From Patescibacteria group bacterium (lineage in GTDB: Bacteria; Patescibacteriota; Patescibacteriia; Magasanikbacterales; GWA2-37-8): DNA of 64,000 bases. The notes under the pieces are model-generated. The model was not told where the DNA came from. It was given only the letters and a program-made list of their open reading frames with translations, and searched no databases. How positions within the stretch are numbered: position 1 is the first letter of the stretch; each line of letters opens with the position of its first letter. Of this stretch, positions 1-64,000 are shown piece by piece. A program made the translations under genes and the position numbers. Where the stretch lies: positions 205,158 to 269,157 of the forward strand of contig JBAZKA010000001.1 of the NCBI GenBank assembly GCA_041651015.1. The letters run 5' to 3'.

Positions 1-288
1 AAAAATATCCCAAGTGATTATGAAGGTGTGATGGGTGTGCCGATTAGTATTATGGATAAATATAGTCCGGAGCAGTTTATAATTTTAGGAACAAATGATA
101 ATGGTCTTGTTGATGATAAATATAAGAAAACACCAGGTCTAACAAGAGAATTTGTTGACGATTATTACAAAGCTGGCGGTACAGGGGCATATAAGGAAGG
201 CAACCCAACAGCTGGTTATTACGAGAACAACATTGCAAAGATGGCATATAAAAGAATTTTTATAAAGCACAAGAAAGTCAAAAAATAA
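1..288 (+). CDS. DNA adenine methyltransferase, C-terminal fragment (EcoRI-methylase-like phage/plasmid-type family); 5' end outside window
   Basis: The frame is open from nt 1, with no stop before the listed GTG at 28. The C-terminal block ...GVPISIMDKYSPEQFIILG...AYKRIFIKHKK matches, from memory, the conserved tail of pfam13651-like N6-adenine MTases. Stop TAA at 286-288. Confidence 0.45.
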   Translation, partial: KNIPSDYEGVMGVPISIMDKYSPEQFIILGTNDNGLVDDKYKKTPGLTREFVDDYYKAGGTGAYKEGNPTAGYYENNIAKMAYKRIFIKHKKVKK

Positions 289-291
289 ATT

Positions 292-1650
292 ATGAAAAAT
301 AAATTTAAAGAATTTTATCGATATAAGGATAACGAAATAGAAAAAATCTGGAAGGAGTGTATTTTTGTTTTTGATACAAATATTCTTTTAGATCTTTATA
401 GATATAGCAAATCAACCTCAGATAAATTTATCAAAATACTGAAAAAAATAACCCAAGAAGAAAGATTGTGGTTGCCTCACCAAGTAGGTTTAGAATTTAA
501 CAAAAAGAGAATAATTTTGATATCTGACCTGAAGAAATCATATTCTGACATAAAAGAAACTATTGAAAATTCGTTTAATGATGCTCAAAAGAAAATTGAC
601 GATAAATATCACAAAGAACATCCTTTTATAAATTTAAAAGAAATTGAATCAGAAATTGAAAAATGCAAAAAGATCATTTCAAAAACCATAGAAACGAATG
701 AAAAAAGTCATCCCGATTGGTTCAATAAGGATGAAATTTTTGAAGCGATAACAGAAATATTTGAAAATAAAGTTGGAGATGAATATAAAAAAGAAGAACT
801 TTCAAAAATATTTGAAGAAGGAAAGGAAAGATACGCAAACAAGATACCTCCTGGTTATGAAGATTTAAAAAATAAGGAAGATGGTAGAGAATACGGCGAT
901 CTGATTTTATGGTTTCAGATAATTGATATGGCGAAATCATCTAAGAAATCGATTGTTTTTATAACCCGAGATAATAAATCAGATTGGTGGTGGAAACAAT
1001 CAGGAGATACTATCGGTCCTCGACACGAATTAAAATATGAGATAAATAAAAAGGCAGGTGTTGATTTCCATATGTACAGTTCCGAAAAATTTTTAGAGTA
1101 TGCATCAGATTATTACAAAGAAACAGTTGACCAAAAATCAATCAAAGAGGTCAAGAGAATGAGCCGTCTTTTAGAAGAAAAAAATTATATAATGCATAAA
1201 ATGATGAATTTAAAATGGTTTAAGACCCCTTTTGTTCACGAATTTATTATGCAACAGGAAATGCTTAATAAAGAGCTGGCTAATCTTGTTAGAGAGACGC
1301 ACATAGATGAAGAGATTTTATTTGAATTTAGTAGAAATCAAGAAAGAGTTATGCATTTTATAGAACATATTTCAAATGAGGAAAGACCGCACCCTATGAT
1401 GTTTGAGGAGTTGTCTATGCTCAAAGAAAAAATGCAAATAGGATTGTTAGACTTTATGAAATCAAGAGAGATGGATGAGCGTCAAAAAGAATACCTAATG
1501 AGATTTCTTGAAAGAATGAATGAATCCTATATGATGTTAATAAGGTGTGCAGATAAGGAAGGTGTTTTTGAAAAATATTATCATAGAAATAAAATAAATA
1601 ATCATCGGTTGCAAAGATATTTAAGAGATGATGTAGAGTTAGAAAGTTAA
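292..1650 (+). CDS. PIN-like domain protein (predicted nuclease) with ~200-aa Met-rich helical C-terminal domain
   Basis: 452-aa ORF starting 3 nt after the MTase stop. It has PIN-type acidic motifs (FVFDTNILLDL, HQVGLEF, YGDLILWFQ, FITRDNKSDWW). The C-terminal half is predicted helical, with no fold I recognise. Confidence 0.5.
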   Translation: MKNKFKEFYRYKDNEIEKIWKECIFVFDTNILLDLYRYSKSTSDKFIKILKKITQEERLWLPHQVGLEFNKKRIILISDLKKSYSDIKETIENSFNDAQKKIDDKYHKEHPFINLKEIESEIEKCKKIISKTIETNEKSHPDWFNKDEIFEAITEIFENKVGDEYKKEELSKIFEEGKERYANKIPPGYEDLKNKEDGREYGDLILWFQIIDMAKSSKKSIVFITRDNKSDWWWKQSGDTIGPRHELKYEINKKAGVDFHMYSSEKFLEYASDYYKETVDQKSIKEVKRMSRLLEEKNYIMHKMMNLKWFKTPFVHEFIMQQEMLNKELANLVRETHIDEEILFEFSRNQERVMHFIEHISNEERPHPMMFEELSMLKEKMQIGLLDFMKSREMDERQKEYLMRFLERMNESYMMLIRCADKEGVFEKYYHRNKINNHRLQRYLRDDVELES

Positions 1651-1665
1651 ATTATAAACAATAAT

Positions 1666-2835
1666 ATGAAAACCACACTAAAAACCAATATCACGGTCAA
1701 GGATATTTGCGACGGGTTTGTCTATAATGAATTGGAAGGTAAGGGCTTATTTGGTTTGTCCGGCAAGCTCACAATCCAGCCGGAGTATCAGCGTAATTAT
1801 ATTTATGCCTCGGACGGCGGAAAAAGAGAAATGGCCGTTATTGAATCAATCCTCAAAGGTTACCCAATCGGCTTGATATATTTTAATAAAGTTTCTGAAA
1901 ACAATTTGGAAGTTTTGGACGGACAACAACGCATCACCAGCGTCGGGCGTTTCGTCACCGATAAATTTGCCATCAAAGATGAAAATGGCATGGAACAATA
2001 TTTTGGCGGTATGGCCAAAGACAAGAAAGCCAAGATAATGGAAACAAAATTACTTATTTATGAATGTGAAGGAACGGAAAGTCAAATAAAAGAATGGTTT
2101 AAAACGATTAATATCGCCGGTGTTCCGCTCAATAATCAGGAGTTGCTTAATGCTGTGTATTCCGGGCCGTTTGTGACACTTGGCAAGGAGGAATTTAGTA
2201 ATAGCCAAAATGCCAACATACAAAAATGGAGCGCGTATGTATCGGGTAGCGCGAACCGGCAAGATTTTTTGGAATGCGCGCTGGACTGGGTGAGCAAAGG
2301 CAATATCGGAGACTATATGAGCAGTCATCGATTTGATAAAAATATTACCGAGCTGAAAAAATATTTTAACAGCGTAGTTGACTGGGCATCAAGCGTGTTT
2401 ACTGATGTGGAAAGTGAAATGCGCGTATTGGAGTGGGGGAGATTGTACGAAGAGTACCACAAAAAAGCGTATAATTCTGCGAAAGTTTCTGCCGACGTAC
2501 AAAAGCTCTATGCAGATCCGTATATCAAAAATCGTAAAGGCATTTTTGAATATATCTTGGGCGGTTCTATAGACACAAAATTGCTTGAGGTTAGATTTTT
2601 TGATGACGCAACCAAAAAATTGGTATACAAAGAACAAACGACTAAAGCGGAAAAGAAAAGAGAATCTAACTGTCCGGATTGTGCTCTTGGGCATGAGGCA
2701 AATAAAGATAAAATTTGGAAACCAGACGAAATGGACGCCGACCATGTAACTGCGTGGAGCAAGGGAGGAAAAACAGCATCAAAAAATTGCCAGATGTTGT
2801 GTAAGACGCATAATCGAGCAAAGGGGAATCGATAA
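1666..2835 (+). CDS. DUF262 (ParB/GmrSD N-terminal-like) + HNH endonuclease protein
   Basis: Carries the DUF262 motifs IQPEYQRNY and LDGQQRITS. The C-terminus has an HNH motif (CPDCALGHE...[12 protein letters not shown]...[15 protein letters not shown]). 389 aa. Confidence 0.65.
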
Positions 2836-2885
2836 TAAAAAAATTATCAAAGTAAAATTACTAAATTTTTAGGAGGATAAAAAAT

Positions 2886-4298
2886 ATGACAAAAGAAGAA
2901 GTATTAAAAAAAATTAAATATGGTTTAGAAATATCAAGCGAACTTCCTGATCTTGAATTTAAGACTGCGGCGAGCAGCATTCCAAACGATATTTGGAGAA
3001 CTATCTCCGCTTTTGCGAATCGAAGAGGTGGGGGACTTGTTGTGTTCGGAGTTAACCAACAGGAAAACAAGATAACCGGTTGTTTTAATTTAGACCAGAT
3101 GCAAACTAAACTTACGGAATATTTTAATGATAAGATGAGTTTTGTTTTGCGACCGGAATATCACGTGATTGAAGACGGAGGGAAAAATATTTTAGCCGTT
3201 GTTATTCCGGAATGCCCAAAGGATTATATGCCCTGCTATTTTAAACCGATCGGACTTCCAAACGGCGCATATATTCGTGAGGCAAATACCAGTAGGATGA
3301 TTACCGATAATGAATTCAGAACATATGTCGCGACTTCAAAAGAATTTCAATTTGATTTGTCGGAAGCGGTGAATACCGATAAAGACGAAATTTCTACATC
3401 CAAAGTGACAAATCTGCTTGAACAAAGCGAATCTCAGGTGAAAAGAGGAGCGACACATATTATTGATGACACAGTACTTGAAAATTTAGGGATTATTTCC
3501 TCGTTTGATGGTGGGTATAAACCCACTATTGGAGGATATTTAATATTTGCTAAAATAATACCGCAAAACAAAAACCCCTACAATCGGTATACCGTTCGAT
3601 GTATTCGTTATGCTGGAAGCGATCCGTCATCTAAAATTATTGATGCTGTGGACATAACGGGAACGCTTGATTCTCAAATTGATGATGCTTACAAATTTGT
3701 TTTAAAAAATATCGCTAAAGATGCTGTAATTATTGGTACTAAGCGCGTTGAACGCTATGAATATCCTGAAGAAGGCGTTCGAGAATTAATAGCAAACGCC
3801 ATTATTCATCGCGACTATAAAATCATTGAAACATATACCCAAATACGAGTATTTAAAGATAGGATTGAAATAATTAATCCCGGATCTCTTCCACCCGGTG
3901 TTACAGTAGACAATATTAAAGAAGCGCAGTTCAGTCGCAATTCTATGATTGCCGCGAGACTTAAGGATATGCGCTATTTGGAAGAATATGGGCGCGGCAT
4001 TGATATTGTTATAAAGAAAATGTCTGATTGGAATTTACCCGATCCGTTATTTAGAAATTCTGTGAATAGTTTTGAAGCAATTCTTTTGGGCAATACATAC
4101 CGCGAGATTAATGATCGTCAAGCAAAAGTCATCGATGTTTTACTTATAAAAGGACGGCTTACTGTTCACGACTGCCAAAAAATATTAAAAGGAACGCCGA
4201 GGGCAACCATTAACAGCGATCTAAAAAAGTTAAGAGACCTTGGAATTTTGGTGCCAAATGGTGCCTCTGTCAATACATATTATACACTCTCTTTTTAG
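2886..4298 (+). CDS. AlbA_2 (Schlafen-like divergent AAA) / HATPase_c_4 / C-terminal wHTH putative regulator
   Basis: AGGAGG RBS 7 nt upstream. The N-terminus has the AlbA_2 signature (LEFKTAASSIPNDIWRTISAFANRRGGGLVVFGV). The central GRGIDIV motif is typical of the 'RecG C-terminal-like' HATPase domain. 470 aa. Confidence 0.6.
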   Translation: MTKEEVLKKIKYGLEISSELPDLEFKTAASSIPNDIWRTISAFANRRGGGLVVFGVNQQENKITGCFNLDQMQTKLTEYFNDKMSFVLRPEYHVIEDGGKNILAVVIPECPKDYMPCYFKPIGLPNGAYIREANTSRMITDNEFRTYVATSKEFQFDLSEAVNTDKDEISTSKVTNLLEQSESQVKRGATHIIDDTVLENLGIISSFDGGYKPTIGGYLIFAKIIPQNKNPYNRYTVRCIRYAGSDPSSKIIDAVDITGTLDSQIDDAYKFVLKNIAKDAVIIGTKRVERYEYPEEGVRELIANAIIHRDYKIIETYTQIRVFKDRIEIINPGSLPPGVTVDNIKEAQFSRNSMIAARLKDMRYLEEYGRGIDIVIKKMSDWNLPDPLFRNSVNSFEAILLGNTYREINDRQAKVIDVLLIKGRLTVHDCQKILKGTPRATINSDLKKLRDLGILVPNGASVNTYYTLSF

Positions 4299-4451
4299 AG
4301 GCTTTTAGAGGCAATGTCGAAAAGTCGCATAAAATAGGCCTTCCAACAGGTAAAATCAGGTATAGACATTTAAAGGCAATTATTACGAGCTGTTTACAAA
4401 AAGTTGAAAAAACTCTATTTGAAATAAAGAAAAGTAGCATAAAGTGCTAAT

Positions 4452-4979
4452 ATGAAAGATTCAATTGAAGAAAATTTAGCGTTTAAATTAACGGCGTATC
4501 TCGGTTTGCTAGGTGCGTGGTTATATTTAGTAAATCATTATCTTTCGTTCATTCCCTTGGGACCCAAATCGTTCATTCCATGGTGTGTGATTGTGCTTAG
4601 CTACGTACTATTTTATCCAATTGTTCAATTGACAATGATGCTCGTGTACACATCACTTTATCAAGTGCAAGTAGAGAAAGAGAAAATAGAGGAGATTAAA
4701 TCAAAATACGAAAGACACGCGAAAGAATTTTTTAATTGGTGGTCAATAGCGATATTACTAGCGCCTGCTTTCATAATAATTTCGTTTTTTCCGGATAAGT
4801 ACTGGTATCTTATAATTATATTCTCAATATTATGCGTGTTTATTATATGGTTTGTATGTTTTAAAAATATATTCGCGCTCAAAGACAGTATAAAATATTT
4901 TCAGTTTTTTTGGAAAAGATTATTAATATATACTTGTTTTTTTGCGGCACTCGTTTTTGCTCTATATAATTCAAGATAA
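4452..4979 (+). CDS. small integral membrane protein (about 4 TM helices), unknown function
   Basis: 175 aa, hydrophobic helices; very AT-rich. Confidence 0.4.
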   Translation: MKDSIEENLAFKLTAYLGLLGAWLYLVNHYLSFIPLGPKSFIPWCVIVLSYVLFYPIVQLTMMLVYTSLYQVQVEKEKIEEIKSKYERHAKEFFNWWSIAILLAPAFIIISFFPDKYWYLIIIFSILCVFIIWFVCFKNIFALKDSIKYFQFFWKRLLIYTCFFAALVFALYNSR

Positions 4980-4984
4980 ATAAA

Positions 4985-6412
4985 ATGTCCTACACCGTCG
5001 CCAAAAACACATCATTCCTCACCGCCGCGTCCATCGGACAAAAGCTGATTTCTTTTGTTTATTTTACGATTGTCGCCCGGCTCATCGGAGTAGAGAACAC
5101 GGGCCAATATTTTTTCGCTTTGACTTATCAAAGCATATTCGCCGTGGTGGCGGATTTCGGCTCGGCCGCGGTCCTGACGCGCGAGATGGCGAAGTTTCCG
5201 GAAAAAATCCAATCAATATTTTCCACCGCCCTGGGCAACAAACTTTTGTTCGGTTCAGTCGCGTATATTTTGGTGGCCGTGTCTGTCAATGTGCTCGGCT
5301 ATGCCCCTGATGTAAAGAATCTGATTTATCTCGCGGGCGCGACCATGTTTTTTGATAACTTCCACTCGTTGTTTTATGCCGTGTTCCGCGCCAACCGCAA
5401 TTTGAAATATGAATCTTTCGGCATTGTCGGTTCGCAATTTTTGACTTTGATCGTGGGCTCAGTCGCCCTTATCAATCACTGGTCCCTGATTTGGCTCATC
5501 GCTGCCTACACCATCCCGAGCGTTTTGAATGTTTTGTATTCGGGATTTTTTGTTTTGCGTACCACGGCCGTCCGTCTCAAATTATCTTTTGAAAAATCCA
5601 TGTGGCGCGAGTTTTTGATTATGGCCTGGCCGTTTGCTTGCGCCGGCATTATCGGCCGGTTGTATTCGTATAGCGACAGTTTGCTCATGTCCAAAATGCT
5701 CACCGGACGGGAACTGGGCGCGTGGAGCGTGCCGTACAAAATCACTTTTGCTTTTCAGTTTGTCGCCTTGTCCTTGTCCGCGAGCGTTTATCCGGTTTTT
5801 AGCGCGCTTTGGACCACGGACAAACCGGCCCTCGCGAAATTATTTGAAAAATCCTGGCGCTATTTGTTTAGTATTGTCTTTCCACTTTCGGCCGGCATCT
5901 TTGCTATTGCCGCGCAATTTATCATGAAGGTTTATGGCGCGGATTACGCGGATTCAATTTTTCCTTTACGCGTGTTGTCCATCAGTTTGGTGTTCGGCTA
6001 CTTGGCGATTATTTGCGCTTCCATGTTGAACGCCATCGGCCAGCAACGCAAACAAACCTTGCTTATGTCCATCGCCCTGGTCGCGAGTGTTGCCAGTAAT
6101 CTAGTTTTGCTTCCGCGCTATGGTATAAACGGCGCGGCCTTTTCCGCGTTATTCAGTAATTTTCTGATGTGGGGAATCGCTTTCGTGTTTGTAAAAAAAT
6201 ACACAAACGTGGATTGTAAAATCATTTTCAAATACGCTTTACAAACATTGGTGCCGGCTTTTATCATGGGCGCTTTGGTTTATTGGCTGTGCGCGCGGAT
6301 GAGTTTTGTTATTGCCGCGCCCATTGGCGCTGTTGTCTATTTTGCTTTACTGTTTTTGACCGGCGGATTGAACAAAGAAATTATCAATGAAGTTAAGACA
6401 AAAATGCTATGA
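4985..6412 (+). CDS. polysaccharide biosynthesis protein / oligosaccharide flippase (Wzx, MOP superfamily)
   Basis: 475-aa polytopic membrane protein with a flippase-like N-terminus (TSFLTAASIGQKLISFVYFTIVARLIG...GQYFFALTY). It lies directly upstream of two glycosyltransferase genes. Confidence 0.6.
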   Translation: MSYTVAKNTSFLTAASIGQKLISFVYFTIVARLIGVENTGQYFFALTYQSIFAVVADFGSAAVLTREMAKFPEKIQSIFSTALGNKLLFGSVAYILVAVSVNVLGYAPDVKNLIYLAGATMFFDNFHSLFYAVFRANRNLKYESFGIVGSQFLTLIVGSVALINHWSLIWLIAAYTIPSVLNVLYSGFFVLRTTAVRLKLSFEKSMWREFLIMAWPFACAGIIGRLYSYSDSLLMSKMLTGRELGAWSVPYKITFAFQFVALSLSASVYPVFSALWTTDKPALAKLFEKSWRYLFSIVFPLSAGIFAIAAQFIMKVYGADYADSIFPLRVLSISLVFGYLAIICASMLNAIGQQRKQTLLMSIALVASVASNLVLLPRYGINGAAFSALFSNFLMWGIAFVFVKKYTNVDCKIIFKYALQTLVPAFIMGALVYWLCARMSFVIAAPIGAVVYFALLFLTGGLNKEIINEVKTKML

Positions 6413-7521
6413 AAACATTAATCATCACCCTTGAGTATCCGCCTCAGATCGGCGGTATCGCTTCATACGCCTACAATCTGGCCAAACATTTACCGGCCGA
6501 GGAGACGTTTGTCTGGTCTCCAACTATGACGGGCGATGTTGATTTTGACGCGAAAAATCCGTGGAAAACATTTCGCGGTAAACCGTATTATGTTTTCTTT
6601 TGGCCTCGCTGGCTTCGTTGGTACCGGCAAATCAAAAAAATCGTGAAGCAAGAAAAGATTGAACGCCTGCTCATCCAGCATGCCTTGCCCGGGGGATACA
6701 TCGGCTACATGATAAATAAATTACTCAAAGTGCCGTATCGCGTATTTTTTCATGGCTCGGATTTGGAAATTGGTTTAAAAAAGAAATTGAAAAAATTAAC
6801 ATTGGTTTGCGCCAAAGCCGAGAAAATAATTGTCAGCAGTGAGTTTTTGAAAACAAAAATATTGTCGCGTTGTGAAAATATCGCGCCCGTGATCGTGGTG
6901 CATCCGGCGCCGGGTGATCATTTCCTCACGCCGATCAAGCCCGAGGAAGTGGCCTCGGTGCGCCGTTCCTTGGCTTTGGACGGTAAGAATGTTATTATTT
7001 CGGTCGGACGCATTGCCGAGGGTAAAGGCTTCCCGCATCTGATGCGCTTGTTGCCAAAAATTGTGAAGCGCGTGCCTAATGCTGTTTTGCTTCTCATTGG
7101 CGACGGCCCGAAACGAAAAGCGCTTTTGGAATCCATCCAAGCAAATGGTTTGCAAAATTGCGTGCGCTATTTGGGCTTTATTCCCAATGAAGAATTGCCG
7201 AAATATTATCAGGCGGCGGATTTGTTTGCGCTCCTCACGCATCGTGATGAAAAATCCGAAGAAGGTTGGGGGACAGTATATATGGAAGCGGCCGCGTGCG
7301 GATTGCCGATTGTCGCGGGCAATGTGGGCGGAGTGGAGGAGGCGGTCAAACATTTGCAGACTGGAATTTTGGTGGATACGTATCAGGAGCTGGAAGTGAT
7401 TGGCGCGGTTTGCGATTTACTTTTGAAAGATGACTACGCGCGCGCTATGGGCTCGGCCGGACGCGAACGTGTTTTGAATGAGTTTGCTTGGGATAAACAA
7501 GTGCAAAAGATAATGGAGTAG
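6409..7521 (+). CDS. glycosyltransferase family 1 (GT4-type)
   Basis: Motifs EGKGFPHLMRLLP and GLPIVAGNVGGVEEAV (GT-B E-x7-E region). Overlaps the flippase stop by 4 nt. Confidence 0.65.
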   Translation: MKTLIITLEYPPQIGGIASYAYNLAKHLPAEETFVWSPTMTGDVDFDAKNPWKTFRGKPYYVFFWPRWLRWYRQIKKIVKQEKIERLLIQHALPGGYIGYMINKLLKVPYRVFFHGSDLEIGLKKKLKKLTLVCAKAEKIIVSSEFLKTKILSRCENIAPVIVVHPAPGDHFLTPIKPEEVASVRRSLALDGKNVIISVGRIAEGKGFPHLMRLLPKIVKRVPNAVLLLIGDGPKRKALLESIQANGLQNCVRYLGFIPNEELPKYYQAADLFALLTHRDEKSEEGWGTVYMEAAACGLPIVAGNVGGVEEAVKHLQTGILVDTYQELEVIGAVCDLLLKDDYARAMGSAGRERVLNEFAWDKQVQKIME

Positions 7522-7642
7522 CCACGTCGTCACTCATGAAATAATTGACCCCTTCCTCCCTAGACTTCGCCCCGTCTGAAGACGGCTCGTCAGATGGTCG
7601 TCAGGAGTAAATTATTTCACTCGTTATCATTTAATAGACATT

Positions 7643-8446
7643 ATGAGTTTAGTTAGTGTCATAATTCCAATATACAATCACGCCGAGGCGCTTGCGCAAA
7701 GCATGCGCACTCTTTTCGTGCAAACGCATCGGCCATTGGAAATCATCGCCATTAACGACGGCAGTACGGATAATGTGGAACCGGTGATTAAAAAAATTCA
7801 TGATTATTGTCATTCCGACCGAGTCCCGAAGGGACGAGTGGAGGAATCCCTTGACGTTTACGCCGCGACAAGGGATTCTTCGGTCGCAACGCTCCCTCAG
7901 AATGACAAGCAACAAATTGCTTTCAAATACATCACTCAAACCAACCAAGGCGCGCCCGCGGCCCGCAATCGCGGTTTTGCCGAATCAGTCGGCGACTTTG
8001 TGATATTTTGGGACGCGGACACCATTGCCCGGCCCGATATGCTTGAGAAAATGCTTTTGGCTCTCACAAATAACCCGCAAGCATCATACGCTTACTCGGA
8101 TTTTCAATTTGGCTGGAAAAAATTTACCGGACGGGAGTTTAATGCCGATGAATTAAGAAAAAATAATTTTATTGATGTTACCTCGCTCATCCGCCGGGCG
8201 GATTTTTGTGGGTTTGATACGACCATCAAACGATTCCAGGATTGGGATTTGTGGCTGACGCTTTTGAAAAAAAATAAAACCGGCGTCTATGTGCCGGAAA
8301 TGCTTTATCAAAAATTGGTAGGCAAACGAAAGGGGATCAGCGGATGGTTACCGCGCATCGCGTTTAATCTGCCGTGGAAATCCGCGTCTGTTCGCCGGTA
8401 TGAGACGGCGAAGAAGATTGTGGAGACGAAGCATGGGCTAAAATAA
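7643..8446 (+). CDS. glycosyltransferase family 2
   Basis: N-terminus VSVIIPIYNHAEALAQSMRTL...INDGSTDN is a classic GT2 signature, and a DAD motif is present. Confidence 0.65.
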   Translation: MSLVSVIIPIYNHAEALAQSMRTLFVQTHRPLEIIAINDGSTDNVEPVIKKIHDYCHSDRVPKGRVEESLDVYAATRDSSVATLPQNDKQQIAFKYITQTNQGAPAARNRGFAESVGDFVIFWDADTIARPDMLEKMLLALTNNPQASYAYSDFQFGWKKFTGREFNADELRKNNFIDVTSLIRRADFCGFDTTIKRFQDWDLWLTLLKKNKTGVYVPEMLYQKLVGKRKGISGWLPRIAFNLPWKSASVRRYETAKKIVETKHGLK

Positions 8447-9782
8447 TGGCAAGAAATATAAACCCGAACACATGAAATAGCGCGGGCGACGTGATATTTA
8501 TTACGAGCAATGCCACGAGCGGCGCGCAGATAACATGCCCGTTAGGGCTTTTTATATGATAAAACGCGGTCATGATAAGCGCAAACCAAATGATGAGCCC
8601 AGTAGCGCCCATCTCGGCCAGAATTTCCAAATACCCCCAGTCAAAATGCGGGGTGGTGATTAATTCGTTGTACACCGGACTCCACACAGTCACTGTGTCG
8701 CCAAGGCCTGTGCCGAATATTGGCGCCGAAGAAATCTTTTCCAGAATTTTGGGCAAGAGCAACATGCGCGAGAGGGAACTCTCTTCAATATGCGGGGCGA
8801 CGATACTGGTGGCGCGCAGTCCGAAATATTCCCAGCCCGGATTAGCTAAACCACCGACCAGAACATGCAAAAATGTGAACCAGCCGAATACGGAAAGCAA
8901 AATCACCGCCGAGTTGATCAGCCATCGGCGCCATAGTGTTTTAGTAAAAGCAAAGCACAAGCCGACGAGCAACGCCAAATAATATATGCGCGTCAGGTTG
9001 ACGGACAATATCGCGGCCGCGGCCGGAAGCGCCATATCGTTCACAAATTCAATTTTTTGTTTGACGCGGGTAATGAAATACAAGGCCACCGGAACAAGCA
9101 AGAGTTGTTCGTTCAAAATCACGCGGAAAAAATTCGCGCCCGTGTCGGTAATTTTACCCCCGCAAACATCGCGGAACCAATGATAATAATTATCTTGCAA
9201 AACAAAAATTCCAAATCCGTACATGAGCGAAGTAAAAACCGTGATCAGTCCGCAACCGATCAGCGCGCCGGCAATCATATTGAAAACTTCGCGTTTGAAT
9301 TTTTCATCGTGAAGCAAATCGCGCAAAGGAAAATAATACAGCAAAAATAAATAGGGGATGAAGTCGGAAATTATCAACGAAAGTACGTGATGGTTGTGAT
9401 AGCCAACGAACGCAGAAATTCCGGCCCAGATAATAAGCGCGAAAATTAGAAGAGATTGCTTCGTCGGCCTTCGGCCTTCTCGCAATGACATAATGAAGTA
9501 GATTCCCACAGACGCAATCAGCAAAAGCGTGCGGAGCGACACCGAACCGACTGAAAGCATATTTCCGCTCCCGCAAAAAATTATTTCACCGGCCACGATG
9601 AGCCAACCCCGCCAATCTTTTTTAATCAGCCAGTACATCGCGAGCGCGAGAACCGCAACCGCGACAATTATGTTCACAATCGAACCCGCGACGAGCGGAG
9701 TGACTGGGGTAAAAAAATACGTAAAAACCCGCACGGCAAAATAACCGGCTAAGTATATAAAAAATTTTTTCGGTGAGAACAT
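8364..9782 (-). CDS. O-antigen ligase / Wzy-like polytopic membrane protein
   Basis: 472 aa with at least 10 predicted TM helices and the large periplasmic loop pattern of the O-antigen-polymerase family. Its 3' end overlaps the convergent GT2 gene by 83 nt. Confidence 0.45.
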   Translation of the reverse strand: MFSPKKFFIYLAGYFAVRVFTYFFTPVTPLVAGSIVNIIVAVAVLALAMYWLIKKDWRGWLIVAGEIIFCGSGNMLSVGSVSLRTLLLIASVGIYFIMSLREGRRPTKQSLLIFALIIWAGISAFVGYHNHHVLSLIISDFIPYLFLLYYFPLRDLLHDEKFKREVFNMIAGALIGCGLITVFTSLMYGFGIFVLQDNYYHWFRDVCGGKITDTGANFFRVILNEQLLLVPVALYFITRVKQKIEFVNDMALPAAAAILSVNLTRIYYLALLVGLCFAFTKTLWRRWLINSAVILLSVFGWFTFLHVLVGGLANPGWEYFGLRATSIVAPHIEESSLSRMLLLPKILEKISSAPIFGTGLGDTVTVWSPVYNELITTPHFDWGYLEILAEMGATGLIIWFALIMTAFYHIKSPNGHVICAPLVALLVINITSPALFHVFGFIFLAIILAHASSPQSSSPSHTGEQTRISTAD

Positions 9783-9784
9783 AA

Positions 9785-10702
9785 TTATTCAAACCTCGTC
9801 AAATTGCGAGCGCCATTAATAAAGCTTTTGGCATCCATGGGCTTTTTGCCCTCGGGCTGAACTTCAATCGCCTCAATGGCGGAATTGGCCCCACAACCCA
9901 CGTATAAATGCCCGTTTTGAGCCAAAATTTGCCCCTCAGAGAGGTTTTTCGGGTCAGCGGGTGTGATTACCGATAACTTCAGTCTTTTGCCCTCAAAAGT
10001 TGTCCACAGGCCCGGCCAAGGGGTCATGGCCCGGTATTGATTATAGATGTTTTGAGCGGGCTGGGAAAAGTCCACGTGGCCGTCATCGCGGGTGAAAATT
10101 TTGCAAAAAGTCGCCCCGTCGTGATTCTGTTCAACGGGAATAATTTCACCGGAAATGTATTTTGGCGTTTCGCGCAAAAATAATTCCGAGGCCACGATAG
10201 CCAAACGAGTAAATAATTCTTTTTGTGTTTCATCCGGAAGAATAGAAAGTTTTTGCATGGCGATGATCGGCCCGTGATCCATTTTTGCGTCCATGAGCAT
10301 GAGCGTGACGCCGGTTTCAGTTTCGCCATTCATAATTGCAGTTTGAATAGGGGAGGCACCGCGCAGTTTAGGCAAAATTGAACCGTGCAAGTTCACGGTT
10401 TTGTGTTTGGGCAAATCCAACAATCTTTGTGGAATAATAAAACCATACTCGGCGACAACGCCAAGATCAGCTTCGCTTAAAATCGGCGCGTCAAATTCTT
10501 TGAGCGAGGCCGGCTGTAAAATTTCCACGCCAAGAGTTTCCGCGAAAGTTTTTACCGCGGATTTTTGCATTTCCTGTTTGCGTCCAATCGGCTGATCGGG
10601 CGACGTAATCACCGCGAGAATTTTGTAGCTCGCGTCGTTCGCAATCGCTTTCAGAACCGTGGCGGCAAATTCACCTGTGCCGTAAAAAACTATTTTAGTC
10701 AT
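9785..10702 (-). CDS. fmt: methionyl-tRNA formyltransferase
   Basis: MTKIVFYGTGEFAATVLKAI...HGSILPKLRGASPIQ (formyltransferase SLLP-like motif). The likely start is the internal Met (MTKIV); the ORF track extends to 10714. Confidence 0.85.
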   Translation of the reverse strand: MTKIVFYGTGEFAATVLKAIANDASYKILAVITSPDQPIGRKQEMQKSAVKTFAETLGVEILQPASLKEFDAPILSEADLGVVAEYGFIIPQRLLDLPKHKTVNLHGSILPKLRGASPIQTAIMNGETETGVTLMLMDAKMDHGPIIAMQKLSILPDETQKELFTRLAIVASELFLRETPKYISGEIIPVEQNHDGATFCKIFTRDDGHVDFSQPAQNIYNQYRAMTPWPGLWTTFEGKRLKLSVITPADPKNLSEGQILAQNGHLYVGCGANSAIEAIEVQPEGKKPMDAKSFINGARNLTRFE

Positions 10703-10863
10703 GATAATTAGCAATATTTTTTAAAAGCGACGTTTACAATATCTTTGAGCAACATAACGCAGGCGCGCTCGGAGCGCGCCGAGTTCGAAGCGCGTCCACC
10801 CAGGGCGGACGACGCTGTTTGCGAAAAGATATTGTAAATGGAGCGCGCCGAGTGCCAAGTCGT

Positions 10864-11349
10864 TTATTTTTTCTCAAAAGTATATAAATCTTTTGCCTTA
10901 TCAATAAACAAAACTCCGCGCAAGTGGTCGGCCTCATGCTGGATGGCGCGGGCGAAAAAATCTTCAGCCACAAAATTTAACGGTTGGCCGTTTTCATTCC
11001 AGGCTTTCACTTTAATTTTTTTGTAGCGTTTAACTTTACCCCAAAGATTTGGCACGGACAAACATCCTTCCTCGCCCCAGGCCGTAGCCAAAGTAGCCTT
11101 GGTCCAAACCGGATTCACCAAAACCAAATCAATTTTTTTGTTTTCGGAAAATCGCTTATTGATCACGCACACGGCAATTGATTCGCCGATTTGTGGCGCG
11201 GCAATGCCCACGCCGTCGCTCGCGTATAAAGTATCAATTAAATTTTTTGTTAATTTTTTAAATTCCGGCGACGCCAAAAACTCCGGCTTGGCCAGCGGAG
11301 CGATTTTACGTAAAATAGGATTTGGGTCAATGACGATTTGGGTCACCAT
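10864..11349 (-). CDS. def: peptide deformylase
   Basis: The three deformylase motifs are present: GVGIAAPQIG, EGCLSVP and HEADHLRG. The start is taken at MVTQIV; the ORF track extends to 11436. Confidence 0.85.
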   Translation of the reverse strand: MVTQIVIDPNPILRKIAPLAKPEFLASPEFKKLTKNLIDTLYASDGVGIAAPQIGESIAVCVINKRFSENKKIDLVLVNPVWTKATLATAWGEEGCLSVPNLWGKVKRYKKIKVKAWNENGQPLNFVAEDFFARAIQHEADHLRGVLFIDKAKDLYTFEKK

Positions 11350-11519
11350 ATATTTGGGGGCCTGTCGCCGAATGCCATTTCTGCTGCAAATTTTAAATTT
11401 CGGCCAAAATCGCCTTAAAATTTCTCGGCTTATCAATTCAGATAGGCCTCAAAATTTATGCGTCGATTTTGTCTCAAAATTTTCAATTTTCGCTACGAAA
11501 GCGCATTCGCCGACCGACC

Positions 11520-13391
11520 CTATGAAATTGATAAAATGTGATTCGGGTTGGGGTCAACCTTACAATCATCAGGAACAATCGCCGCTAGTTCTTTTAGCGA
11601 TTTTTTGTAATTCGCGTAGTTGAACTTCAGCAAAATAACCTCGTGGTATAAATTGCGCATTCTCGGCGGATTGGCCGGGATATGACTGTAAATCATAACA
11701 TCTTTTTTGTGTGTAGTCAAGCTGTTTAGGGCGCGAAAAAGCTGTTCAGCATTCTCGCTAGCTTTGTTCGCGGTGGCGCCGGCCACGATAATTCGCGCCA
11801 GATAATTGTGAGGCGGATAGCCGAAAATTTTTCTCTCGGCTATTTCCGATTCGTAAAATGATTTCGGGTCATAGACGCCCTGATAAACGCGATGTTCCGG
11901 ATGTTGGGTTTGGATAAATAACTTTGCGTCCGGCGCGAGAGCCAATTGCGCGCGGCGAAGCTTGAGCCAAAGAAATTCCAAAGCGCGGTATTCGGCGGCC
12001 GCGAGCGCGGTGTCCGGATCGGCCATCACAAATATATCAATCTTTTTCCAATCCAATCTGGAATAAGCAAAATCCGTGCCCACAAAAATAATTTTTTCAT
12101 CACTCGGAAAACTTTCCGGCAAATTCGCGGTTTCTTTGTCTATGGTAATAATTTTCGCCGAGGGAAATTTATTTTTTAGCGCCGTGGCCACGCCTTCAAT
12201 GCCCAGTCCCATCAAACGATAATTCGCGCCCCCGCATTTGGGGCAATTGTCGGCAAAACGCACCGATGTTTTGCAGTACAAACATTTAAGTTCAATCCCG
12301 CGTTCATAATATGTTAAAGGGCGATGGCATTTATCACAGCGAAAAATATTTCCGCAATCAGCGCACACCATTCCGCCCGAAGTACCGCGCCGATTCAAAT
12401 GAATAAAAGTTTGGCCTTTGTTTGCTTCAATTGCTTTGATAATTTCTTCAGCTAGGATGCCGGCTCCGCCGCCTCTTTTTTCCGCGAGCGCGTTGACAAA
12501 TATCGGCGAAGGCTTGGTAATTTTTGTCAGTTCGCCGATTAAATCATAAATTTTGTGTTCGGCAAAATAATATGATTCAACAGACGGCGCAGACGCCACC
12601 AGAAATAATTCCGCGCTCGTGTGTTTGGTGAGAGCAAGGGCAGCGTCCCGCGTGTGATAGCGCGGGGCCATGTCCCAACTTTTATAATCAGGCGAGCCCT
12701 CGTCGTCCATAATAATGCGCGTCAAATTATGCCAGGGCAGAAACAGAGCTTTGCGCGTGCCAATGACAATAATATTTTTTGAGTTGCGCACCCGAATCCA
12801 GTTGTCAGAATATTGCTTATCACCGTCATCACCTTTTAGAATAATTATTTCGTTAGAAATATCCGCGGGTAATAATTCCTGAATTTTTTCCGGATCATTC
12901 ACGTCCGGAGTCAGAATCAAAACTTGTCCATCGGCTTTGGCCAATTCCGATAAATATTTTTTCTTTTCATCTAAATTGTTGTATAGCCAAAGTTTTGGTT
13001 TTTGGGGTTTTCCCTCGCGTGTTTCCACGGCCAAAAGAGTTTCCGTCAAAGTTTTCAATTTGCGTTTTTGCATGGGCAAAAGCGCGCACTTTAAAATAAA
13101 GCCGAGCGAAGCCCGGTAGAAATCCGATAGTTCGGAGTAAAAATTTAACAGATTTTCCGTGATGAGCGGTTCAGCCAAAACAATTTCGGAAATCGGTTTT
13201 AATTTATTATCCTTGATATCGGAATTATCCGAGAGAGAATAGACAATGCCGAATTCGTCTTTACCGCGCAAAGGTATTTTTACCAGCTGGCCGACTCGGA
13301 TTAAACTTTTTTGTTCCACGCTGATCAAATAATCCAAACCTTTGATTTTGTTTGGCAGGCGTCTAATCGGAATAACCAGCGCGTGCGTCAT
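11520..13391 (-). CDS. priA: primosomal protein N' (PriA) homologue with degenerate Walker A
   Basis: Collinear with PriA: an N-terminal 3'-DNA-binding domain, IGTRKALF, IMDDEGSPDYK (cf. DEEHDSSYK), and Zn-finger Cys pairs CADCG...CDKCH...CLYCK...CPKCGG. The P-loop position reads NNLDEKKKY instead of GxTGSGKT. Confidence 0.7.
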   Translation of the reverse strand: MTHALVIPIRRLPNKIKGLDYLISVEQKSLIRVGQLVKIPLRGKDEFGIVYSLSDNSDIKDNKLKPISEIVLAEPLITENLLNFYSELSDFYRASLGFILKCALLPMQKRKLKTLTETLLAVETREGKPQKPKLWLYNNLDEKKKYLSELAKADGQVLILTPDVNDPEKIQELLPADISNEIIILKGDDGDKQYSDNWIRVRNSKNIIVIGTRKALFLPWHNLTRIIMDDEGSPDYKSWDMAPRYHTRDAALALTKHTSAELFLVASAPSVESYYFAEHKIYDLIGELTKITKPSPIFVNALAEKRGGGAGILAEEIIKAIEANKGQTFIHLNRRGTSGGMVCADCGNIFRCDKCHRPLTYYERGIELKCLYCKTSVRFADNCPKCGGANYRLMGLGIEGVATALKNKFPSAKIITIDKETANLPESFPSDEKIIFVGTDFAYSRLDWKKIDIFVMADPDTALAAAEYRALEFLWLKLRRAQLALAPDAKLFIQTQHPEHRVYQGVYDPKSFYESEIAERKIFGYPPHNYLARIIVAGATANKASENAEQLFRALNSLTTHKKDVMIYSHIPANPPRMRNLYHEVILLKFNYANYKKSLKELAAIVPDDCKVDPNPNHILSIS

Positions 13392-13395
13392 AGGT

Positions 13396-14184
13396 TTAAA
13401 TAAATTCCGCGGTCAAATAGCCCACGCCAAACGGCGCTTCATACGCCAGCTCGCGGTAATCATAATGCATTTTTTGTAAAATGCCGAGCAAGATTAACAG
13501 TGAACGCAGACCGCATTCTGACGCGTTCTTTATCAGTTTTTCATCCAAATTTAGAATACCGGAAATATTACCGGCCATGAGGAGCTCGCGAATTTTTTTG
13601 TCAAACTCGGCGCCGGCTTTGTTGAATCCGGCCGGTGCGTCCGTGGACAAGGCGTGCGACATATCACCTGAAGCAATTACAGCTACACGGCGGTTGCTAA
13701 GTAAAATCTGTTCTTTAATTAACGCGCCAAAATCCAAATGCGTTTTGAAATCCAAGTCGCAAAAACCAAGTTGGACGATTTTCGCGCCGGTTAATTTACC
13801 GGCCAGCATGATGAGCGGCACTGATGAACCATGGTCCAAGCGTGGTTCGGAGATCAGAGTGGCGGGAAAATGTTTGCGTTTGGTCGCGTCGCGCAGGCGG
13901 TGCGTCATCTCAAAATCACCGTTAAACTCGCAACTTGTTTCCAAGTCGCCAAAGTCTTTAAAGTCAGCCGTGTATTTGACGCAAGAGTTAACAGTAAACA
14001 CATCCGGGAAAAAACTTCCGTGCGGGGAAATTATCAAAATTACTTCGGGCTGGGCCGCATATAAATTTCTCTCCAATTCTTTGAAGGCGGAAGAAGTCTT
14101 GGATAATTTTTTAAGTTCAGTCTTGCCAATGGACGGAACAATAAGCGGGGGATGGGGAGTGAAAGCGCTAAAAACTAAAGACAT
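13396..14184 (-). CDS. LigB/MEMO-superfamily protein (class III extradiol dioxygenase subunit B-like)
   Basis: Motifs ISPHGSF, LDHGSSVPL and SGDMSHAL, i.e. the His-rich metal-site pattern of the LigB/DODA/Memo fold. Confidence 0.45.
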   Translation of the reverse strand: MSLVFSAFTPHPPLIVPSIGKTELKKLSKTSSAFKELERNLYAAQPEVILIISPHGSFFPDVFTVNSCVKYTADFKDFGDLETSCEFNGDFEMTHRLRDATKRKHFPATLISEPRLDHGSSVPLIMLAGKLTGAKIVQLGFCDLDFKTHLDFGALIKEQILLSNRRVAVIASGDMSHALSTDAPAGFNKAGAEFDKKIRELLMAGNISGILNLDEKLIKNASECGLRSLLILLGILQKMHYDYRELAYEAPFGVGYLTAEFI

Positions 14185-14190
14185 AAAAAA

Positions 14191-16392
14191 TTATTTTACG
14201 TTGGCGATTGAGGCGGTGGACGATGGGGAGATGGCCCAGAGAGCCAACTTGTTCGGCTCAACAAATCTGTTGGCTGAGCCATTGCCCATAGTGATGATTA
14301 CATATTGTTCTTTGGTGGTTTTTGATTCAATCAACATAACAAGCACGGCGCCGGCTTCGTCCGTGTAACCGGTTTTAGAAGCGAGAATGCGATAAGTCTT
14401 TTTGGAATTTTGCATCAGGTCGTTGGTGTTTTTCAGGTTGTGAGTGACGATTTTGTTTTTATTCAAAACTTCTTTGAATGAATACGTGACGTCGCTCATC
14501 GCGTCTTTGATGGTGGAATTTTTGAGGGCGGTAATAAATATTTTTAACACGTCTCTTGGCGTGGAGATATTGTCGTCGTCCAATCCGGTGGTGTCCGTGA
14601 TAGTTGTGTTGTCCGCGCCCCATTGTTCCAAACGGGTGTTGATTGCGCTAATAAAACTTTTTTCCGTCAATCCGCTGGATGCGCCCATCATGCGGGAGGC
14701 GTTGTTGACCGAAGCGACAAGCGAAGTGTAGAGCAAGTCCTTGTTCAGAATTTTTTCTCCGTTGATCAGCGACAAAGGGTTGTTGTAAGCGGTATGAAGT
14801 TTGGAATTATACGTGGTGGATTTTTTTAAATTAAAATCCTGGTTGAGAGCCTCATACGCGACTAATATTTTGGTGAGAGATGCAATGGATCTTTTGGTAT
14901 CAATATTTTTTCCGGCTAAAATTCTACCGGTCGGATATTCAGCCACAAGGTAAGCCGGCAATTTTGTCTTGAATAAATCCTCAACAACCGACTCGCTGTC
15001 GCCGAGATATTCCGATGATGCCAAAGCGTTGCTGATATAGAGCGCTTCACCATCCGGAACGGTGAAAGCGGTCAAAGCGCTGATCTCCACCAGATTTGTT
15101 TTTTTATAGCCCATGGCCAAAAATGTCTGTTCGTCCGAGATGCGTCTTTTTTTACCGTTTTCCACCACATAGAGACGGTTCGTATCTTTGACTTTGAGCA
15201 GAGCGCCGTCCGTGAAAACAATTGGATTATTAGCAACGCTTAAATTTGCAATATCTTTTTTTGTCTTGTTGATGATACTTAAATTTGCAAAATTAGTTTT
15301 GAGCAAGGATGAATCCGTTATCGGGTATAAAATATCATTTTTGTGCAAATACAAACTATTGTTCAAGTCGGTAATTTTATAAATCTCGCCTTGAGGCGCG
15401 GTGGTGGACGCGTTGATGGCCGGGCCGAGCGTATAGCCGAATAAATCATTGTCCGAGACATCAACCACTTCTTGCGGATTGTAGCCAATTTTGCTCACTA
15501 CGTCGGCTGAGGCAAATGGACGAATCATGTCATAATCCACCAAAAAATATCCACTCGGCGCTTTGAGCAAGGAATAATTGGAAAACGCGATGTTCGTGCC
15601 ATTTTCGTAATTATTTAAATCGGTTTCAGATAAAGTGATGGCCATTTTTGGGTCAGCCCGACTTACTAAAACGGATTTGCTGGTAAACAGACGTTTCTTC
15701 CCGTTTTGAATCAACCAATAATTGGTGGACGAAGCATTGGTGACAACTGTGCCATTGGGATAAAGTCCGGCAAACCATGTATTCCACAAACGCCAAAAAT
15801 TTTTATTGCCATGCAAGTGTGGTGTGTAAGTGTAAAGAAAGGCCGTGGCCCAGCTTTGCGGCACCACTTCCGTGTTGTCAATATAAACCGCGGCGCCTTT
15901 TTGTTTGATATATGATTTAGTGCTTTTGTTGTCATAATACCAGCGGATAATGCCGGCCGCGCCATCAACTTGTTTGGCAAAGCCTTTGTATTTGACGACT
16001 TTGGGGTCGCTCAAATAACAGCCATCGCAAACCGCAAAGCCCGTGGCCCAGTCAAGTTGTTTTTGTGTGGGCGATTCATCGGTCACCAAACTTTGTTCTT
16101 TTTGCAAAGTGACCAATAAAAATTTCGGACTGATGGTGTAGGCTTGCGCCGCGTCATAAATTATCTCGGCCGCGGATTTTATCGTGCCGCTCACATCTTC
16201 ACATTTATAGTTTGCCAGATATGACCCCTTGTCTTGCAAAAATGTTTGAACATCATTTGCCGTCCAGCCGGCGCAATTTTGCATGTCTTCATCTGTGATA
16301 ATCATGCTGGAATTAAATTCAGCCTCGGCCAAAGCATAGGAAAAAGGGGCGAATAATCCAAATATGGCAATTAGAGCAATGATCTTTTTCAT
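14191..16392 (-). CDS. exported protein with C-terminal D-alanyl-D-alanine carboxypeptidase (peptidase S11, PBP5-like) domain
   Basis: Signal peptide MKKIIALIAIFGLFAPFSYALA. The C-terminal domain carries SxxK (RSIASLTKIL) and downstream S11 motifs. The N-terminal ~450 aa are unassigned. The ORF track extends to 16443. Confidence 0.6.
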   Translation of the reverse strand: MKKIIALIAIFGLFAPFSYALAEAEFNSSMIITDEDMQNCAGWTANDVQTFLQDKGSYLANYKCEDVSGTIKSAAEIIYDAAQAYTISPKFLLVTLQKEQSLVTDESPTQKQLDWATGFAVCDGCYLSDPKVVKYKGFAKQVDGAAGIIRWYYDNKSTKSYIKQKGAAVYIDNTEVVPQSWATAFLYTYTPHLHGNKNFWRLWNTWFAGLYPNGTVVTNASSTNYWLIQNGKKRLFTSKSVLVSRADPKMAITLSETDLNNYENGTNIAFSNYSLLKAPSGYFLVDYDMIRPFASADVVSKIGYNPQEVVDVSDNDLFGYTLGPAINASTTAPQGEIYKITDLNNSLYLHKNDILYPITDSSLLKTNFANLSIINKTKKDIANLSVANNPIVFTDGALLKVKDTNRLYVVENGKKRRISDEQTFLAMGYKKTNLVEISALTAFTVPDGEALYISNALASSEYLGDSESVVEDLFKTKLPAYLVAEYPTGRILAGKNIDTKRSIASLTKILVAYEALNQDFNLKKSTTYNSKLHTAYNNPLSLINGEKILNKDLLYTSLVASVNNASRMMGASSGLTEKSFISAINTRLEQWGADNTTITDTTGLDDDNISTPRDVLKIFITALKNSTIKDAMSDVTYSFKEVLNKNKIVTHNLKNTNDLMQNSKKTYRILASKTGYTDEAGAVLVMLIESKTTKEQYVIITMGNGSANRFVEPNKLALWAISPSSTASIANVK

Positions 16393-16454
16393 AACAACGA
16401 TAAAAATAATTCTTTTAGAATTCATATAAATATTGTAGCACAAATATTTATCCT

Positions 16455-16482
16455 TGACAAAGGCGTATATACACGCTATTGT
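16455..16482 (+). promoter_or_regulatory. sigma70-like promoter TTGACA-N16-TATTGT
   Basis: Consensus -35 hexamer and a near-consensus -10, about 110 nt upstream of small ORF 16590. Confidence 0.45.
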
Positions 16483-16589
16483 TACTTGGTTGTGAGAATA
16501 TTTAACGTAGATTTAGATAAATTGTGACCACGCTCTTTTTTGACGAAACCGAACCTTCGGGCACTAAAAAAACAAACGGAGGGGTAAAA

Positions 16590-16772
16590 ATGCAAGATGA
16601 AGACGCTGACGGAATTGATGTGTCAAAAAAACCAACATCTCCACAGGCAGGGAGATGTACACACGACCTGTCTGCTGTCGTTAAAGTTTTAAAAGCGCGA
16701 GTTGAAGCCGCAAAAACCAGGCTCGGTATAAATAACCAGCCAGTAAAAAAACGAGGAGGAGAAGATGAATGA
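16590..16772 (+). CDS. small acidic hypothetical protein (60 aa)
   Basis: GGAGGGG RBS 6 nt upstream of the ATG. The ORF track starts it at GTG 16524. Its stop overlaps the next ORF's start by 8 nt. Confidence 0.35.
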   Translation: MQDEDADGIDVSKKPTSPQAGRCTHDLSAVVKVLKARVEAAKTRLGINNQPVKKRGGEDE

Positions 16773-16965
16773 GTTACCAATGACACTCAAACAAATTAGT
16801 GACAAAGAAGCGCGCCAGAAAGCGGAGACCGACAAAAGTGTGCCGACAACTCCAGGTGATAACGATGGCGTTTTCACCAGCGTGCCGAAGAAGCCGGCAG
16901 CGGGTAAACCCGACAACGATCACATGCGGGATACAGTTGTCTTGGACCCGGGCAAGAAGGAGTAA
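16765..16965 (+). CDS. small charged hypothetical protein (66 aa, Lys/Asp/Pro-rich)
   Basis: AGGAGGAG RBS 5 nt upstream. Translationally coupled to the preceding ORF and followed by a terminator. Confidence 0.35.
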   Translation: MNELPMTLKQISDKEARQKAETDKSVPTTPGDNDGVFTSVPKKPAAGKPDNDHMRDTVVLDPGKKE

Positions 16966-16988
16966 CCGGAACCACACCGGATTGCAAA

Positions 16989-17019
16989 CGCCGAGGACAG
17001 ATGTCCTCGGCGTGTTTTT
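16989..17019 (+). terminator. intrinsic terminator (11-bp stem CGCCGAGGACA/TGTCCTCGGCG + TGTTTTTATTTT)
   Basis: Perfect inverted repeat followed by a T-run. The T-run overlaps the clpB stop codon, so the element may also serve clpB in the other direction. Confidence 0.6.
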
Positions 17020-19654
17020 ATTTTATTATAATTTTTTCTTTTTCCATTTTTACTTTGACTTTTTTTCCTTCGGCCACATCGCCTTCAATAATTTTTAGCG
17101 AAAGCTGGTCCAAAAGTTCATTTTGGATGGCACGTTTTAAGGGTCGCGCGCCATAGGATGGGTCATAACCGACTTCAGCCAAATGTTTTTTTACGGCCGA
17201 GTCAATATCCAAAGTAATTTTTTTATCAGCCAGGCGTTTAATTACTTTGGTGAGTTGCAAATCCACAATTATTTCAATTTGCTTTTCAGTCAAAGTGTGG
17301 AAGACCACAATTTCGTCCAAACGATTCAAAAATTCCGGTTTGAAATATTCGTGCAAAGTTTCCATTATTTTTTCGCGGATTTTTTCATCGGGATTTTTCT
17401 TTTTGTTTTTGCTGTCTTCAAAACCAAACCCGCTGTCTTTCATATCTAAAATTGTTTGACTGCCGATATTGGAAGTGAGGATGATGACCGTATTTTTGAA
17501 ATTCACCACCCGGCCTTTGGCATCAGTGATCCGTCCATCATCCAAAATTTGCAATAGAATGTTGAACACATCCGGATGCGCCTTTTCTATTTCATCAAAC
17601 AAGATTACCGAATATGGTTTACGGCGGACGATCTCGGTCAGTTGACCGCCTTCGTCATAACCAACATAGCCCGGGGGAGAACCAATAATTTTGCTGGCGC
17701 TGTGTTTTTCCATGTATTCGCTCATGTCCACGCGGACCAGCGCTTCCTCGGTATCAAATAAAAATTCGGCTAAAGATTTGGCCAGTTCGGTTTTGCCTAC
17801 GCCGGTCGGGCCAAGAAATATAAACGAGCCAATGGGTTTGTTGGGTTCGGCAATGCCGGCGCGGGAACGGCGGATGGCGTTGGCAATGGCCTTGATGGCT
17901 TCATCTTGGCCGACCACGCGTTTGCCGAGCTCGGTTTCCATCTGGCTGAATTTAGTTGATTCAGTTTCCAGCATTTTCATTACCGGAATTCCGGTCCAAC
18001 GAGACACCACCGCAGCCACGTCCGCGTCCGTGATTTCCTCTTTCAAAATTCCGCGATTCTTTTGCAATTCGCGCAAAGTTTTTTCATCGTTGATCGCTTC
18101 TTTTTCCAAATTCGGAATCGTGCCATAGCGGATCTCAGCGACTTTTTGCAAGTCGCTTTTTCGTTCGGCAATTTCGGCTTCTTGCTTGGCTTTATCAATG
18201 GCCTTTTTACGGTCGTGTAATTTCGCGATAACGTCTTTTTCATTTTTCCATTTGGCTTCCAATTCCACGGATTTTTCTTTCAGGTCGGCCAATTCTTTTT
18301 CCAGTTTATTCAAATGTTCTTTGGCGTCATCGGTTTTTTCATTGATCAGCGCGCGTTTTTCAATTTCCAATTTTACCGTGGTGCGTTTCAAGCGGTCCAA
18401 GTCCTCGGGCATTGATTCAATTTCCATGCGCAAAGCCGAAGCGGCTTCGTCAATCAAATCAATGGCCTTATCCGGCAAAAATCTGTCCGAGATATAGCGT
18501 TCGGATAATTTGACGGCTGACAAAATCGCTGCGTCCGTGATGCGCACGCCATGATGCACTTCATATTTCTCTTTGATACCGCGGAGAATGGCGATGGTAT
18601 CGTCCTCGCTCGGTTCATTGACCATGACCGGCTGAAAACGGCGTTCCAAGGCCGCGTCTTTTTCAATATATTTTTGGTATTCTTTGAGCGTGGTCGCGCC
18701 AATAGTGTGAAGTTCACCGCGCGCCAGCATGGGTTTGAGCATATTAGCCGCGTCCACCGCGCCCTCGGACGCGCCCGCGCCGACGATGGTGTGAAGCTCA
18801 TCAATAAATAAAATAATTTTTCCCGCGGCTGCGTCAACTTCTTTGAGTACGGCTTTTAATCTTTCCTCAAATTCACCGCGGAATTTTGCGCCGGCGAGAA
18901 TAGCGCCAATATCCAAACCAATGACTTCTTTATTTTTTATTGATTCCGGCACATCGCCGTTCACGATTCTTTGGGCCAATCCTTCCACGATGGCGGTCTT
19001 GCCCGTGCCGGGTTCTCCGATTAAGACCGGATTATTTTTTGTCCGGCGGGATAAAATTTGCATCACCCGGCGGATTTCATCATCGCGACCGATGACCGGA
19101 TCAATTTTTTCTTTGCGCGCCAGTTCGGTTAAATTTTTTCCATATTTTTCCAAAGCATTATATTTGGCCTCGGGGTTGGGGGAGTCTACTTTTTGATTAC
19201 CACGGATTGAAGCCAATGCCTTGAGCGCTTCTTCATTGTTGATTTTGTGATTACGGACGAGAATTTCACTAATGGGATTTTTGGTGGCAAACAAGGCTAA
19301 AAATATATGTTCCGCGCTAATGTATTCGTCGCCCATTTTTTTGGATTCGTTAAAGGCGGATTGCAGGACGTGCATGGCAGCCGGGGATATCATAACCTGT
19401 CCATTCGAGGACATATTACTCGAGCCAAATTGTTTGGGTAGTTGACTGACCAGCGTTTGCGCGTCGTTCAAAATTGCCGGTAAATTGACTTTAAGTTTAT
19501 GTAAAACCGAGACAACAATATTTTCCTCGTCTTGCAAAAGCGCGAGAAATATGTGTGGCGGTTCCACTTGGGGCTGGCCGTTTTCCACTGCCAGTTGAAA
19601 GGCAATTTGTAGGATTTCCTGGGATTTTTGGGTAAATTGCTGTGGGTTGACCAT
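17018..19654 (-). CDS. clpB: ATP-dependent chaperone ClpB
   Basis: 878 aa with two AAA+ modules (GEPGTGKT and GPTGVGKT), a long coiled-coil M-domain, and an N-terminal Clp_N repeat. Confidence 0.9.
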
Positions 19655-19666
19655 ATAAATGTATAT

Positions 19667-19693
19667 TTATCACTCTATAAGTGAGAGTGATAA
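19667..19693. promoter_or_regulatory. CIRCE-like operator TTATCACTC-N9-GAGTGATAA (putative HrcA site) upstream of clpB
   Basis: Perfect 9-bp arms with a 9-nt spacer. It matches CIRCE (TTAGCACTC-N9-GAGTGCTAA) except for one symmetric change per arm, and sits 13 nt upstream of the clpB start. Confidence 0.5.
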
Positions 19694-19694
19694 T

Positions 19695-19722
19695 ACTATA
19701 TCACATTTAATTGAGGAGTCAA
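19695..19722 (-). promoter_or_regulatory. putative clpB promoter TTGACT-N16-TATAGT (minus strand)
   Basis: Read on the minus strand. The -10 element ends 2 nt before the CIRCE-like operator. Confidence 0.4.
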
Positions 19723-19844
19723 GAGGCTGACTTACTAACAGGCGGGGATTGACTAAATATCTATAATATGTCACAGTTTAATGACAAAGCGGTTCATTGT
19801 TATCTCAACAAAACGGCGTTAGCGTCGTTAACAAGGAGGCGTGC

Positions 19845-20120
19845 ATGGAAGCTCTACGTACGGCGCGCCATCCAATTGGCGACGCGGGAAAAGGATTGCC
19901 GAAAGCGAAAGAAAAGATAACAGTGGTTGAGGTGCCCTTCTATGTTTACACGTTTGGATTTCGTGAGTGTATAAGTAAATTGGCGCTTGGTTTGATGGCG
20001 TTGTGCAGTAGTCAACCGGACCATCCAAATGTTTTCTTCATATACGGCGAGTTTACCGAGGAACAAGTCAACGCTGCTCTGGGATATCACTGTGTGTCGT
20101 GCAGAGTGATTGAAAGATAG
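19845..20120 (+). CDS. hypothetical protein (about 91 aa)
   Basis: AAGGAGG RBS 6 nt upstream of the internal ATG (MEALRTARHP...); the ORF track starts at 19797. GC-richer than the flanks, and followed by a C9 tract and a terminator. Confidence 0.3.
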   Translation: MEALRTARHPIGDAGKGLPKAKEKITVVEVPFYVYTFGFRECISKLALGLMALCSSQPDHPNVFFIYGEFTEEQVNAALGYHCVSCRVIER

Positions 20121-20182
20121 TTGACACGAGACAATTTCGCCCCCCCCCACACCTGTCCTTTGCGGTTCTTCAATAGCGGCGC

Positions 20183-20212
20183 CTCGCACGTTTGTAAGTG
20201 CGGGGTTTTTTT
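20183..20212 (+). terminator. intrinsic terminator (CTCGCAC...GTGCGGG + T7)
   Basis: Short GC stem followed by TTTTTTT. Confidence 0.4.
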
Positions 20213-20222
20213 ATTTTTATTC

Positions 20223-20251
20223 TTGATTTATCTCGCATATTTTGCTAATAT
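20223..20251 (+). promoter_or_regulatory. sigma70-like promoter TTGATT-N17-TAATAT
   Basis: Good -35 and -10 elements, 12 nt upstream of the tagA-like start. Confidence 0.45.
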
Positions 20252-20263
20252 ATATCAGTCAAA

Positions 20264-21016
20264 ATGATTATGAATACAAAAAATGTCCTTGGAATAAAAA
20301 TCAGTAATGTTGAGTTGCACGAAGCAAACGAAATCGCTCGACAATTTTTGTATTCAACAAATCAACATAAAATTTTCACTCCCAATCCCGAGATGCTGGT
20401 CAAGGCGCATAAGGATGAATATTTCAAAACCGTATTAAACGCGGGTGATTTGAATTTATGTGATGGTTTTGGTTTGCGAGTATTCTCCGGCGTCCCGCGC
20501 ATCCCGGGCGTCGATTTTATGTTGGAGCTTTGCGCCTTGGCGGAAAAAGAAAATAAAAGTATTTATTTGTTGGGGTCGGGGAGTGATGAAGTGATAAAAC
20601 AATGCGCCGAGGCATTGAATAAAAAATTTGTTCATCTAAAGATTGTCGGGCTTGATAGGGGACCGATTATTACCGAAAATGACAAATTTCCAATGTCAAA
20701 TTTCCAAAGTGCAGAGGATGGTGTTCTCCAAAAAATAAACGCCACTCATCCGGATATTCTATTTGTCGCCTTTGGCATGGGCAAACAAGAAAAATGGATT
20801 TATGAAAATCTGGCGAAAATGCTAGGCGTCAAAATAGCCATGGGCGTGGGCGGTTCGTTTGATTATATCGCCGGTACTGTGCCTCGCGCCCCTTTATTTT
20901 TGCGCAAAATTGGTTTAGAATGGATGTATAGATTATTTAGACAACCATGTCGTTTACGACGTATATTTAATGCTACGTTTAAATTTGTTTATCTTATTAT
21001 ATGTCATCGTTCGTAA
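20264..21016 (+). CDS. tagA: WecB/TagA/CpsF-family glycosyltransferase
   Basis: Family-typical blocks LNLCDGFGLRVFSG, GVGGSFDYIAGTVPRAP and EWMYRL. Confidence 0.7.
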   Translation: MIMNTKNVLGIKISNVELHEANEIARQFLYSTNQHKIFTPNPEMLVKAHKDEYFKTVLNAGDLNLCDGFGLRVFSGVPRIPGVDFMLELCALAEKENKSIYLLGSGSDEVIKQCAEALNKKFVHLKIVGLDRGPIITENDKFPMSNFQSAEDGVLQKINATHPDILFVAFGMGKQEKWIYENLAKMLGVKIAMGVGGSFDYIAGTVPRAPLFLRKIGLEWMYRLFRQPCRLRRIFNATFKFVYLIICHRS

Positions 21017-22479
21017 AAACCCGCTTTGCCCCAAGTCCCACCGGCTATCTTCATATCGGAGGTTTGCGCACCGCGCTCTATGCCTACCTAGTCGCCAAAC
21101 ACAATGACGGAAAGTTTGTTTTACGTATTGAGGATACTGATCGCGAACGTTTTGTGGCCGATGGCACAATGAATATTTTAAAGTCATTGTATTGGGCGGG
21201 AATTATCCCGGATGAGGGCGTGATGTTTAATGCGAATCAAAATATTATTCAAACAGGCGATTGTGGCGGTTCGTATATTCAATCCGAGCGATTGGATATT
21301 TACAAAAAACACGCTGATGAATTAGTGGCTAACGGCCACGCATATTATTGTTTTTGCGATTCTGCGCGTTTGGATGAATTACGCCAATTTCAACAGTTAA
21401 ATAAACTCCCGACCGGCTATGACGGCCATTGCCGGGATATTGATCCGGCTGAAGCCAAGAAACGGGTGCAAGCCGGTGAAAAGCACGTCATCCGCATGAA
21501 AATGCCCAAAGAAGGCGAAACAGTTTTTAACGATGAAATCAGAGGTGAAGTGCGGATCAAAAATGAACTGGTAGATGACCAGGTTATCGTGAAATCCGAT
21601 GGTTTTCCCACATATCATTTGGCGGTGGTGGTTGATGATCACGAAATGGAAATCTCTCACATTATTCGCGGTGAAGAATGGTTATCCAGCGTGCCCAAAC
21701 ACTTGCAGTTGTATAAATATTTTGGTTGGGATGCGCCTCGGATGGCGCATTTGCCCCTGCTTTTGAATTCAGATAAATCCAAGTTGAGCAAGCGCCAAGG
21801 TGATGTGGCTGTGATGGATTATGTAAAAAAAGGTTATCTTAAAGAAGCGGTTATTAATTTTATTGCGTTTCTTGGTTGGAATCCGGGCACGGAAAAAGAA
21901 ATATATTTCATGGATGAATTGATTAATGATTTTGATTTGAGCCATGTGGGAAAATCCGGCGCAGTATTTAATTTACAAAAATTGGACTGGTATAATAAAG
22001 AATATATAAAAAGCTTGCCACTTGTTGATTTGGTTGAAAGAGCTAAGCCGTTTTTTGCTGATCTGGGTATTCAATTAAACAAGAATGACGAAGAGCTCTC
22101 AAGAATTTTTGCGCTTGAGCGTGAACGTGTGACAACGTTGGCTGAATTACCGGAGGCTGTTAAATTTGTGTTTGAGTTGCCGAATTATGGCGCATCATTA
22201 TTGATATGGAAAAAAAGCTCGGTGGAAGAATTAAAAAATATTTTTTCTAAATTATCTGAATTGTTAAATAGTATTGATGAAAAAGATTGGACCAAACAAA
22301 ATCTGGAAATTAGAATAGGGGAGTGGATAAAGGAAAACAGCTATTCGGTGGGCTCGGTCATGTGGCCTTTGCGCGTGGCTTTGTCCGGCCAGGAAAATTC
22401 TCCGGGCCCGTTTGAGATCGCCGAAGTACTGGGTAAACAAGAATCAATGTCGCGAATAACAATCGCCATCAACAAATAA
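21001..22479 (+). CDS. gltX: glutamyl-tRNA synthetase
   Basis: HIGH region (TRFAPSPTGYLHIGGLRTAL) and KMSKS equivalent (KLSKRQG). Confidence 0.85.
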   Translation: MSSFVKTRFAPSPTGYLHIGGLRTALYAYLVAKHNDGKFVLRIEDTDRERFVADGTMNILKSLYWAGIIPDEGVMFNANQNIIQTGDCGGSYIQSERLDIYKKHADELVANGHAYYCFCDSARLDELRQFQQLNKLPTGYDGHCRDIDPAEAKKRVQAGEKHVIRMKMPKEGETVFNDEIRGEVRIKNELVDDQVIVKSDGFPTYHLAVVVDDHEMEISHIIRGEEWLSSVPKHLQLYKYFGWDAPRMAHLPLLLNSDKSKLSKRQGDVAVMDYVKKGYLKEAVINFIAFLGWNPGTEKEIYFMDELINDFDLSHVGKSGAVFNLQKLDWYNKEYIKSLPLVDLVERAKPFFADLGIQLNKNDEELSRIFALERERVTTLAELPEAVKFVFELPNYGASLLIWKKSSVEELKNIFSKLSELLNSIDEKDWTKQNLEIRIGEWIKENSYSVGSVMWPLRVALSGQENSPGPFEIAEVLGKQESMSRITIAINK

Positions 22480-22503
22480 TCAGTTCCGTGATATAATATA
22501 ATC

Positions 22504-23745
22504 ATGAAATTCAAAATTTTTATTTTGTTTTTTATAGTAATGGGTTTGGTTCTGTCCAATCCCAATTTTGCGTATTCGGAAAGTTCGGCCGTGGGCGGTA
22601 ATAAAGAAGAGATTGACGATCTAAATAAAAAAATTGCCAACCAAAAAGCGAAAATTAAAGAAATGGAAGAGACCATGGCTAAATATCAAAAAAGTATTAA
22701 TGCCACGAAATTGCAGGCCGTATCATTAAAAAATCAAATCAGCATCTTGAATAACCGGTTGGCTCAGACAGAATCCGAAGTGCAGATAACCGAAGGTAAA
22801 ATCAATGAAGCTAAAATGGAAATTGAAGCCTTGGAATTAAGCATTACCGATAAAGAAGCCATAATCAAAAAACAACAAATCATTATCGCTAAAATGGTGC
22901 GGAATATTTCGGCCGATGATCAAAAAAATTATTTGGAAATAATGTTGACCAGCAACAGCTTCGCGGATTTTTATAATCAAGTTAAATATTTGCAAAGCGT
23001 GTATTCTGATTTGGGGCAATCGGTCAAAAATTTGCGCTTGGCCAAAGATGATTTGAATTTTAAAAAAGCGCAGGTTGAAGGCAGGAAAAAAGTTTACGAA
23101 GACCTAAAAACCGAATTAGACAATAAAAAAATGGATTTGCAGGAACAGAACGGCACGAAGAATACTCTTCTGGTGCAAACAAAATCATCCGAGGCGCGCT
23201 ATCAAACCATGTTGAGTACTTTGCGCTCACAATATCAAGCGACGGAAAATGAAATCAGCGCTAATGAATCACTAATGCGTAAAAAATTGGCTGCTTTGGA
23301 AAAGAAAAATAATACCACCGAGGATACGGCCACCGGCGAATTAAGCTGGCCTGTGCCAAGCCATTACATTACCGCAGAATTCCACGATTCTTCCTATCCG
23401 TTTCGCAATGTGTTTGAACATAGTGGTATGGATATTCGAGCCTCACAAGGCACAGCGGTTCATGCCGCGGCCGCGGGTTATGTTGCCCGCGCCAAACGTT
23501 GTACTTTGGCCAGTTGCTATAGCTATGTTTTAATCGTTCATAATTCCGAGGTCTCCACGCTTTACGGCCATTTAAGTTCCATCAGTGTGGCAGACGATGG
23601 CTTTGTGGCTCGTGGTGATGTCATTGGTTATTCCGGAGGTACTCCCGGCACTGTTGGCGCTGGTCCGTTTGTCACCGGCCCACATTTGCATTTTGAGGTG
23701 CGCAAAAACGGCATTCCGGTCAATCCGGCGAGTTATTTGAATTAA
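22504..23745 (+). CDS. M23 family peptidase with N-terminal coiled coil (EnvC/NlpD-like murein hydrolase activator)
   Basis: Signal/TM at the N-terminus, a long coiled-coil region, and C-terminal LytM motifs GMDIRA...HLHFEVRKNG. Confidence 0.7.
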   Translation: MKFKIFILFFIVMGLVLSNPNFAYSESSAVGGNKEEIDDLNKKIANQKAKIKEMEETMAKYQKSINATKLQAVSLKNQISILNNRLAQTESEVQITEGKINEAKMEIEALELSITDKEAIIKKQQIIIAKMVRNISADDQKNYLEIMLTSNSFADFYNQVKYLQSVYSDLGQSVKNLRLAKDDLNFKKAQVEGRKKVYEDLKTELDNKKMDLQEQNGTKNTLLVQTKSSEARYQTMLSTLRSQYQATENEISANESLMRKKLAALEKKNNTTEDTATGELSWPVPSHYITAEFHDSSYPFRNVFEHSGMDIRASQGTAVHAAAAGYVARAKRCTLASCYSYVLIVHNSEVSTLYGHLSSISVADDGFVARGDVIGYSGGTPGTVGAGPFVTGPHLHFEVRKNGIPVNPASYLN

Positions 23746-23766
23746 AAAAATATATGATGTTAGTTA

Positions 23767-23797
23767 AAATAATCGCCGTATAGGCGATTATTTTTTT
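23767..23797 (+). terminator. intrinsic terminator (11-bp stem AAATAATCGCC/GGCGATTATTT, loop GTATA, T7)
   Basis: Perfect hairpin plus T-run immediately after the M23 gene. It overlaps the stop codon of the convergent xer gene. Confidence 0.6.
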
Positions 23798-24750
23798 CCA
23801 CTGTGAAATTTTCGATGAATCTCCCGAAGTTGGGGGTTCGTGACGTGCGTGTAAATTTGCGTGGTGACTATATTTTTATGTCCGAGCATTTCTTGCACTG
23901 AGCGCATGTCCGCGCCTTGTTCCAACAAATCAGTGGCAAAACTGTGGCGCAAAGTATGTGGCGTGGCTTCTACAGGCAGTCCTGCCATAGTCGCATATTT
24001 TTTTACCAATCGTTCAATTGAGCGCGGTGTTAAACGATGTTCATCGTCGTTTTTATCCGGCCGGTAATTAATAAATAGGGGAGGGCACATGTCATTTCTG
24101 GTCTTAAGGTATTTACCAAGCCAGCTTAAAGCTTGTTTAGAAAAATATACTGTCCGCGCTGAACCGCCCTTGCCATGAATGGTAATTTCCAAATCATTAA
24201 TTTTATTTTCAACAATATTTCTAATATTGAAGAGGCGTATATTAAGCGACGTTAACTCTGAGACGCGTGTGCCGGTGGAGAATAGGACTTCCAGTATAGC
24301 CCGATCTCGCAGGCCTTCGGGCGTGGACAAATCAGGCATGCTCATCAGTTTTTCCACTTGTTCAAAATTAAGGAATTTAATTTTTTTGTCTTTGTCTGTA
24401 AGTTTGGGTAAAGAAATTTTATCTGCCGGTAGTGAAATGATATCTTTGGCTGCAAAATATGACACCAGATTGCGCAAAGCGATCAGATAATAGTTCTGAG
24501 TGGTCTTTTTTATGTATTGGCCCTTGGAATCACACCGACGTGATAGATATAAACGATAGTTCCAAATATGGTCCGGAGTGAGCTCGTGAGGCTTAAGCCC
24601 GGATAATTTGCCGTCATTTAACCAATTCACAAACATCTTAAGGAAGTTGTGATAGTTGCGCGTAGACACAGGACTTAAACCTTTTTCAATCTCACAATAT
24701 GCGAGAAAGTCCGGAATGTGCTTTATAATTGGTTTAGTTGACTGGTTCAT
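23788..24750 (-). CDS. xerD: tyrosine site-specific recombinase (XerC/XerD family)
   Basis: C-terminal catalytic signature ...TPHTLRHSFATDLLEQGADMRSVQEMLGHKNIVTTQIYTHV with R..HxxR..Y, plus an N-terminal SAM-like core-binding domain. The likely ATG is at 24750; the ORF track has TTG at 24768. Confidence 0.75.
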   Translation of the reverse strand: MNQSTKPIIKHIPDFLAYCEIEKGLSPVSTRNYHNFLKMFVNWLNDGKLSGLKPHELTPDHIWNYRLYLSRRCDSKGQYIKKTTQNYYLIALRNLVSYFAAKDIISLPADKISLPKLTDKDKKIKFLNFEQVEKLMSMPDLSTPEGLRDRAILEVLFSTGTRVSELTSLNIRLFNIRNIVENKINDLEITIHGKGGSARTVYFSKQALSWLGKYLKTRNDMCPPLFINYRPDKNDDEHRLTPRSIERLVKKYATMAGLPVEATPHTLRHSFATDLLEQGADMRSVQEMLGHKNIVTTQIYTHVTNPQLREIHRKFHSGKK

Positions 24751-24773
24751 AGAGATATAATTCGGCAAATATG

Positions 24774-24817
24774 GTTGCGGTTAAGCGGTGTCATTGGTTA
24801 CATCGCTTAACCGCAAC
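24774..24817. repeat. perfect 14-bp inverted repeat GTTGCGGTTAAGCG-N16-CGCTTAACCGCAAC
   Basis: Read directly; lies between the xer start and the FtsQ-like gene end. Confidence 0.6.
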
Positions 24818-24818
24818 G

Positions 24819-24847
24819 GATTAAACGACCCGCAAGGTCGTTTAATC
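24819..24847. repeat. perfect 12-bp inverted repeat GATTAAACGACC-CGCAA-GGTCGTTTAATC (29 bp)
   Basis: Read directly; lies 1 nt after the first hairpin. Confidence 0.6.
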
Positions 24848-24909
24848 TATGTTATACGACGTTAGATATATCATAATACCTATATATACTTCTGTCAAAC
24901 TTACGCCCC

Positions 24910-26001
24910 CTACTTCCAAAACACCCTCTCTTTAAATCGCAAGTCAATGTACTCGGTCGGTTTAACCTCCGGGTTGGCTAAAATTGTTTTTAGATTTTGA
25001 ATTTGTTCCGGCATGTCATTGGTCGGCTGGACTAAAATGTTCCAAGGCTGTGACAATACCGCGGTTATGCCGGCCGTGGGGTTATTTGAGGTGAAATAGT
25101 TTACATCCCCCACTCCGTTTTCCTTCAAGGCCTGTTTCCATTCAATGATACTCTTGATTAACTCGGCCGGTAGTACATTAATTTGTTTATCATGAACATT
25201 TAATTCGCGCGCGTCATAAAAAATTGGCATGTCGTAATATTCTCCGAAAAATTTAATATATGCCGGTTTGTGCGTGTTTGTGGCCGTAAAAAGAGTCGTG
25301 GTTGCCATGATTTGAGGTGAAGTAGTGCTAGTTATCAAGTCCGGACTGATTATTTGACTGGTTGTGGTGCTGGTTACATCTAAAACCGGACTCGCAGGCG
25401 ATGTTTCTTGGTCAAGAGTGATCGTCTTTACCACCGTCCCCTCGCCATCCAGTAAAAAGTAATTTTGACCGTTATCATAAATAATTGAAGTAATTTTTTC
25501 CTCAATATTTATCTGTATTTCGTGAGAAAATATTTTTTTTATTTCAACTTTATTTACCGCGTATTTGCTGGTAATATCAGAGGAAATTATATTGGCATTA
25601 ATCAAAAAATAGTTATTCTTGGGCCACCAACTATGCGCTATGTATCTATCATGGATGTAATTATTGATTTCTGATTGATTTAACAATCTTAGGCCATTGA
25701 TCGTCACGGTGTTTATTTGAAAAAAAGGCAAATAAAGCATGAGGCCAAGCCAAGCGGTCGGTATGGCAATTAACAAAACAATTGTTATTGATTTCTTCCA
25801 GTTCACTTTGTGCCCGACGTGAGAGGGTATCCGAAAATTTGAATTTCGGCGCGCAAACATGGTTGGACGCTCATTCTTTTGGAACGACGGCTGAGCGCCT
25901 GTTGTGTCGGTTCTAGTTTTGAATAAACTAAACAAACCACGTCGCTTCTTTTGCGGTTTAAATTTATTTAGATCAACGCATGACTTGGAAAACCTGTCCA
26001 T
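24910..26001 (-). CDS. ftsQ: cell division protein FtsQ/DivIB-like (POTRA domain)
   Basis: Single TM (ITIVLLIAIPTAWLGLMLYL) followed by a POTRA-like segment (FQINTVTINGLRLLNQSEI). Confidence 0.5.
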   Translation of the reverse strand: MDRFSKSCVDLNKFKPQKKRRGLFSLFKTRTDTTGAQPSFQKNERPTMFARRNSNFRIPSHVGHKVNWKKSITIVLLIAIPTAWLGLMLYLPFFQINTVTINGLRLLNQSEINNYIHDRYIAHSWWPKNNYFLINANIISSDITSKYAVNKVEIKKIFSHEIQINIEEKITSIIYDNGQNYFLLDGEGTVVKTITLDQETSPASPVLDVTSTTTSQIISPDLITSTTSPQIMATTTLFTATNTHKPAYIKFFGEYYDMPIFYDARELNVHDKQINVLPAELIKSIIEWKQALKENGVGDVNYFTSNNPTAGITAVLSQPWNILVQPTNDMPEQIQNLKTILANPEVKPTEYIDLRFKERVFWK

Positions 26002-26003
26002 GT

Positions 26004-27119
26004 CTAGATTATTTTTCGCAGAATTAAAGGGTTGATGCGATCCACGATTTCATAGTTAATAGTACCGGCAAAATCGGCTAGGTTATCAGCGGAAATTGAA
26101 TTGGATTTTTGTCTCCCGATTAATACTGCCCCATCCCCGGCCTTGACGTTTTTTACCGCTGACACGTCGGCCATGCAGATATTCATGCAAATACGTCCGC
26201 GAATGGGACACTTTTTGCCACCGATTAAAACAAAGGATTTATTAGAGAGTCCACGGTCATAGCCATCCCAATATCCGACCGGCAGTACGGCAATTTTTGT
26301 CGTTCGTTTGGTGGTGAAAGAGCCGCCGTATCCGATCTTGGTCCACGCCGGTAGTGTACGCACCTGAATAATTTTTGTGTGCCACGATAGTGCCGGCTGT
26401 AATTTAATTATTTTTTTACTTAGATCATCAGGGTATAATCCATACAAGCTAAGACCTAAACGCACGCCATTTAAAAGACTTTTTTTATAAAGTACGCTCG
26501 CTGATGAACAAGCAAAGTGCTTAATCGGAATATGATATCCCCGCTTCTCTAAATCAGAAATAATTTTTTCAAATGAACTCATTTGGTGTTCGGTAAAGAT
26601 TCTGTCCTCCTCACTCGCGGCAAAATGGCTGAATAATCCTTCAATCTCAAGATGTGAAAATTTATTTATTTTTTCTAAAAAGGGTAATATTTCCTTGGGT
26701 AATAGTCCGACTCGCGAGGCACCGGTGTCCACCTTTATATGTACTTTGATTTTTTTGCCTGCCCTCTCCCCTATTTTATTCAGGAAAATGGCTTGTTTTA
26801 GCGAAAAAAGCGGGAAAATCACACCTTTTTTGGCTAATTTTAGCGTCTTTTCGGTCTTGTCCAGCTCGTAAAAGGTCAAAATTTGCACTGGCTTGCGTAT
26901 TTTGTTTTCAGTGAGTGTGAATGCCTCGTCGTCGTTTACGACGCACATACGGTCAACCTGGGGTGATTTATCGCATATTTTAGCCACTTCCAAAAAGCCA
27001 TGCCCATAGGCATTGGCTTTAACCACCGGCATCAAAAGTCGGTCAGAACCTATAAGTTTTCGGAATTGCCGGAGGTTGAATTCAATGGCTTCTTTGTCCA
27101 CTTCCACCCAAGTGAGCAT
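26004..27119 (-). CDS. alr: alanine racemase
   Basis: PLP-lysine motif PVVKANAYGHG near the N-terminus; 371 aa. Confidence 0.85.
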   Translation of the reverse strand: MLTWVEVDKEAIEFNLRQFRKLIGSDRLLMPVVKANAYGHGFLEVAKICDKSPQVDRMCVVNDDEAFTLTENKIRKPVQILTFYELDKTEKTLKLAKKGVIFPLFSLKQAIFLNKIGERAGKKIKVHIKVDTGASRVGLLPKEILPFLEKINKFSHLEIEGLFSHFAASEEDRIFTEHQMSSFEKIISDLEKRGYHIPIKHFACSSASVLYKKSLLNGVRLGLSLYGLYPDDLSKKIIKLQPALSWHTKIIQVRTLPAWTKIGYGGSFTTKRTTKIAVLPVGYWDGYDRGLSNKSFVLIGGKKCPIRGRICMNICMADVSAVKNVKAGDGAVLIGRQKSNSISADNLADFAGTINYEIVDRINPLILRKII

Positions 27120-27122
27120 AAA

Positions 27123-28376
27123 TTAAATCTTATCCAGTCCGCAATATTTTTTTAACACTTTCGGTACTGCAATAGTTCCGTCAGCCTGTTGAAAATTTTC
27201 CGCGATAACAATGGGAAAACGCGATGTCACCACGGCAGTGCCGTTCAAAGTGTGAACGTATTCCAGCGAACCGTCATCTTTGCGATATTTGATGTTTAAT
27301 CTGCGCGCTTGATAATCCGTACAATTACTGCAAGATGTTATCTCGCCGTAGTCGCCCTGCTTATTACCACCAGCCTTCATTGTCATCCAGGCTTCAATGT
27401 CGTATTTACGATAAGCCGGGCCGCCCAAATCACCTGACGCGATATCAATCACGTGGTATGGAATTTCCAGGCCATCCACAATTTCTTTCTCAATTTCCAA
27501 AATTTCCTGATGTTGTTTTTCACTGTCTTCGGGTTTACAAAAAACAAACATTTCTAATTTAGTAAATTGATGCACGCGATAAAGACCCTTGCTGGTTCGG
27601 CCATAAGCGCCGGCCTCGGTGCGGTAACAATGCGATAAGGCTACATACTTCATCGGACCTTTGGATAAATCCAGGACTTCGTTTGCGTGATAGCCCCCGA
27701 TTGTAATTTCCGCCGTACCGATTAAACTTAAGTCGGAGTTTTCTATGGAATAAACTTGAGTTTCATCACCGCGCGGATTGAAACCAATCCCGCTCAAAAT
27801 TTCGTCTTTAGCCATGTCCGGTGTTTCCATAAGGGTAAAGCCGTGTTGGGTCGCGATATCTATGGCATAATTAAGCAAAGCCATATTCACCCGCACCAAA
27901 TTATTTTTGAAATAATAAAATTTGGAAGCGGTTACTTTGGCGGCGCGCTCAAAATCCACCAAATCATTTTTAATCAGTAGTTCCTCGTGATCTTTTGGCG
28001 AAAAATCAAATTCTTTTGGTTCAAAATTTTTGTAAATAACTTTAAAATTATCTTCGCCTCCGATTGGACTATCCGGGTGCGTCAAGTTCGGAACCTGTAT
28101 AAGTAGTTCCTTATATGCGGTTTCCACCGCTCCCTGCTGAATTTCAAATTTTTTTATATTTTCTCCCACTTCGCGCATCTTTGCAATTTCATCATCGGTT
28201 GGTTTGCCTTTGGATTTTTGATTTCTTTCGGCGCGTAAATTTTCAATTTTTACAAGATTAGCTCGGCGCTCTTCATCCAATTCCAATAATTTATCAATAT
28301 CAATTTTGACATTGCGATTTTTGCAGTTTGTTTTGACCAACTCAACATTTTCTCGGATAAATTTAATATCTAACAT
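27123..28376 (-). CDS. serS: seryl-tRNA synthetase
   Basis: N-terminal coiled-coil arm (MLDIKFIREN...) followed by class II motifs (FRTEAGAYGR..., GTAVVTSR). Confidence 0.85.
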   Translation of the reverse strand: MLDIKFIRENVELVKTNCKNRNVKIDIDKLLELDEERRANLVKIENLRAERNQKSKGKPTDDEIAKMREVGENIKKFEIQQGAVETAYKELLIQVPNLTHPDSPIGGEDNFKVIYKNFEPKEFDFSPKDHEELLIKNDLVDFERAAKVTASKFYYFKNNLVRVNMALLNYAIDIATQHGFTLMETPDMAKDEILSGIGFNPRGDETQVYSIENSDLSLIGTAEITIGGYHANEVLDLSKGPMKYVALSHCYRTEAGAYGRTSKGLYRVHQFTKLEMFVFCKPEDSEKQHQEILEIEKEIVDGLEIPYHVIDIASGDLGGPAYRKYDIEAWMTMKAGGNKQGDYGEITSCSNCTDYQARRLNIKYRKDDGSLEYVHTLNGTAVVTSRFPIVIAENFQQADGTIAVPKVLKKYCGLDKI

Positions 28377-28388
28377 AGAGTAAAATAA

Positions 28389-29858
28389 TTATTCATTATT
28401 TTCCGGCTTCAGTGTCGGGAATAAAATTACTTCTTTTAAATTATCCGCGTTCGTGAGAAGTTTGACTAGACGGTCAATTCCCATGCCAAGACCTGTGGTC
28501 GGAGGCATACCGTGTTTAAGCGCGGTGATAAAGTCCTCGTCGTAGCGCATCCCCTCTTCGTCTCCAAGCTCGCGTAATTTTTCTTGTTCTTTAAAACGCG
28601 CTTCCTGGTCCAATGGATCGTTAAGCTCGGAAAAAGCGTTGCACAGTTCATTACCGCCGACGCATAAAAGTTGGAATCTCTCGGCGTATCGCGGATCATC
28701 TGACTTACGCTTGGCCAAAGGCGATAATTCAATCGGGTGGTCAATCATAAATATCGGATTGATAATTTTCGGTCGGGCATGTGTTTTATAGATTTCATCA
28801 ATTAGTTTTCCTCGGCCGGTGTTTTTATCAATACCTTCTACTTTTAACTCAACGGCTTTTTTGTACATTGACGCTTGGTCCGGGCATGATTCAATATCAA
28901 AATCAGCGTATTCTTGAATTAAATCACGCATAGATTTGCGCGGATAAGGTCCGGTAAAATCTACTTCGTAGCCAAGAGTTTCAAATTTTAACGGCAAACC
29001 CGCGGCTTTGATTAATTTTGGCAGTAAATCTTCCACCAAATTCATGGAGTCGTTATAATCAGCGTAAGCCCAATAGTATTCAATTTGAGTAAATTCTGGA
29101 TTATGATTGTTATCAATACCTTCGTTGCGAAAACATTTGGCTACTTCGTATACTTTTTCAAATCCGCCGACAATAAGGCGCTTCAGATATAATTCCGGCG
29201 CGATGCGTAAATATAAATCCGCGTTTAAGGCATTATGATGCGTAGTAAAAGGCGCGGCATTGGCTCCGCCGTAAAGCGATTGTAAAATCGGAGTTTCCAC
29301 CTCAAAAAATCCCAAAGCGTCAAAGTAGTTTCTGATTTCTTTTACCAACACACTACGTAAAGTGGCGATTTTCATGGATTCCTCGTTGGCGAGTAAATCC
29401 AAATATCTTTGGCGGTAGCGAACCTCCACATTTGATAAGCCATGAAATTTTTCCGGCAACGGCAAAAGAGATTTTGAAAGTAGAGTGTATTTACGGACTA
29501 AAACGGAAATTTCCCCTTTGTGTGTGACAAACATTTCACCTTCAATCTGCACGAAATCTCCTAAATCAAAATTTTTAACAAAAAATTTGTAAGCATCTTT
29601 GCCTAATTCTTTTTCCGATAAAGCTGTTTGTAATTTGCCGGAAAAATCCTTGAGATGAGCAAAACAGAGCTTGCCCATATCACGCAAAGAAACCAAACGG
29701 CCGGCGATAATAACTTTTGTATTTTCGGGAGTTTTTTTAGCTTCTTCCAAAGTCAACGTTCTTTCGGATTTTGCCGGATATGGGTTCATGCCGTTCTCAC
29801 GTAAAATTCGCAAACGTTCCGTACGCGTTTGCTCTTCATCTAAAATTTCATCAGACAT
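28389..29858 (-). CDS. lysS: lysyl-tRNA synthetase (class II)
   Basis: OB-fold N-domain, then RYRQRYLDL and class II motifs FRNEG and GLGMGIDRL. Confidence 0.85.
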   Translation of the reverse strand: MSDEILDEEQTRTERLRILRENGMNPYPAKSERTLTLEEAKKTPENTKVIIAGRLVSLRDMGKLCFAHLKDFSGKLQTALSEKELGKDAYKFFVKNFDLGDFVQIEGEMFVTHKGEISVLVRKYTLLSKSLLPLPEKFHGLSNVEVRYRQRYLDLLANEESMKIATLRSVLVKEIRNYFDALGFFEVETPILQSLYGGANAAPFTTHHNALNADLYLRIAPELYLKRLIVGGFEKVYEVAKCFRNEGIDNNHNPEFTQIEYYWAYADYNDSMNLVEDLLPKLIKAAGLPLKFETLGYEVDFTGPYPRKSMRDLIQEYADFDIESCPDQASMYKKAVELKVEGIDKNTGRGKLIDEIYKTHARPKIINPIFMIDHPIELSPLAKRKSDDPRYAERFQLLCVGGNELCNAFSELNDPLDQEARFKEQEKLRELGDEEGMRYDEDFITALKHGMPPTTGLGMGIDRLVKLLTNADNLKEVILFPTLKPENNE

Positions 29859-29884
29859 ATTCAGTGATTATTTTTTTGAAAAAA

Positions 29885-30355
29885 TTATGCTTCAATTTCT
29901 ATGATTGTATATTTTTGCGTGCCGGCCGGTGTAGCTACCTCAACCACATCATCAATTGATTTACCAAGAAACGCTTGGCCCAATGGTGATTCATTGGAGA
30001 TTTTTCCTTTGAACGGGTCAGCTTCTTGGGGCCCGACAATTGTGTATTTTTTTGTTTTATCGCCGGTTTTCGCAATGACAGTGTTGCCGATCAGAACCTC
30101 GTCATTTTTTTTGCGGTCGCCGTTTATTAAAATAGCATTTGATAATATTTGATCAAGTTCAAGCATGCGTCCTTGCGCCCAAGCCATGTCTTCTTTGGCC
30201 TGGTGATATTCGGCATTTTCCGAAAGATCGCCTTGTTGTTTGGCTTCATCAATGCGATTGGCGATCTCGGGAATTTTTTTATTTTTAAGATTATCCAATT
30301 CTGTTTTGAGCAAGGCATAACTTTCCTCGGACACGTATTGCGCTTTATCAGACAT
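29885..30355 (-). CDS. greA: transcription elongation factor GreA
   Basis: LSENAEYHQAKEDMAWAQGRMLEL coiled coil plus a C-terminal FKBP-like domain. The ORF track extends to 30367. Confidence 0.85.
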   Translation of the reverse strand: MSDKAQYVSEESYALLKTELDNLKNKKIPEIANRIDEAKQQGDLSENAEYHQAKEDMAWAQGRMLELDQILSNAILINGDRKKNDEVLIGNTVIAKTGDKTKKYTIVGPQEADPFKGKISNESPLGQAFLGKSIDDVVEVATPAGTQKYTIIEIEA

Positions 30356-30455
30356 AATATTAATCAATTAAATACAGATACCCGATTCAATATGGATATC
30401 CGTTTATGCATAAATTATAACACATCGTGGAACTCCGTCAAATTATTTATCCCCA

Positions 30456-32444
30456 TTATTTAAGGTATTTTTTACCCCACCAAGCCAAAAAATCTCGAGC
30501 AATCGGCTGGGCGGCGGTTGAACCCTCTTTGCCTTCCTCCACCAAAATTGCCACAACGATTTCGGGGTTATTAAACGGGGCAAACGCAGTAAACCAAGCA
30601 TGATTTTCTCTGCTGGCATTCCATTGTGCTGTTCCGGTTTTCCCGGCTGAGGTAAAAGGCAATGATTTTAAGAGCTGGCAACTACCGGAAAGTACGCATT
30701 CTCTCATCCCCTGCTGAACGATGGATATGTTGGCCGTTGAAACAATATTTTCATTGTTAATTATTATTTTTGTTGAAGTTGCTTCCTTGCTAACCGGATT
30801 CACTGTCGCGGCCACAATTCTCGGCGCGAGCACCTTTCCACCATTGGCGATAGCCGATGTCCAAACTGCGGCCTGAAGAGGCGTGACCAATAAATCACCT
30901 TCTCCGATGGATAAATTATATGTATCACCGACATACCACTGCTCTTTTTTAGTCTCTTCTTTCCATTGCTTGCTCGGTAAAAACCCTCCGCTTTCGCCGG
31001 GTAGATCAATGCCGGTTTTACTCGCTAAATTAAAATTCTTGAGATACTTTACGATTTTATCCGCGCCCAAGCCAATAAAATTTTTGTAACCGCCGCCGAT
31101 ATAGTAAAAAAAAGTATTAACAGACCACGCCAAGGCCTTGGTGACATTGGTCGCACCATGCCCGCCAAGCTTCCAATCTTTAAAGATCCATTTATCTATG
31201 GTAATACTGCCGGTAGAAAGAATTGTGGTATTTTTTGTAATGATTCCTTCTTGAAGGGCTGCCGCGGCAAGCAGTGGCTTTACAATTGATCCGGATGGAT
31301 ATGTGCCGGCTATGGCACGATTAAACAATGGATTGTTTTTGTTTGATAAGTATCCGTTATATTTTTCCGAGGAAATTCCACCGGAAAAATCGTTGTTGTC
31401 GTATGACGGCCAGCTGACTATGGCCAAGACCTCTCCGGTTTCGGGATTCATGGCGATGCCGGCAGCGCGATTCCAATTATTTTTTTGTAATGATGCGGCG
31501 ATTAATTCTTCCATTTTTTGTTGGGCCTCCAAGTCAACTGAAAGAATTAAGTGGTTGCCCGGCACCGGAGATTCTTCAGCCAGAACCTTTTGTTCTCGTC
31601 CCAATGCGTCAACCTCTATTTTTTGACGACCGTATGTGCCGCGCAAAAGGGATTCGTATTGATTTTCCAGACCGTCCTTGCCAATATAATCCGATGTTAG
31701 ATAACCGAGTTCTTTGCCGCTATCCAACTCTTCATCGTTTACTTTTCCCAAATAGCCGATTACGTGTGATAAGGAAAATAATGTTGATGTTGCATTTTTT
31801 TCGGCGCCGACTGTTCGGTACAAACGTTTTGTGCCTTTTTCAATAACTATTCCAGGTAAATCGGCATTCTGTATATACAACGATAGCGCCGTCTCATAAT
31901 CTAGATTATCCTTTACCACCAGCGATTCATAACTATAGGCGCCGTATTTTGCCAAGAGAGTTTCAATATCAAGGGCGGGAATGCCGCTAATGCCGGCTAT
32001 GCGATCAATTACTAGTTTTTTCTCGCTGGCAATCTGAGGCAAATCTTGAGGCACGATAGTCAAAGAAAAACTCGGAATATTTTCCACTAACTGGCGCCCC
32101 TCTCGATCGTAAATTAAACCGCGCTCGGAAGCGATCGGTTTGAGACGGACGCGATTATTTTCCGCCAGATCGCGAAAATGGCCACCCATTACCGCTTGTA
32201 AATAAAAGGAACGGCCAAAAATTACAGCGATTCCGATAACCGTCAAGACCGATAATATCAGGATCTTTTTGCGCGAGATACTGCAACCGATAAAGTTTCG
32301 CGTTTCCGCTACATGAATTTCGTGTCCGTTTTTTGAAAATTTTGAAAAGTTTGTTTCCACCCAATCATGTTTATATTTGCCAAAAAGATCCGCGTCGCCA
32401 ACGGGATCTTTGGATTTATAATCAAATATTTGGTCGCCGCTCAT
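30456..32444 (-). CDS. mrdA: penicillin-binding protein 2 (elongasome transpeptidase)
   Basis: SxxK (GSIVKP), SxN and KTGTA (AGKTGTAQ) motifs. Sits directly downstream of mreBCD. Confidence 0.75.
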   Translation of the reverse strand: MSGDQIFDYKSKDPVGDADLFGKYKHDWVETNFSKFSKNGHEIHVAETRNFIGCSISRKKILILSVLTVIGIAVIFGRSFYLQAVMGGHFRDLAENNRVRLKPIASERGLIYDREGRQLVENIPSFSLTIVPQDLPQIASEKKLVIDRIAGISGIPALDIETLLAKYGAYSYESLVVKDNLDYETALSLYIQNADLPGIVIEKGTKRLYRTVGAEKNATSTLFSLSHVIGYLGKVNDEELDSGKELGYLTSDYIGKDGLENQYESLLRGTYGRQKIEVDALGREQKVLAEESPVPGNHLILSVDLEAQQKMEELIAASLQKNNWNRAAGIAMNPETGEVLAIVSWPSYDNNDFSGGISSEKYNGYLSNKNNPLFNRAIAGTYPSGSIVKPLLAAAALQEGIITKNTTILSTGSITIDKWIFKDWKLGGHGATNVTKALAWSVNTFFYYIGGGYKNFIGLGADKIVKYLKNFNLASKTGIDLPGESGGFLPSKQWKEETKKEQWYVGDTYNLSIGEGDLLVTPLQAAVWTSAIANGGKVLAPRIVAATVNPVSKEATSTKIIINNENIVSTANISIVQQGMRECVLSGSCQLLKSLPFTSAGKTGTAQWNASRENHAWFTAFAPFNNPEIVVAILVEEGKEGSTAAQPIARDFLAWWGKKYLK

Positions 32445-32447
32445 AGT

Positions 32448-32987
32448 TTAATAATCATTTATGACGTATCGTGGATTTAGCTTCCGTAAAAACAATGAGG
32501 CCGCAATGTAAATTAAAGTTAAAGCGCTGGCATTCATAATAATTTCTTGGCCAAAACCCAGCAGAGCGGCGGAGTTGATCACAAAAGAGCCTTCGGCGAT
32601 GGCGCGCCAAAAATACGATAAAATTATATAAAATAATCTATAGGAAAATACTCCGATTATTCCGGCAATAAAAACAATCATGAAGAATCTATTGGTCAAA
32701 ACATTCACGAGTAACCATTCTAAAATAAACATGGAAACGAGGAGCGATGCAGTCATAAAGCCAAAAGGCGTGACGTGGAATAATTCAGTTAAAAGCGATA
32801 AACCAAATAAATACGGAAGAAAATCTTTTGCGATGGAAAACACCAGAGCCGCCATCATAGCCAGAAGAATAACATTGATTTTGTTAAAAGGCACCGGCAA
32901 GAGATTGGAAATAAAAATTTGTATAATAAACAATATTGTCATGAATAAAATTCTGGAAATAACCAGCAATATTGTTTTTGCTTTCAT
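32448..32987 (-). CDS. mreD: rod shape-determining protein MreD
   Basis: 179-aa polytopic membrane protein between mreC and PBP2. Confidence 0.55.
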   Translation of the reverse strand: MKAKTILLVISRILFMTILFIIQIFISNLLPVPFNKINVILLAMMAALVFSIAKDFLPYLFGLSLLTELFHVTPFGFMTASLLVSMFILEWLLVNVLTNRFFMIVFIAGIIGVFSYRLFYIILSYFWRAIAEGSFVINSAALLGFGQEIIMNASALTLIYIAASLFLRKLNPRYVINDY

Positions 32988-32990
32988 AAT

Positions 32991-33797
32991 TTATTCGGTT
33001 CGCAAAACGGAAACCAGTGTTAATTTATCCAAATCAGTACCCGGAGTCAACACGGCGGATTGAAATGGACGGTATGTTTCGTTTTCTATGGCCGTGACCG
33101 TACCGATAAGCAGGCCCCTCGTGATTCCAGTCTCCAAACCGGAGGTGACGATCGCGTCACCCACCTGGATATTCTCATTGCGAGGGATAAAATTCATTTT
33201 GACCGATAACCCGTAACCACCCTCAACCACACCTAAACTTTTATCGGTATTTAGTATCGCGCCGGCAATCTTTGATTGACTATCGTTAATCAGACGCACA
33301 ATGGACATATCGTTTTCAACTTTAATTATTTTTCCGATCAATATTCCATCGCCGACGATTACCGGCATGTCCTTGGCCACGCCGTCTTTTGCGCCAGTAT
33401 CAATAATGAGTGCTTGGTCGGTTTGTTCAATATTTTTTCCCACCACGCGCGAGACAATCGGAATAATTTTTGTTTTTTCTTTAAAATTTAGAGTAGCGCG
33501 CAAATTATCATTCTCTTCTTGGAGCAGATAAATTTTGGATGATTCAACAGCAGAACTTTCAATTTGATTTCGGCATTCGTTGTAAGCGATAAAAAAACCA
33601 TCCTTATTTTTAAAGAACTCGTAGCCCTCCCCCACTTTTACGCTTATACCGCTTGACTTTATAAATATCGGCGCAAAAATATTGCGCAGGCCGGATTTAA
33701 CGGGATTTAACCAGCCGAGCTGATTAAAAAAAACGAGCAACACCAGTATTGCCCCAAATACAATATACATTTTGTCGCGTCGTTTGTTAAATTTCAT
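32991..33797 (-). CDS. mreC: rod shape-determining protein MreC
   Basis: N-terminal TM, a coiled coil (LQEENDNLRATLNFKEK), and C-terminal beta domains. The ORF track extends to 33848. Confidence 0.7.
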   Translation of the reverse strand: MKFNKRRDKMYIVFGAILVLLVFFNQLGWLNPVKSGLRNIFAPIFIKSSGISVKVGEGYEFFKNKDGFFIAYNECRNQIESSAVESSKIYLLQEENDNLRATLNFKEKTKIIPIVSRVVGKNIEQTDQALIIDTGAKDGVAKDMPVIVGDGILIGKIIKVENDMSIVRLINDSQSKIAGAILNTDKSLGVVEGGYGLSVKMNFIPRNENIQVGDAIVTSGLETGITRGLLIGTVTAIENETYRPFQSAVLTPGTDLDKLTLVSVLRTE

Positions 33798-33850
33798 AAT
33801 TCCATGATATTCGTATAATTCGTATGCATTAGTATATTTGCATCGCAAAA

Positions 33851-34897
33851 TTACTCTCCTCGGCGATTGGGATATACCGCCACTTCTTCCAACAATCGCG
33901 CGTCATCAAGTAAAATTGAGGCCCCGCGTACCACGGCCGTAAGCGGATCGTCTGCAATGCGCACGGGAATTTGCGTGGCGCGCATAATTAATTGGTCAAT
34001 CCCGCGCAACAGTGCGCCGCCACCGGTAAGCAAAATTCCGCGTTCATGAATATCAGCCACTAATTCCGGCGGAGTCACTTCCAGTGTGCCTTTAATATTT
34101 TCCACAATGACGCGGAGCGAACGCGAAAGCGCTTCGCGCACTTCGGCGTCGCTAATCATTACTTCTTTCGGCAAACCGGTCACCATGTCTCTGCCTCGCA
34201 TCGGATAAACCATGCGTTCCTGCATTTCCACGGCCGAGCCGATTTTGATTTTAATTTCTTCGGCTTGGCGTTCGCCGACTAAAAGATTAAACATCTCTCG
34301 GGCGTATTGAGAAATATTATAATTAAATTCATCGCCGGCTATCTTAATTGATTTCCATTTTACCACACCGCTCAAAGATATTACCGCAATTTCAGTCGTC
34401 CCCCCGCCAATATCTACAATGAAATTTCCGACCGGTTCGGTAATCGGCATGCGCGAACCTACGGCCGCGGCCATTGGTTCCTCCACGATAAATACTTCAC
34501 TCGCTCCGGAATTTAGCAAAGCGTCACTTACGGCTTTGCGCTCAACTTCAGTAATATCAATCGGGGCGCCTACCACCACGCGCGGACGCGTCATAAAAGA
34601 AAAAGAGCCCTCATGAACTTTATCAATAAAATGTTTGAGCATTTTTTCCGTCACTTCAAAATCAGCAATAATTCCCCCGATTAAAGGACGTGATGTAATG
34701 ATGTGAGGCGGAGTTTTACCCAGCATTTCCTTGGCTTCGTTGCCTACTGCTAAGATTTGTTCAGTGCGAGTGTTGACAGCAACAACTGACGGTTCGTTGA
34801 TAATAATACCGCGGCCCTTTACATAAACCAAGGTATTGGCCGTGCCCAGGTCAATGCCCAAGTCTTTGCGGAATTTATTAAAAAAATTATTTAACAT
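33851..34897 (-). CDS. mreB: rod shape-determining protein MreB (actin homologue)
   Basis: GIDLGTANTLVYVKGRGIIINEPSVVA and the actin-fold phosphate motifs. Confidence 0.9.
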   Translation of the reverse strand: MLNNFFNKFRKDLGIDLGTANTLVYVKGRGIIINEPSVVAVNTRTEQILAVGNEAKEMLGKTPPHIITSRPLIGGIIADFEVTEKMLKHFIDKVHEGSFSFMTRPRVVVGAPIDITEVERKAVSDALLNSGASEVFIVEEPMAAAVGSRMPITEPVGNFIVDIGGGTTEIAVISLSGVVKWKSIKIAGDEFNYNISQYAREMFNLLVGERQAEEIKIKIGSAVEMQERMVYPMRGRDMVTGLPKEVMISDAEVREALSRSLRVIVENIKGTLEVTPPELVADIHERGILLTGGGALLRGIDQLIMRATQIPVRIADDPLTAVVRGASILLDDARLLEEVAVYPNRRGE

Positions 34898-35288
34898 AAT
34901 CTTGATTCTGATATTTGCGATTGGTAAAAATTAATCCTTCGGTAAACGCGTATAAAGTGACAAGCAAAGCAAAGTTCCACCAAGTCAAAAGTTTAATTTG
35001 AGCAAGAATTAAAACAATAATGCAAAATACGGAAAAAATAAAACCTTGGCGAAAATTCTTTTTCATATGGCGAAAAACAGCGTCTTCATTTTTGATGATT
35101 TTTGCGCGAATAATAAACCCGACTAAAGTAAATGTGCCAAGCAAAGACAAAAAAAGACTGACATAAAAAAAAGCAAAACCGAGAAATCCGGCCGCGTTCG
35201 GATCAAAAAATAATATTACCGTAAGCCAAATTAACCACGAAATAATCGTGGCTCCGGTCATAATAGCAAGGTATTGGCGAAGTGACAT
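34887..35288 (-). CDS. small integral membrane protein, unknown function
   Basis: 133 aa, about 4 TM helices. Confidence 0.35.
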   Translation of the reverse strand: MSLRQYLAIMTGATIISWLIWLTVILFFDPNAAGFLGFAFFYVSLFLSLLGTFTLVGFIIRAKIIKNEDAVFRHMKKNFRQGFIFSVFCIIVLILAQIKLLTWWNFALLVTLYAFTEGLIFTNRKYQNQDYVK

Positions 35289-35335
35289 ATTTCCTATACT
35301 TTATCAGATTAACCCTTATTTGGCAAGGATAAGAA

Positions 35336-35626
35336 CTACGACACGATAATTATTTTATTTACGGCCTGACCACCGAATTTTTCGTTAATTTTGGCGATAA
35401 TTTCACTTTCGCGCATCTTAATTTCCAGAGCCGCGCCCGAACCGCTGGCGTGAATACCAAGCGTGCCGTTTTTGATGTAGACTGCCTCTAAATATGTCCG
35501 GCAATCCGGCCCAAAAAAATCCACTAAGACAGTGTTGGCGTCTTCAACTACCATGGCTGCGGCCGCCCCGCGCATGGTCGGTGATTCATTCTTTTTTCCG
35601 CTAAATATAGAAAATAAAGATTGCAT
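35336..35626 (-). CDS. DUF721 / DciA-like protein
   Basis: C-terminal block NGTLGIHASGSGAALEIKMRESEIIAKINEKFG resembles the DciA/DUF721 signature (GTLVLHADSPAWA..L..). The ORF track extends to 35668. Confidence 0.45.
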   Translation of the reverse strand: MQSLFSIFSGKKNESPTMRGAAAAMVVEDANTVLVDFFGPDCRTYLEAVYIKNGTLGIHASGSGAALEIKMRESEIIAKINEKFGGQAVNKIIIVS

Positions 35627-35631
35627 ATGCA

Positions 35632-38562
35632 TTATGCGCGATGGTCGCAAATATCCCGGTATTCGCAAAAATCACAAGTGTGCTTTTCGGGCGCGGCCGT
35701 AAAATCTCGGGCATTAATTCGTTCAAATATTTCCGTAAGTTTGGTCTCCAACTTGATAATGTCCTTTTCAGCGCCTATAAATGATTGCCGGCTTTGGTCG
35801 GTTAGATATATATAAGTCAATTTCTCCGGCTTGCCATACTGATTGTACTCAGGCAGTTCAGACACCGCCATTTGATAAACCAGGAGCTGTTCTTTATCCT
35901 CGGTATCCAATTTTTCCTTTGGCTTACCGGTTTTGTAATCAAATATTTCCAACATTCCCCCGGCGCTTACGTCCACCCGATCAATTTTTCCGGAAATTAA
36001 ATGCCCGCCGATTTTTATTTTAAATCCTTTTTCCAAGGCCACCGGCATTGTCCACAGGCCTTCGTTTGATTTATAAAAATTTTTTAGGATTTCAATTCCT
36101 TTATCATAATACTCCTCTCGTTGTTTGGCGCTTTTATACCAATCCGGTATCCAATAATCTTTGTAAATTTGCAATAGCTCATCCAAGGCAGGTGCCTTGA
36201 CACCGCCCGCGTTTTTTGTCGCAGTGGTCAAACCAAATAGCGAGGTTTGTTCGGCTGAATTTAATTCATGAACTCGTGAATAAAATTTATGTAAGACATT
36301 GTGCATCACTGACCCGAAAGTCAAACTGGGGCTGCCTTCCGATGGAATTTGCAGAATTGTTTTAAGTTTATATTTATATGGACACGCTTCGTATGTTTGG
36401 ACTTGAGAAAAAGAAAATACCTCGGGGATTTGGTAAACAAGTTCGCCTTTGGTTGGGGCTTCATTTAACGAAATAATTTTTGACAGCTTTTCATTATTTG
36501 CATCTGCCATGACATTAAATCCAAGTTCACTCAAGAAACGCGATATTTTTTTGTCGCGGGCCCCGCCGTAATTGTCAGCGCTGGTCAAGTACAAAAGTTC
36601 CTTAGCGCGAGTCATGGCCACATACATCAATCGGCGTTCTTCTTGGTAGTGAACATCGCCCTCAGGCAAATGCTCTTTGATTAATTCCAATGGAATTTGA
36701 ATCGCGTCGTCGCCGCGACGGCGGAGAGGGAATCTCTCCTCCACTAAATTTACGACAAAGACATACTTATACTCCAAACCCTTGGACATGTGCACAGTCA
36801 TAATATTCACCGAATCAGGCGTGTCTTCGGGTTGTTTAATAATTCCCGTGTCCCCTGATTCCAAAACATCATTAAAGTGTGCCAAAAAATCTTTGACATT
36901 TGCGTCCGCGGTCATGGATTCGTAATTTTTTACGTATTCAAAAAATTGGTTAAGATGGTGGATGTCGCGAATAATATTACGGTCGCCTTTGTCCTCTCCT
37001 TGCGTCAGATATTTCAAATATTTTGATTCATCCAAAAACTTGTACAGTGTTTGCGTTGGTTTTTCATTGCGGGCGATTTTTATGCCATTGTGAATAATTG
37101 AAAGAAGTTGTTGCGCGCTTGCTTCGCCGGATTGAGAGATATCAATTTCAGCCGAACGCTTGAGCGCTTCATAGTAGGATATTGTTTTTTTCTTCGCGAA
37201 TAGAGTAATCTTTTGCAAATCGTTTTCGCTCATTGTCAACATTGGCATTTTTAGCAAACGATAGATTGACGCCGATTCATGGTAATTATCAATGACTTTG
37301 AAAAAGTTTAACGCGTCCAAAACAATTCGTTCGCGATAAAGACCGGCCGCGGCCAAAAATTCATAGGGAATACCTTGGCGTTGAAACTCATTTACAAACG
37401 GTTCAACGTGGCTGTTGGCCCGGACGAGAATCGCAAAATCATCCCAAGACGCAGATTTGTCGTGTTTTTTAATTTTGAGTATTTCTTCGGCCACAAATTT
37501 TGTCTCTTCGTCAATTGTGCGCGAGTGAGAATGAATAACGCGCTCAGCCTTGCCGACAAAATCTATTTTGGATAAAAGTTTTTTATCAATTTTAAGTTTG
37601 GCTTCCAAACGGTCGGGATTATTATTTTGGATTAACTCATATGATTTTTCCAAAATTTCCTGAGCTGAACGATAATTTTCATTTAAAATAATTTCTGAAG
37701 CATCGGCAAAATCCTCTTTAAACCGTAAAATGTTTGCCACAGACGCCCCGCGAAAAGCATAAATACTTTGGTCATCATCCCCCACTACCGTGAGTTGAGA
37801 TTGAGCGGCAATTTTTTTCACCAGAGTGTATTGGGCAAAATTTACGTCCTGAAATTCATCCACCAAAACAAATTTGAATTGATTTTGAATTTTTTTGAGA
37901 ATGGACGGGCGTGTGTCCAAAAGTTTGTTGACCCAATAAATCAAGTCGGCAAAATCCAAATAATTATTTTCCAAAAGCAGTTGATTATAAACATGAAAGG
38001 CATTGGCCACTTCGGATAATCGTCCACGCTCTTCATCGCCGGAAATATCCTTGTCCAAGATTGCGTTTTGCGCGTGCGCCAGATACTCATCCGGAGTAAT
38101 CATTTCATCTTTGCATTTATGAAAATGTTTGATTAGTTCGTGAATGTGCCTGGTCGGATTACCCAGCGGCCTATAATAATTCAAATTATATTTATCCAAA
38201 TTCTTGCGAATCAATAGCCACGCATCCGTATCAGTCAGAATATTAAATTTGTTCGGCAAACCAATGTCCAATCCGTATTGTTGCAATAATTTTTCACAAA
38301 AAGCGTGAAATGTGGCGATGTACATTTCCAGATATCCGGTTTCCATCATCTCATCAACCCGGGATTGCATTTCGGCCGCGGCTTTTTCATTGAAGGTTAA
38401 AGCCAAAATTTGTTCGGGTTTGGCGAGTTTGTTATCCAAAAGATATTTAATCTTTTGTGTGACAGCTGTGGTTTTGCCTGTGCCAGCGCCGGCCACTATG
38501 ATTAGCGGGCCTGAGACATGTTCAATCGCCTTTTTTTGGGCTGAGTTTAGCTTTTTATCCAT
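35632..38562 (-). CDS. UvrD/PcrA-family helicase fused to C-terminal Cas4/AddB-like PD-(D/E)XK nuclease with Fe-S cysteines
   Basis: Walker A (AGAGTGKT) and the UvrD motifs. The C-terminus has ACPYKYK...DYKTGKP...CDFCEYRDIC (Cys1 + CxxCx5C). Confidence 0.75.
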   Translation of the reverse strand: MDKKLNSAQKKAIEHVSGPLIIVAGAGTGKTTAVTQKIKYLLDNKLAKPEQILALTFNEKAAAEMQSRVDEMMETGYLEMYIATFHAFCEKLLQQYGLDIGLPNKFNILTDTDAWLLIRKNLDKYNLNYYRPLGNPTRHIHELIKHFHKCKDEMITPDEYLAHAQNAILDKDISGDEERGRLSEVANAFHVYNQLLLENNYLDFADLIYWVNKLLDTRPSILKKIQNQFKFVLVDEFQDVNFAQYTLVKKIAAQSQLTVVGDDDQSIYAFRGASVANILRFKEDFADASEIILNENYRSAQEILEKSYELIQNNNPDRLEAKLKIDKKLLSKIDFVGKAERVIHSHSRTIDEETKFVAEEILKIKKHDKSASWDDFAILVRANSHVEPFVNEFQRQGIPYEFLAAAGLYRERIVLDALNFFKVIDNYHESASIYRLLKMPMLTMSENDLQKITLFAKKKTISYYEALKRSAEIDISQSGEASAQQLLSIIHNGIKIARNEKPTQTLYKFLDESKYLKYLTQGEDKGDRNIIRDIHHLNQFFEYVKNYESMTADANVKDFLAHFNDVLESGDTGIIKQPEDTPDSVNIMTVHMSKGLEYKYVFVVNLVEERFPLRRRGDDAIQIPLELIKEHLPEGDVHYQEERRLMYVAMTRAKELLYLTSADNYGGARDKKISRFLSELGFNVMADANNEKLSKIISLNEAPTKGELVYQIPEVFSFSQVQTYEACPYKYKLKTILQIPSEGSPSLTFGSVMHNVLHKFYSRVHELNSAEQTSLFGLTTATKNAGGVKAPALDELLQIYKDYWIPDWYKSAKQREEYYDKGIEILKNFYKSNEGLWTMPVALEKGFKIKIGGHLISGKIDRVDVSAGGMLEIFDYKTGKPKEKLDTEDKEQLLVYQMAVSELPEYNQYGKPEKLTYIYLTDQSRQSFIGAEKDIIKLETKLTEIFERINARDFTAAPEKHTCDFCEYRDICDHRA

Positions 38563-38563
38563 A

Positions 38564-40342
38564 CTACTTTATAAAACCGCCGGCCTGAATACGCCACAAC
38601 TTCGCGTATAAACCGCATTTATTTTGCAACAATTCATCGTGATTACCCTGCTCCACCACTTCACCGTTCTTCATTACGATTATTCTATCCATTTTCATGA
38701 TAGTAGACAAGCGGTGCGCCACTACGACCACGGTTTTATCCGCAATGAGTTTATTAAGCGCGTCTTGAATCAATTTTTCCGATTCTGAATCCAAGCTGGA
38801 AGTGGCCTCATCTAAAACCAAAATCGGCGCATCAAACAATATGGCGCGAGCAATAGCAACGCGTTGGCGTTCTCCACCGGATAATTTCACACCTCGTTCC
38901 CCTACTTTTGTAGAGTATTTTTCCGGCAATTTATCTATGAATTCATGACAATGCGCGGTTTTGGCCGCTTCAATCACTTCGTCCTCGGTCGCGTCAGGTT
39001 TTCCATAACGAATATTTTCCAACAATGACCGATGAAATAGAATCGGATCTTGGGGTACTAAGGCCACGGTTTTCCACAAACTTTCCTGTTTGACTTTGGC
39101 GATATTTTGCCCGTCAATAAAAATCTTGCCACCGGCCACATCGTGCATACGGAGCAATAATTTTAAAATTGTGCTTTTCCCCGAGCCCGACGGGCCAACC
39201 AAGGCAATTTTTTCGCCCGGCTTAATGTCTAAATTGAATTTTTTTAATATGTAACGGGTTTTGTTGTAGCAAAAATCCACATCCTTAAATGTTATCTCGC
39301 CGGATTTATATTTTAAATCTTTTGCATTTGGCACGTCCACGATTTCATGCGGCGTCATAAACACCTCGGTCATTTCTTCGGCATTGGCAAAATCTTCGTA
39401 GGTTTTAACAATTAGGTGGCCAAACTGCCAAGAGTTATCCATAATCGTCAAAATGTATGCTTGCAATAAAGCAAAATCGCCGATAGTCATTGAGCCGTGA
39501 CGCCATAAAATATAGCCGACAAAATATATGCCTACTTGCAAAATAGCCACAAAGAACGAATTTATAGCCCAAAATGTTTCCGCCAAGCGCCATGATTTAC
39601 TCCTTAAATACCGCACTTCTTCATTGGAATTTCTATATGATTCGGCTTCACGGTCGCGACCGCAAAATAATTTAACATTAGCGTTATTGGTAATTGTATC
39701 GGAAAGCAATGCCGAATTTTTTGTATCAGCCTCGCTGGACAAAGTATCGTATTTGTATTTATATTTGGAAAAAACCAAATTTAAAATAGCCACAATAATT
39801 AACCACGCCAGCATGCCTAGACCGAGAAAAATGTTTTTATTTAAAAGTACGGCGATAATAATGACGGTAGTAATTATTATGTGACTAAAGTTGTAAAATA
39901 CTTTATCAGCCAATGATTCAAAAGCATGGGTATAGCGATTAACTTTTTTTACCAATGAACCGACAAAGGTATTATTAAAATATCCAAATGAGTGTCTTTG
40001 CAGATAGGCAAAACAGCTATTGGCAATGTCTGCCATTATCTTTGGCTCCAAATAAACAAATATAAAACCGTGTGTTCTAAAAAATATCCATTGAATAAAT
40101 TTCCAAAAAGCCATCATGGTCAGCACGCCAATGATCGCGCTGGACACATCACCGGAGGCATTGGATAAAATATCAATGAATTTTTTTAGATACAAAGGCA
40201 GGATGGCATCAATGGTCGGAATCACTATCGCGGAGATTACAATAGCGACGAAAAACAATTTATATTTCATCGCATGGCGCCAATAAATTTTTATCGTTTC
40301 TTTGGTCTTGGTTTGCATAATTAACTCAAAACATCCATACAA
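38564..40342 (-). CDS. ABC transporter, fused permease/ATPase (MsbA-like exporter)
   Basis: Six-TM domain, then GPSGSGKST, LSGGERQRVAIARA and ILVLDEATSSLD. Confidence 0.8.
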   Translation of the reverse strand: MYGCFELIMQTKTKETIKIYWRHAMKYKLFFVAIVISAIVIPTIDAILPLYLKKFIDILSNASGDVSSAIIGVLTMMAFWKFIQWIFFRTHGFIFVYLEPKIMADIANSCFAYLQRHSFGYFNNTFVGSLVKKVNRYTHAFESLADKVFYNFSHIIITTVIIIAVLLNKNIFLGLGMLAWLIIVAILNLVFSKYKYKYDTLSSEADTKNSALLSDTITNNANVKLFCGRDREAESYRNSNEEVRYLRSKSWRLAETFWAINSFFVAILQVGIYFVGYILWRHGSMTIGDFALLQAYILTIMDNSWQFGHLIVKTYEDFANAEEMTEVFMTPHEIVDVPNAKDLKYKSGEITFKDVDFCYNKTRYILKKFNLDIKPGEKIALVGPSGSGKSTILKLLLRMHDVAGGKIFIDGQNIAKVKQESLWKTVALVPQDPILFHRSLLENIRYGKPDATEDEVIEAAKTAHCHEFIDKLPEKYSTKVGERGVKLSGGERQRVAIARAILFDAPILVLDEATSSLDSESEKLIQDALNKLIADKTVVVVAHRLSTIMKMDRIIVMKNGEVVEQGNHDELLQNKCGLYAKLWRIQAGGFIK

Positions 40343-40376
40343 ATATGGATGACGCGAATTTAAATTTTAAACTTAT

Positions 40377-40517
40377 CTATTCTACGACTTCTTCAACGTT
40401 CTCATGCTTGCAGCCACATTCACACGTCTCATCGCATTGGCATCCTTCGCCGCCGCAAGAGCATGTTTCATCGCACTTGCATTCCGGTCCGCAGTCACAT
40501 GTTTTTTCTTCAATCAT
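40377..40517 (-). CDS. unlisted 46-aa Cys-rich metallothionein-like small protein (MIEEKTCDCGPECKCDETCSCGGEGCQCDETCECGCKHENVEEVVE)
   Basis: Hand-translated on the minus strand: ATG at 40517, TAG at 40377-40379. It has 12 Cys in six regularly spaced C-x-C pairs. The +strand 63-aa His/Ser/Pro ORF in the track is its mirror image. A TTGTCC-N17-TATACT promoter lies upstream. Confidence 0.6.
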   Translation of the reverse strand: MIEEKTCDCGPECKCDETCSCGGEGCQCDETCECGCKHENVEEVVE

Positions 40518-40595
40518 AGAGAAAAATTATGAATAAATCGACTCTTACGGTCGTGGTTAAAGTATATCAAATATAAAGACCCGGGACAAGGTAAG

Positions 40596-40623
40596 TAAAA
40601 ACCCCGTTTTCACGGGGTTTTTA
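40596..40623. terminator. bidirectional intrinsic terminator AAAAACCCCG-ttttca-CGGGGTTTTT
   Basis: GC stem flanked by an A5 run and a T5 run, immediately after atpC. Confidence 0.65.
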
Positions 40624-40627
40624 TAAA

Positions 40628-41059
40628 TTATTTTATTTCCGGTTTTATCTTCCGGTATTTGTTGCCAACTTTCAAGCGGATCATAGCTCTATCCAAAGTC
40701 GCCTGTAAGGCCGCGTATTCTTGACTGTCCATGGTTCGCTCTTCTTTCATCAGCTTCTCAGCGCGCTGTCTCGCCTCCTCGGCGCGGGCCACGTCAATTT
40801 CCTCGGCGCGCTCGGCCGTGTCAGCCAAAATAATCACGGAATTATCCGGTCTTATTTCCGCGAATCCACCCGTCACCGCGTGCGGATATTCAACATTATT
40901 TTTTTTACAAATCATTTCACCAGGTTTGAGCAAAGTGACGAGCGGAACATGATTGGGCAAGACAGTAATTTCACCATCAGCCGTGTTCAGTGTCACCTGG
41001 TCAATTTCGTCTTGAAAGACGATTTTTTCCGGAGTAATGATTTGAAATTTAAGAGGCAT
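40628..41059 (-). CDS. atpC: F1 ATP synthase epsilon subunit
   Basis: MPLKFQIITPEKIVFQDEIDQVTL...; last gene of the atp operon. Confidence 0.85.
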   Translation of the reverse strand: MPLKFQIITPEKIVFQDEIDQVTLNTADGEITVLPNHVPLVTLLKPGEMICKKNNVEYPHAVTGGFAEIRPDNSVIILADTAERAEEIDVARAEEARQRAEKLMKEERTMDSQEYAALQATLDRAMIRLKVGNKYRKIKPEIK

Positions 41060-41060
41060 A

Positions 41061-41199
41061 CCCAGTAGAAGAATTTTGAATTATTCGTAATTTGTCGGTG
41101 AATCAAATTTAATTTGATGTGTATATTTTCGTTTTGCCAATAGAAAATTTTATTTGATTTTGCCCGTTAGGCAAAATCGTTCAAAATTTCTCTACTGGG
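41061..41199. repeat. 139-bp element bounded by 19-bp inverted repeats (CCCAGTAGAAGAATTTTGA ... TCAAAATTTCTCTACTGGG, 17/19) with an internal 9-bp hairpin
   Basis: Read directly. It fills the whole atpD-atpC spacer, from 1 nt after the atpC ATG to 5 nt before the atpD stop. Internal hairpin GATTTTGCC-CGTTA-GGCAAAATC. Confidence 0.55.
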
Positions 41200-41203
41200 A
41201 TAG

Positions 41204-42580
<1,377 letters not shown>

Positions 42581-42604
42581 TTATTTGATAATATGTTATT
42601 AATA

Positions 42605-43504
42605 TTATAGGGCGGCGGCGCCACTAACAATTTCGGAAATTTCCTGGGTAATGGCCGCTTGTCTGGCTTTGTTGAAATTATAATTCAATTCTTTGATCAT
42701 ATCTTCGGCCGCGTCTGAAGCGTTTCTCATAGCCATCATGCGGGCGCTGTGTTCTGACGCGTCTGATTCCAAAATTGCTTGATAAACTTGCATTTCAATC
42801 AAACGGGGCAGTAATGATTCCAAAACTTTAACAGCTTCGGGTTCAAAAATAAATTCAGCCGCGGAAATCTTTTCTTTTTCCGTTTCTTTTATTCCGGCAT
42901 TGCCCAGCATTTCATCCTTGGAATTATCCAAAGGCAATAATTTTTTCACGCGCGGTATTTGTTTTACTGCGGTAACAAAATCCGTGTAAACCAATTGTAC
43001 TTCATCGTACTTTTTTTCCGCGTATTCCTTGACAATCATATTGGCGAGCGGGGCCACCTCGTCCACCTTCATGGTTAAATCCATTTTTTCAAATTCGGCC
43101 GTCACATTATGGCCAAATTGGGTGTAGATTTTTTTGCCTCGGGTGCCGTTGACAATAATATCCACCTCAACACCGGTTTCTTTGGCTTTTTTTACAAAAT
43201 TATTTGCTTCCACAAGAATACGGCTGTTGAAACCTCCGGCCATACCGCGGTTGGAAGCTACCATAATCAAAACAATTTTTTTGACCGGACGCTTTTCCAA
43301 AAGCGGATGCGAAGACATGCTGGTTTTCTCCGCCACATCAGTCAACATTTGCCAAGCATAAGACGCGTAACTGCGGGTCGCGAGAACTGAGGCGATTGCC
43401 CGGCGCATCTTTACCGCTGAAATCATTTCCATGGCTTTGGTGATTTTTTTCGTTGAGCCAACGGATTTGATTCGGCGCTTAATTGTCTTGGTGTTAATAG
43501 CCAT
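42605..43504 (-). CDS. atpG: F1 ATP synthase gamma subunit
   Basis: IKRRIKSVGSTKKITKAMEMISAVKMRRA N-terminal helix and the C-terminal coiled coil. Confidence 0.9.
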   Translation of the reverse strand: MAINTKTIKRRIKSVGSTKKITKAMEMISAVKMRRAIASVLATRSYASYAWQMLTDVAEKTSMSSHPLLEKRPVKKIVLIMVASNRGMAGGFNSRILVEANNFVKKAKETGVEVDIIVNGTRGKKIYTQFGHNVTAEFEKMDLTMKVDEVAPLANMIVKEYAEKKYDEVQLVYTDFVTAVKQIPRVKKLLPLDNSKDEMLGNAGIKETEKEKISAAEFIFEPEAVKVLESLLPRLIEMQVYQAILESDASEHSARMMAMRNASDAAEDMIKELNYNFNKARQAAITQEISEIVSGAAAL

Positions 43505-43511
43505 AACCTAA

Positions 43512-45011
43512 TTATTTTTTAGCAAAGTCCTCGCAAGCAGAACGTAAATCCTTTTCAACCGCTTCGTCCCAATTCCCGGCCGCGATTTTATCCAATAGAA
43601 CCGTATGGGTGCGAGTCATAAAATCATGAAATTTAAGTTCCCATTCGCGGATTTCTTTCGGGTCAATCGCGTTGGCAAAACCATTGGAAACCGCATAGAT
43701 AACCGCCACCTGGTTGCCGACCGGCATGGGTTCGTATTGCGGTTGCTTGAGGATTTCCACCAAACGTTGGCCCAAAGTAATTTGTTTTAAGGTGTCCGCG
43801 TCCATATCACTGGAAAATTGCGCGAACGCTTCCAATTCACGGAATTGAGCCATGGATAATTTTAATTTGCCCGCGACTTTTTTCATGGGTTTGATCTGCG
43901 CAGCCGCGCCAACGCGTGATACCGAGATACCAACGTTCAAAGCCGGGCGAATACCGCGATAAAACAAATCACTTTCCAAGAAAATCTGACCATCAGTAAT
44001 GGAGATAACATTGGTCGGGATATAGGCGGTCACGTCACCGGATTGGGTCTCAATAATCGGCAAAGCGGTAATTGAACCACCGCCAGATTCTTTATTACGG
44101 CGACAGGCGCGTTCCAATAAACGAGAATGTAAATAGAAGACATCACCCGGATAAGCCTCGCGTCCCGGCGGACGGCGGAGCAAAAGGGAAATTTCGCGAT
44201 AAGCCCAGGCTTGTTTGGACAAATCATCGTAAACGCACAAGACGTCTTTGCCTTGGTCCATGAAATATTCAGCCATGGCCACACCAGCATAAGGCGCAAT
44301 GTACAGAGTAGAAGCCGGATCAGAAGCGCCGGCCAGAACCACGATCGTGTAATCCATGGCGCCGGCTTCTTTTAACTTAGCGACAGTGCGCGCAATTTTT
44401 GATTCTTTTTGACCAATGGCCACATAAACACAAATCATGTCTTTGCCTTTTTGGTTGATAATCGTATCAATGGCCACGGCGGTTTTACCGGTCTGGCGGT
44501 CGCCGATGATGAGTTCGCGTTGACCGCGTCCGATCGGAATCATGGCATCAATCGCTTTAATGCCGGTTTGTACCGGTTGAGTCACGGGTTCGCGGGTCAT
44601 CACGCCCGGAGCAATTTTTTCTACTGGATAAAAGTTTTTCGTTTTAATTTCCACCCCGCCGTCAACCGGTTGTCCAAGCGGGTTGACTACGCGTCCAATC
44701 AGCTCTTCGCCGACCGGAACTGACAAAATACGACCGGTGCGTTTAACCGTGTCCCCTTCTTTTAAATGTTTGTATTCACCAAGTAAAACAGAACCAATGG
44801 TTTCATTTTCCAAGTTAAGAGCCACTCCGAAAGTGCCACCTGGGAATTCCAACATCTCATTAGATTGACAATTAGTCAATCCGGACATACGGGCGATACC
44901 GTCGCCTACTTCAGTGATGAGGCCAACCTCTTCGGTTTCCACATTCTTTTCAAACGAAGCAATATTTTTTTTCAATTCTTCCACTATATTTGCGATAGAC
45001 ATAAGTTTCAA
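43512..45011 (-). CDS. atpA: F1 ATP synthase alpha subunit
   Basis: [10 protein letters not shown]-loop. Confidence 0.95.
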
Positions 45012-45394
45012 ATTAATTGTTGTCTTAATTTTTGTAATTGAGTTTTAACGCTCGCGTCTAAAATATGATCTTTCGTCCGAATAATAATTCCGCCGATAAT
45101 TGTTTTATCAATTGTCTCACGTGATTCCACCTGATCGCCAAATATCTTTTTAATCGCTTCAATTGTTTTATTGTCCAGACTTTTGGCCGAAGTAATTTCT
45201 ATTTCATTGATTCCTTCCGCTTCTTTGGCATGCGTGATCAGTTCTTTGATTATTTGTTTAGCCATCTTTAAATTATGATTTTTAGCCAAAAGCGCCGTAA
45301 AATTATTTAAAATTTTCGGCAATTCATCTTTGCCGGCGTCTTTGGCTGTTTGATACAACGCGACCGCGTATTGTCTGGCGCTATTTTTTCTCAT
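45008..45394 (-). CDS. atpH: ATP synthase delta subunit (short form)
   Basis: Position between atpF and atpA; 128 aa; helical. Confidence 0.6.
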
Positions 45395-45959
45395 AATTTA
45401 ATTTATTCAATGCCTCGGCAATCATCTCTTTGTCCTTTTTAGCATCAATTTTTTCACTCAAAATTCTTTCCAACGCGGCCACAACGATACTCGCGGTTTC
45501 TTCTTTTAAACCAATAATCATCTGATCGCGCTCGGCACCAATTTTCTTTTTAGCGGATTCCACCAAAGATTCAATTTCCACTCTGGTCTTCTGGCGAGAT
45601 TGTTCCGCCAGCGTATCAGCTTCATTTTTTGTTCTCTCCATAATCATACTGGCTTCAGCCTTGGCCATATCAATCTTTTCCTGGAAACCAAGCTCGCTTT
45701 GTTTCAGCATATCGTCAATTTTTTTGGAATTGGCGATACTATTATCAATCATTTTTTGCCGTTCTAATAATTTTTTTGTTAAGGGTTTAAGAATCAAAAA
45801 CCACAATACGACAAATACAATCGCGAAGTTAATAAGCTGAAAAATAAACAGTGAGCCGTTGATGCCCATGGATGCCAGCAAACCGGTATCGGCAGGCTCA
45901 GTGGCAATTGATTCGTGGGTTTCTTCACTGCTTGCGTAAGCGTAATCAATGAATGACAT
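45381..45959 (-). CDS. atpF: Fo ATP synthase subunit b
   Basis: N-terminal TM followed by a long charged helix. Confidence 0.7.
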   Translation of the reverse strand: MSFIDYAYASSEETHESIATEPADTGLLASMGINGSLFIFQLINFAIVFVVLWFLILKPLTKKLLERQKMIDNSIANSKKIDDMLKQSELGFQEKIDMAKAEASMIMERTKNEADTLAEQSRQKTRVEIESLVESAKKKIGAERDQMIIGLKEETASIVVAALERILSEKIDAKKDKEMIAEALNKLNYEKK

Positions 45960-46016
45960 ATGGTATTATAAATAATTTTAATTGATTGGCCGCCAATAGG
46001 CCGCCAATCTCAAAAA

Positions 46017-46334
<318 letters not shown>

Positions 46335-46342
46335 TTAATTTT

Positions 46343-47119
46343 TTAAACTGCTTCTTCAGTGTGCGGTTTGGTAGTCGCAGTGGTCAAATAAACGAGCGAT
46401 AAAATCGCGAACACACCCGCTTGAATCAAACCAACTAACAATTCCAAAAACATAAACGGCGTCGGCACAAGAAATGAAACCAAACTGCTCATAACGGTAA
46501 TTAAGATTTCACCGGCGAAAATATTTCCAAATAACCGGAAAGACAACGAGAGTACTTTGGCTAATTCAGAAATAATTTCCAATAATCCAACAAATAATTC
46601 AATGAACGCCGTAAGGATTGCGATCGGACCTTTGCGAAAACTTTTTACCAGCGGTTTAATCTGAATGAATTTTCCCACATAAGTGAAAAAACCAACAGCA
46701 ATCATACCCCAAACATGCGATACAATCAAAGTCACCAAGGTCATGGCAAAAACTAAATTCAAATCGGTGTTAGCCGGACGCAAAAGCATCTTCCCGCCAT
46801 AAGTAATACTGCCGGTACCCGGCAATAGTCCAAGCCAATTTGAGAGTAGGATAAAAAAGAAAACAGATCCGACTAATGGTAAAAACTTTAAAGTTTTTTT
46901 GCGATCGCCCGTCACTTGATCAAAAAAACCGAGAATTGATTCTAAAATAAATTCAAACACGTTTTGTAATTTACCCGGACGCAGCGAAATATGTTTTCTA
47001 AAATACAAACCGATAATCAAAAATACAACGATAGCGATCCATGTATTTACAATTGTATTGGTGACCGGCACCGAACCGATGTGAAACAAGACATCGGGGG
47101 CCATTTCCGGAATATGCAT
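46343..47119 (-). CDS. atpB: Fo ATP synthase subunit a
   Basis: 258-aa polytopic protein; the conserved Arg helix region is present (LSFRLFGNIFAGE). Confidence 0.85.
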   Translation of the reverse strand: MHIPEMAPDVLFHIGSVPVTNTIVNTWIAIVVFLIIGLYFRKHISLRPGKLQNVFEFILESILGFFDQVTGDRKKTLKFLPLVGSVFFFILLSNWLGLLPGTGSITYGGKMLLRPANTDLNLVFAMTLVTLIVSHVWGMIAVGFFTYVGKFIQIKPLVKSFRKGPIAILTAFIELFVGLLEIISELAKVLSLSFRLFGNIFAGEILITVMSSLVSFLVPTPFMFLELLVGLIQAGVFAILSLVYLTTATTKPHTEEAV

Positions 47120-47121
47120 AA

Positions 47122-47382
47122 TTATTTTTTATCAAGCGCATCAAACTCTTTGCCATATTTTTTCGCCTTTTCCATAATCACTTTAGCGGAAATCACAAAG
47201 GCGTTTACCAGACAAAGAATCAAGAATAACGGGTATTTGTCAAATTTTTCATCAAGATAAGTTCCACCAAACGCCGCTAAAACCGCTGGAATCGCGATCA
47301 ATAAACCCATATCCAGCATAATTCTTATGCCAAAAGCATAATAGGCGTGGTCGTTCTGCGTTTTGTTCGATTTATCCGCCAT
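47122..47382 (-). CDS. AtpZ/AtpI-like small membrane protein
   Basis: 86 aa with 2 TM helices (AFGIRIMLDMGLLIAIPAVLAAFGGTYLDEKF). First gene of the atp operon. Confidence 0.5.
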   Translation of the reverse strand: MADKSNKTQNDHAYYAFGIRIMLDMGLLIAIPAVLAAFGGTYLDEKFDKYPLFLILCLVNAFVISAKVIMEKAKKYGKEFDALDKK

Positions 47383-47407
47383 AGGATATGCAATTTAAGA
47401 CGCCAAT

Positions 47408-47436
47408 AGTTTACTAAATTTATCCGATAAAGTCAA
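47408..47436 (-). promoter_or_regulatory. putative atp operon promoter TTGACT-N17-TAAACT (minus strand)
   Basis: Read on the minus strand, about 25 nt upstream of the atpZ start. Confidence 0.4.
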
Positions 47437-47510
47437 GGGTATTTTGATTTTTTTGGGGATAAATAGCTCCCCGTACAGAGGCGGGAATGCCAAATTTCCA
47501 ATTTTCAATA

Positions 47511-48356
47511 TCAACTTCGCATTTTGTCAAACAGCTTTAACGCGTTTTGCTCCGTAATTTCGATAAATTCCGCCACGGTAAGGCATTTGATTTTAGCGAT
47601 GTATAAAGCCACTTCCTCCGCCATCCATGGCTCACAGCGTTCACCACGGTACTTTTGCGGGGCGAGGTATGGCGCGTCTGTTTCAACTAGCATTCTGTCT
47701 AACGGGCAATTTTTAACTACTTCAAGCAAATCCTCTTGTGGTTTGGGATTGGTTTTCTTTGGCGGAAAAGTCACTACACCGGTAAAACCCAAATAAAAAC
47801 TCATATCTAAATACTGTTTGGCAAAATTCCAATCTCCGGTATAACAATGAATCACGCCGCGCGGAATTGGGTTTAATGTTTTGAGCAAATCAATCATTTG
47901 CTGGTGCGCGTCACGCACATGAATAACCATCGGCAAATTTAATTCTTGCGCCAATTTGTATTGAGCGACAAATGCCTCGGTTTGAATTTTGATTGCCTCG
48001 TCCGCGGTAATGCCTTCGGGCAAATGATGTAATTCCAAACCACACTCGCCTATTGCGATTGTTTTCTCGTGCTCCGCGAGTTTTTTGTATTTATCATAAT
48101 CAAATTCTTCCTCGCGCGATTTGAATTTCACTTCTTCCTCATCAACCTCGGCGGAAATTAAATGAATTGGATGCAAACCAACGGTCGCGAAAACAAACGG
48201 ATATTTTTCCGCGTACTCAACCGCGCGAACGCTGGTGTCGTATTGCGAACCGACCACGTTCAAAACCATATCCTTATCCGCGCATTTCTTGGCCACAATA
48301 TCTGCGTCATCTTTGTACGCGGTGAATTGAAGGTGGCAGTGGGTGTCAATTAACAT
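47511..48356 (-). CDS. tatD: TatD-family metal-dependent hydrolase/DNase
   Basis: MLIDTHCHL at the N-terminus and later metal-ligand His/Glu/Asp motifs (IGECGLE, HVRDA, VETDAPY). Confidence 0.8.
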   Translation of the reverse strand: MLIDTHCHLQFTAYKDDADIVAKKCADKDMVLNVVGSQYDTSVRAVEYAEKYPFVFATVGLHPIHLISAEVDEEEVKFKSREEEFDYDKYKKLAEHEKTIAIGECGLELHHLPEGITADEAIKIQTEAFVAQYKLAQELNLPMVIHVRDAHQQMIDLLKTLNPIPRGVIHCYTGDWNFAKQYLDMSFYLGFTGVVTFPPKKTNPKPQEDLLEVVKNCPLDRMLVETDAPYLAPQKYRGERCEPWMAEEVALYIAKIKCLTVAEFIEITEQNALKLFDKMRS

Positions 48357-48359
48357 AAT

Positions 48360-50063
48360 TTATTTGAGCAATCGTCCGCCCCACTCCACGACCGTAAATC
48401 CTTTTCGGGTCGGCGTGGTGATTTTTAGCGGCGAGACATACATAAATTGATCAAGTGGCGTGTAATCCATAAATACACGAATCACTTTATCCGGTTTTGG
48501 TGAAACGGTAAGTGGCGCCAGTTCCTCAAATACTTCTTGCGAAACAAACGTGACATAAACATAAGGCTTGACTTCCAGTTTCGGCTGCCAAAATTCTATA
48601 AAGTCGGTTGATTCTTTTTCATTCAAACCCAAACGCGCGAGCAATGTTTTCATATTACGTCCGACATTTTCGCGTTTCAAAACAAAACCTTTATCCGGTG
48701 TCACGTAATTATATGCTTTGCCTTCCCAAAACAAATACGGATAAGACGCGTCGTCGGACAAATTTGTCAGTTCGCTCTTTGTGGTGGCCCAGACATTCCA
48801 ACCGTTATTATACGCCGGCTCGGTTAATTGAAATCCACCGTTCGGTTCAACTTTGACCGAAACGTTCATGTCTTTGGTCGGATACAAATAGATGACCGGT
48901 TTACCGCATTCGGCGCCTGATTGATATTTATTTTGATAATATTCAATCGCCGTACCAAAACCGTCTATCCAAACAAAGTATGGATGATCGCTTGCATATT
49001 TATCAAATGAAATTTTAGTTGAACTATCAATGTCGGGAAAATATACAATATTGTCAAAATATTTGTTTACCATGTCCGTATCTTTGTATTCATAGATCGT
49101 TTCACCGCTTGACGTTTTCCCAACCTCAATCAAATTCTTTTTATCAATCGTACTGTTTGATGCAATGGTGTTTAATCCGCCACATCCAGGTTCGCTTAAC
49201 CCACCATTAAATGATGACAATGGAATTTTAGTATCGTCATTAAAAATAATCGTCAGTTCTTTCGGTAAAAGTTCCGATCTGTATACGGCCACTCTTCCAT
49301 TTGAAAGAATGCCATAATACGCATACCCGTTACGTTGCGGCCTTTTTAGCACTACATTATTTTTTGAATAAACCGTGACATCACTATCACTAATTTCAAC
49401 TTTACCCGGCATCGCAGTCCATAAATAAGAGGCAACGGCATTTTTATTATCGCCGACAATTTTTTCTGGAAATATGTCGTATGATTCATCTATCAAAATA
49501 AATGAATCATTATAATACCGGTCAACTTTATCGGAAATAAATATATTTGAATAATTTTGACAAGTTGATGTTACATTCAATGTATTATTTTCAGCAATAT
49601 TATATAAACCACCGGTGATAACAATTTGTTTATTATCGTAAGTTATGATGCCATAAACAGAATCCATATCTACAAGGCCAAACTCAACATTAACCGGTTT
49701 ATTTTTGTATAGGAAATCAGAATAATAAATAAACGCTCCATATAAATCAGTACTGGTGCTCATTTTCCAAACGGCATTCTTTAATAGATCGTCCGGCAGG
49801 TCAACCTGTTGAATATTTGCAATTTTTTCCATGCAAGTCTTTACATTCTTTTCGTTTGTTTTCATTTGTTCAGCATTACGAGTCGCTTCTTCTTCACGCC
49901 GGATTGCTTTTTGTGCTATTTTTTCGGAATCCTGTTTGGTATATCGAGCGATATCCTGACTTTGTTCAATCTGATTTTTTACCAAATACAATACGGACGC
50001 GCAAGCCGCGATTGCGGCCACCGTTATAATTATCGCTAACAAATGTTTTTTTACCCACATCAT
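48360..50063 (-). CDS. membrane-anchored exported protein, unknown function (567 aa, Tyr/Asn-rich)
   Basis: N-terminal TM anchor followed by a large, probably beta-rich ectodomain. No motif recognised. Confidence 0.4.
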   Translation of the reverse strand: MMWVKKHLLAIIITVAAIAACASVLYLVKNQIEQSQDIARYTKQDSEKIAQKAIRREEEATRNAEQMKTNEKNVKTCMEKIANIQQVDLPDDLLKNAVWKMSTSTDLYGAFIYYSDFLYKNKPVNVEFGLVDMDSVYGIITYDNKQIVITGGLYNIAENNTLNVTSTCQNYSNIFISDKVDRYYNDSFILIDESYDIFPEKIVGDNKNAVASYLWTAMPGKVEISDSDVTVYSKNNVVLKRPQRNGYAYYGILSNGRVAVYRSELLPKELTIIFNDDTKIPLSSFNGGLSEPGCGGLNTIASNSTIDKKNLIEVGKTSSGETIYEYKDTDMVNKYFDNIVYFPDIDSSTKISFDKYASDHPYFVWIDGFGTAIEYYQNKYQSGAECGKPVIYLYPTKDMNVSVKVEPNGGFQLTEPAYNNGWNVWATTKSELTNLSDDASYPYLFWEGKAYNYVTPDKGFVLKRENVGRNMKTLLARLGLNEKESTDFIEFWQPKLEVKPYVYVTFVSQEVFEELAPLTVSPKPDKVIRVFMDYTPLDQFMYVSPLKITTPTRKGFTVVEWGGRLLK

Positions 50064-50064
50064 A

Positions 50065-51891
50065 TTAATTTGTATTAATAATTATTTTATTATCCTCAAA
50101 CTTATAATCCCCCAACCGGCTTTTGGCAATCCAATCACTCAAATATTTCGTTCTTTCGGCATACGGCATTTGCGACACTTGGCTCTTATTTTGTTCCAAG
50201 GCGGTCGGATAAATCGTAATACTATCACGGCGCAAAATTATTCCGATACCCAAACCTTGTTGCGTGGGCGTGGAAAAATACTGGTCAAAAACAAAATTTC
50301 CGAGAGAATAAAATATCGGACGATTTTTGTATATTTCCATTTCTTGTACCACGTGCGCGTGATGTCCGATAATTACATCCGCGCCTGCGTCAACAAGTTC
50401 ATGGCCCAGAGTTTGTTCACGGCTAACGGCAAATTCCTTGTACTCCGGCCCCCAGTGAATGTTTATGACTACAAAGTCAGCGTCATCATTTCCTTTTTTA
50501 ATCAATTCTTTTGTTTTAGGTAAATCAATCGGAGAATTGGTATCGTTTAAACCGATGAACGCGATATTGTAATCCCCCACTTTTTGTATAAGCATTGATT
50601 CATTATCCACGCGATACTGGCTGCCATAAACACCAAAGCCGTATTTTCGCAAATTTACTTTGGATTCTTCAAATCCGGCCGAGCTCATGTCCAAACTGTG
50701 ATTGTTGGCTTGGCTGAACATGCCGAAATTATACTTTTGCAGCATGGACAATAATTTTGGGTCAAACCTGAACGCGATCTCTTTGCTGGTCGCTCGGCGC
50801 GAGTCAGCAAACGGTCCTTCCAAGTTCGCGTGCACCACATCAGTGCCCATAAAAAAACGGTTTTCTTGGCCGGCCAATTTGGTAAAAATATAATCAGTAC
50901 CATATTTATCAATTTGTGTCTTAACGCTTCTATCCAACATTAAATCACCAAAGAATAATATTGAAGAAACACGGTCTTCGTTCTTATCACCAGCGACAAA
51001 AAATGGCGCGTAATAGCTTGTGGTTTCTTCTACTGCCGGATTGTTCATGCGCTTGTCCGAACTACCGGACATTTCATAGGAGATTTTTTGCGTGCCATTT
51101 TTTTCCATGGATTTAAGCAAGGCGTACAAACTCGGCGTGGAATCAATCTCCATGTTTTGAAACCTGTTATATTCAAAATTTTTAATCACGGCGCGATTTA
51201 ATTCGTCATGAAACTCGGCCATGGCCGGATTTTGATAATGTGAAAAATCAATTGAGGCGACAAAGACCGCGTCATCCGGTAAAAGCAGCCAAAGCGTTTG
51301 CAAAAAATTATCAACAGTGGAAGTGGGCGCGGTATAAGGGAAAATTATCGGAACAATTTTTGAATCAGGACAAAATTTAGCAATAAAACTTACTAAAGCG
51401 CCGATAGAGTGTTCATTGGTAAACGCATTGTAATTATCTTTCATTAAATTAGCGCCATATAATTTTTGTAAAATATTTTCTTCAACTTTTACCTTGCCGT
51501 ATGGCGTAGCCCAATCAGCTATGGCCGACACGACCGGCGCACCGCCGACCTGATAATGGTCGGGTCCGAAAACCACAATCACTGACGGCTTTTGTTTGCC
51601 CAAATATTTAAATAAGGTGGCGGGAATATTTCCGCCGACCAAGTGGTGTGGAGTGATCGCGCCTTTTATAATTCCAATATCACCGATATCCTCGGCTTGC
51701 GTAAATAACGCGTCATACAGCTCCGCATTATTGGGAATGGCTGGCAAATCCGGCGCATTAATTATTCTTTCTTCGGTATTATTATTGCCGGGCGAGGCAA
51801 CAACCGCATTAGTTTCTCGCGCATTAAATTTTACCGAGCCGCAGCCCGGTAAAATTAAAAAACAAAAAAATAAAGCGGTTATTCGTTTCAT
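50065..51891 (-). CDS. lipoprotein: N-terminal MEMO-like domain fused to C-terminal CapA/PgsA-type metallophosphatase domain
   Basis: Lipobox (LILPGCGS). N-terminal half: ITPHHLVGG...VVFGPDHY...ASIDFSHYQ (Memo-like). C-terminal half: GDLMLDR, GHHAHV and SLGNFVFDQ (the PGA_cap/CapA signature). Confidence 0.55.
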   Translation of the reverse strand: MKRITALFFCFLILPGCGSVKFNARETNAVVASPGNNNTEERIINAPDLPAIPNNAELYDALFTQAEDIGDIGIIKGAITPHHLVGGNIPATLFKYLGKQKPSVIVVFGPDHYQVGGAPVVSAIADWATPYGKVKVEENILQKLYGANLMKDNYNAFTNEHSIGALVSFIAKFCPDSKIVPIIFPYTAPTSTVDNFLQTLWLLLPDDAVFVASIDFSHYQNPAMAEFHDELNRAVIKNFEYNRFQNMEIDSTPSLYALLKSMEKNGTQKISYEMSGSSDKRMNNPAVEETTSYYAPFFVAGDKNEDRVSSILFFGDLMLDRSVKTQIDKYGTDYIFTKLAGQENRFFMGTDVVHANLEGPFADSRRATSKEIAFRFDPKLLSMLQKYNFGMFSQANNHSLDMSSAGFEESKVNLRKYGFGVYGSQYRVDNESMLIQKVGDYNIAFIGLNDTNSPIDLPKTKELIKKGNDDADFVVINIHWGPEYKEFAVSREQTLGHELVDAGADVIIGHHAHVVQEMEIYKNRPIFYSLGNFVFDQYFSTPTQQGLGIGIILRRDSITIYPTALEQNKSQVSQMPYAERTKYLSDWIAKSRLGDYKFEDNKIIINTN

Positions 51892-51892
51892 G

Positions 51893-52417
51893 TTATTTAA
51901 AATTTTGGATCACGCTCTTCATCAGTTTTAAACCTTCTGGAATAAAGGGTGAAATCAGAACCACCACGTAATTTAGCAGGCCGACCATTTTGGACTGTTC
52001 AATCAAGGTCATAACGTTTGTAGCAATGGGATATCGCGCCACCACGTATAAAATTGACGCGCAAATTAATACGCCTTGCAAAATGCCAAAAGCTAAACCC
52101 GCAAAACGATTCACCAGCGATATAAAAGGTAAACGCGCCACTAAATCTAATAATTTTATAATCAGTCGCCCGATTAAGCCCACCGCAATACTAATTAAAA
52201 TAAATCCAATGACAAAAGCCCAAAATTGCGCAGAATTTCCATCCCAACCCGTCACTTTGATTATCCACTCGCCGACCGGACTGTAAAATCTATAAGCAAG
52301 ATACAAACCCACTACATTGCACAATAAGTATCCAACGGTGCGGACAAAACCAAAGAAAAAACCGGCGCCGGCAAACAAAAGGATGACCGCGATGATAATT
52401 ATATCAACAATATTCAT
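51893..52417 (-). CDS. cvpA: CvpA-family membrane protein
   Basis: MNIVDIIIIAVILLFAGAGFFFGFVRTVG... is the typical CvpA N-terminus. The ORF track extends to 52459. Confidence 0.65.
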   Translation of the reverse strand: MNIVDIIIIAVILLFAGAGFFFGFVRTVGYLLCNVVGLYLAYRFYSPVGEWIIKVTGWDGNSAQFWAFVIGFILISIAVGLIGRLIIKLLDLVARLPFISLVNRFAGLAFGILQGVLICASILYVVARYPIATNVMTLIEQSKMVGLLNYVVVLISPFIPEGLKLMKSVIQNFK

Positions 52418-52508
52418 ATTTACCCCAGTTAAATTATAAATTATTAATATTTTCTGCAATTAAATCTCGGTAAATGCAACTTTTTTTCACCCTCAATTTA
52501 TGAAGTAT

Positions 52509-54041
52509 TTAACGGGGTGAATTTTCTAAACGGGGAAATAAAGGCTCCCCTTTTTGAATTTTTTGTCCGGCCGTATCGCGCCATTCTTTTAATTCATTCA
52601 GATTTAATTTAAATTCCGCTTCCGCACTCAAGCCGATCTGCGTCAGAATTTTTTCCGATGTCTCGGGCATGACTGGATACAGCATGACGGCGATATGGCG
52701 CAAGGCTTCGGTTAAATCGCCAAGAAGAATTTTTACTTCATCCATTTTACCTGCCTTGGCCATGGCCCACGGTTGTTTCTCGGAAATTTGCTGATCGCAA
52801 AACGTCACCAGCTTGAATACATCTTCCAAAGCATGGTCAAAACGCCATTTATCCATTTGCGTTTCATATTCATCCCAAGTACTTACCGTGTATTTTTTGA
52901 TCCCACTATCATGCGCGACAGGCACAATTGAATCGCAATATTTTTCAATCATCACAATGATGCGGTTGGTCAAATTGCCCAAACCATTGGCCAGATCACC
53001 GTTAAACCGGTCGCGGAATTTTTGTTCGGAATAATCGCCGTCATCATCAAAGGGAATTTCACGGCTAAAAAAATACCTAACCGATTCCAGCGGATATTCG
53101 TCAATCAAAGTTAGGGGGTTTATCACATTGCCCAAAGACTTACTCATCTTTTGTCCACTAACCGTAATCCATCCGTGCACAATAATCTGTTTGGGCAAAG
53201 GCAATCCGGCCGAAAGTAACATGGCCGGCCAAAGTAAAGAATGAAAACGGTTTATTTCCTTGCCAATGACATGCGCGTCAGCCGGCCAAAATTTATCGTA
53301 TAAATCCGTATCGTCAGTGCCATAGCCGAGCGCGGTAATGTAATTGGTCAAAGCGTCAAACCAAACATACATTACCTGGCTATCGTCGCCTGGCACCGGA
53401 ACACCCCAAGTAAGTTTTTCTTTGGAACGCGAAACACTAATGTCCTCCAGCCCGTCTTTCAGAATGTTTCTCATTTCATTGTAACGATTTGAAGGGTAGA
53501 CAAAATCTTTTTGCGAATCAAACAATTTTTCCAATTGCTGTTGATATTTGGATAATTTGAAAAAATAATTTTCTTCCACCAAAACTTCCGGTTCTTTATT
53601 GTGGTCCGGACATTTACCGTCAACCAAATCTTTTTCGGTTTTAAACGCTTCACAACCCACACAATACAAACCCGAGTATTGTTTTTTGTAAATATCACCG
53701 GCCGCGAGCGATGCTTGCCAAAATTTCTGCGCGCGTTCCATGTGGCGTGGTTCAGTGGTGCGGATAAAATCGTCATTGGTGATATTCCAACGGTCAGCCA
53801 ATAGCTGAAATTGGGCTGATTTCTCGGCCGAGTAATCAGCCACGTCTCGGCCGGCGTCTTTGGCCGTGCGCAACATTTTCTGGCCATGCTCATCTGTGCC
53901 GGTTAAAAAATACACTTCCTTGCCTTGCAGGCGCTGATAGCGCGCCATCACATCAGCACAAAGAATTTCATAAGCAAACCCGATGTGCGGGTCGGAATTG
54001 GCGTAGGGTATGGCGGTGGTGAGATAGTATTTATTTGACAT
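52509..54041 (-). CDS. metG: methionyl-tRNA synthetase
   Basis: TTAIPYANSDPHIGFAYE (HIGH region), the zinc knuckle CVGCEAF...CPDH, and KMSKSLGN. The ORF track extends to 54068. Confidence 0.9.
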   Translation of the reverse strand: MSNKYYLTTAIPYANSDPHIGFAYEILCADVMARYQRLQGKEVYFLTGTDEHGQKMLRTAKDAGRDVADYSAEKSAQFQLLADRWNITNDDFIRTTEPRHMERAQKFWQASLAAGDIYKKQYSGLYCVGCEAFKTEKDLVDGKCPDHNKEPEVLVEENYFFKLSKYQQQLEKLFDSQKDFVYPSNRYNEMRNILKDGLEDISVSRSKEKLTWGVPVPGDDSQVMYVWFDALTNYITALGYGTDDTDLYDKFWPADAHVIGKEINRFHSLLWPAMLLSAGLPLPKQIIVHGWITVSGQKMSKSLGNVINPLTLIDEYPLESVRYFFSREIPFDDDGDYSEQKFRDRFNGDLANGLGNLTNRIIVMIEKYCDSIVPVAHDSGIKKYTVSTWDEYETQMDKWRFDHALEDVFKLVTFCDQQISEKQPWAMAKAGKMDEVKILLGDLTEALRHIAVMLYPVMPETSEKILTQIGLSAEAEFKLNLNELKEWRDTAGQKIQKGEPLFPRLENSPR

Positions 54042-54483
54042 AATTTTCAAGCAATTTTTTATATTCAAATCCTTTTATGATCATTCTTTTGGCACACGGC
54101 CACACAAAATTATATTTATCCAGCTTGTTTATAGTCACCCATTGTAATTCGATATGTTCTTCGCTTAATGTGATTTCATCATTATCATTCACAATCAAAT
54201 TTGCCACGCCCAACACGCAATCTTTTGTGATTCTGGTTTTGCCGACATGGTCATAATCCACAACACCTAAAATTTTTACATCACGCAAATTTAATTCTTC
54301 AAGCAGTTCCCGCCTGAAAGCTGGCTCGCAGTTACCACTAATCATGGTTTCATCCTTGTCTATTCTTCCGCCGGGCAAAACCCATTCATTATCGCGATCG
54401 GCACATTTTAAAATCAGACATTTATCATTTCTGATCAATATCGCGACTTGGCTAATCTGAAACAATTCGTGAGATTGGGGCAT
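54031..54483 (-). CDS. NUDIX hydrolase
   Basis: Nudix box GGRIDKDETMISGNCEPAFRRELLEELNL. Confidence 0.75.
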   Translation of the reverse strand: MPQSHELFQISQVAILIRNDKCLILKCADRDNEWVLPGGRIDKDETMISGNCEPAFRRELLEELNLRDVKILGVVDYDHVGKTRITKDCVLGVANLIVNDNDEITLSEEHIELQWVTINKLDKYNFVWPCAKRMIIKGFEYKKLLENYVK

Positions 54484-54486
54484 AAT

Positions 54487-55158
54487 TTATCTTGCATTTA
54501 TCACAACAACAAACTCCCCTCTTTCGTCTTTCATATTTTGGATTATTTCATCAATTGTTCCGCGATAAAACGTTTCAAACATTTTGGTAATTTCACGACC
54601 GACTAAAATTTGGCGTTTGGCCGGTACAAATGTTTTCAAATCATTTAAACATTTCATAATTCTGTGGCCTGATTCATAAAATACCACGGTTTCTTCGCTC
54701 TCAGCCACCTCCTTAAAATACTTTTGGCGTTTATTTTTATGCGGAGGAAATCCTAAAAATTTATATCGGTCGGTCGGAAAACCCGAAACAGATAAAGCGG
54801 CAATCGCAGCACACGCACCAGGAATAGGGACGATCTCCGGCGAATTGCTTTTGCACAGCTCGGCAATTAATAAATTTCCCGGATCGGAAATGCCTGGAGT
54901 GCCGGCATCAGTCACCAAAGCTAAATTCTTGCCGTCTGCCAGCATCTGTTTTATTTCATTTATCTTTTTCGCGTCGCTATGATGATGGTAGCTGATTGTC
55001 GGCTTGGAAATCTCATACCGGTCCAGCAACTTTTTGGCCACGCGGGTATCTTCGCATAAAATAAAATCCACGCTTTTTAGTGTTTCCAAAGCGCGTAAAG
55101 TTACATCGCCCATATTACCAATGGGTGTGGCGACTATATAGAGTTTTCCAATGGACAT
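54487..55158 (-). CDS. rsmI: 16S rRNA (cytidine1402-2'-O)-methyltransferase
   Basis: LYIVATPIGNMGDVTLRALETLKSVDFILCEDTR (tetrapyrrole-methylase fold, RsmI family). Confidence 0.85.
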   Translation of the reverse strand: MSIGKLYIVATPIGNMGDVTLRALETLKSVDFILCEDTRVAKKLLDRYEISKPTISYHHHSDAKKINEIKQMLADGKNLALVTDAGTPGISDPGNLLIAELCKSNSPEIVPIPGACAAIAALSVSGFPTDRYKFLGFPPHKNKRQKYFKEVAESEETVVFYESGHRIMKCLNDLKTFVPAKRQILVGREITKMFETFYRGTIDEIIQNMKDERGEFVVVINAR

Positions 55159-55197
55159 ATTGTCAGTATTTTATCAATATATACCCAAAATTGCAAA

Positions 55198-55224
55198 TTA
55201 AAAAACCGAGCTCACTGGCTCGGT
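55198..55224 (-). terminator. intrinsic terminator (ACCGAGC-CAGTGA-GCTCGGT + T6, read on minus strand)
   Basis: On the minus strand the hairpin is followed by TTTTTTAATTT. It ends the small-ORF pair downstream of the DUF2779 gene. Confidence 0.6.
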
Positions 55225-55248
55225 CGCCGATGCGAACCGCCGAGGTTT

Positions 55249-55410
55249 CTACCGCGCGTTGACGAATTTTTCGACATCACCATCAAGCACGCGATGAAAA
55301 TCCGCCACCGATTCAGGAGAAAGATCAGCGTCGTCGTCTATATGCATGAGGGGCATCCTTTGTAGTAGTTTCTCCAGCGGAGTCGGGTCATTTGTTTCTT
55401 TCGTCGTCAT
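55249..55410 (-). CDS. unlisted 53-aa acidic hypothetical protein (MTTKETNDPTPLEKLLQRMPLMHIDDDADLSPESVADFHRVLDGDVEKFVNAR)
   Basis: Hand-translated. Its ATG overlaps the TGA of the preceding ORF (ATGA coupling). TAG stop at 55249-55251, just before the terminator. Confidence 0.35.
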   Translation of the reverse strand: MTTKETNDPTPLEKLLQRMPLMHIDDDADLSPESVADFHRVLDGDVEKFVNAR

Positions 55411-55592
55411 TGTATTTTCCCTTCGGACATCCTTACTGCTGGACCCGCAGCACAGACCGCGTCAAATCTATTCAGCAACTCGACCAATTCTTCAAAGGTC
55501 AACATCCCCTCATCACGACCCATCCATGTGGTCACCGAGCCGACACGTTGTCTAAATTCCGATTCCGCTGCCGACGTACCCTCTTTATCCAT
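55407..55592 (-). CDS. 61-aa acidic hypothetical protein
   Basis: AGGAGG RBS 5 nt upstream of the ATG. A TTGCAC-N17-TAAATT promoter candidate lies upstream. GC-rich relative to the flanks. Confidence 0.4.
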   Translation of the reverse strand: MDKEGTSAAESEFRQRVGSVTTWMGRDEGMLTFEELVELLNRFDAVCAAGPAVRMSEGKIQ

Positions 55593-55648
55593 GTTTTCCT
55601 CCTCATTGTTGAATGAACGATTTGATGTAATTTATCACAAACGTTAAT

Positions 55649-57112
55649 TTAGTGCAAATGTTGTAAAAAATTTAATATTTCCACCATGGCCATTGTATCC
55701 AAACCGCAATAATCAGTCATGTCTTTGTAAAGTTTATCCTTGTCTTTTTTACTGATACCTGGATCAATCAATGTCTTCCAACTGTCAGAAGCTGTCCCAC
55801 CTTCCTGAATATTTAAATCCTTATAGGATAATTTTGGGACCAATACCGGTAAAACCTTTTTAATTGAAGCGCTCCCGTGAAAATTTTTGTGGACATAATA
55901 GCCTTTACGGAAAATCAACATCAAATCATACATGGAATCGTTGACTGATTTTAGGAAACTAACATATTTTGAAGAACGCTTGGCCATTTCACTATTACAG
56001 CCTTTTTCAAATATTGCATTCCATGTTATCACTGTTCCTTTACACGTTATAAACGACTTAAGACTTTTGAGCAGGTCTTCCGTCGGATCCTTGAAGTCTT
56101 TGGCCAGAAATTCATAATGTTTCAGCTTGCCGCACGGCTTTTCCTGAACGTGCAGGGAAAACTGAAAGACAATGCGTTGGTAAGGTTTGTAGCCGTCAAA
56201 AAGAGGGATAGCGGGGCTGAATGTCTCGTAATCAAGAAAATAGAGCGGGTATTTGAGATTGTTTAGGTCTTCTTTGATTTTATCAGATTCAATATGGACT
56301 TTATTATGTTTAACCACATGACGATGCATCAAGGCTCGGTCTCTGTTTAAAAAATCCTCAGGTATATCTTTTATTTCCAGAATATCTTGATCCAAAAGCT
56401 CATTCAGCTTTTTCTCGCTTAAACCGCAAGCAATGTCATAGATGGAATCAACGGGTATTTTTTTCCAACAGTAATCAATAAATGGACATTCATAGGGGCT
56501 ATTGCATTGCTTTAAGATTCTTATTTGCGGTTCTTTGGGAGACTTGGTAAGTTTCAAAGCTGATACAATATTCAATTTGGTTTCGCTGATTATATTTCTG
56601 ACATCCGAAGTTATATCCTCAATTTTGAATAATTTTTTGGGGTCAACCTGACCCATTCTGACATAGTCTGTATTTATAACAACTAAATATGTTTTACCAA
56701 TCTGATAACCCGCAGATTCAAAGCAAATTTTTTGAAAAGATAAATCAACAATATGAATATCTTTAACTTGGGTTGAACTTTTTACTTCGTAAATATCCCA
56801 CTTATCACCGTTCTTAACAAAAATATCAGCCATGGCATAAAGGCTTTTGGCCATGGCGGTAGCTTGAAAAATAACCTCGTTGCCGTCTTTGATCAGCTTG
56901 TCAGTATTATTTTTAGCAGTTTCATAAAGTCCCTCGGCTTTAACGCCTTTGGGAAATAATTTTCGGGCATAATCCTCAACTTCATAGCCCTCGTCAAAAA
57001 TCCCTTGCAACGATTCGCCGGTTTCTTCAGGCAACAAATCACGGCGGAATTTATACAGCCAGAGGTATTTGCAACATTGAATATATTTTAGGAATTGAGA
57101 CTTGGATAACAT
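55649..57112 (-). CDS. DUF2779-family protein (N-terminal PD-(D/E)XK/Cas4-like nuclease + C-terminal DEDD/RNase H-like domain)
   Basis: MLSKSQFLKYIQCCKYLWL start; IYEVKSS...; Cys cluster CNSPYECPFIDYCW; second domain YFLDYETFSPAIP...QRIVFQFSLH. Confidence 0.6.
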   Translation of the reverse strand: MLSKSQFLKYIQCCKYLWLYKFRRDLLPEETGESLQGIFDEGYEVEDYARKLFPKGVKAEGLYETAKNNTDKLIKDGNEVIFQATAMAKSLYAMADIFVKNGDKWDIYEVKSSTQVKDIHIVDLSFQKICFESAGYQIGKTYLVVINTDYVRMGQVDPKKLFKIEDITSDVRNIISETKLNIVSALKLTKSPKEPQIRILKQCNSPYECPFIDYCWKKIPVDSIYDIACGLSEKKLNELLDQDILEIKDIPEDFLNRDRALMHRHVVKHNKVHIESDKIKEDLNNLKYPLYFLDYETFSPAIPLFDGYKPYQRIVFQFSLHVQEKPCGKLKHYEFLAKDFKDPTEDLLKSLKSFITCKGTVITWNAIFEKGCNSEMAKRSSKYVSFLKSVNDSMYDLMLIFRKGYYVHKNFHGSASIKKVLPVLVPKLSYKDLNIQEGGTASDSWKTLIDPGISKKDKDKLYKDMTDYCGLDTMAMVEILNFLQHLH

Positions 57113-57123
57113 GAAATTATGAT

Positions 57124-59877
57124 CTAATTATGCCGATCAAGAACCTCCTTAACAATTTCTCGGTATTTATCAACGATACAATAATCATCCTTCAATTCGC
57201 CGATTCCTCCGTCAGTTTTGAAACTAACAATCTGTCTTAAATGGTCGCTATCTCTTTTGGTTATGAATTGGGATATATTGCTTAAATATCTGCCAGCTTG
57301 GCCATCATCATCTCCAACACCTTTTTGAAATAATTTTCCCTTAATTTCTTCGCGAGAAAAAGTCCTTGATTCTGAAAGCAATATTTCTAAAAATTTAATT
57401 AATCGCGGGGTTAGAGTAGTATCTCGAGATAATGTTTCTTGAAGTAAGCCTTCTAACTCTTTATCAGAATAGTTGCCCCTATCTAAAGAAAAAGTATTTC
57501 TTTCATTTTCAAATTCATCCGATGAATGATCGTCTTTTATTTCCAATAGCATTATATATGCCTTCGCCAGATCATCCTCAATAGACTTTGTGTTATTGAA
57601 GTCGACCTTCTTGAAAAGGAGAGAATATCTATCATTATATGTCCAATCTGAAAATTCCCGTTTATCTCTTATAAAATTTATCACTGATGCATACCGATTA
57701 TCCATGACCTGAATATGCAAAATAATAGCTAACTCTTTTAAAAAATATGTTGATTTACTGAAATAAATACAAGGCACATAAGTCTTTTCGGCATATTTAT
57801 CGTCGCCGTATAATTCTTTGCTGCCATAAAAATTATAATAATCTTCTTTGCAGCGACCCCAAGCAGTAGTTTTCTCTTCTACATCTACATCATCAGCGCG
57901 GTCAAGAAATTTAGTTTTCATTTTTTCTTCTAAATTTAGCTTATATTGGTCGATAAGCGTCAATTCTTCTTCAGTAAACTCATTTTCATTATTATCGCTT
58001 TCTTCCGCGATAGAGATAACTTCCTCATTTTTAATATCACCATCCGTAATTTGCCAAACTTCTTTCAATTTATCAATAATTGATTTCTGCCTTTCTTTAA
58101 TTGCAAGCGGCGTCCATTCTTTATATTTGCTTAATTCTTGGGTCATATTAAAGGCAGACTGTCTGTCTTTGAGTGTTTCGCCCGAATAGATTTTGAGTTT
58201 TTCGTCATAAGGTTTATTTGAGGCAGTTTGATTCTTTGATTTATTCTTTTCTTTTACCCCGCCAATGAGGAGAGTAAGGTTGCCTATGGTATTCACCAGC
58301 TTTAACTGTTCACCTACAGTAAATCTGTCCGTCCAATATTTAGCAGTCATTGTCTGTGGTAAAATATGCTCAATTTGAGTACAATTAAAATCAATGCTTT
58401 TCTCCACTGAATCATCCGTTAATAAATACTCGTATTTTGACAAGGCGTATCTGCACCATGATTGGCCATAACAATCTCCTTGTATTGAGTCCATGAAACG
58501 CATCAGAACCCCACTCCTGCGAATAGTATCATCTATATATTCTTTAATTTCAGCGATTGATTTGTTTTTATTTACATAGTCTCTAATTAGAGCCAGTGTC
58601 GGGTTTTTTATCTTAGCAACATTATAGCCGGCGATCCAAAATAAAGCATACATTTTTTCTAATGCAAATATCAATTCCTCAAAATCAGACTTGGAATAAT
58701 TATTTCTGCGGGCTGATATTAACACAGGCAACCATTCCCAATGGTTAATATACCAAAGAAGTTTAAGATTGTTTTTTGCCTCATTTGATAATTCGTCAAA
58801 CTTTTTCCCTTTTATTAAAGAAGCATAACAATCAGCTGAGGATTTCCATTCTCTAATAAAATCCTCGGAAAGCAAATTTTTACTTTTGATATAGTTGATA
58901 ATTTCTTTATATAGATTTTTTTTGGGCTTAACCCCAATCATCGCCGTCCAGTGGTGTCGCAGTAGCTCCTGCATTTCGATGTCCTCACCGGCGATACCTT
59001 TTATGTACTTGTAGCCTTCAAGAAGCACCTGCTTTTCTATCTCAAAATCCTTTTCCGATTTTGGATTTAGGCGATTATGTTTTTTAATTTCCTCCTGCAA
59101 TCTTTTAAGTAAAAAATTCTTCAGCAATTCGTCGGTTTCCAACCCTTCACCACGCTGGTTAATTGTTTCAAAAATTGTATAAGCGGACGATAAATCCTCT
59201 GCTATTATATTAACAACCAAAGTTTTATCCATGAAATAATTGTACAGACTCTCCAAATAATGTATTGCGTCCTTTTCATTGTTTACAAGTTCACTTTCCT
59301 TATTATTAATATTTTCCTGCAAGTATTGGATGGCATTAATATAATGAAGAGCCAACGAAGTATTTTTTATATCGCGCAAAGCACCAATTTTCTTTAATAC
59401 GTAATTTTCAAAATCTGATCTATCCTCTGGGCGTATCTGAAGACGAAATTTACCGTCCTTACAGATAAACTCATCGTGAATTTTTTCAGATAGACCGGCT
59501 CTTCCGTGCTCGGCAAAATAATCTCTTAACACTGCTAAAAAAATAGTGATTGTTGTTAATCTTTGCTGGCCGTCGACTAGCTCAAAATCATTATTGTCTT
59601 GTTTTTTTATAAGGATCATCGACCCAAGAAAATAATTTTCCTCATTATTATCATAGGCCGTTGTTATATCATTCCAAAAATCATCAATATTTTCTTTTCC
59701 CCACCTGTAAGGCCTTTGATAATCTGGAATGCTAAAATAGCTATCTTGGTCACCGATTAAACTTTTGATATTCTTTTCTAAGGGTTGAATCTTCATACGA
59801 AATTCCAGATAATTTATAAGTATCAAACCTTGTCCTTCCCTGTCTTGTGCATTTTCAATTCCTTTACAGAAAGCCAA
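57124..59877 (-). CDS. GmrSD-like type IV restriction enzyme homologue (DUF262 + DUF1524) with ~320-aa uncharacterised C-terminal extension
   Basis: IPDYQRPYRW and VDGQQRLTT (DUF262); CTQIEHILPQT (DUF1524 His-Me finger). The likely start is MKIQPLEK at 59796. 890-917 aa. Confidence 0.65.
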   Translation of the reverse strand: MAFCKGIENAQDREGQGLILINYLEFRMKIQPLEKNIKSLIGDQDSYFSIPDYQRPYRWGKENIDDFWNDITTAYDNNEENYFLGSMILIKKQDNNDFELVDGQQRLTTITIFLAVLRDYFAEHGRAGLSEKIHDEFICKDGKFRLQIRPEDRSDFENYVLKKIGALRDIKNTSLALHYINAIQYLQENINNKESELVNNEKDAIHYLESLYNYFMDKTLVVNIIAEDLSSAYTIFETINQRGEGLETDELLKNFLLKRLQEEIKKHNRLNPKSEKDFEIEKQVLLEGYKYIKGIAGEDIEMQELLRHHWTAMIGVKPKKNLYKEIINYIKSKNLLSEDFIREWKSSADCYASLIKGKKFDELSNEAKNNLKLLWYINHWEWLPVLISARRNNYSKSDFEELIFALEKMYALFWIAGYNVAKIKNPTLALIRDYVNKNKSIAEIKEYIDDTIRRSGVLMRFMDSIQGDCYGQSWCRYALSKYEYLLTDDSVEKSIDFNCTQIEHILPQTMTAKYWTDRFTVGEQLKLVNTIGNLTLLIGGVKEKNKSKNQTASNKPYDEKLKIYSGETLKDRQSAFNMTQELSKYKEWTPLAIKERQKSIIDKLKEVWQITDGDIKNEEVISIAEESDNNENEFTEEELTLIDQYKLNLEEKMKTKFLDRADDVDVEEKTTAWGRCKEDYYNFYGSKELYGDDKYAEKTYVPCIYFSKSTYFLKELAIILHIQVMDNRYASVINFIRDKREFSDWTYNDRYSLLFKKVDFNNTKSIEDDLAKAYIMLLEIKDDHSSDEFENERNTFSLDRGNYSDKELEGLLQETLSRDTTLTPRLIKFLEILLSESRTFSREEIKGKLFQKGVGDDDGQAGRYLSNISQFITKRDSDHLRQIVSFKTDGGIGELKDDYCIVDKYREIVKEVLDRHN

Positions 59878-60764
59878 AAAAACAACCCAACTACGATAAA
59901 AGTAATCAACGGCGGGACAAATGATTGCACGTGCACGCTCAAACTCTCGGCCATCATAATCGCGCCAAGCGAGGCAATGGAATACATGGCGCCGTTTTTA
60001 AGATAACGGTATTTTTTGATTGTGTTTATACCCTTAACTGTCACATACCGCACCACAAACGCGCCAATACCATTACCAATGATAATAAGCGGAACCGACA
60101 GAGTAAACGCGAACGCACCAAGCACACCATCAATAGAAAAAGTGGTGTCAATCAATTCCAGGTAAAGAATTTTGGCAATATCAGACATTCGTCCGCCACC
60201 GGTCAATTCTTTTTCTTTTTCTTCGGCATTATTTTTAAATCCCGAAGTTATAAAAAAAGCGGATGAGCCAATCACCGCGCCAAGTGCAATCATAGGGTTA
60301 ATTTTAATCGTCGCCCAGACAAAAGCCAATAAAATTATTGAGGCGGCGGCATAAAACCAAAAATATAATTTTTGATGGACATGTCGTTCAATGAAAAAAG
60401 CGTAATCCTTTTTTTCGGTAAACAACCAATGCAAAAATAAAAACACCAGATACAAACCACCGCCGCCAAGAAGTATGGGTTTGCTTGCCTCAATTGCGTC
60501 TTTTATCATCGGGTCTGAGCTAAATGTGGCGGTTAGCGCGCCCCAAAGACCAAGATTCGTATTGGTGAAGTAGACGATCAAAAGCGGTAAAAGTCCGCGG
60601 ACTACAAATACGGCGATAATAATACCGTAAAACAAAAACCAACGCCGGGCCTTGGCCGACATAGTGGACAAAACATCCGCGTTTACGACGGCATTGTCTA
60701 TACTTGATATTACCTCAAACAAGGTCAAGCCTAGAACGATAACGATTATTTCATTGATACCCAT
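59823..60764 (-). CDS. TerC/DUF475-like integral membrane protein
   Basis: Polytopic protein with two internal repeats, each carrying a SIDNA/SIDGV-type motif. Confidence 0.4.
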   Translation of the reverse strand: MGINEIIVIVLGLTLFEVISSIDNAVVNADVLSTMSAKARRWFLFYGIIIAVFVVRGLLPLLIVYFTNTNLGLWGALTATFSSDPMIKDAIEASKPILLGGGGLYLVFLFLHWLFTEKKDYAFFIERHVHQKLYFWFYAAASIILLAFVWATIKINPMIALGAVIGSSAFFITSGFKNNAEEKEKELTGGGRMSDIAKILYLELIDTTFSIDGVLGAFAFTLSVPLIIIGNGIGAFVVRYVTVKGINTIKKYRYLKNGAMYSIASLGAIMMAESLSVHVQSFVPPLITFIVVGLFFWLSVKELKMHKTGKDKV

Positions 60765-60830
60765 ATTTATGAAAAAGTTAGAATGAAATAATTATATCGC
60801 AAATTCGGAAATAAATAAAGAATAAATAAC

Positions 60831-60855
60831 AAAAGCGCGCTTTCGCGCGCTTTTT
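60831..60855. terminator. bidirectional intrinsic terminator AAAAGCGCGC-tttc-GCGCGCTTTTT
   Basis: Perfect GC stem flanked by an A4 run and a T5 run, just downstream of the ferredoxin gene. Confidence 0.65.
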
Positions 60856-60865
60856 GAAAATTGCC

Positions 60866-61048
60866 TTATTCCAACGTAATCGCTTGCACTGGGCAAGAAT
60901 CGGCCGCCTGCTTAATCGTTGCTTCGTCGTCACCGGTGGGATTAACGACCTCTGATTTTCCGTCATCACCCATTTTAAACGTATTCGACGCGATTGAGGC
61001 GCAGGCGCCACAACCCAAACATTTTTCTTTGTCCACTTTTGGTGTCAT
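60866..61048 (-). CDS. small [4Fe-4S] ferredoxin
   Basis: 60 aa with CLGCGAC...CP (CxxCxxC...CP) and an acidic surface. Confidence 0.8.
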   Translation of the reverse strand: MTPKVDKEKCLGCGACASIASNTFKMGDDGKSEVVNPTGDDEATIKQAADSCPVQAITLE

Positions 61049-61059
61049 AGAATATATTA

Positions 61060-61731
61060 TTAATTACCAAAATATTTTTCAAAATAAAAACGAATTAGTT
61101 CTTCAATCGCCGCGCGCGACTCGGGCTTAGCCGCGCCGACTTTCAACTTTTTTTGCACGTCTTCAATGGTTTGTGCCCCTTCCAGCACCGCTTCTTCAAT
61201 ATCATGGTCTGTTATATTTAAATCCTTGTCAATAATCTTGGCGCCGGACACAAATATACGCTTATGTTGATTGGTTGAACGGAAATAATCGTTAATCGCC
61301 GCCTGCAGGGCTTTATCGCCCAAAACCGAACAGTGAATTTTGCGATCGGGCAATCCGCCAAGGCGCGCCAAAATATCTTTTGGCGTTAATTTTAAGGCAT
61401 CGTCAATTTTCATCCCGCCGTTCTCTTTTATCATTTCACTCATCACGGAAGTGGAGGCGATGGCCGAACCGCAACCAAACGTGCGCCAACGGCAATCTTT
61501 AATTTTTTCCATCTTTGGGTCAATCTTCAGCCAAATTACCATTTCGTCCCCGCAGGCCGGCGAACCCACGCGGCCAGAGGCGTTAAATTTAAATTTCTTT
61601 TCCTCTTCGTAACGCATGAAGTTTTTCGGATTGAAAAAGTGTTCCTTTACGATATCCGAATACAACCAACTCTGCCCGTCGTTTCCACGGACGTCGGCAG
61701 TTTTCGTTTTTTTAATTATTTTTTTCGGCAT
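61060..61731 (-). CDS. NifU/IscU-family Fe-S scaffold with C-terminal extension
   Basis: GSPACGD, TFGCGSAIAS and KIHCSVLG scaffold cysteines, followed by an extra ~70-aa tail. Confidence 0.75.
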   Translation of the reverse strand: MPKKIIKKTKTADVRGNDGQSWLYSDIVKEHFFNPKNFMRYEEEKKFKFNASGRVGSPACGDEMVIWLKIDPKMEKIKDCRWRTFGCGSAIASTSVMSEMIKENGGMKIDDALKLTPKDILARLGGLPDRKIHCSVLGDKALQAAINDYFRSTNQHKRIFVSGAKIIDKDLNITDHDIEEAVLEGAQTIEDVQKKLKVGAAKPESRAAIEELIRFYFEKYFGN

Positions 61732-62482
61732 ATTTATTTACAGTTTCCAATAACGCCTCGGCAAAAATATCACGTAATTTATTCAATTTTTTTCGATCAA
61801 GTTTGTTATTTTTTATATATAAACCCTCATCGGTTTCCTGGTGTATAATTGGAATGCCGGAACCATTATTTCTCCACCCAAATTTGTCACAAATATACTC
61901 ATCCACGTCCATGTAAGCGGAATTGATCCCGATAGTCACTCCCGGGAGGTGTTTCCTCAATTCATTTACATAAATCTTAACCAAGTCATCCGGCGCAAAT
62001 TTACGAGTTTTTTCACCAACCTTAGTAATATTGGAAATTACAATTCTGTGTCTTAATTTTTCCTTTAAACTTGAGTGCCCGGCAATGGTGGTGTGTCCGT
62101 TAAAAATTATTACTCCGTTAAATCGTGATATTTTATCGTAATATTTGTAACAATATTTCTTTATTAATTCTTTTCTAAAAATGACAGAGGGTTTGATTTT
62201 ATAGACATCAACACCCCTAATATTCAACGGACAGCTTTCGTTTAACTTTGACGGACGTCGGCACACGTTTAAGAAAATTTGGCTATAAGGAAACAATAGT
62301 TGTCTGCTACCGATTAATTGCTGGAAATTATAGAGCTTATCTGAATATCGATCTGTTTCAGCTTCATTTGAAGACAAAAATCTTTCTTGATGGCCTGAAA
62401 GCCAGTCGGCTTTTATTTCTTTTGGCCTAGCGCGTGATGCGTGAGGAATAATGACTAAAATATTTTTCGCTCCCTTTTTCAT
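61712..62482 (-). CDS. N-formylglutamate amidohydrolase-like (FGase family) protein
   Basis: NILVIIPHASRARP start and His/Asp-rich blocks. Assignment is weak. Confidence 0.3.
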   Translation of the reverse strand: MKKGAKNILVIIPHASRARPKEIKADWLSGHQERFLSSNEAETDRYSDKLYNFQQLIGSRQLLFPYSQIFLNVCRRPSKLNESCPLNIRGVDVYKIKPSVIFRKELIKKYCYKYYDKISRFNGVIIFNGHTTIAGHSSLKEKLRHRIVISNITKVGEKTRKFAPDDLVKIYVNELRKHLPGVTIGINSAYMDVDEYICDKFGWRNNGSGIPIIHQETDEGLYIKNNKLDRKKLNKLRDIFAEALLETVNKYAEKNN

Positions 62483-62487
62483 AATAA

Positions 62488-62889
62488 TTACAACAATTCA
62501 CTTTCTTCTCTCATGCAATTTACTTTTTTTATCATTTCTTTATATTTTTTCTCAATTATACCGGCATCGTGCATGTCGCCATTATCAACAACAGTATTAA
62601 CATCATATCCGGGCGTCCTCATTAGCACCTCCTCAAGAAAATCAATATTATATACGAGTTGAAAAAACCGCGCTTCCGCTTCATGACAAATATCAAATCC
62701 ATTCTCCATTCTATTGACAATCGTTTTTCTCTCCTCAATGCACGCAGAAATAATTTCCCGCAATCTCGCCGCATCTCCCAAGGTCAAAGTAAATCCATGC
62801 TTTTCAAACCGAGATTGCAATTTTTTATACACTCCGTCTCGATATATTTTTTCCACCTCCTGCTCGGGCATTATTTGCCTCTCCTGCAT
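62488..62889 (-). CDS. hypothetical protein (133 aa)
   Basis: ORF only; no motif recognised. Confidence 0.3.
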   Translation of the reverse strand: MQERQIMPEQEVEKIYRDGVYKKLQSRFEKHGFTLTLGDAARLREIISACIEERKTIVNRMENGFDICHEAEARFFQLVYNIDFLEEVLMRTPGYDVNTVVDNGDMHDAGIIEKKYKEMIKKVNCMREESELL

Positions 62890-62907
62890 AAGTATTGGAT
62901 TAATTTA

Positions 62908-64000
62908 TTATTTATACTTGGGGTGTTTTGTCACAGAATTTACCGGACTAATTTCGCGAAGGGTGCTAATTATTGCCGGCAAATATTTCATCAGATAATC
63001 AATATCGGCTTTTGCATTACTTCGTCCGAAAGTAAAACGAATAGAACCATGCGCCATTTCATAAGACATGCCCATGGCGCGAAGCACATGAGACGGCTCC
63101 AATGATTCCGAGGTGCAAGCCGAGCCGGTAGAGCACATTATACCATACTCATCCATATACAAAAGCATGGCCTCGCCCTCAATATTTTTAAAGGTGACAT
63201 TAAGATTATTTGGCAATCTGGATTCCCCTATTTCCGGACCGTTTAATTTAATTTCGGGAATATTTTTTGTAATCTGTCCCCATAAATATTTTGTTAACTC
63301 GCGTTCGCGTATGCTTTCTTTTTCTTTCAATGCTTGCGCAATTTCCAAGGCTTTGGCCAAACCAACAATGCCGGCCGTATTTTCCGTGCCGGCGCGCATA
63401 GATTTTTCCTGGCCCCCGCCAAAAATAATCGGCGAGATTTTTACTCCACGGCGTACATACAGGGCGCCAACACCTTTAGGCCCGTAAATTTTACCGCCGT
63501 TTATGGACATTAAATCCACGTGTGTTTTCTCAACGTCCAAATCCAAATATCCGGCTGCTTGGCAGGCATCAGTATGAAATAACGGATAAATAGAGTTGTT
63601 TGCTTTACGAAACTTCAAAATCTCACGACCAATATCCGCAATTGGTTCAATCGAGCCCATCTCATTGTTGGCAAACATTATCGTGATCAAAATTGTATCC
63701 GGCCGTATGGCCTTGGCCACAGCCTCAGACGAAACTAAACCATTTTTGTCCACCGGCACATAAGTAATTTCAAAACCTTCCTTGACCAACTCTTCAAGTG
63801 GTCGCAATACTGCATGATGTTCAATGGCTAAAGAAATTATATGTTTGCCTTTGTGCGCATGCGCCCGGGCTGTGCCAAATATCGCCATATTGTCCGACTC
63901 GCTGCCACCGGCCGTAAAAAAAATATTTTCCGGCAAGGCGTGCATGAGCGAGGCAATTGTTTTGCGCGCATCATCAACCGCGTTTCTGGCTTCTCGCCCC
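62908..64000 (-). CDS. iscS: cysteine desulfurase (IscS/NifS family), 5' end outside window
   Basis: Aminotransferase class V blocks ([10 protein letters not shown]..., [21 protein letters not shown], the SGSACTS active-site Cys loop). The frame stays open to the window edge. Confidence 0.8.
   Translation of the reverse strand, partial: [363 protein letters not shown]

Follow-up and report, generated by a model that had tools for sequence, protein, structure and literature searches.

A Putative Two-Gene Restriction–Modification Cassette with a PIN_8 Nuclease Gene as Cargo at Its Methylase/Nuclease Junction

Organization of the Locus

The window, that is, the whole stretch of 64,000 nt that was analyzed, opens with four ORFs on the + strand: the 3′ end of a methyltransferase gene (M), a gene of the PIN_8 family, a DUF262-HNH nuclease gene (R), and a Schlafen-like gene (table 1). 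The description given in an earlier note, that is, four co-directional genes lying 3, 15, and 50 nt apart, the last one preceded by an AGGAGG ribosome-binding site, was confirmed by the ORF coordinates. The domains that it had named (EcoRI_methylase, PIN, DUF262, HNH, AlbA_2, and HATPase_c_4) were all matched by Pfam HMMs. The four genes are probably co-transcribed. A regulatory coupling with the Schlafen-like wHTH protein is possible, since no convincing terminator was found between the four genes.

Table 1. Features of the locus, in window positions
Feature	Position	Strand	Basis or remark
M, 3′ end (95 C-terminal codons), runs off the window	1..288	+	Pfam, PADLOC, R-locus census
Junction after the M stop codon	289..291	+	R start codon position in cargo-free cassettes (TAA-n-ATG or ATGA overlap)
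PIN_8 nuclease gene, 452 aa, cargo between M and R	292..1650	+	
PIN_8/R spacer, A-rich, ending in AATAAT	1651..1665	+	Most cassettes have this context immediately ahead of the R ATG
R, DUF262 (ParB-like, DGQQR motif) + HNH nuclease gene, 389 aa	1666..2835	+	Pfam, PADLOC
AGGAGG ribosome-binding site of the fourth gene	2871..2876	+	9 nt before the ATG at 2886
Schlafen-like AlbA_2 + HATPase_c_4 + C-terminal wHTH gene, 470 aa	2886..4298	+	Pfam; PDB relatives 2kyy, 3lmm
Multi-pass membrane ORF, 175 aa, GC 0.31	4452..4979	+	Last gene of the low-GC island

The genes lie in a low-GC island which starts upstream of the window at an NYN gene (L001:7949), itself another accessory of the same island, and ends, as had been described, at the membrane ORF, for which no family was matched in profile searches. 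The GC content is 0.29–0.41 over the four genes and rises from 0.31 in the membrane ORF to 0.47–0.48 in the two glycan genes that follow it. The PIN_8 gene, at 0.29, is poorer in GC than M (0.37) and R (0.41). GC differs from gene to gene and therefore the locus is a mosaic. The order M-PIN_8-R is not an artefact of assembly, because a second contig of 2,626 bp from an independent sequencing run spans the three genes and is identical.

The Methylase and the DUF262-HNH Nuclease

The N-terminus of M, which the earlier note had suggested recovering, was found upstream on the source contig. The full gene, of 399 aa, lies at L001:8798-9997, where window position 1 corresponds to L001 9710. The EcoRI_methylase profile (PF13651) matched the window fragment with an E value of 1.7e-13 and the full protein with 3.7e-124. 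The full M also matched the MTase_II model of PADLOC (PDLC03297, E 1.1e-102), as expected of a Type II MTase. By these profiles, M is a predicted N6-adenine DNA methyltransferase of the EcoRI family. Two segments of the M alignment are hypervariable and could be target-recognition elements.

R carries GmrSD_N (DUF262, E 2.7e-20) followed by a C-terminal HNH domain (PF01844, E 3e-6), and no DUF1524 was found in it by Pfam. The prediction of its structure is of low confidence (pLDDT 38). The earlier statement that no canonical type II REase follows the methylase did not hold: R matches the REase_II model PDLC03418 of PADLOC end to end (E 5.8e-77, residues 7-388 against 6-371 of the 372 of the model), and M is located upstream and co-directionally in 72 of the 80 related R loci, which belong to many phyla. 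The arrangement which PADLOC and DefenseFinder score, a Type II REase near an MTase, is present in the window with one intervening gene. R would thus belong to a catalogued type of type II REase and be the restriction partner of M. Equally, the view that DUF262-HNH proteins act alone as type IV nucleases does not apply to this family, whose members nearly always accompany an MTase and are devoid of DUF1524.

More than 580 species-representative genomes encode homologues of R that are 83–92% identical; they are mainly of Patescibacteria, and many other phyla are represented as well. Conservation of the DGQQR motif and of the C-terminal HNH/Cys motifs is 95% or higher over 81 loci, and in 28 close homologues these motifs do not vary. 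The mean amino-acid identity is 84% for R and 67% for M, and the synonymous sites of R are saturated. Such a large excess of conservation in R over M is not typical of type II enzymes. Judged from these alignments, R appears to be a restriction nuclease under unusually strong purifying selection.

In cassettes free of cargo, either a single nucleotide separates the stop codon of M from the ATG of R or there is an overlap of 4 nt, and R would be translationally coupled to M. The pair is also carried by small Pediococcus plasmids, by Enterococcus megaplasmids, and by one Flavobacterium phage. In two loci (L017 and L037), R is without an EcoRI-type M in the locus sequence examined. As far as gene content and distribution indicate, M and R form a widespread mobile two-gene restriction–modification (RM) cassette, in which M would methylate adenines of the host DNA and R would cut unmethylated incoming DNA by means of its DGQQR NTP-binding domain and HNH active site.

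Under a different assignment, R would be a nuclease that depends on modification (type IV-like) or is nonclassical in some other way, and M would not be its type II protective partner. For instance, M could supply target recognition to an R devoid of specificity, as in type III systems, or the pair could chiefly be a selfish addiction or mobility module. The type IV enzymes GmrSD, BrxU, and SspE typically have a DUF262 domain with DGQQR, and the higher conservation of R, the hypervariable segments of M, the two loci with R and no M, and the cassette being the main load of small plasmids and present in a phage point in the same direction. On the contrary, the strict order of M before R, with overlapping or 1-nt spacing across phyla, is the signature of a protective MTase and a nuclease toxic in its absence, and a nuclease that depends on m6A would be self-destructive if encoded beside an m6A MTase. 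The classical HNH domain in place of DUF1524 and the fact that R matches, over its full length, a Type II REase family already catalogued also argue against this assignment, which is considered quite improbable.

The M/R Junction and Its Cargo

Co-directional genes, one to three in each case, are placed at the M/R junction in 33 of the 81 cassettes (∼40%). They include RhuM, T5orf172, DUF2130, Fic, Bro-N, AntA, HEPN_AbiU2, OLD-like, and PD-(D/E)XK genes, additional MTases, and unknowns; about ten of the cargo gene families have no Pfam match. The canonical TAAtATG junction is frequently the start of the first cargo gene, and one cassette (L073) retains a 17-codon remnant of the 5′ end of R. 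In the R tree the cargo-bearing cassettes cluster, yet they carry different cargo. The M/R junction is a recurrent cargo slot at a single precise point. Genes embedded in RM operons have been described before, that is, PrrC in EcoprrI, RhuM, Doc, and HEPN (PMC3710099; PMC12707154), and further precedents are TgvAB and the candidates embedded in Hma (PMC11411939).

In the window this slot is occupied by the PIN_8 gene. When the DNA is aligned with that of L066, a cassette free of cargo, ∼1.35 kb of inserted sequence appears exactly at the M/R junction, and this insertion corresponds to the PIN gene. The protein matches PIN_8 (PF18476) with E 4e-68 and 230 bits against a gathering cut-off of 26.1, and PIN_12 was matched as well. 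Its PIN domain is N-terminal (about aa 20-250), and the structure model, which is confident, matches the PIN fold (Rossmann-like alpha/beta/alpha). The complete acidic constellation that had been read from the sequence is borne out by 41 homologues, in which D28, E68, D203, and D231 are invariant; from the model and this conservation the domain looks active. The Met-rich helical C-terminal domain was likewise recovered: the last 167 aa are helical with 17 Met and form a six-helix bundle (about aa 281-449), relatives of which number only 6 among 1.84 billion cluster representatives. A function for the PIN_8 family was not found in the literature.

The earlier note had suggested a search for PIN-like and DUF262-HNH genes that occur together in other genomes, and such co-occurrence is seen in part. 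PIN_8 recurs with such a cassette in L086 and L121 and adjoins an M in L103, but none of the 80 related R loci contains it. A PIN_8 gene that is 72% identical follows M directly in another cassette, the R of which shows only 38% identity, and in L121 the order is M-R-PIN_8. Since PIN_8 recurs with two cassettes that are divergent, it could have a specific functional link to them and be more than a passenger. No M or R is located near five of the six close PIN_8 homologues and ∼76 of the 80 metagenomic PIN_8 loci, and no partner gene recurs beside PIN_8 across the homologue contexts examined. PIN_8 is autonomous, with most of its genes standing alone; here it is cargo in the M/R slot, and its association with the cassette is recurrent but facultative.

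In the RM operons that host PrrC, a guardian arrangement is at work, and the same may be asked of PIN_8: M and/or R would hold it inactive until a phage anti-restriction protein, by disabling the RM enzyme, frees it, with RNA degradation and abortive infection as the outcome, and cassette and cargo would be one integrated two-layer system. PIN_8 lies within the same transcription unit with spacers of 3 and 15 nt, accompanies two divergent M-R cassettes and a third arrangement (M-R-PIN_8), and has no small antitoxin gene beside it, its neighbors being M (3-nt gap) and R. The other cargo (RhuM, Fic, HEPN, and OLD) is the same as in the type I RM operons where PrrC works in this way, and R is conserved as strongly as might be expected of a hub with interfaces to maintain. 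Nevertheless, most PIN_8 genes, including those 59–68% identical, lie singly among housekeeping genes and have neither M nor R beside them, so PIN_8 must be self-regulated, and the great diversity of the cargo argues against a specific protein–protein licensing for each passenger. A guardian role of M or R is for these reasons held to be unlikely. As cargo, PIN_8 would be transcribed with M and R and serve as an effector of a second layer that works autonomously. It would be a metal-dependent nuclease, probably an RNase as in the VapC-group PINs, and would be restrained by the variable helical domain at its own C-terminus. Embedding would provide its co-expression and co-transfer with the RM genes.

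The Schlafen-Like Gene and the Locus as a Whole

The fourth gene has the order SLFN_AlbA_2 (PF04326, E 2.5e-15), HATPase_c_4 (PF13749, E 3.7e-22), and C-terminal HTH that defines its family, with the HTH matched weakly (TrmB, E 0.067; Csa3-like, E 4e-4). Homologues at 50–95% identity are common in Patescibacteria, and members of the family are often annotated as “ATP-dependent DNA helicase RecG-like” or “ATP-binding protein.” No Schlafen-like homologue was found in the 80 related R loci. In all three contexts examined, homologues that are 79–85% identical are solitary among unrelated genes. The Schlafen-like gene is an independent single-gene mobile module which landed beside the cassette.

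The candidate defense operon of the earlier note is retained in that the genes are of defense type and tightly packed and that the MTase and the DUF262-HNH nuclease belong together; its four components do not make one system. A dedicated four-gene system is largely refuted by the neighborhood census, in which PIN_8 and the Schlafen-like gene each occur in 0 of 80 R loci. Under that proposal the MTase, PIN_8, the DUF262-HNH protein, and the Schlafen-like ATPase-HTH protein would form one multi-effector or self-immunity unit, in agreement with their co-direction, tight spacing, lack of a convincing terminator between them, and shared low-GC island. Set against the census, the three of three Schlafen-like and five of six PIN_8 homologue contexts without the other genes, and a GC content that varies by gene (0.29, 0.41, 0.37), such a unit is very improbable. 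The reading that we consider likely is a two-gene RM cassette with PIN_8 in its M/R slot and an independent Schlafen-like neighbor.

Comparison with Known Systems

The cassette resembles Type II RM systems in the position of the MTase upstream of the nuclease, in the MTase_II and full-length REase_II matches, and in its carriage by plasmids and phage, as is the case for other mobile RM units. It differs in that R has a ParB/DUF262 NTP-binding domain fused to HNH and is more conserved than the MTase, and in that the M/R junction takes foreign genes. With GmrSD, BrxU, and SspE, R shares the N-terminal DUF262 with invariant DGQQR and a C-terminal His-Me finger nuclease. Those enzymes are solitary, whereas R is paired with an MTase in 72 of 80 loci; furthermore, its nuclease is a classical zinc-binding HNH (PF01844) and not DUF1524, and it is ∼200 aa shorter.

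In accordance with the known embedded accessory genes (PrrC, RloC, RhuM/Doc/HEPN, TgvAB, and the Hma candidates), genes of toxin or abortive-infection type are found here inside an RM transcription unit, with RhuM, Fic/Doc, HEPN, OLD/ABC ATPases, and DUF262 as the families in common. In the present case the genes are carried by a type II-like cassette of two genes and not by type I, BREX, or Hma; TgvAB is embedded in the type I RM of V. cholerae VPI-2. Moreover, insertion is at a single precise junction and the passenger is PIN_8. The placement of PIN_8 between M and R corresponds to that of PrrC as an effector gene embedded in an RM operon, but PrrC consists of an ABC-ATPase and HEPN and PIN_8 of a PIN domain and a helical bundle. 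In a survey of PIN-like nucleases, none was reported from type II RM contexts (Matelska et al. 2017, PMC5499597).

As in VapC-type PIN toxins and the PIN_8 family, the protein has the Pfam PIN_8 domain, four conserved acidic residues, and the PIN fold. Its length is three times that of VapC; it also carries a long insert of helices and, at the C-terminus, a helical bundle specific to its lineage, and no antitoxin gene adjoins it. The fourth protein agrees with the Schlafen-like AlbA_2/HATPase_c_4/wHTH proteins (2kyy and 3lmm) in domain order and length, and no specific difference from them was found.

Conclusively, what is new here is that a compact type II-like pair joins type I, BREX, and Hma systems as a carrier of embedded genes. 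The idea of a new four-gene defense system is replaced by a carrier RM cassette, an interchangeable passenger, and an independent neighbor. With its position so exactly defined, the cargo slot offers a natural “guilt by embedding” trap for PIN_8 and for the families without Pfam match.

A more far-reaching possibility, to which only a small probability is given, is that the cassette is a dedicated carrier platform, in which the unusually constrained R or the M-R complex would be a common hub licensing any effector placed in the junction, be it PIN_8, RhuM, Fic, HEPN, OLD, or an unknown, so that loss or inhibition of restriction would unleash the passenger. This would explain the ∼84% identity of R despite saturated synonymous divergence and the hopping of PIN_8 between divergent cassettes. 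If true, the cassette would be a modular, exchangeable two-layer immune system across many bacterial phyla.

Gene Order and Composition of the Locus

Four plus-strand ORFs open the window, which begins within a gene; their spacers are 3, 15 and 50 nt in order, and an AGGAGG lies 9 nt upstream of the ATG of the fourth (see table for coordinates). This layout, described in an earlier note, is borne out by the ORF coordinates, and Pfam confirmed each domain name of that note: EcoRI_methylase in the first ORF (the methyltransferase, M), PIN_8 (E 4e-68) and PIN_12 in the second, GmrSD_N/DUF262 and HNH in the third (the nuclease, R), and SLFN_AlbA_2, HATPase_c_4 and a weak wHTH in the fourth (the Schlafen-like gene). 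The missing 5′ part of M, which the note had proposed to recover, is present on the source contig (L001, in which window position 1 corresponds to position 9710) and gives a full protein of 399 aa (PF13651, E 3.7e-124).

The source genome is a Patescibacteria MAG. The order M-PIN_8-R is real, because it is also found on a 2.6-kb contig, identical in sequence, that stems from an unrelated sequencing run. The GC content of the four ORFs is 0.29–0.41, and that of the two glycan genes following the next, 175-aa membrane ORF is 0.47–0.48. At the other end, the source contig shows one more gene of the low-GC island upstream of M, an NYN-domain gene with which the island opens; RadC and ribosomal-protein genes precede it. 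A search of the island flanks for repeats, tRNA genes and a recombinase returned nothing meaningful, the promoter and terminator scan gave the same result as shuffled sequence, and neither Pfam nor NCBIfam nor PADLOC matched the membrane ORF. NYN genes recur in or beside other cassettes of the M-R family.

Features of the window, of its source contig (L001) and of loci with homologues (other L numbers); identities are to the PIN_8 of the window
Feature	Coordinates	PIN_8 identity	Remarks
M, 3′ part	window 1-288
PIN_8	window 292-1650
PIN_8 C-terminal domain	window 1147-1647		residues 286-452
R	window 1666-2835
Schlafen-like gene	window 2886-4298
Multi-pass membrane ORF, 175 aa	window 4452-4979		GC 0.31; closes low-GC island
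NYN-domain (PIN-like) nuclease gene	L001:7949-8569		just upstream of window; opens low-GC island
NYN genes of other cassettes	L086:7099-7638; L046:6416-6976
Remnant of R 5′ end	L073:1249-1305		17 codons
Complete R of the same locus	L073:2251-3417
Schlafen-like homologue and HTH gene	L091:237-1860
PIN_8, L086		72%	right after MTase of divergent cassette (38% identity for R, 52% for M); then two small ORFs, T5orf172, NYN, R
PIN_8, L121		41%	order M-R-PIN_8; M/R overlap 4 nt, R-PIN_8 gap 4 nt
PIN_8, L103		~42%	upstream of an M
PIN_8 with DUF262 gene, L168	L168:218-3605	~41%	1 nt after end of 761-aa DUF262 (GmrSD_N) protein
PIN_8, five other close homologues		41-68%	solo, housekeeping surroundings
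PIN_8, ~76 of 80 metagenomic loci		33-57%	neither M nor R nearby; no recurrent partner among neighbours
Cargo-slot ORFs without Pfam match	L011:4601-5761; L016:3575-4987; L018:455-1450; L029:5294-5863; L038:4870-6150; L051:5922-6788; L059:6391-6999; L064:5915-6970; L086:5635-5982 and 6109-6459		115-470 aa

M and R Form the Conserved Unit

Relatives of R number in the thousands; the best 120 cluster representatives are 87–92% identical and nearly all exactly 389 aa. With each species represented by a single genome, a scan gave at least 581 R loci, some on Mb-sized contigs, in Patescibacteria, Omnitrophota, Chloroflexota, Actinomycetota, Elusimicrobia, Nitrospirota, Bacteroidota and Proteobacteria. 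Among the best 80 loci, an EcoRI-family MTase is located upstream of R and co-directional with it in 72, the other eight being mostly contigs too short to reach M. The note had read all four genes as one system, which does not survive this neighborhood comparison: homologues of PIN_8 and of the Schlafen-like gene are each found at 0/80 of these loci. What stands of that reading is that the locus is defence related and that M and R belong together. In empty cassettes, a single nucleotide separates the M stop from the R start (TAAtATG), or the two overlap by 4 nt; this pair, in its overlapping form, also occurs on Pediococcus plasmids of 9–10 kb, on Enterococcus faecium megaplasmids and in the Flavobacterium phage laban6-1.

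PADLOC, a check suggested in the note, called M an MTase_II (E 1e-102) and matched R from end to end with a Type II REase model (PDLC03418, E 5.8e-77; E 3e-139 for the R variant of L086). The MTase thus does have a type II REase downstream, contrary to the premise of the note, and equally wrong is the view of this DUF262-HNH protein as a solitary type IV nuclease, since R is paired with M in most loci and, in Pfam, lacks DUF1524, the defining domain of GmrSD. None of M, PIN_8 and R is covered by an NCBIfam model, the PDB sequence search gave no match to R, and literature searches returned neither a paper on the M-R family nor the characterized enzyme behind PDLC03418.

In two loci (L017 and L037), R is preceded by cargo (AAA_21 or RhuM), with no EcoRI-family methylase in 9–15 kb of locus sequence. 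Further upstream in L037, UbiD and a radical-SAM MqnC-like gene are located.

Conservation of R Versus M

The mean amino-acid identity of R over 81 loci from many phyla is 84%, with a nucleotide identity of 78%, a saturated pS (0.74) and a pN of 0.09; it is thus purifying selection, and not recent transfer of identical DNA, that keeps the proteins similar. For M of the same loci, which were selected by similarity to R, the mean identity is 67%, with hypervariable regions at aa 221–260 and 341–380 (numbering of the L001 M). The usual pattern of classical type II systems is the opposite one, with the REase less conserved than the MTase. These features of R and M, together with the M-less loci L017 and L037, would fit two less likely readings: that M and R share their tasks in a non-classical way, or that R or the M-R complex licenses whichever effector occupies their junction. 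The catalytic motifs are conserved (DGQQR, HNH and Cys pairs, NPPF in M and the PIN acidic tetrad). An AF2 model of R, built with 28 near-identical homologues, reached a pLDDT of 38, too low for use.

A Cargo Slot at the M/R Junction

The junction is filled in 33 of the 81 cassettes, with between one and three genes that are nearly all co-directional. Of the cargo families assigned by Pfam, RhuM with an HTH is the most frequent; the others include T5orf172, DUF2130, Fic, Bro-N, AntA, HEPN_AbiU2, an OLD-like ATPase-TOPRIM and a PD-(D/E)XK protein. Additional methylases of the D12 or C5 type also occur, and one of them comes with a GHKL ATPase. Such a repertoire is already on record for type I RM operons, as "embedded" genes (PMC3710099); PrrC is the paradigm of the RM-embedded effector (PMC12707154), and TgvAB and the Hma-embedded genes are further cases (PMC11411939). 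About 10 cargo families have no significant Pfam match, and by "guilt by embedding" their ORFs are candidate defence or toxin genes.

The first cargo gene frequently starts at the canonical TAAtATG position. In L073, a remnant of the R 5′ end stands directly after the M stop, at the canonical junction, and is followed by a RhuM gene and then by a complete R; this remnant is a footprint left when recombination within the 5′ end of R brought in the cargo. In 7 of 21 filled cassettes, the window not among them, the cargo has a short repeated junction, AAAAAATAAT, on its flanks. As an insertion footprint it is suggestive only, and it may be a mere translational-coupling context. DNA alignment of the window with an empty cassette (L066) shows collinear blocks for M and R and, between them, an insertion of ~1.35 kb which is the PIN_8 gene, with a distinct GC content of 0.29.

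In the R tree, the nearest neighbor is also filled for 26 of the 33 filled cassettes, versus 41% overall, and the cargo of such neighbors is mostly different, an indication of rapid cargo turnover. The region downstream of R is also variable, with TA and abortive-infection-type genes mixed with housekeeping genes.

PIN_8 and the Schlafen-Like Gene

The C-terminal 167 residues of PIN_8 form a six-helix bundle with 17 Met. Among 1.84 billion cluster representatives, this domain has only six relatives, each a PIN_8 protein or a fragment; the Met-richness is confined to the closest subclade, and in the family at large this region is the variable part. PIN_8 matches the phage family phrog_9788. PADLOC has no model for it, the PDB sequence search gave no match, Foldseek of the predicted structure against the PDB gave nothing at E < 1, and literature searches returned no paper on its function. 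In the PIN classification, the family is entered as "function unknown" and no PIN-like nuclease is reported in type II RM contexts (PMC5499597).

Most of the tabulated contexts of PIN_8 are without M or R; it is thus a self-contained single-gene module without an antitoxin, and its presence in or next to an M-R cassette is recurrent but facultative. Licensing of PIN_8 by failure of the RM system, in the manner of PrrC, is improbable, because most PIN_8 genes exist without an RM partner. The DUF262/PIN_8 pair of L168 is tight and stands outside the M-R cassette family.

Homologues of the Schlafen-like gene (50–95% identical, mostly 470–475 aa) are common in Patescibacteria. In three homologue contexts (79–85% identity), MTase, PIN and DUF262 genes are all absent, and together with the absence of the Schlafen-like gene from the 80 R loci this shows that the gene is an independent neighbor of the cassette. 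In L091, a 68-aa Xre-type HTH gene precedes the homologue (85%) with a 4-nt gap, so that in some genomes the two may make up one module. Structures of relatives (2kyy, 3lmm) are without attached function.

Implications for the Cassette Family

The locus is best described as an RM cassette of type II-like kind in which PIN_8 is an embedded passenger, and the embedding as a fresh variation on an already known theme. In the proposed mechanism, M would protect the host DNA through N6-adenine methylation and R would restrict unmethylated DNA via its NTP-binding DUF262 module and HNH nuclease, while PIN_8 may serve as a second-layer nuclease effector that gains from co-expression and co-transfer. 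The main value of the finding lies in the widespread, sharply defined cargo slot and in the unusual conservation of the R nuclease.

Follow-up and report, generated by a model that had tools for sequence, protein, structure and literature searches.

What fills the space between atpD and atpC, the genes for the beta and epsilon subunits of F1, in the genome of an uncultured Patescibacteria bacterium, and what does it do there? In the 64,000-nt stretch of DNA analysed here (the window), the atp operon lies on the minus strand in the order atpB-E-F-H-A-G-D-C, and atpD (41204..42571, minus strand, 455 aa) is separated from an intact atpC (40628..41059, minus strand, 143 aa, PF02823 and PF00401) by a 144-nt spacer (41060-41203) that is almost entirely taken up by a sequence bounded by inverted repeats. 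The sequence-only reading of this locus left a choice between a MITE insertion and an unusually large structure for translational coupling or attenuation.

The window DNA was matched to a 129-kb metagenome contig (ENA ERZ27247363, k141_2297594), which extended the analysed sequence to 82.6 kb, an estimated one tenth or so of a typical genome of the phylum. The AtpC protein is identical to GenBank MFA5127591.1, its best named relatives come from Patescibacteria or Magasanikbacteria MAGs, and its best matches were 80 % identical in a genome-contig collection and 60 % identical in a metagenome-contig collection. The 285-nt gap after atpC contains a 46-aa Cys-rich, metallothionein-like ORF (40377-40517, minus strand, MIEEKTCDCGPECKCDETCSCGGEGCQCDETCECGCKHENVEEVVE) without a Pfam match, and the gap in relatives contains other small ORFs (206, 104, 45 and 43 aa). 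Elsewhere on the contig, positions 1-4300 of the window together with positions 8798-14007 of locus L168 form a defence-type gene cluster comprising an EcoRI-like methylase, a PIN_12/PIN_8 protein, GmrSD_N/HNH and SLFN-AlbA_2/HATPase_c_4, and a second GmrSD gene lies at about 57124-59877.

Analysis of the spacer confirmed a 139-bp unit (41061..41199; the element, its parts and its flanking repeats are given without strand) that is AT-rich and non-coding, with stops closing all six frames. Each end is a 25-nt terminal inverted repeat (TIR), one adjoining atpC (41061..41085, plus strand CCCAGTAGAAGAATTTTGAATTATT) and the other adjoining atpD (41175..41199, reverse complement CCCAGTAGAGAAATTTTGAACGATT). 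The two arms pair at 21/25 positions (84 % complementary), extending the 19-bp repeats described from the sequence, which are indeed 17/19 complementary over the outermost 19 nt. The perfect 9-bp internal hairpin noted earlier was also found (41156..41178), with arms at 41156-41164 (GATTTTGCC) and 41170-41178 (GGCAAAATC) around a 5-nt loop, and a second, 8-bp hairpin (41102..41118) has arms at 41102-41109 (ATCAAATT) and 41111-41118 (AATTTGAT) separated by 1 nt. The placement of the left repeat 1 nt from the atpC start codon (41057-41059) held, while the gap between the right repeat and the atpD stop codon (41204-41206), thought to be 5 nt, is 4 nt. On the mRNA the atpD-side repeat thus forms the 5' arm of an outer stem, starting 5 nt after the atpD UAA and leaving 4 nt between the stop codon and the stem, and the atpC-side repeat forms the 3' arm, ending 1 nt before the atpC AUG.

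The 20-nt arm occurs at two sites only in the window, which are the two TIRs, compared to 0.01 sites expected. The 139-nt element folds at −39.2 kcal/mol, whereas shuffled sequences fold at −14.8 ± 2.8 kcal/mol (z = −8.6; 0 of 200 shuffles equal). The opposite strand folds equally well (−41.9 kcal/mol), and an RNA-level strand bias was rejected, indicating that the symmetry is a property of the DNA, as expected of TIRs, rather than of an RNA selected on one strand.

Comparison with the closest relatives, whose junctions were obtained via their AtpC proteins (76-98 % identical to that of the window), revealed that the element is absent from all of the approximately eight found (L162, L163, L172, L082, L164, L165, L173, L174 and L176). 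Six of these have atpD-atpC spacers of just 1-8 nt: a single T (TAA-T-ATG) in L163 and L172 (AtpC 90 and 91 % identical, respectively), TTCGATT in L162 (97 %), TTTTT in L082 (80 %), GAAATATT in L164 (80 %) and GCT in L165 (76 %). The coding flanks of the relatives align to the base at both ends of the element, and these empty junctions indicate an insertion into an originally tight one; judged from these spacers, the ancestral atpD-atpC junction is tight, at 1-8 nt. The same comparison disposes of the conserved structural RNA that the sequence-only reading had allowed for as an outcome of examining sister genomes. A lineage-specific, non-coding, TIR-bounded insertion is therefore well supported by the aligned sequences.

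The sequence at the insertion site suggests how the element might have entered. On the gene strand the arrangement is TAA-C-TAT[element]TAT-G, with a possible target-site duplication consisting of ATA (TAT on the gene strand) at 41058..41060, which adjoins the element and overlaps the AT of the atpC ATG, and at 41200..41202 at the other end of the element. If the 3 bp TAT, or TA with an additional base, had been duplicated on insertion, the junction would once have read TAA-CT-ATG, a spacer length in the range of the relatives. Since the spacer of L176 starts with CTATC after the stop codon and that of L162 is TTCGATT, the left TAT may instead be ancestral spacer, and the duplication is ambiguous.

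The remaining relatives showed that the junction is occupied by other sequences as well. The L176 group is the nearest lineage by DNA (approximately 87 % nucleotide identity over the operon, 19 contigs, AtpC 97 % identical), and its 82-nt spacer contains a 68-nt double hairpin of a GTCAT type, GTCATGCTGAAC...TTCAGGATGACA (L176 9925-9992), that is also found in L173 (849-917). L174, whose AtpC is 98 % identical, has a single hairpin resembling the NTS repeats at the same junction (1797-1825, GTCATTCCCGCGAAGGCGGGAATCC). Apart from one mismatch, the sequence in L174 (TGTCATTCCCGCGAAGGCGGGAATCCAG) matches the NTS consensus of Neisseria, CGTCATTCCCGCGMAVGCGGGAATCYRG (PMC11893778). An origin of the window element from the GTCAT element of its nearest relatives was rejected, as there is no similarity between the two. 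Four junction states are thus seen in this clade, empty, window element, GTCAT hairpin pair and single NTS-like hairpin, and on these sequences the clade shows a junction that turns over fast.

Analysis of 160 Patescibacteria loci placed this turnover in a broader setting. The median atpD-atpC spacer was 32 nt, with 72 spacers of at least 50 nt and 47 of at least 100 nt, so that the 10-30 nt regarded as usual in the sequence-only reading does not describe the phylum, and the window spacer is unusual only in comparison to its closest relatives. Most of the long spacers fold into long hairpins of unrelated sequence, several of which repeat in their own or other genomes. Long spacers were equally frequent between atpG and atpD, suggesting that hairpin passengers are typical of these operons in general and weakening the case for a hairpin requirement specific to the atpD-atpC junction. 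Two further long atpD-atpC spacers had contents of their own. The 288-nt spacer of L156 contains an 84-aa ORF (2222-2476) with a GIY-YIG domain (PF01541, E = 4.7e-15), which may represent an Ssn-like nuclease gene inserted at this junction, and the 294-nt spacer of L090 (2198-2491) consists of about four copies of the GC-rich palindrome GGGGAGGTTAGGTGGGGTA and its complement and is REP/BIME-like (z = −9.0).

Some of the hairpins in long spacers belong to a GTCAT...GATC class resembling the NTS/SRM repeats that are targeted by Ssn GIY-YIG nucleases (PMC11893778); such repeats in Patescibacteria are absent from the main text of that paper. Hairpins of this class occupy the atpD-atpC junction in L174, L176 and L173 and the atpB-atpE spacer of the window itself, where a 69-nt double hairpin, TGTCATGCTGAACGGAGTGAAGCATC...GATCCTTCGCTTCGCTCAGGATGACA (46264-46334, z = −7.5), belongs to the same family as the atpD-atpC element of L176 and L173. 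This family is also present in L009 and L147 and shows compensatory changes in its inner stems, and the copy at 46264-46334 is absent from the nearest relative L176, where the spacer is 35 nt. Further single GTCAT...GATC units are intergenic, at window coordinates −2636 and −2534 (in L168) and at 7907 on the minus strand, and none of these sequences fits the strict SRM regular expression. The class is thus multicopy in this genome, in contrast to the CCCAGTAG element. Membership of the window element in the NTS/SRM group was rejected: it is four to five times longer, has no GTCAT frame and does not match the published SRM pattern (a hairpin HGTCWY...RNCYNB of approximately 30 nt), which has 0 matches in the 82.6-kb contig.

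Two other intergenic regions of the window also form strong hairpins. A TIR-bounded spacer of about 106 bp (10733-10838), with 20-nt arms that are 90 % complementary and a GC-rich interior, lies between genes annotated as formyltransferase and peptide deformylase (9785-10714 and 10864-11436), and its region folds at −60.5 kcal/mol over 171 nt (z = −4.1). The 141-nt intergenic region 24769-24909 contains two adjacent near-perfect hairpins (z = −5.4), one with arms at 24774-24791 and 24800-24817 (94 % complementary) and the other formed by a 13-bp stem that precedes it on the minus strand.

Known RNA classes did not account for the element. Rfam gave no match in the whole window at the gathering score, and in the region it gave only sub-threshold matches to miRNA-like hairpins at E ≤ 10; no tRNA or tmRNA was found in the window. 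No terminator-like site was found within 41060-41203, whereas a terminator-like GC hairpin with a T run directly 3' of atpC (40595..40624) marks the end of the operon, and we rejected the element as an intrinsic terminator or attenuator on these grounds. The notion of a conserved regulatory or structural RNA was refuted by the absence of the element from relatives, the equal folding of both strands and the lack of an Rfam match.

When all fetched loci (approximately 950 kb from Patescibacteria) were searched for paired inverted repeats whose ends resemble CCCAGTAG, a single related element emerged, a 121-bp sequence in a Moranbacteria MAG (L160 3862-3982) located upstream of an intact leuS. 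Its TIRs, CCCGGTAGTAGAACTTCGAC and CCCGGTAGTGAAACTTCGAC, are paired at 18/20 positions, each arm is identical to an arm of the window element at 15/20 positions, and both elements share an AG/GA swap between arms at positions 10-11. The L160 element is flanked by TATG on both sides, compared to TAT on both sides of the window element, although only 3 bp are involved in the latter case and CTAT(C) also occurs in L176. It ends 1 nt before the leuS ATG, in the same CTACYGGG-T-ATG context as at atpC. The interiors of the two elements are unrelated, judged by the AG/GA marker they face opposite ways with respect to the downstream gene, and Rfam gave no usable match to the L160 copy. Removal of the L160 element and one TATG leaves a leader of approximately 27 nt after a TAGAGT box, as in the relatives L021 and L139. 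Upstream of leuS, positions 3795-3835 of L160 and the leaders of L021, L139, L037, L017, L143 and others share a conserved promoter-like pattern, which in many Moranbacteria-type loci reads CTTGAAAAAA, about 14 nt, TA(G/C/A)AGT and about 25 nt before the ATG.

Although an arm identity of 15/20 is not rare by itself, with 23 chance matches in the data set, we treated the two elements as one family based on the rarity of the combined features. Inverted-repeat windows followed by TATG numbered 4 of 4445 in the 950 kb, and an HMM of the four arms scored its own arms at 15-17 bits compared to at most 6.7 bits for all other sequences. The family TIR can be written CCCRGTAG(W)(AG/GA)AAYTTYGA. Provisionally, with two known members (n = 2), the elements are taken to form a small family that has not been recorded before and that prefers, or survives at, T|ATG sites. 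Multiple copies, which the sequence-only reading had named as the prediction of a MITE, were found only to this extent: blastn-short, nhmmer, regular-expression and TIR-HMM searches found the element once only in the 82.6 kb of its own contig, and L160 was the only related copy in the approximately 950 kb of relatives' loci. Three scans of viral contigs gave one chance 20-mer within a phage ORF and no paired-TIR pattern, and no IS or transposase with matching ends was found in any of the sequences searched (the 82.6 kb, the approximately 950 kb of loci and the viral contigs).

MITEs are defined as elements of 50-800 bp with TIRs and without coding capacity (PMC11602168; reviewed in PMC3184786 and PMC10969869). 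The window element resembles them in its size of 139 bp, its lack of a transposase gene, its TIRs longer than 10-15 bp and the empty sites in relatives. A target-site duplication of 2-10 bp is also expected of a MITE, and here the candidate is the 3-bp TAT. The term MITE-like is used in place of MITE in the strict sense, given one copy in 82.6 kb, no parent IS found and an ambiguous duplication. Of the two explanations first proposed for this locus, the insertion is upheld by its absence from relatives, the clean flanks and the L160 member, and the conserved regulatory RNA falls with its absence from relatives, its symmetrical folding and the lack of an Rfam match; the MITE alternative is the better of the two, though only partly proven. 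Taken as a whole, the data are probably best explained by a non-autonomous MITE-like DNA insertion that is co-transcribed in the atp operon and leaves the atpC initiation region buried. The element would have landed in a former 1-8-nt atpD-atpC junction of a Patescibacteria (CPR) genome, and both copies suggest that T|ATG sites are the insertion targets and that a duplication of 3-4 bp would restore the start codon.

What the insertion might do to atpC depends on how translation starts in this organism. Shine-Dalgarno-like motifs were found for about 7 of the 50 genes in the window, and typical starts consist of open A/U-rich sequence ending in T, such as AATAAATT-ATG. At atpC, in contrast, positions −20 to +6 have a predicted mean unpaired probability of 0.23, the third lowest of the 50 genes, most of which have values of about 0.4-0.55. 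The predicted outer stem spans stop+5 to start−2 as a helix of approximately 20 bp with one G-U and one A-C pair, its arm comprises the 25 nt upstream of the atpC AUG, and UAA and AUG lie at the helix base. Occlusion of the atpC initiation region by this stem, as a by-product of the insertion, is a sound prediction from the fold. Because the initiation region would be buried in an organism nearly devoid of Shine-Dalgarno motifs, translation of atpC probably requires either that ribosomes complete atpD or that the stem is processed.

We propose the following course of events, in which every effect on atpC expression is inferred from the predicted structure. The element would be transcribed within the atp operon mRNA, as it contains no predicted terminator and that of the operon is located after atpC. 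Initiation at atpC would be low unless the stem is opened from its base by a ribosome that stops at the atpD UAA, 4 nt away. Such a ribosome should melt the outermost base pairs and release the nucleotides beside the AUG, which would be coupling of the RNA-unfolding type. Alternatively, an RNase specific for double strands could cleave the helix; being nearly perfect over 20 bp, it is a plausible substrate for RNase III, cleavage by which would give atpC a short open leader, and no RNase III signature motif was found in the 82.6 kb, which is about one tenth of a typical genome of the phylum. By both routes epsilon would still be produced, probably in smaller amounts than beta. The beta:epsilon ratio in F1 is 3:1.

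Previous work has shown that termination-reinitiation in E. coli and Haloferax is nearly lost at a distance of about 20 nt (PMC10666635), and an insert of 144 nt is therefore expected to disrupt it. Relatives with 1-8-nt spacers could use the adjacency of the two codons, and the TIR helix would return UAA and AUG to its base. Coupling by RNA unfolding has been reviewed for the hairpin of f1 genes VII and IX, for rpmI-rplT and for MS2 coat-lysis (PMC12548453). Coupling cannot be a property of the family, since the L160 copy is located in a 5' leader without an upstream ORF, and at atpC it would be at most a fortunate consequence of the insertion.

These considerations bear on a different explanation of the hairpin, namely that it is an exapted regulatory structure, kept since it sets the beta:epsilon ratio or as a processing or stability barrier after atpD, which would make translation of atpC strictly dependent on, and lower than, that of atpD. 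The position of the stem, from stop+5 to start−2 with the atpC initiation region buried, is as such a role would have it, hairpins are very common in Patescibacteria atpD-atpC spacers (most of the 72 of 160 that are at least 50 nt long fold well below their shuffles), close relatives have other hairpins at the same junction, and the RNA-unfolding systems provide precedents (PMC12548453). However, six close relatives do without any hairpin, with the other hairpins at the junction the ATG is still preceded by an open A/U-rich leader, atpG-atpD spacers are equally often long, the folding has no strand bias, and the element has no orthologues in which covariation could appear. We consider exaptation unlikely on balance. 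An own function, in the form of an internal promoter driving atpC independently or of a small RNA gene, is far less probable still. The element does contain a σ70-like match on the gene strand (TTGCCT, 16 nt, TAAAAT; 41174-41147; 9/12), and Correia elements are known to create promoters (PMC2649163), but the match is weak, the number of promoter-like matches in the region (6 compared to 2.7 ± 1.7) is unremarkable in AT-rich DNA, no Rfam match was obtained, no terminator lies in or after the element before atpC, and the relatives lack conservation.

The mode of insertion also allows for readings other than transposition. A palindrome could have arisen by template switching or repair, or the spacer could have been imported by homologous recombination from an unsampled relative, in which case the likeness to L160 would reflect convergence or a shared mechanism that does not use a transposase. 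Insertion without a TIR transposase would fit the single copy in 82.6 kb, the missing parent IS, the ambiguous duplication and a clade that swaps different hairpins in and out of one junction; we nonetheless regard it as quite improbable, given that the interior of the element is unique sequence without a duplicate of flanking DNA and that L160 shares TIR sequence, asymmetry, flanks and ATG position at an unrelated locus in a distant lineage. The sequence derives from one metagenome contig assembled by MEGAHIT, which raises the question of a chimeric or palindromic mis-join. Such an artefact is exceedingly improbable, however, as the element lies mid-contig, has a unique interior and clean junctions against conserved coding flanks, and has a relative in an independent assembly (L160).

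A MITE-like insertion of this kind can be compared with several known systems. It shares with bacterial MITEs its size, TIRs longer than 15 bp, lack of coding capacity, intergenic location, presence/absence polymorphism, a short, if ambiguous, flanking direct repeat and similarity confined to the TIRs, and differs in having one copy in 82.6 kb, no cognate IS found and two known members. The best functional analogue is provided by the Correia elements (CREE/NEMIS) of Neisseria, which are roughly 100-150 bp in size. They too are TIR-bounded, located beside or between genes and co-transcribed, and RNase III binds their RNA hairpins and cuts or protects them, altering expression of neighbouring genes (PMC2649163). 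In contrast, Correia elements belong to a different phylum and have hundreds of copies, TA duplications, IHF sites and promoter-forming ends, of which the window element has shown none.

The RNA-unfolding systems (f1 VII/IX, rpmI-rplT and MS2; PMC12548453) likewise have a helix that ends just upstream of a start codon with the stop codon within reach, at 4 nt in the window, and that only a ribosome completing the upstream ORF can open. Those systems are conserved parts of their operons, whereas the window element is a recent arrival that sister genomes lack, and its coupling is a prediction. REP/BIME and ERIC/IRU sequences (PMC3184786) are also operon palindromes that change the relative expression of cistrons through mRNA structure. 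REP units differ in being 20-40 nt, GC-rich and mobilised by RAYT transposases, compared to 139 bp of AT-rich sequence with long TIRs, and ERIC elements are of similar size but are unrelated and confined to enterobacteria. At malE-malF, a REP/BIME palindrome has a stabiliser role.

In its anatomy the element is a small TIR element of an ordinary kind and of modest importance, notable mainly for ending one base before a start codon. The literature searched contained no relevant paper linking MITE-like elements and Patescibacteria, in which such elements are essentially undescribed, and passengers of this kind are not expected to be cheap in the streamlined genomes of this phylum. The four-state junction constitutes a natural experiment, in which a tightly coupled gene pair can be compared with the same pair separated by inserts of 50-140 nt, given the loss of reinitiation beyond about 20 nt (PMC10666635). 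In both known cases the element adjoins a start codon, and the organisms concerned make little use of Shine-Dalgarno motifs, which makes initiation with a helix flush against the AUG testable.

A bolder proposal, which we offer as a long shot, is that the CCCRGTAG elements are Patescibacteria-wide mobile hairpins that target T|ATG start codons, with a duplication that regenerates the codon, and are tolerated or useful there as portable translational control modules. If this were true, pairing of the TIRs would fold the insert away, placing stop and start side by side again at an operon junction and giving structure-gated coupling, and in a 5' leader the helix would stand flush against the AUG of an mRNA without a Shine-Dalgarno motif. 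Such modules could also help to explain why intercistronic spacers filled with hairpins are common in CPR operons. If start-codon targeting or structure-gated coupling proved to be true, the importance of the element would rise above the modest level of one more small TIR element, a new family of a known kind.

What the first reader, a model, noticed from the sequence alone, without database searches (positions are those of the whole stretch)
55649..59877. GmrSD-like type IV nuclease with 320-aa novel C-terminal extension operonic with a DUF2779 two-nuclease protein
A DUF262/DUF1524 protein (modification-dependent restriction family) carries a long acidic/Lys-rich C-terminal region, about residues 600-917, with no recognisable motif. 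It is followed 12 nt later on the same strand by a full-length DUF2779 protein (Cas4-like PD-(D/E)XK + DEDD-like exonuclease). GmrSD enzymes are normally self-contained. A dedicated second nuclease plus the small ORF pair suggests a composite defence module. The island is wedged between rsmI and a TerC-like/ferredoxin/Isc cluster, i.e. within core genes.
Basis: partly seen in the sequence, partly recalled or inferred. Interest (0 to 1): 0.65.

Follow-up and report, generated by a model that had tools for sequence, protein, structure and literature searches.

The report
GmrSD restriction enzyme with partner exonuclease
A Patescibacteria genome carries a phage-restriction enzyme of the GmrSD family with two extra C-terminal domains, and beside it sits a little-studied double exonuclease (DUF2779) that accompanies this kind of enzyme in many related genomes, so the two probably work as one anti-phage cassette nobody has described.

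Summary
On the minus strand lie a GmrSD-family gene (57124-59796; 890 aa from the ATG, as NCBI annotates it, not 917) and, 11 nt later, a 487-aa DUF2779 gene (55649-57112).

The core (aa 1-582) is a full GmrSD/HEC-06-type enzyme with intact DGQQR and EH...N...N motifs. Its closest solved folds are DndI and SspE.

The "novel 320-aa extension" has three parts:
- an acidic disordered linker;
- an alpha/beta insert of about 105 aa, seen in only six proteins;
- a 130-aa terminal domain with no Pfam model. Weak fold hits point to a winged helix. It recurs in 174 protein clusters, fused to NucS-like nucleases, TIR, KAP NTPases and AAA ATPases.

The DUF2779 pairing is real. It is adjacent on the same strand in 10 of 14 informative members of this GmrSD clade and in 10 of 80 DUF2779 loci from different genomes. 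All ten are among the 30 closest relatives. Both gene orders occur, and the GmrSD partners fall into at least four clades only about 20% identical.

The small ORF pair is not conserved elsewhere. The locus is a low-GC insert between rsmI and TerC.

Most likely this is a two-gene restriction cassette: GmrSD cuts and DUF2779 chews the ends. The mechanism is inferred, not shown. It is a new variant of a known kind.

The parts
57124..59796 (-). GmrSD-family (HEC-06-like) gene, 890 aa from the ATG. The mechanical ORF extends to a TTG at 59877, which overlaps the TerC gene.
   Evidence: The 890-aa product is identical to NCBI/JGI protein P0022. The full-length AF2 model has mean pLDDT 90.3. Best Foldseek PDB matches are DndI 9jfl (1.5e-15) and SspE (2.8e-13).
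59107..59769 (-). DUF262 / GmrSD_N domain (aa 10-230). The DGQQR motif is aa 75-79 (59560-59574).
   Evidence: Pfam 4.9e-39. D75, G76, Q77, Q78 and R79 are at least 90% conserved in a 76-sequence family alignment. Mutating this motif abolishes HEC-06 defence (bioRxiv 10.1101/2024.01.29.577857).
58075..58455 (-). DUF1524 / GmrSD_C His-Me (HNH-type) nuclease domain (aa 448-574). E476-H477 lie at 58366-58371; N506 and N522 follow.
   Evidence: Pfam 1.6e-19. H477, N506 and N522 are invariant and E476 nearly invariant.
57847..58050 (-). Acidic, largely disordered linker containing one long helix (aa ~583-650).
   Evidence: pLDDT is below 50 at aa 595-601 and 639-649; a helix spans 609-626. The composition can be read directly from the sequence.
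57526..57846 (-). Insert alpha/beta domain (aa ~651-757), restricted to six known proteins.
   Evidence: AF2 predicts strands at 653-655, 676-682, 690-696, 719-721 and 726-731 and helices at 704-710 and 736-756, with pLDDT about 80-95. It is present only in P0022, P0023, P0024, P0026, P0028 and P0029, and is very divergent in P0024 and P0026. No Pfam, PDB-sequence or Foldseek match. hhalign finds no relation to the NucS-like domain.
57127..57516 (-). Terminal conserved domain (aa ~761-890): helical with a beta-hairpin, winged-helix-like, with the signature GQAGRYLSNISQFITK..HLRQ.
   Evidence: It is 45-59% identical to the C-termini of ~350-aa NucS-like proteins; hhalign probability is 100%. 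A profile search finds 174 clusters at E<=1e-3. It is fused to TIR, KAP NTPase, AAA and HARE-HTH proteins. pLDDT exceeds 90. Foldseek gives only weak hits, mostly winged-helix proteins. No Pfam or PDB sequence hit.
55649..57112 (-). DUF2779 gene, 487 aa. N-terminal Cas4/RecB-like PD-(D/E)XK domain (about aa 1-220; 56453-57112). C-terminal DEDDy-type exonuclease, covered by the PF11074 domain (aa ~291-487; 55652-56242).
   Evidence: Invariant in 44 homologues: D96, E109, K111 and Q127 in the N-terminal domain; D294, E296, E369, D396, Y468 and D472 in the C-terminal domain. C203 and C209 are at least 90% conserved. The architecture is described in PMC3985635 and PMC13621843.
55407..55592 (-). 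61-aa ORF with a GGAGG ribosome-binding site. Not conserved; membership of the module is doubtful.
55249..55410 (-). 53-aa ORF, translationally coupled to the 61-aa ORF (ATGA overlap). Not conserved; membership of the module is doubtful.
55204..55225 (-). Terminator-like hairpin plus T-run. It closes the TerC-GmrSD-DUF2779-small-ORF run of same-strand genes.
   Evidence: No terminator-like site lies between the TerC stop (59823) and the GmrSD ATG (59796).

Best explanation
This is a horizontally acquired two-gene restriction cassette.

Gene 1 is a GmrSD-family, HEC-06-like enzyme. A DUF262 NTPase domain (DGQQR) drives or licenses a DUF1524 His-Me finger nuclease that cuts invading DNA. By family precedent the target is probably modified DNA. 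Two extra modules are appended. One is a small alpha/beta insert. The other is a terminal winged-helix-like domain that also occurs on NucS-like nucleases, TIR, KAP-NTPase and AAA effectors. That domain most likely acts as a nucleic-acid or ligand-sensing or targeting module.

Gene 2 (DUF2779) combines a Cas4/RecB-type PD-(D/E)XK nuclease with a DEDDy 3'-5' exonuclease. It most likely attacks the ends or nicks made by gene 1 and degrades both strands, which would make restriction irreversible.

Shown here: domain content, intact catalytic residues, fold of the core, recurrence of the pairing, mobility of the locus.
Inferred: substrate specificity, order of action, any physical interaction between the two proteins, and the role of the terminal domain.
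For: Core identity:
- Pfam GmrSD_N and GmrSD_C; PADLOC HEC-06 at 1.3e-80 over aa 8-582.
- DGQQR and EH/N/N are conserved. These are the motifs whose mutation abolishes HEC-06 defence.
- The model (pLDDT 90.3) matches DndI and SspE.

DUF2779:
- PD-(D/E)XK and DEDDy residues are invariant across 44 homologues.
- The literature reads both halves as active nucleases.

Linkage:
- DUF2779 is adjacent on the same strand for the window, P0023, P0028, P0029, P0030, P0031, P0034, P0038, L024 and L028. It is absent for P0024, P0025, P0027 and P0032. That is 10 of 14.
- In an independent sample of 80 DUF2779 loci from different genomes, 10 have a GmrSD-family neighbour. All ten are among the 30 loci at least 44% identical to the window protein (Fisher p = 1.8e-5).
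- Most intergenic gaps are -1 to 63 nt, and both gene orders occur. In L012 and L015 a small ORF sits between the two genes, and the gap in L022 is 242 nt.
- The DUF2779 partners are 40-84% identical to one another, while their GmrSD partners fall into at least four clades about 20% identical. The association has therefore formed or been kept repeatedly (Mantel r = 0.49, p = 0.004).
- DUF2779 also pairs in apparent operons with another candidate defence nuclease, PDDEXK_4 (PADLOC PDC-S26).

Mobility:
- GC dips across the locus and the flanks are housekeeping genes.
- An 88-89% identical DUF2779 gene sits in two unrelated contexts in another MAG.
Against: - No functional data exist for any member of the pair.
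- 70 of 80 DUF2779 loci lack GmrSD. Some sit beside housekeeping genes such as SAM synthetase (L037, L040).
- The family is quasi-essential in a minimal Mycoplasma. DUF2779 therefore clearly has roles outside this pairing.
- Four clade members do without DUF2779, and HEC-06 defends as a single gene.
- The same window encodes a UvrD-helicase/PDDEXK_1 fusion protein. The host is therefore not obviously short of end-processing nucleases.
- Modification dependence is not established. The nearest solved folds, DndI and SspE, sense host phosphorothioation instead.
- The winged-helix assignment of the terminal domain rests on sub-significant Foldseek hits (best E = 0.078).
Confidence: 0.55

Rival explanations
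1. The two genes are independent. DUF2779 is a stand-alone repair or defence nuclease that merely accumulates in the same defence islands as GmrSD genes, with no mechanistic coupling.
For: - DUF2779 neighbours are very diverse, with 77 singleton neighbour families. They include RNase_T/ExoX, RhuM/Fic, trypsin-like peptidase and SAM synthetase.
- Most DUF2779 loci (70 of 80) lack GmrSD.
- GmrSD clade members P0024, P0025, P0027 and P0032 lack DUF2779.
- HEC-06 works as a single gene.
- DUF2779 is quasi-essential in JCVI-syn3.0, which has no such partner described.
Against: - Of 12 GmrSD-family hits in the 6-kb flanks of the 80 loci, 10 are the adjacent gene or separated by one small ORF, always on the same strand (p about 5e-4 under random placement).
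- Most gaps are operon-like.
- Both gene orders and at least four divergent GmrSD clades are involved.
- 10 of 14 members of the window's own clade keep the partner.
Confidence: 0.25
2. DUF2779 is a protective or repair partner. It processes accidental self-DNA breaks or nicks made by the GmrSD enzyme (end resection for recombinational repair), limiting autoimmunity rather than destroying phage DNA.
For: - The DEDD half's best match in the literature is MrfB, a repair exonuclease, and the family is quasi-essential in a minimal cell.
- Cas4/RecB-type nucleases resect ends in AddAB/RecBCD (established knowledge).
Against: - Nothing in the locus suggests regulation of toxicity.
- DUF2779 also pairs with other restriction-type nucleases (PDC-S26) and lies beside a type I HsdR gene (L020). 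This fits a shared downstream degradative role at least as well.
- The window already encodes a UvrD-helicase/PDDEXK_1 fusion protein.
Confidence: 0.12
3. The GmrSD-like enzyme is not a modification-dependent type IV enzyme. Like DndI and SspE, it is the effector of a host DNA-modification-sensing system encoded elsewhere in the genome.
For: The closest solved structures are DndI (9jfl, E = 1.5e-15) and SspE. PADLOC SspE models hit the N-terminal ~100 aa.
Against: - The PADLOC SspE hits are weak and partial, whereas HEC-06 models match end to end.
- No dnd or ssp gene flanks the locus. The nearby cysteine desulfurase sits with NifU and ferredoxin, a normal Fe-S assembly set.
- None of the related loci examined shows dnd or ssp genes next to the pair.
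Confidence: 0.08

Closest known systems
HEC-06 (PADLOC candidate; GmrSD-like single-gene phage defence, Payne et al., bioRxiv 10.1101/2024.01.29.577857)
   Same: The profile matches end to end over aa 8-582 (1.3e-80). It has the same DUF262 - helical linker - DUF1524 layout. DGQQR and EH motifs are present; both are required for HEC-06 defence.
   Different: HEC-06 models are about 560 aa and describe a single gene. This protein carries 308 further residues (linker, insert domain, terminal domain). In most relatives it is paired with a DUF2779 nuclease.
GmrSD / BrxU type IV restriction enzymes (Eco94GmrSD, EcoCTGmrSD, BrxU)
   Same: Pfam GmrSD_N and GmrSD_C are both present. By family precedent the enzyme is NTP-dependent and modification-dependent.
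   Different: Those enzymes are self-contained. BrxU was not among the significant fold matches. Substrate preference here is unknown.
DndI (PDB 9jfl) and SspE (6jiv, 7drs), phosphorothioate-sensing DUF262 effectors
   Same: They are the best structural matches to the predicted core (E = 1.5e-15 and 2.8e-13) and the only significant PDB sequence hit (9jfl, 4.6e-10).
   Different: No dnd or ssp modification genes accompany this locus or its relatives. Identity to these structures is only 14-18%.
DUF2779 / UU173 family (PF11074; e.g. MMSYN1_0389 of JCVI-syn3.0)
   Same: It has the same Cas4-like plus DEDD(h/y) two-nuclease architecture with conserved catalytic residues (PMC13621843, PMC3985635).
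   Different: The window protein is shorter (487 aa, against the 650-position NCBIfam UU173 model). Unlike MMSYN1_0389, four cysteines (C13, C203, C209, C215) are invariant in the window protein and its two closest paired homologues. It also belongs to a subclade linked to GmrSD genes. No function has been tested for any member.
PDC-S11 (PADLOC candidate; NucS-like nuclease)
   Same: The commonest carriers of the window protein's terminal domain are ~350-aa proteins whose N-terminal 220-240 aa match PDC-S11 models (1e-71 to 6e-75).
   Different: The PDC-S11 models do not cover the terminal domain. The window protein itself has no NucS-like part (hhalign).

Membership tests
GmrSD family (DUF262-DUF1524 enzymes) | N-terminal DUF262 (ParB/Srx-like) domain with a DGQQR motif | tested here: met
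   Pfam GmrSD_N 4.9e-39, aa 10-230. D75-G76-Q77-Q78-R79 are at least 90% conserved in the family alignment.
GmrSD family (DUF262-DUF1524 enzymes) | C-terminal DUF1524 His-Me/HNH nuclease with the (D/E)H...N...N motif | tested here: met
   Pfam GmrSD_C 1.6e-19, aa 448-574. E476/H477, N506 and N522 are invariant or nearly so.
GmrSD family (DUF262-DUF1524 enzymes) | Overall fold like solved family members | tested here: met
   The AF2 model (pLDDT 90.3) matches DndI 9jfl (E = 1.5e-15, TM-target 0.55) and SspE (2.8e-13) by Foldseek. BrxU was not recovered.
GmrSD family (DUF262-DUF1524 enzymes) | NTP-stimulated cleavage of modified (hmC, glc-hmC, mC) DNA, which defines type IV status | not testable with these tools
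   Needs enzyme assays or plaque assays.
HEC-06 (PADLOC) | Full-length match to the HEC-06 profile | tested here: met
   PDLC04157 1.3e-80, protein aa 8-582 against profile positions 12-556 of 558.
HEC-06 (PADLOC) | Single-gene system of about 560 aa with no further domains | tested here: not met
   There are 308 extra C-terminal residues, and DUF2779 is a conserved neighbour in 10 of 14 clade members.
DUF2779 / UU173 family | PF11074 domain (DEDD-type RNase H-like exonuclease) with conserved acidic residues and Y/H-x3-D | tested here: met
   Pfam 3.1e-39. D294, E296, E369, D396, Y468 and D472 are invariant in 44 sequences.
DUF2779 / UU173 family | N-terminal Cas4/RecB-like PD-(D/E)XK domain (D...ExK, QxxxY region, Cys ligands) | tested here: met
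   D96, E109, K111 and Q127 are invariant; C203 and C209 are at least 90% conserved. C13 and C215 are invariant in the three closest proteins. PADLOC Cas4 gives 4e-6. Pfam Cas_Cas4 scores only 18.9 bits, below its cut-off of 22.7.
DUF2779 / UU173 family | NCBIfam UU173_fam curated cut-off | tested here: not met
   51.9 bits against a cut-off of 225; only aa 153-486 match. The protein is a relative, not a member of that NCBIfam subfamily.
CRISPR-associated Cas4 | Located in a cas operon or next to a CRISPR array | tested here: not met
   No Rfam match of any kind in the 64-kb window. No cas gene appeared in the listed Pfam results for the locus or the rest of the window, though one search shows only the first 25 of 81 families.
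Dnd/Ssp phosphorothioate-sensing effectors (DndI, SspE) | Encoded with dndBCDE or sspABCD modification genes | tested here: not met
   The window flanks are housekeeping genes. No related locus shows dnd or ssp neighbours. The rest of the genome could not be examined.
Winged helix-turn-helix (terminal domain) | Three-helix bundle plus beta-hairpin wing, with significant similarity to known wHTH folds | tested here: inconclusive

The most novel reading that the evidence does not exclude
DUF2779 is the shared downstream 'executioner' exonuclease of an unrecognised class of two-gene restriction cassettes. A variable front-end nuclease (GmrSD of several clades, or PDDEXK_4/PDC-S26) makes the first cut, and a bidirectional Cas4+DEDD nuclease destroys the DNA.

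Separately, the terminal domain of the window protein is a previously undescribed sensor module. It is exchanged among GmrSD, NucS-like, TIR, KAP-NTPase and AAA defence effectors.
Probability: 0.35. Interest if true: 0.7.

Novelty: new variant of a known kind. Interest (0 to 1): 0.55.

Why it matters
GmrSD-type enzymes are treated as self-contained single-gene defences. DUF2779 is a widespread family whose function has never been tested and which is quasi-essential in the minimal cell JCVI-syn3.0.

A conserved GmrSD-DUF2779 cassette gives DUF2779 its first testable biological context: degrading or processing DNA ends downstream of a restriction nuclease. It also suggests how small-genome Patescibacteria complete restriction.

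The terminal domain has no Pfam model. It joins nucleases, TIR, KAP and AAA effectors, and it could be added to defence-system annotation profiles. It may help explain how such effectors find their targets.

Tried and rejected
- Insert domain as a decayed NucS-like nuclease. I asked whether the window protein is a fusion of a GmrSD with a NucS-like-plus-terminal-domain protein, since L006 has those two as neighbours. hhalign aligns only the terminal 140 aa (probability 100%) and gives 0.5% for anything else. Rejected.
- Terminal domain as the feature that recruits DUF2779. In the metagenome loci fetched with the domain profile, almost all carry a NucS-like-plus-terminal-domain gene and none of these has a DUF2779 neighbour. 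GmrSD partners lacking the domain still pair with DUF2779. Rejected.
- Small ORF pair as conserved module members. tblastn against all loci fetched by that point (L001-L089) finds nothing better than E = 1. Rejected.
- tRNA or ncRNA at the island border as an integration site. ARAGORN and Rfam find nothing in the window.
- The pair as phage-borne. A viral-contig scan with the DUF2779 alignment found no relative.
- Homologues of the insert domain alone. The search returned none. It also missed the known homologues P0023-P0029, so this negative is weak.
- Pfam, NCBIfam and PDB-sequence searches of the extension and of the terminal-domain alignment gave only noise.
- The idea that DUF2779 replaces a missing RecBCD/AddAB was dropped. 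The window itself encodes a UvrD-helicase/PDDEXK_1 fusion protein.

Full report
**1. What is in the sequence**

All genes of the region lie on the minus strand.
- The long ORF 57124..59877 starts at a TTG that overlaps the upstream TerC/DUF475 gene (59823..60764).
- The in-frame ATG at 59796 gives 890 aa. This is identical to a protein annotated in a Patescibacteria-group MAG on a 286.5-kb contig (P0022). I use 890-aa numbering throughout.
- Its TAG stop (57124-57126) is followed after 11 nt by the ATG of a 487-aa ORF, 55649..57112.
- Two small ORFs follow. The 61-aa ORF (55407..55592) has a GGAGG ribosome-binding site. The 53-aa ORF (55249..55410) overlaps it by ATGA. A terminator-like hairpin lies at 55225-55204.
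- No terminator-like site separates TerC from the long gene.
- The flanking genes are housekeeping. One side has an RsmI-type methylase, NUDIX, MetG and CvpA. The other has TerC/DUF475, ferredoxin, NifU and a class-V aminotransferase.
- GC is 0.32-0.39 over the two large genes and 0.41-0.46 outside.
- No tRNA or Rfam family lies in the window.

**2. The GmrSD-like protein**

Sequence and motifs:
- Pfam finds GmrSD_N (aa 10-230, 4.9e-39) and GmrSD_C (aa 448-574, 1.6e-19).
- PADLOC HEC-06 profiles match end to end over aa 8-582 (1.3e-80). SspE profiles match only the first ~100 aa.
- In a 76-sequence family alignment, DGQQR (aa 75-79), E476-H477, N506 and N522 are invariant or nearly so.
- HEC-06 is an experimentally validated single-gene GmrSD-like defence. 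It loses activity when the DGQQR or EH residues are mutated (bioRxiv 10.1101/2024.01.29.577857).

Structure:
- A full-length AlphaFold2 model has mean pLDDT 90.3.
- Its only significant PDB matches are DndI (9jfl, E = 1.5e-15) and SspE (2.8e-13 to 2.9e-8). These are the phosphorothioate-sensing members of the family.
- The core is therefore a genuine, apparently active GmrSD-family enzyme of the HEC-06 type. Whether it depends on DNA modification cannot be told from sequence.

**3. The C-terminal extension is three things, not one**

- *Linker (aa ~583-650).* It is acidic and mostly disordered (pLDDT below 50 at 595-601 and 639-649) and contains one long helix.
- *Insert domain (aa ~651-757).* It is predicted as a compact alpha/beta domain with pLDDT about 80-95.
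  - It occurs only in six proteins of 872-891 aa (P0022, P0023, P0024, P0026, P0028, P0029) and is strongly diverged in two of them.
  - It matches no Pfam model, PDB sequence or PDB fold.
  - It is not related to the NucS-like domain.
- *Terminal domain (aa ~761-890).* This is a well-conserved module.
  - It is 45-59% identical to the C-termini of ~350-aa proteins whose N-terminal halves are NucS-like PD-(D/E)XK nucleases (hhalign probability 100%). Those halves match the PADLOC candidate PDC-S11.
  - A profile of the domain, searched against 1.84 billion cluster representatives, finds 174 proteins at E<=1e-3.
  - These include the ~720-aa relatives of the window protein, in which the domain follows the GmrSD core directly (P0027, P0038, P0041, P0044).
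  - They also include stand-alone ~120-160-aa proteins and fusions to TIR (P0151), KAP NTPases (P0152, P0191), AAA-type ATPases and HARE-HTH plus AAA (P0172).
  - The domain has no Pfam model and no PDB sequence relative.
  - It is predicted with pLDDT above 90 as helices followed by a beta-hairpin. The weak Foldseek hits are dominated by winged-helix proteins (ROQ, PadR, Fur, MarR), but none is significant (best E = 0.078).
  - The invariant residues are polar and sit on two adjacent helices (G..LSN.SQ..T and LRQ). I infer that they form a conserved binding surface.
  - Attachment to many different effector types is the usual signature of a sensing or targeting module in conflict systems. That reading is an inference.

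**4. The DUF2779 protein**

- Pfam DUF2779 covers aa 291-416 (3.1e-39). Cas4 matches are weak: Pfam 18.9 bits, below the cut-off, and PADLOC 4e-6.
- Across 44 homologues, the invariant residues are D96, E109, K111 and Q127 (PD-(D/E)XK / RecB-type) and D294, E296, E369, D396, Y468 and D472 (DEDDy-type). C203 and C209 are at least 90% conserved. C13 and C215 are invariant in the closest three.
- The literature describes the family the same way. It places PF11074 in the 3'-5' exonuclease clade of the RNase H-like superfamily, joined to a DUF83/Cas4-like domain (PMC3985635).
- A 2026 analysis of the quasi-essential MMSYN1_0389 of JCVI-syn3.0 reads it as a Cas4-like plus DEDDh fusion with both sites probably active (PMC13621843).
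- No member has been characterised experimentally.

**5. Is the pairing real?**

Evidence from the GmrSD side, for relatives at least 38% identical to the window protein:
- A DUF2779 gene is adjacent on the same strand for the window, P0023 (L001/L002), P0029 (L003), P0028 (L005, partial ORF 56% identical), P0030 (L012), P0031 (L171), P0034 (L173), P0038 (L025), L024 and L028.
- It is absent for P0024, P0025, P0027 and P0032.
- P0026 is at a contig end and is uninformative.
- That makes 10 of 14 informative cases.

Evidence from the DUF2779 side, using a scan of one genome per species:
- The scan returned 80 loci.
- Ten have a GmrSD-family gene adjacent or one small ORF away on the same strand: L012, L015, L017, L020, L021, L022, L024, L025, L028 and L050.
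- All ten are among the 30 loci whose DUF2779 is at least 44% identical to the window's. None is among the 50 more distant loci (Fisher p = 1.8e-5).
- Only two further GmrSD-type hits lie elsewhere in the 6-kb flanks (L010, L048).
- Both gene orders occur. Most gaps are -1 to 63 nt. In L012 and L015 a small ORF sits between the two genes, and the gap in L022 is 242 nt.

Evidence from partner divergence:
- The paired DUF2779 proteins are 40-84% identical to one another.
- Their GmrSD partners fall into at least four groups only about 20% identical, and only one group carries the terminal domain (Mantel r = 0.49, p = 0.004).
- The same DUF2779 lineage has therefore been combined with different GmrSD lineages. 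This is hard to explain by shared descent of one island alone.

Other neighbours of DUF2779:
- DUF2779 also forms apparent operons with PDDEXK_4 nucleases that match the PADLOC candidate PDC-S26 end to end (L026, L038, L054, L077).
- It also sits beside RNase_T/ExoX-like exonucleases (seven loci), next to a type I HsdR gene (L020), beside AAA_13 ATPases, and sometimes beside plainly housekeeping genes.
- The closest DUF2779 relatives (88-89% identity, two copies in one Parcubacteria MAG) share no flanking gene with the window. They lie among ParB-methylase, HEPN, DUF262-only and SMC-like genes. The gene is therefore mobile.

**6. Mechanism**

The best-supported reading is a two-gene restriction cassette.
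- The GmrSD-type enzyme recognises and cuts foreign DNA. It may be helped in targeting by its terminal winged-helix-like domain.
- DUF2779 has one 5'-3'-type (Cas4/RecB-like) nuclease and one 3'-5' (DEDDy) nuclease. It would degrade the resulting ends.

What is shown and what is inferred:
- Shown here: domain content, intact catalytic residues, fold of the core, and the statistical linkage.
- Inferred: direction of information flow, any physical interaction, substrate specificity, and the roles of the insert and terminal domains.

Rival readings:
- Mere co-residence in defence islands.
- A self-repair role for DUF2779.
- A DndI/SspE-like dependence on a host modification system.

An initial idea was that DUF2779 makes up for a missing RecBCD/AddAB. 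The window itself encodes a UvrD-helicase/PDDEXK_1 fusion protein, which weakens that idea.

**7. Novelty**

- Every individual fold family here is known except the two appended domains.
- The GmrSD-DUF2779 cassette was not found described in the searchable literature. DUF2779 occurs in seven papers, none of which, by title or abstract, concerns GmrSD. A GmrSD+Cas4 search returned nothing relevant.
- PADLOC treats HEC-06 as a single gene and has no DUF2779 model.
- I rate this a new variant of a known kind, of moderate interest. It gives a testable role to a widespread uncharacterised nuclease family, and it defines a new accessory domain of defence effectors.

**8. Limits**

- There are no functional data.
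- The adjacency census is a sample of 94 loci without phylogenetic correction.
- Many MAG contigs are short.
- PAE and coordinates of the models were not available.
- Only the PDB Foldseek library could be searched.

Noticed in passing
window 292-4295 (+): A second defence-like cluster: a PIN_8-domain protein (292-1647), a 389-aa DUF262 (GmrSD_N) + HNH protein (1666-2832), and a Schlafen AlbA_2 + HATPase_c_4 protein (2886-4295).
   Followed up: no
window 35635-38562 (-): A 976-aa fusion of UvrD-type helicase and PDDEXK_1 nuclease, with a weak ADDB_N match, i.e. a helicase-nuclease. The host therefore has end-processing capacity apart from DUF2779.
   Followed up: partly
P0001-P0021; loci L091-L169: About 350-aa proteins combine a NucS-like nuclease (the N-terminal part of PADLOC PDC-S11) with the same terminal domain as the window protein. 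They are its commonest carriers and usually sit alone. In L006 one lies directly upstream of a 613-aa DUF262 protein.
   Followed up: partly
P0151, P0152, P0191, P0172, P0161 and others: The terminal domain is also fused to TIR, KAP NTPase, AAA-type ATPase and HARE-HTH proteins, and it occurs as stand-alone ~120-160-aa proteins. No Pfam model covers it.
   Followed up: partly
L026:4831-5991, L038:4829-5992, L054:4905-5990, L077:4905-5990: DUF2779 is preceded, with -8 to 9 nt between the genes, by PDDEXK_4 nucleases. The one tested against PADLOC (L026) matches the candidate PDC-S26 end to end (4.8e-109). This is a second recurrent nuclease partner of DUF2779.
   Followed up: partly
L065-L072 (upstream neighbours of DUF2779): In seven genomes (Bdellovibrionales and Moraniibacteriota MAGs), DUF2779 follows a ~245-290-aa RNase_T/ExoX-like exonuclease gene with a gap of -1 to 36 nt.
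   Followed up: no
L010:4771-5985 and L011:4867-5985: One Parcubacteria MAG holds two DUF2779 copies (88-89% identical to the window's). Each is preceded, 18 nt upstream, by a related 370-400-aa protein with no Pfam or PADLOC match. Neighbours include ParB-N6/N4 methylase, HEPN, DUF262-only and SMC-like genes.
   Followed up: partly
L008:10175-11626 and L170:6169-7614: The ~720-aa GmrSD relatives that lack DUF2779 (P0025, P0027) are instead followed by a convergent ~480-aa gene (a Terminase_6C hit in L008) and by N6/N4 methylase genes (with a ParB_N domain in L170). L008 also has SMODS and S_4TM genes. These look like mobile or prophage-like elements.
   Followed up: no
window 55249-55592 (-): The two small coupled ORFs have clearly higher GC (about 0.44-0.46) than the two nuclease genes upstream. 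They have no homologue in any fetched locus or family library, and their origin and function are unexplained.
   Followed up: partly
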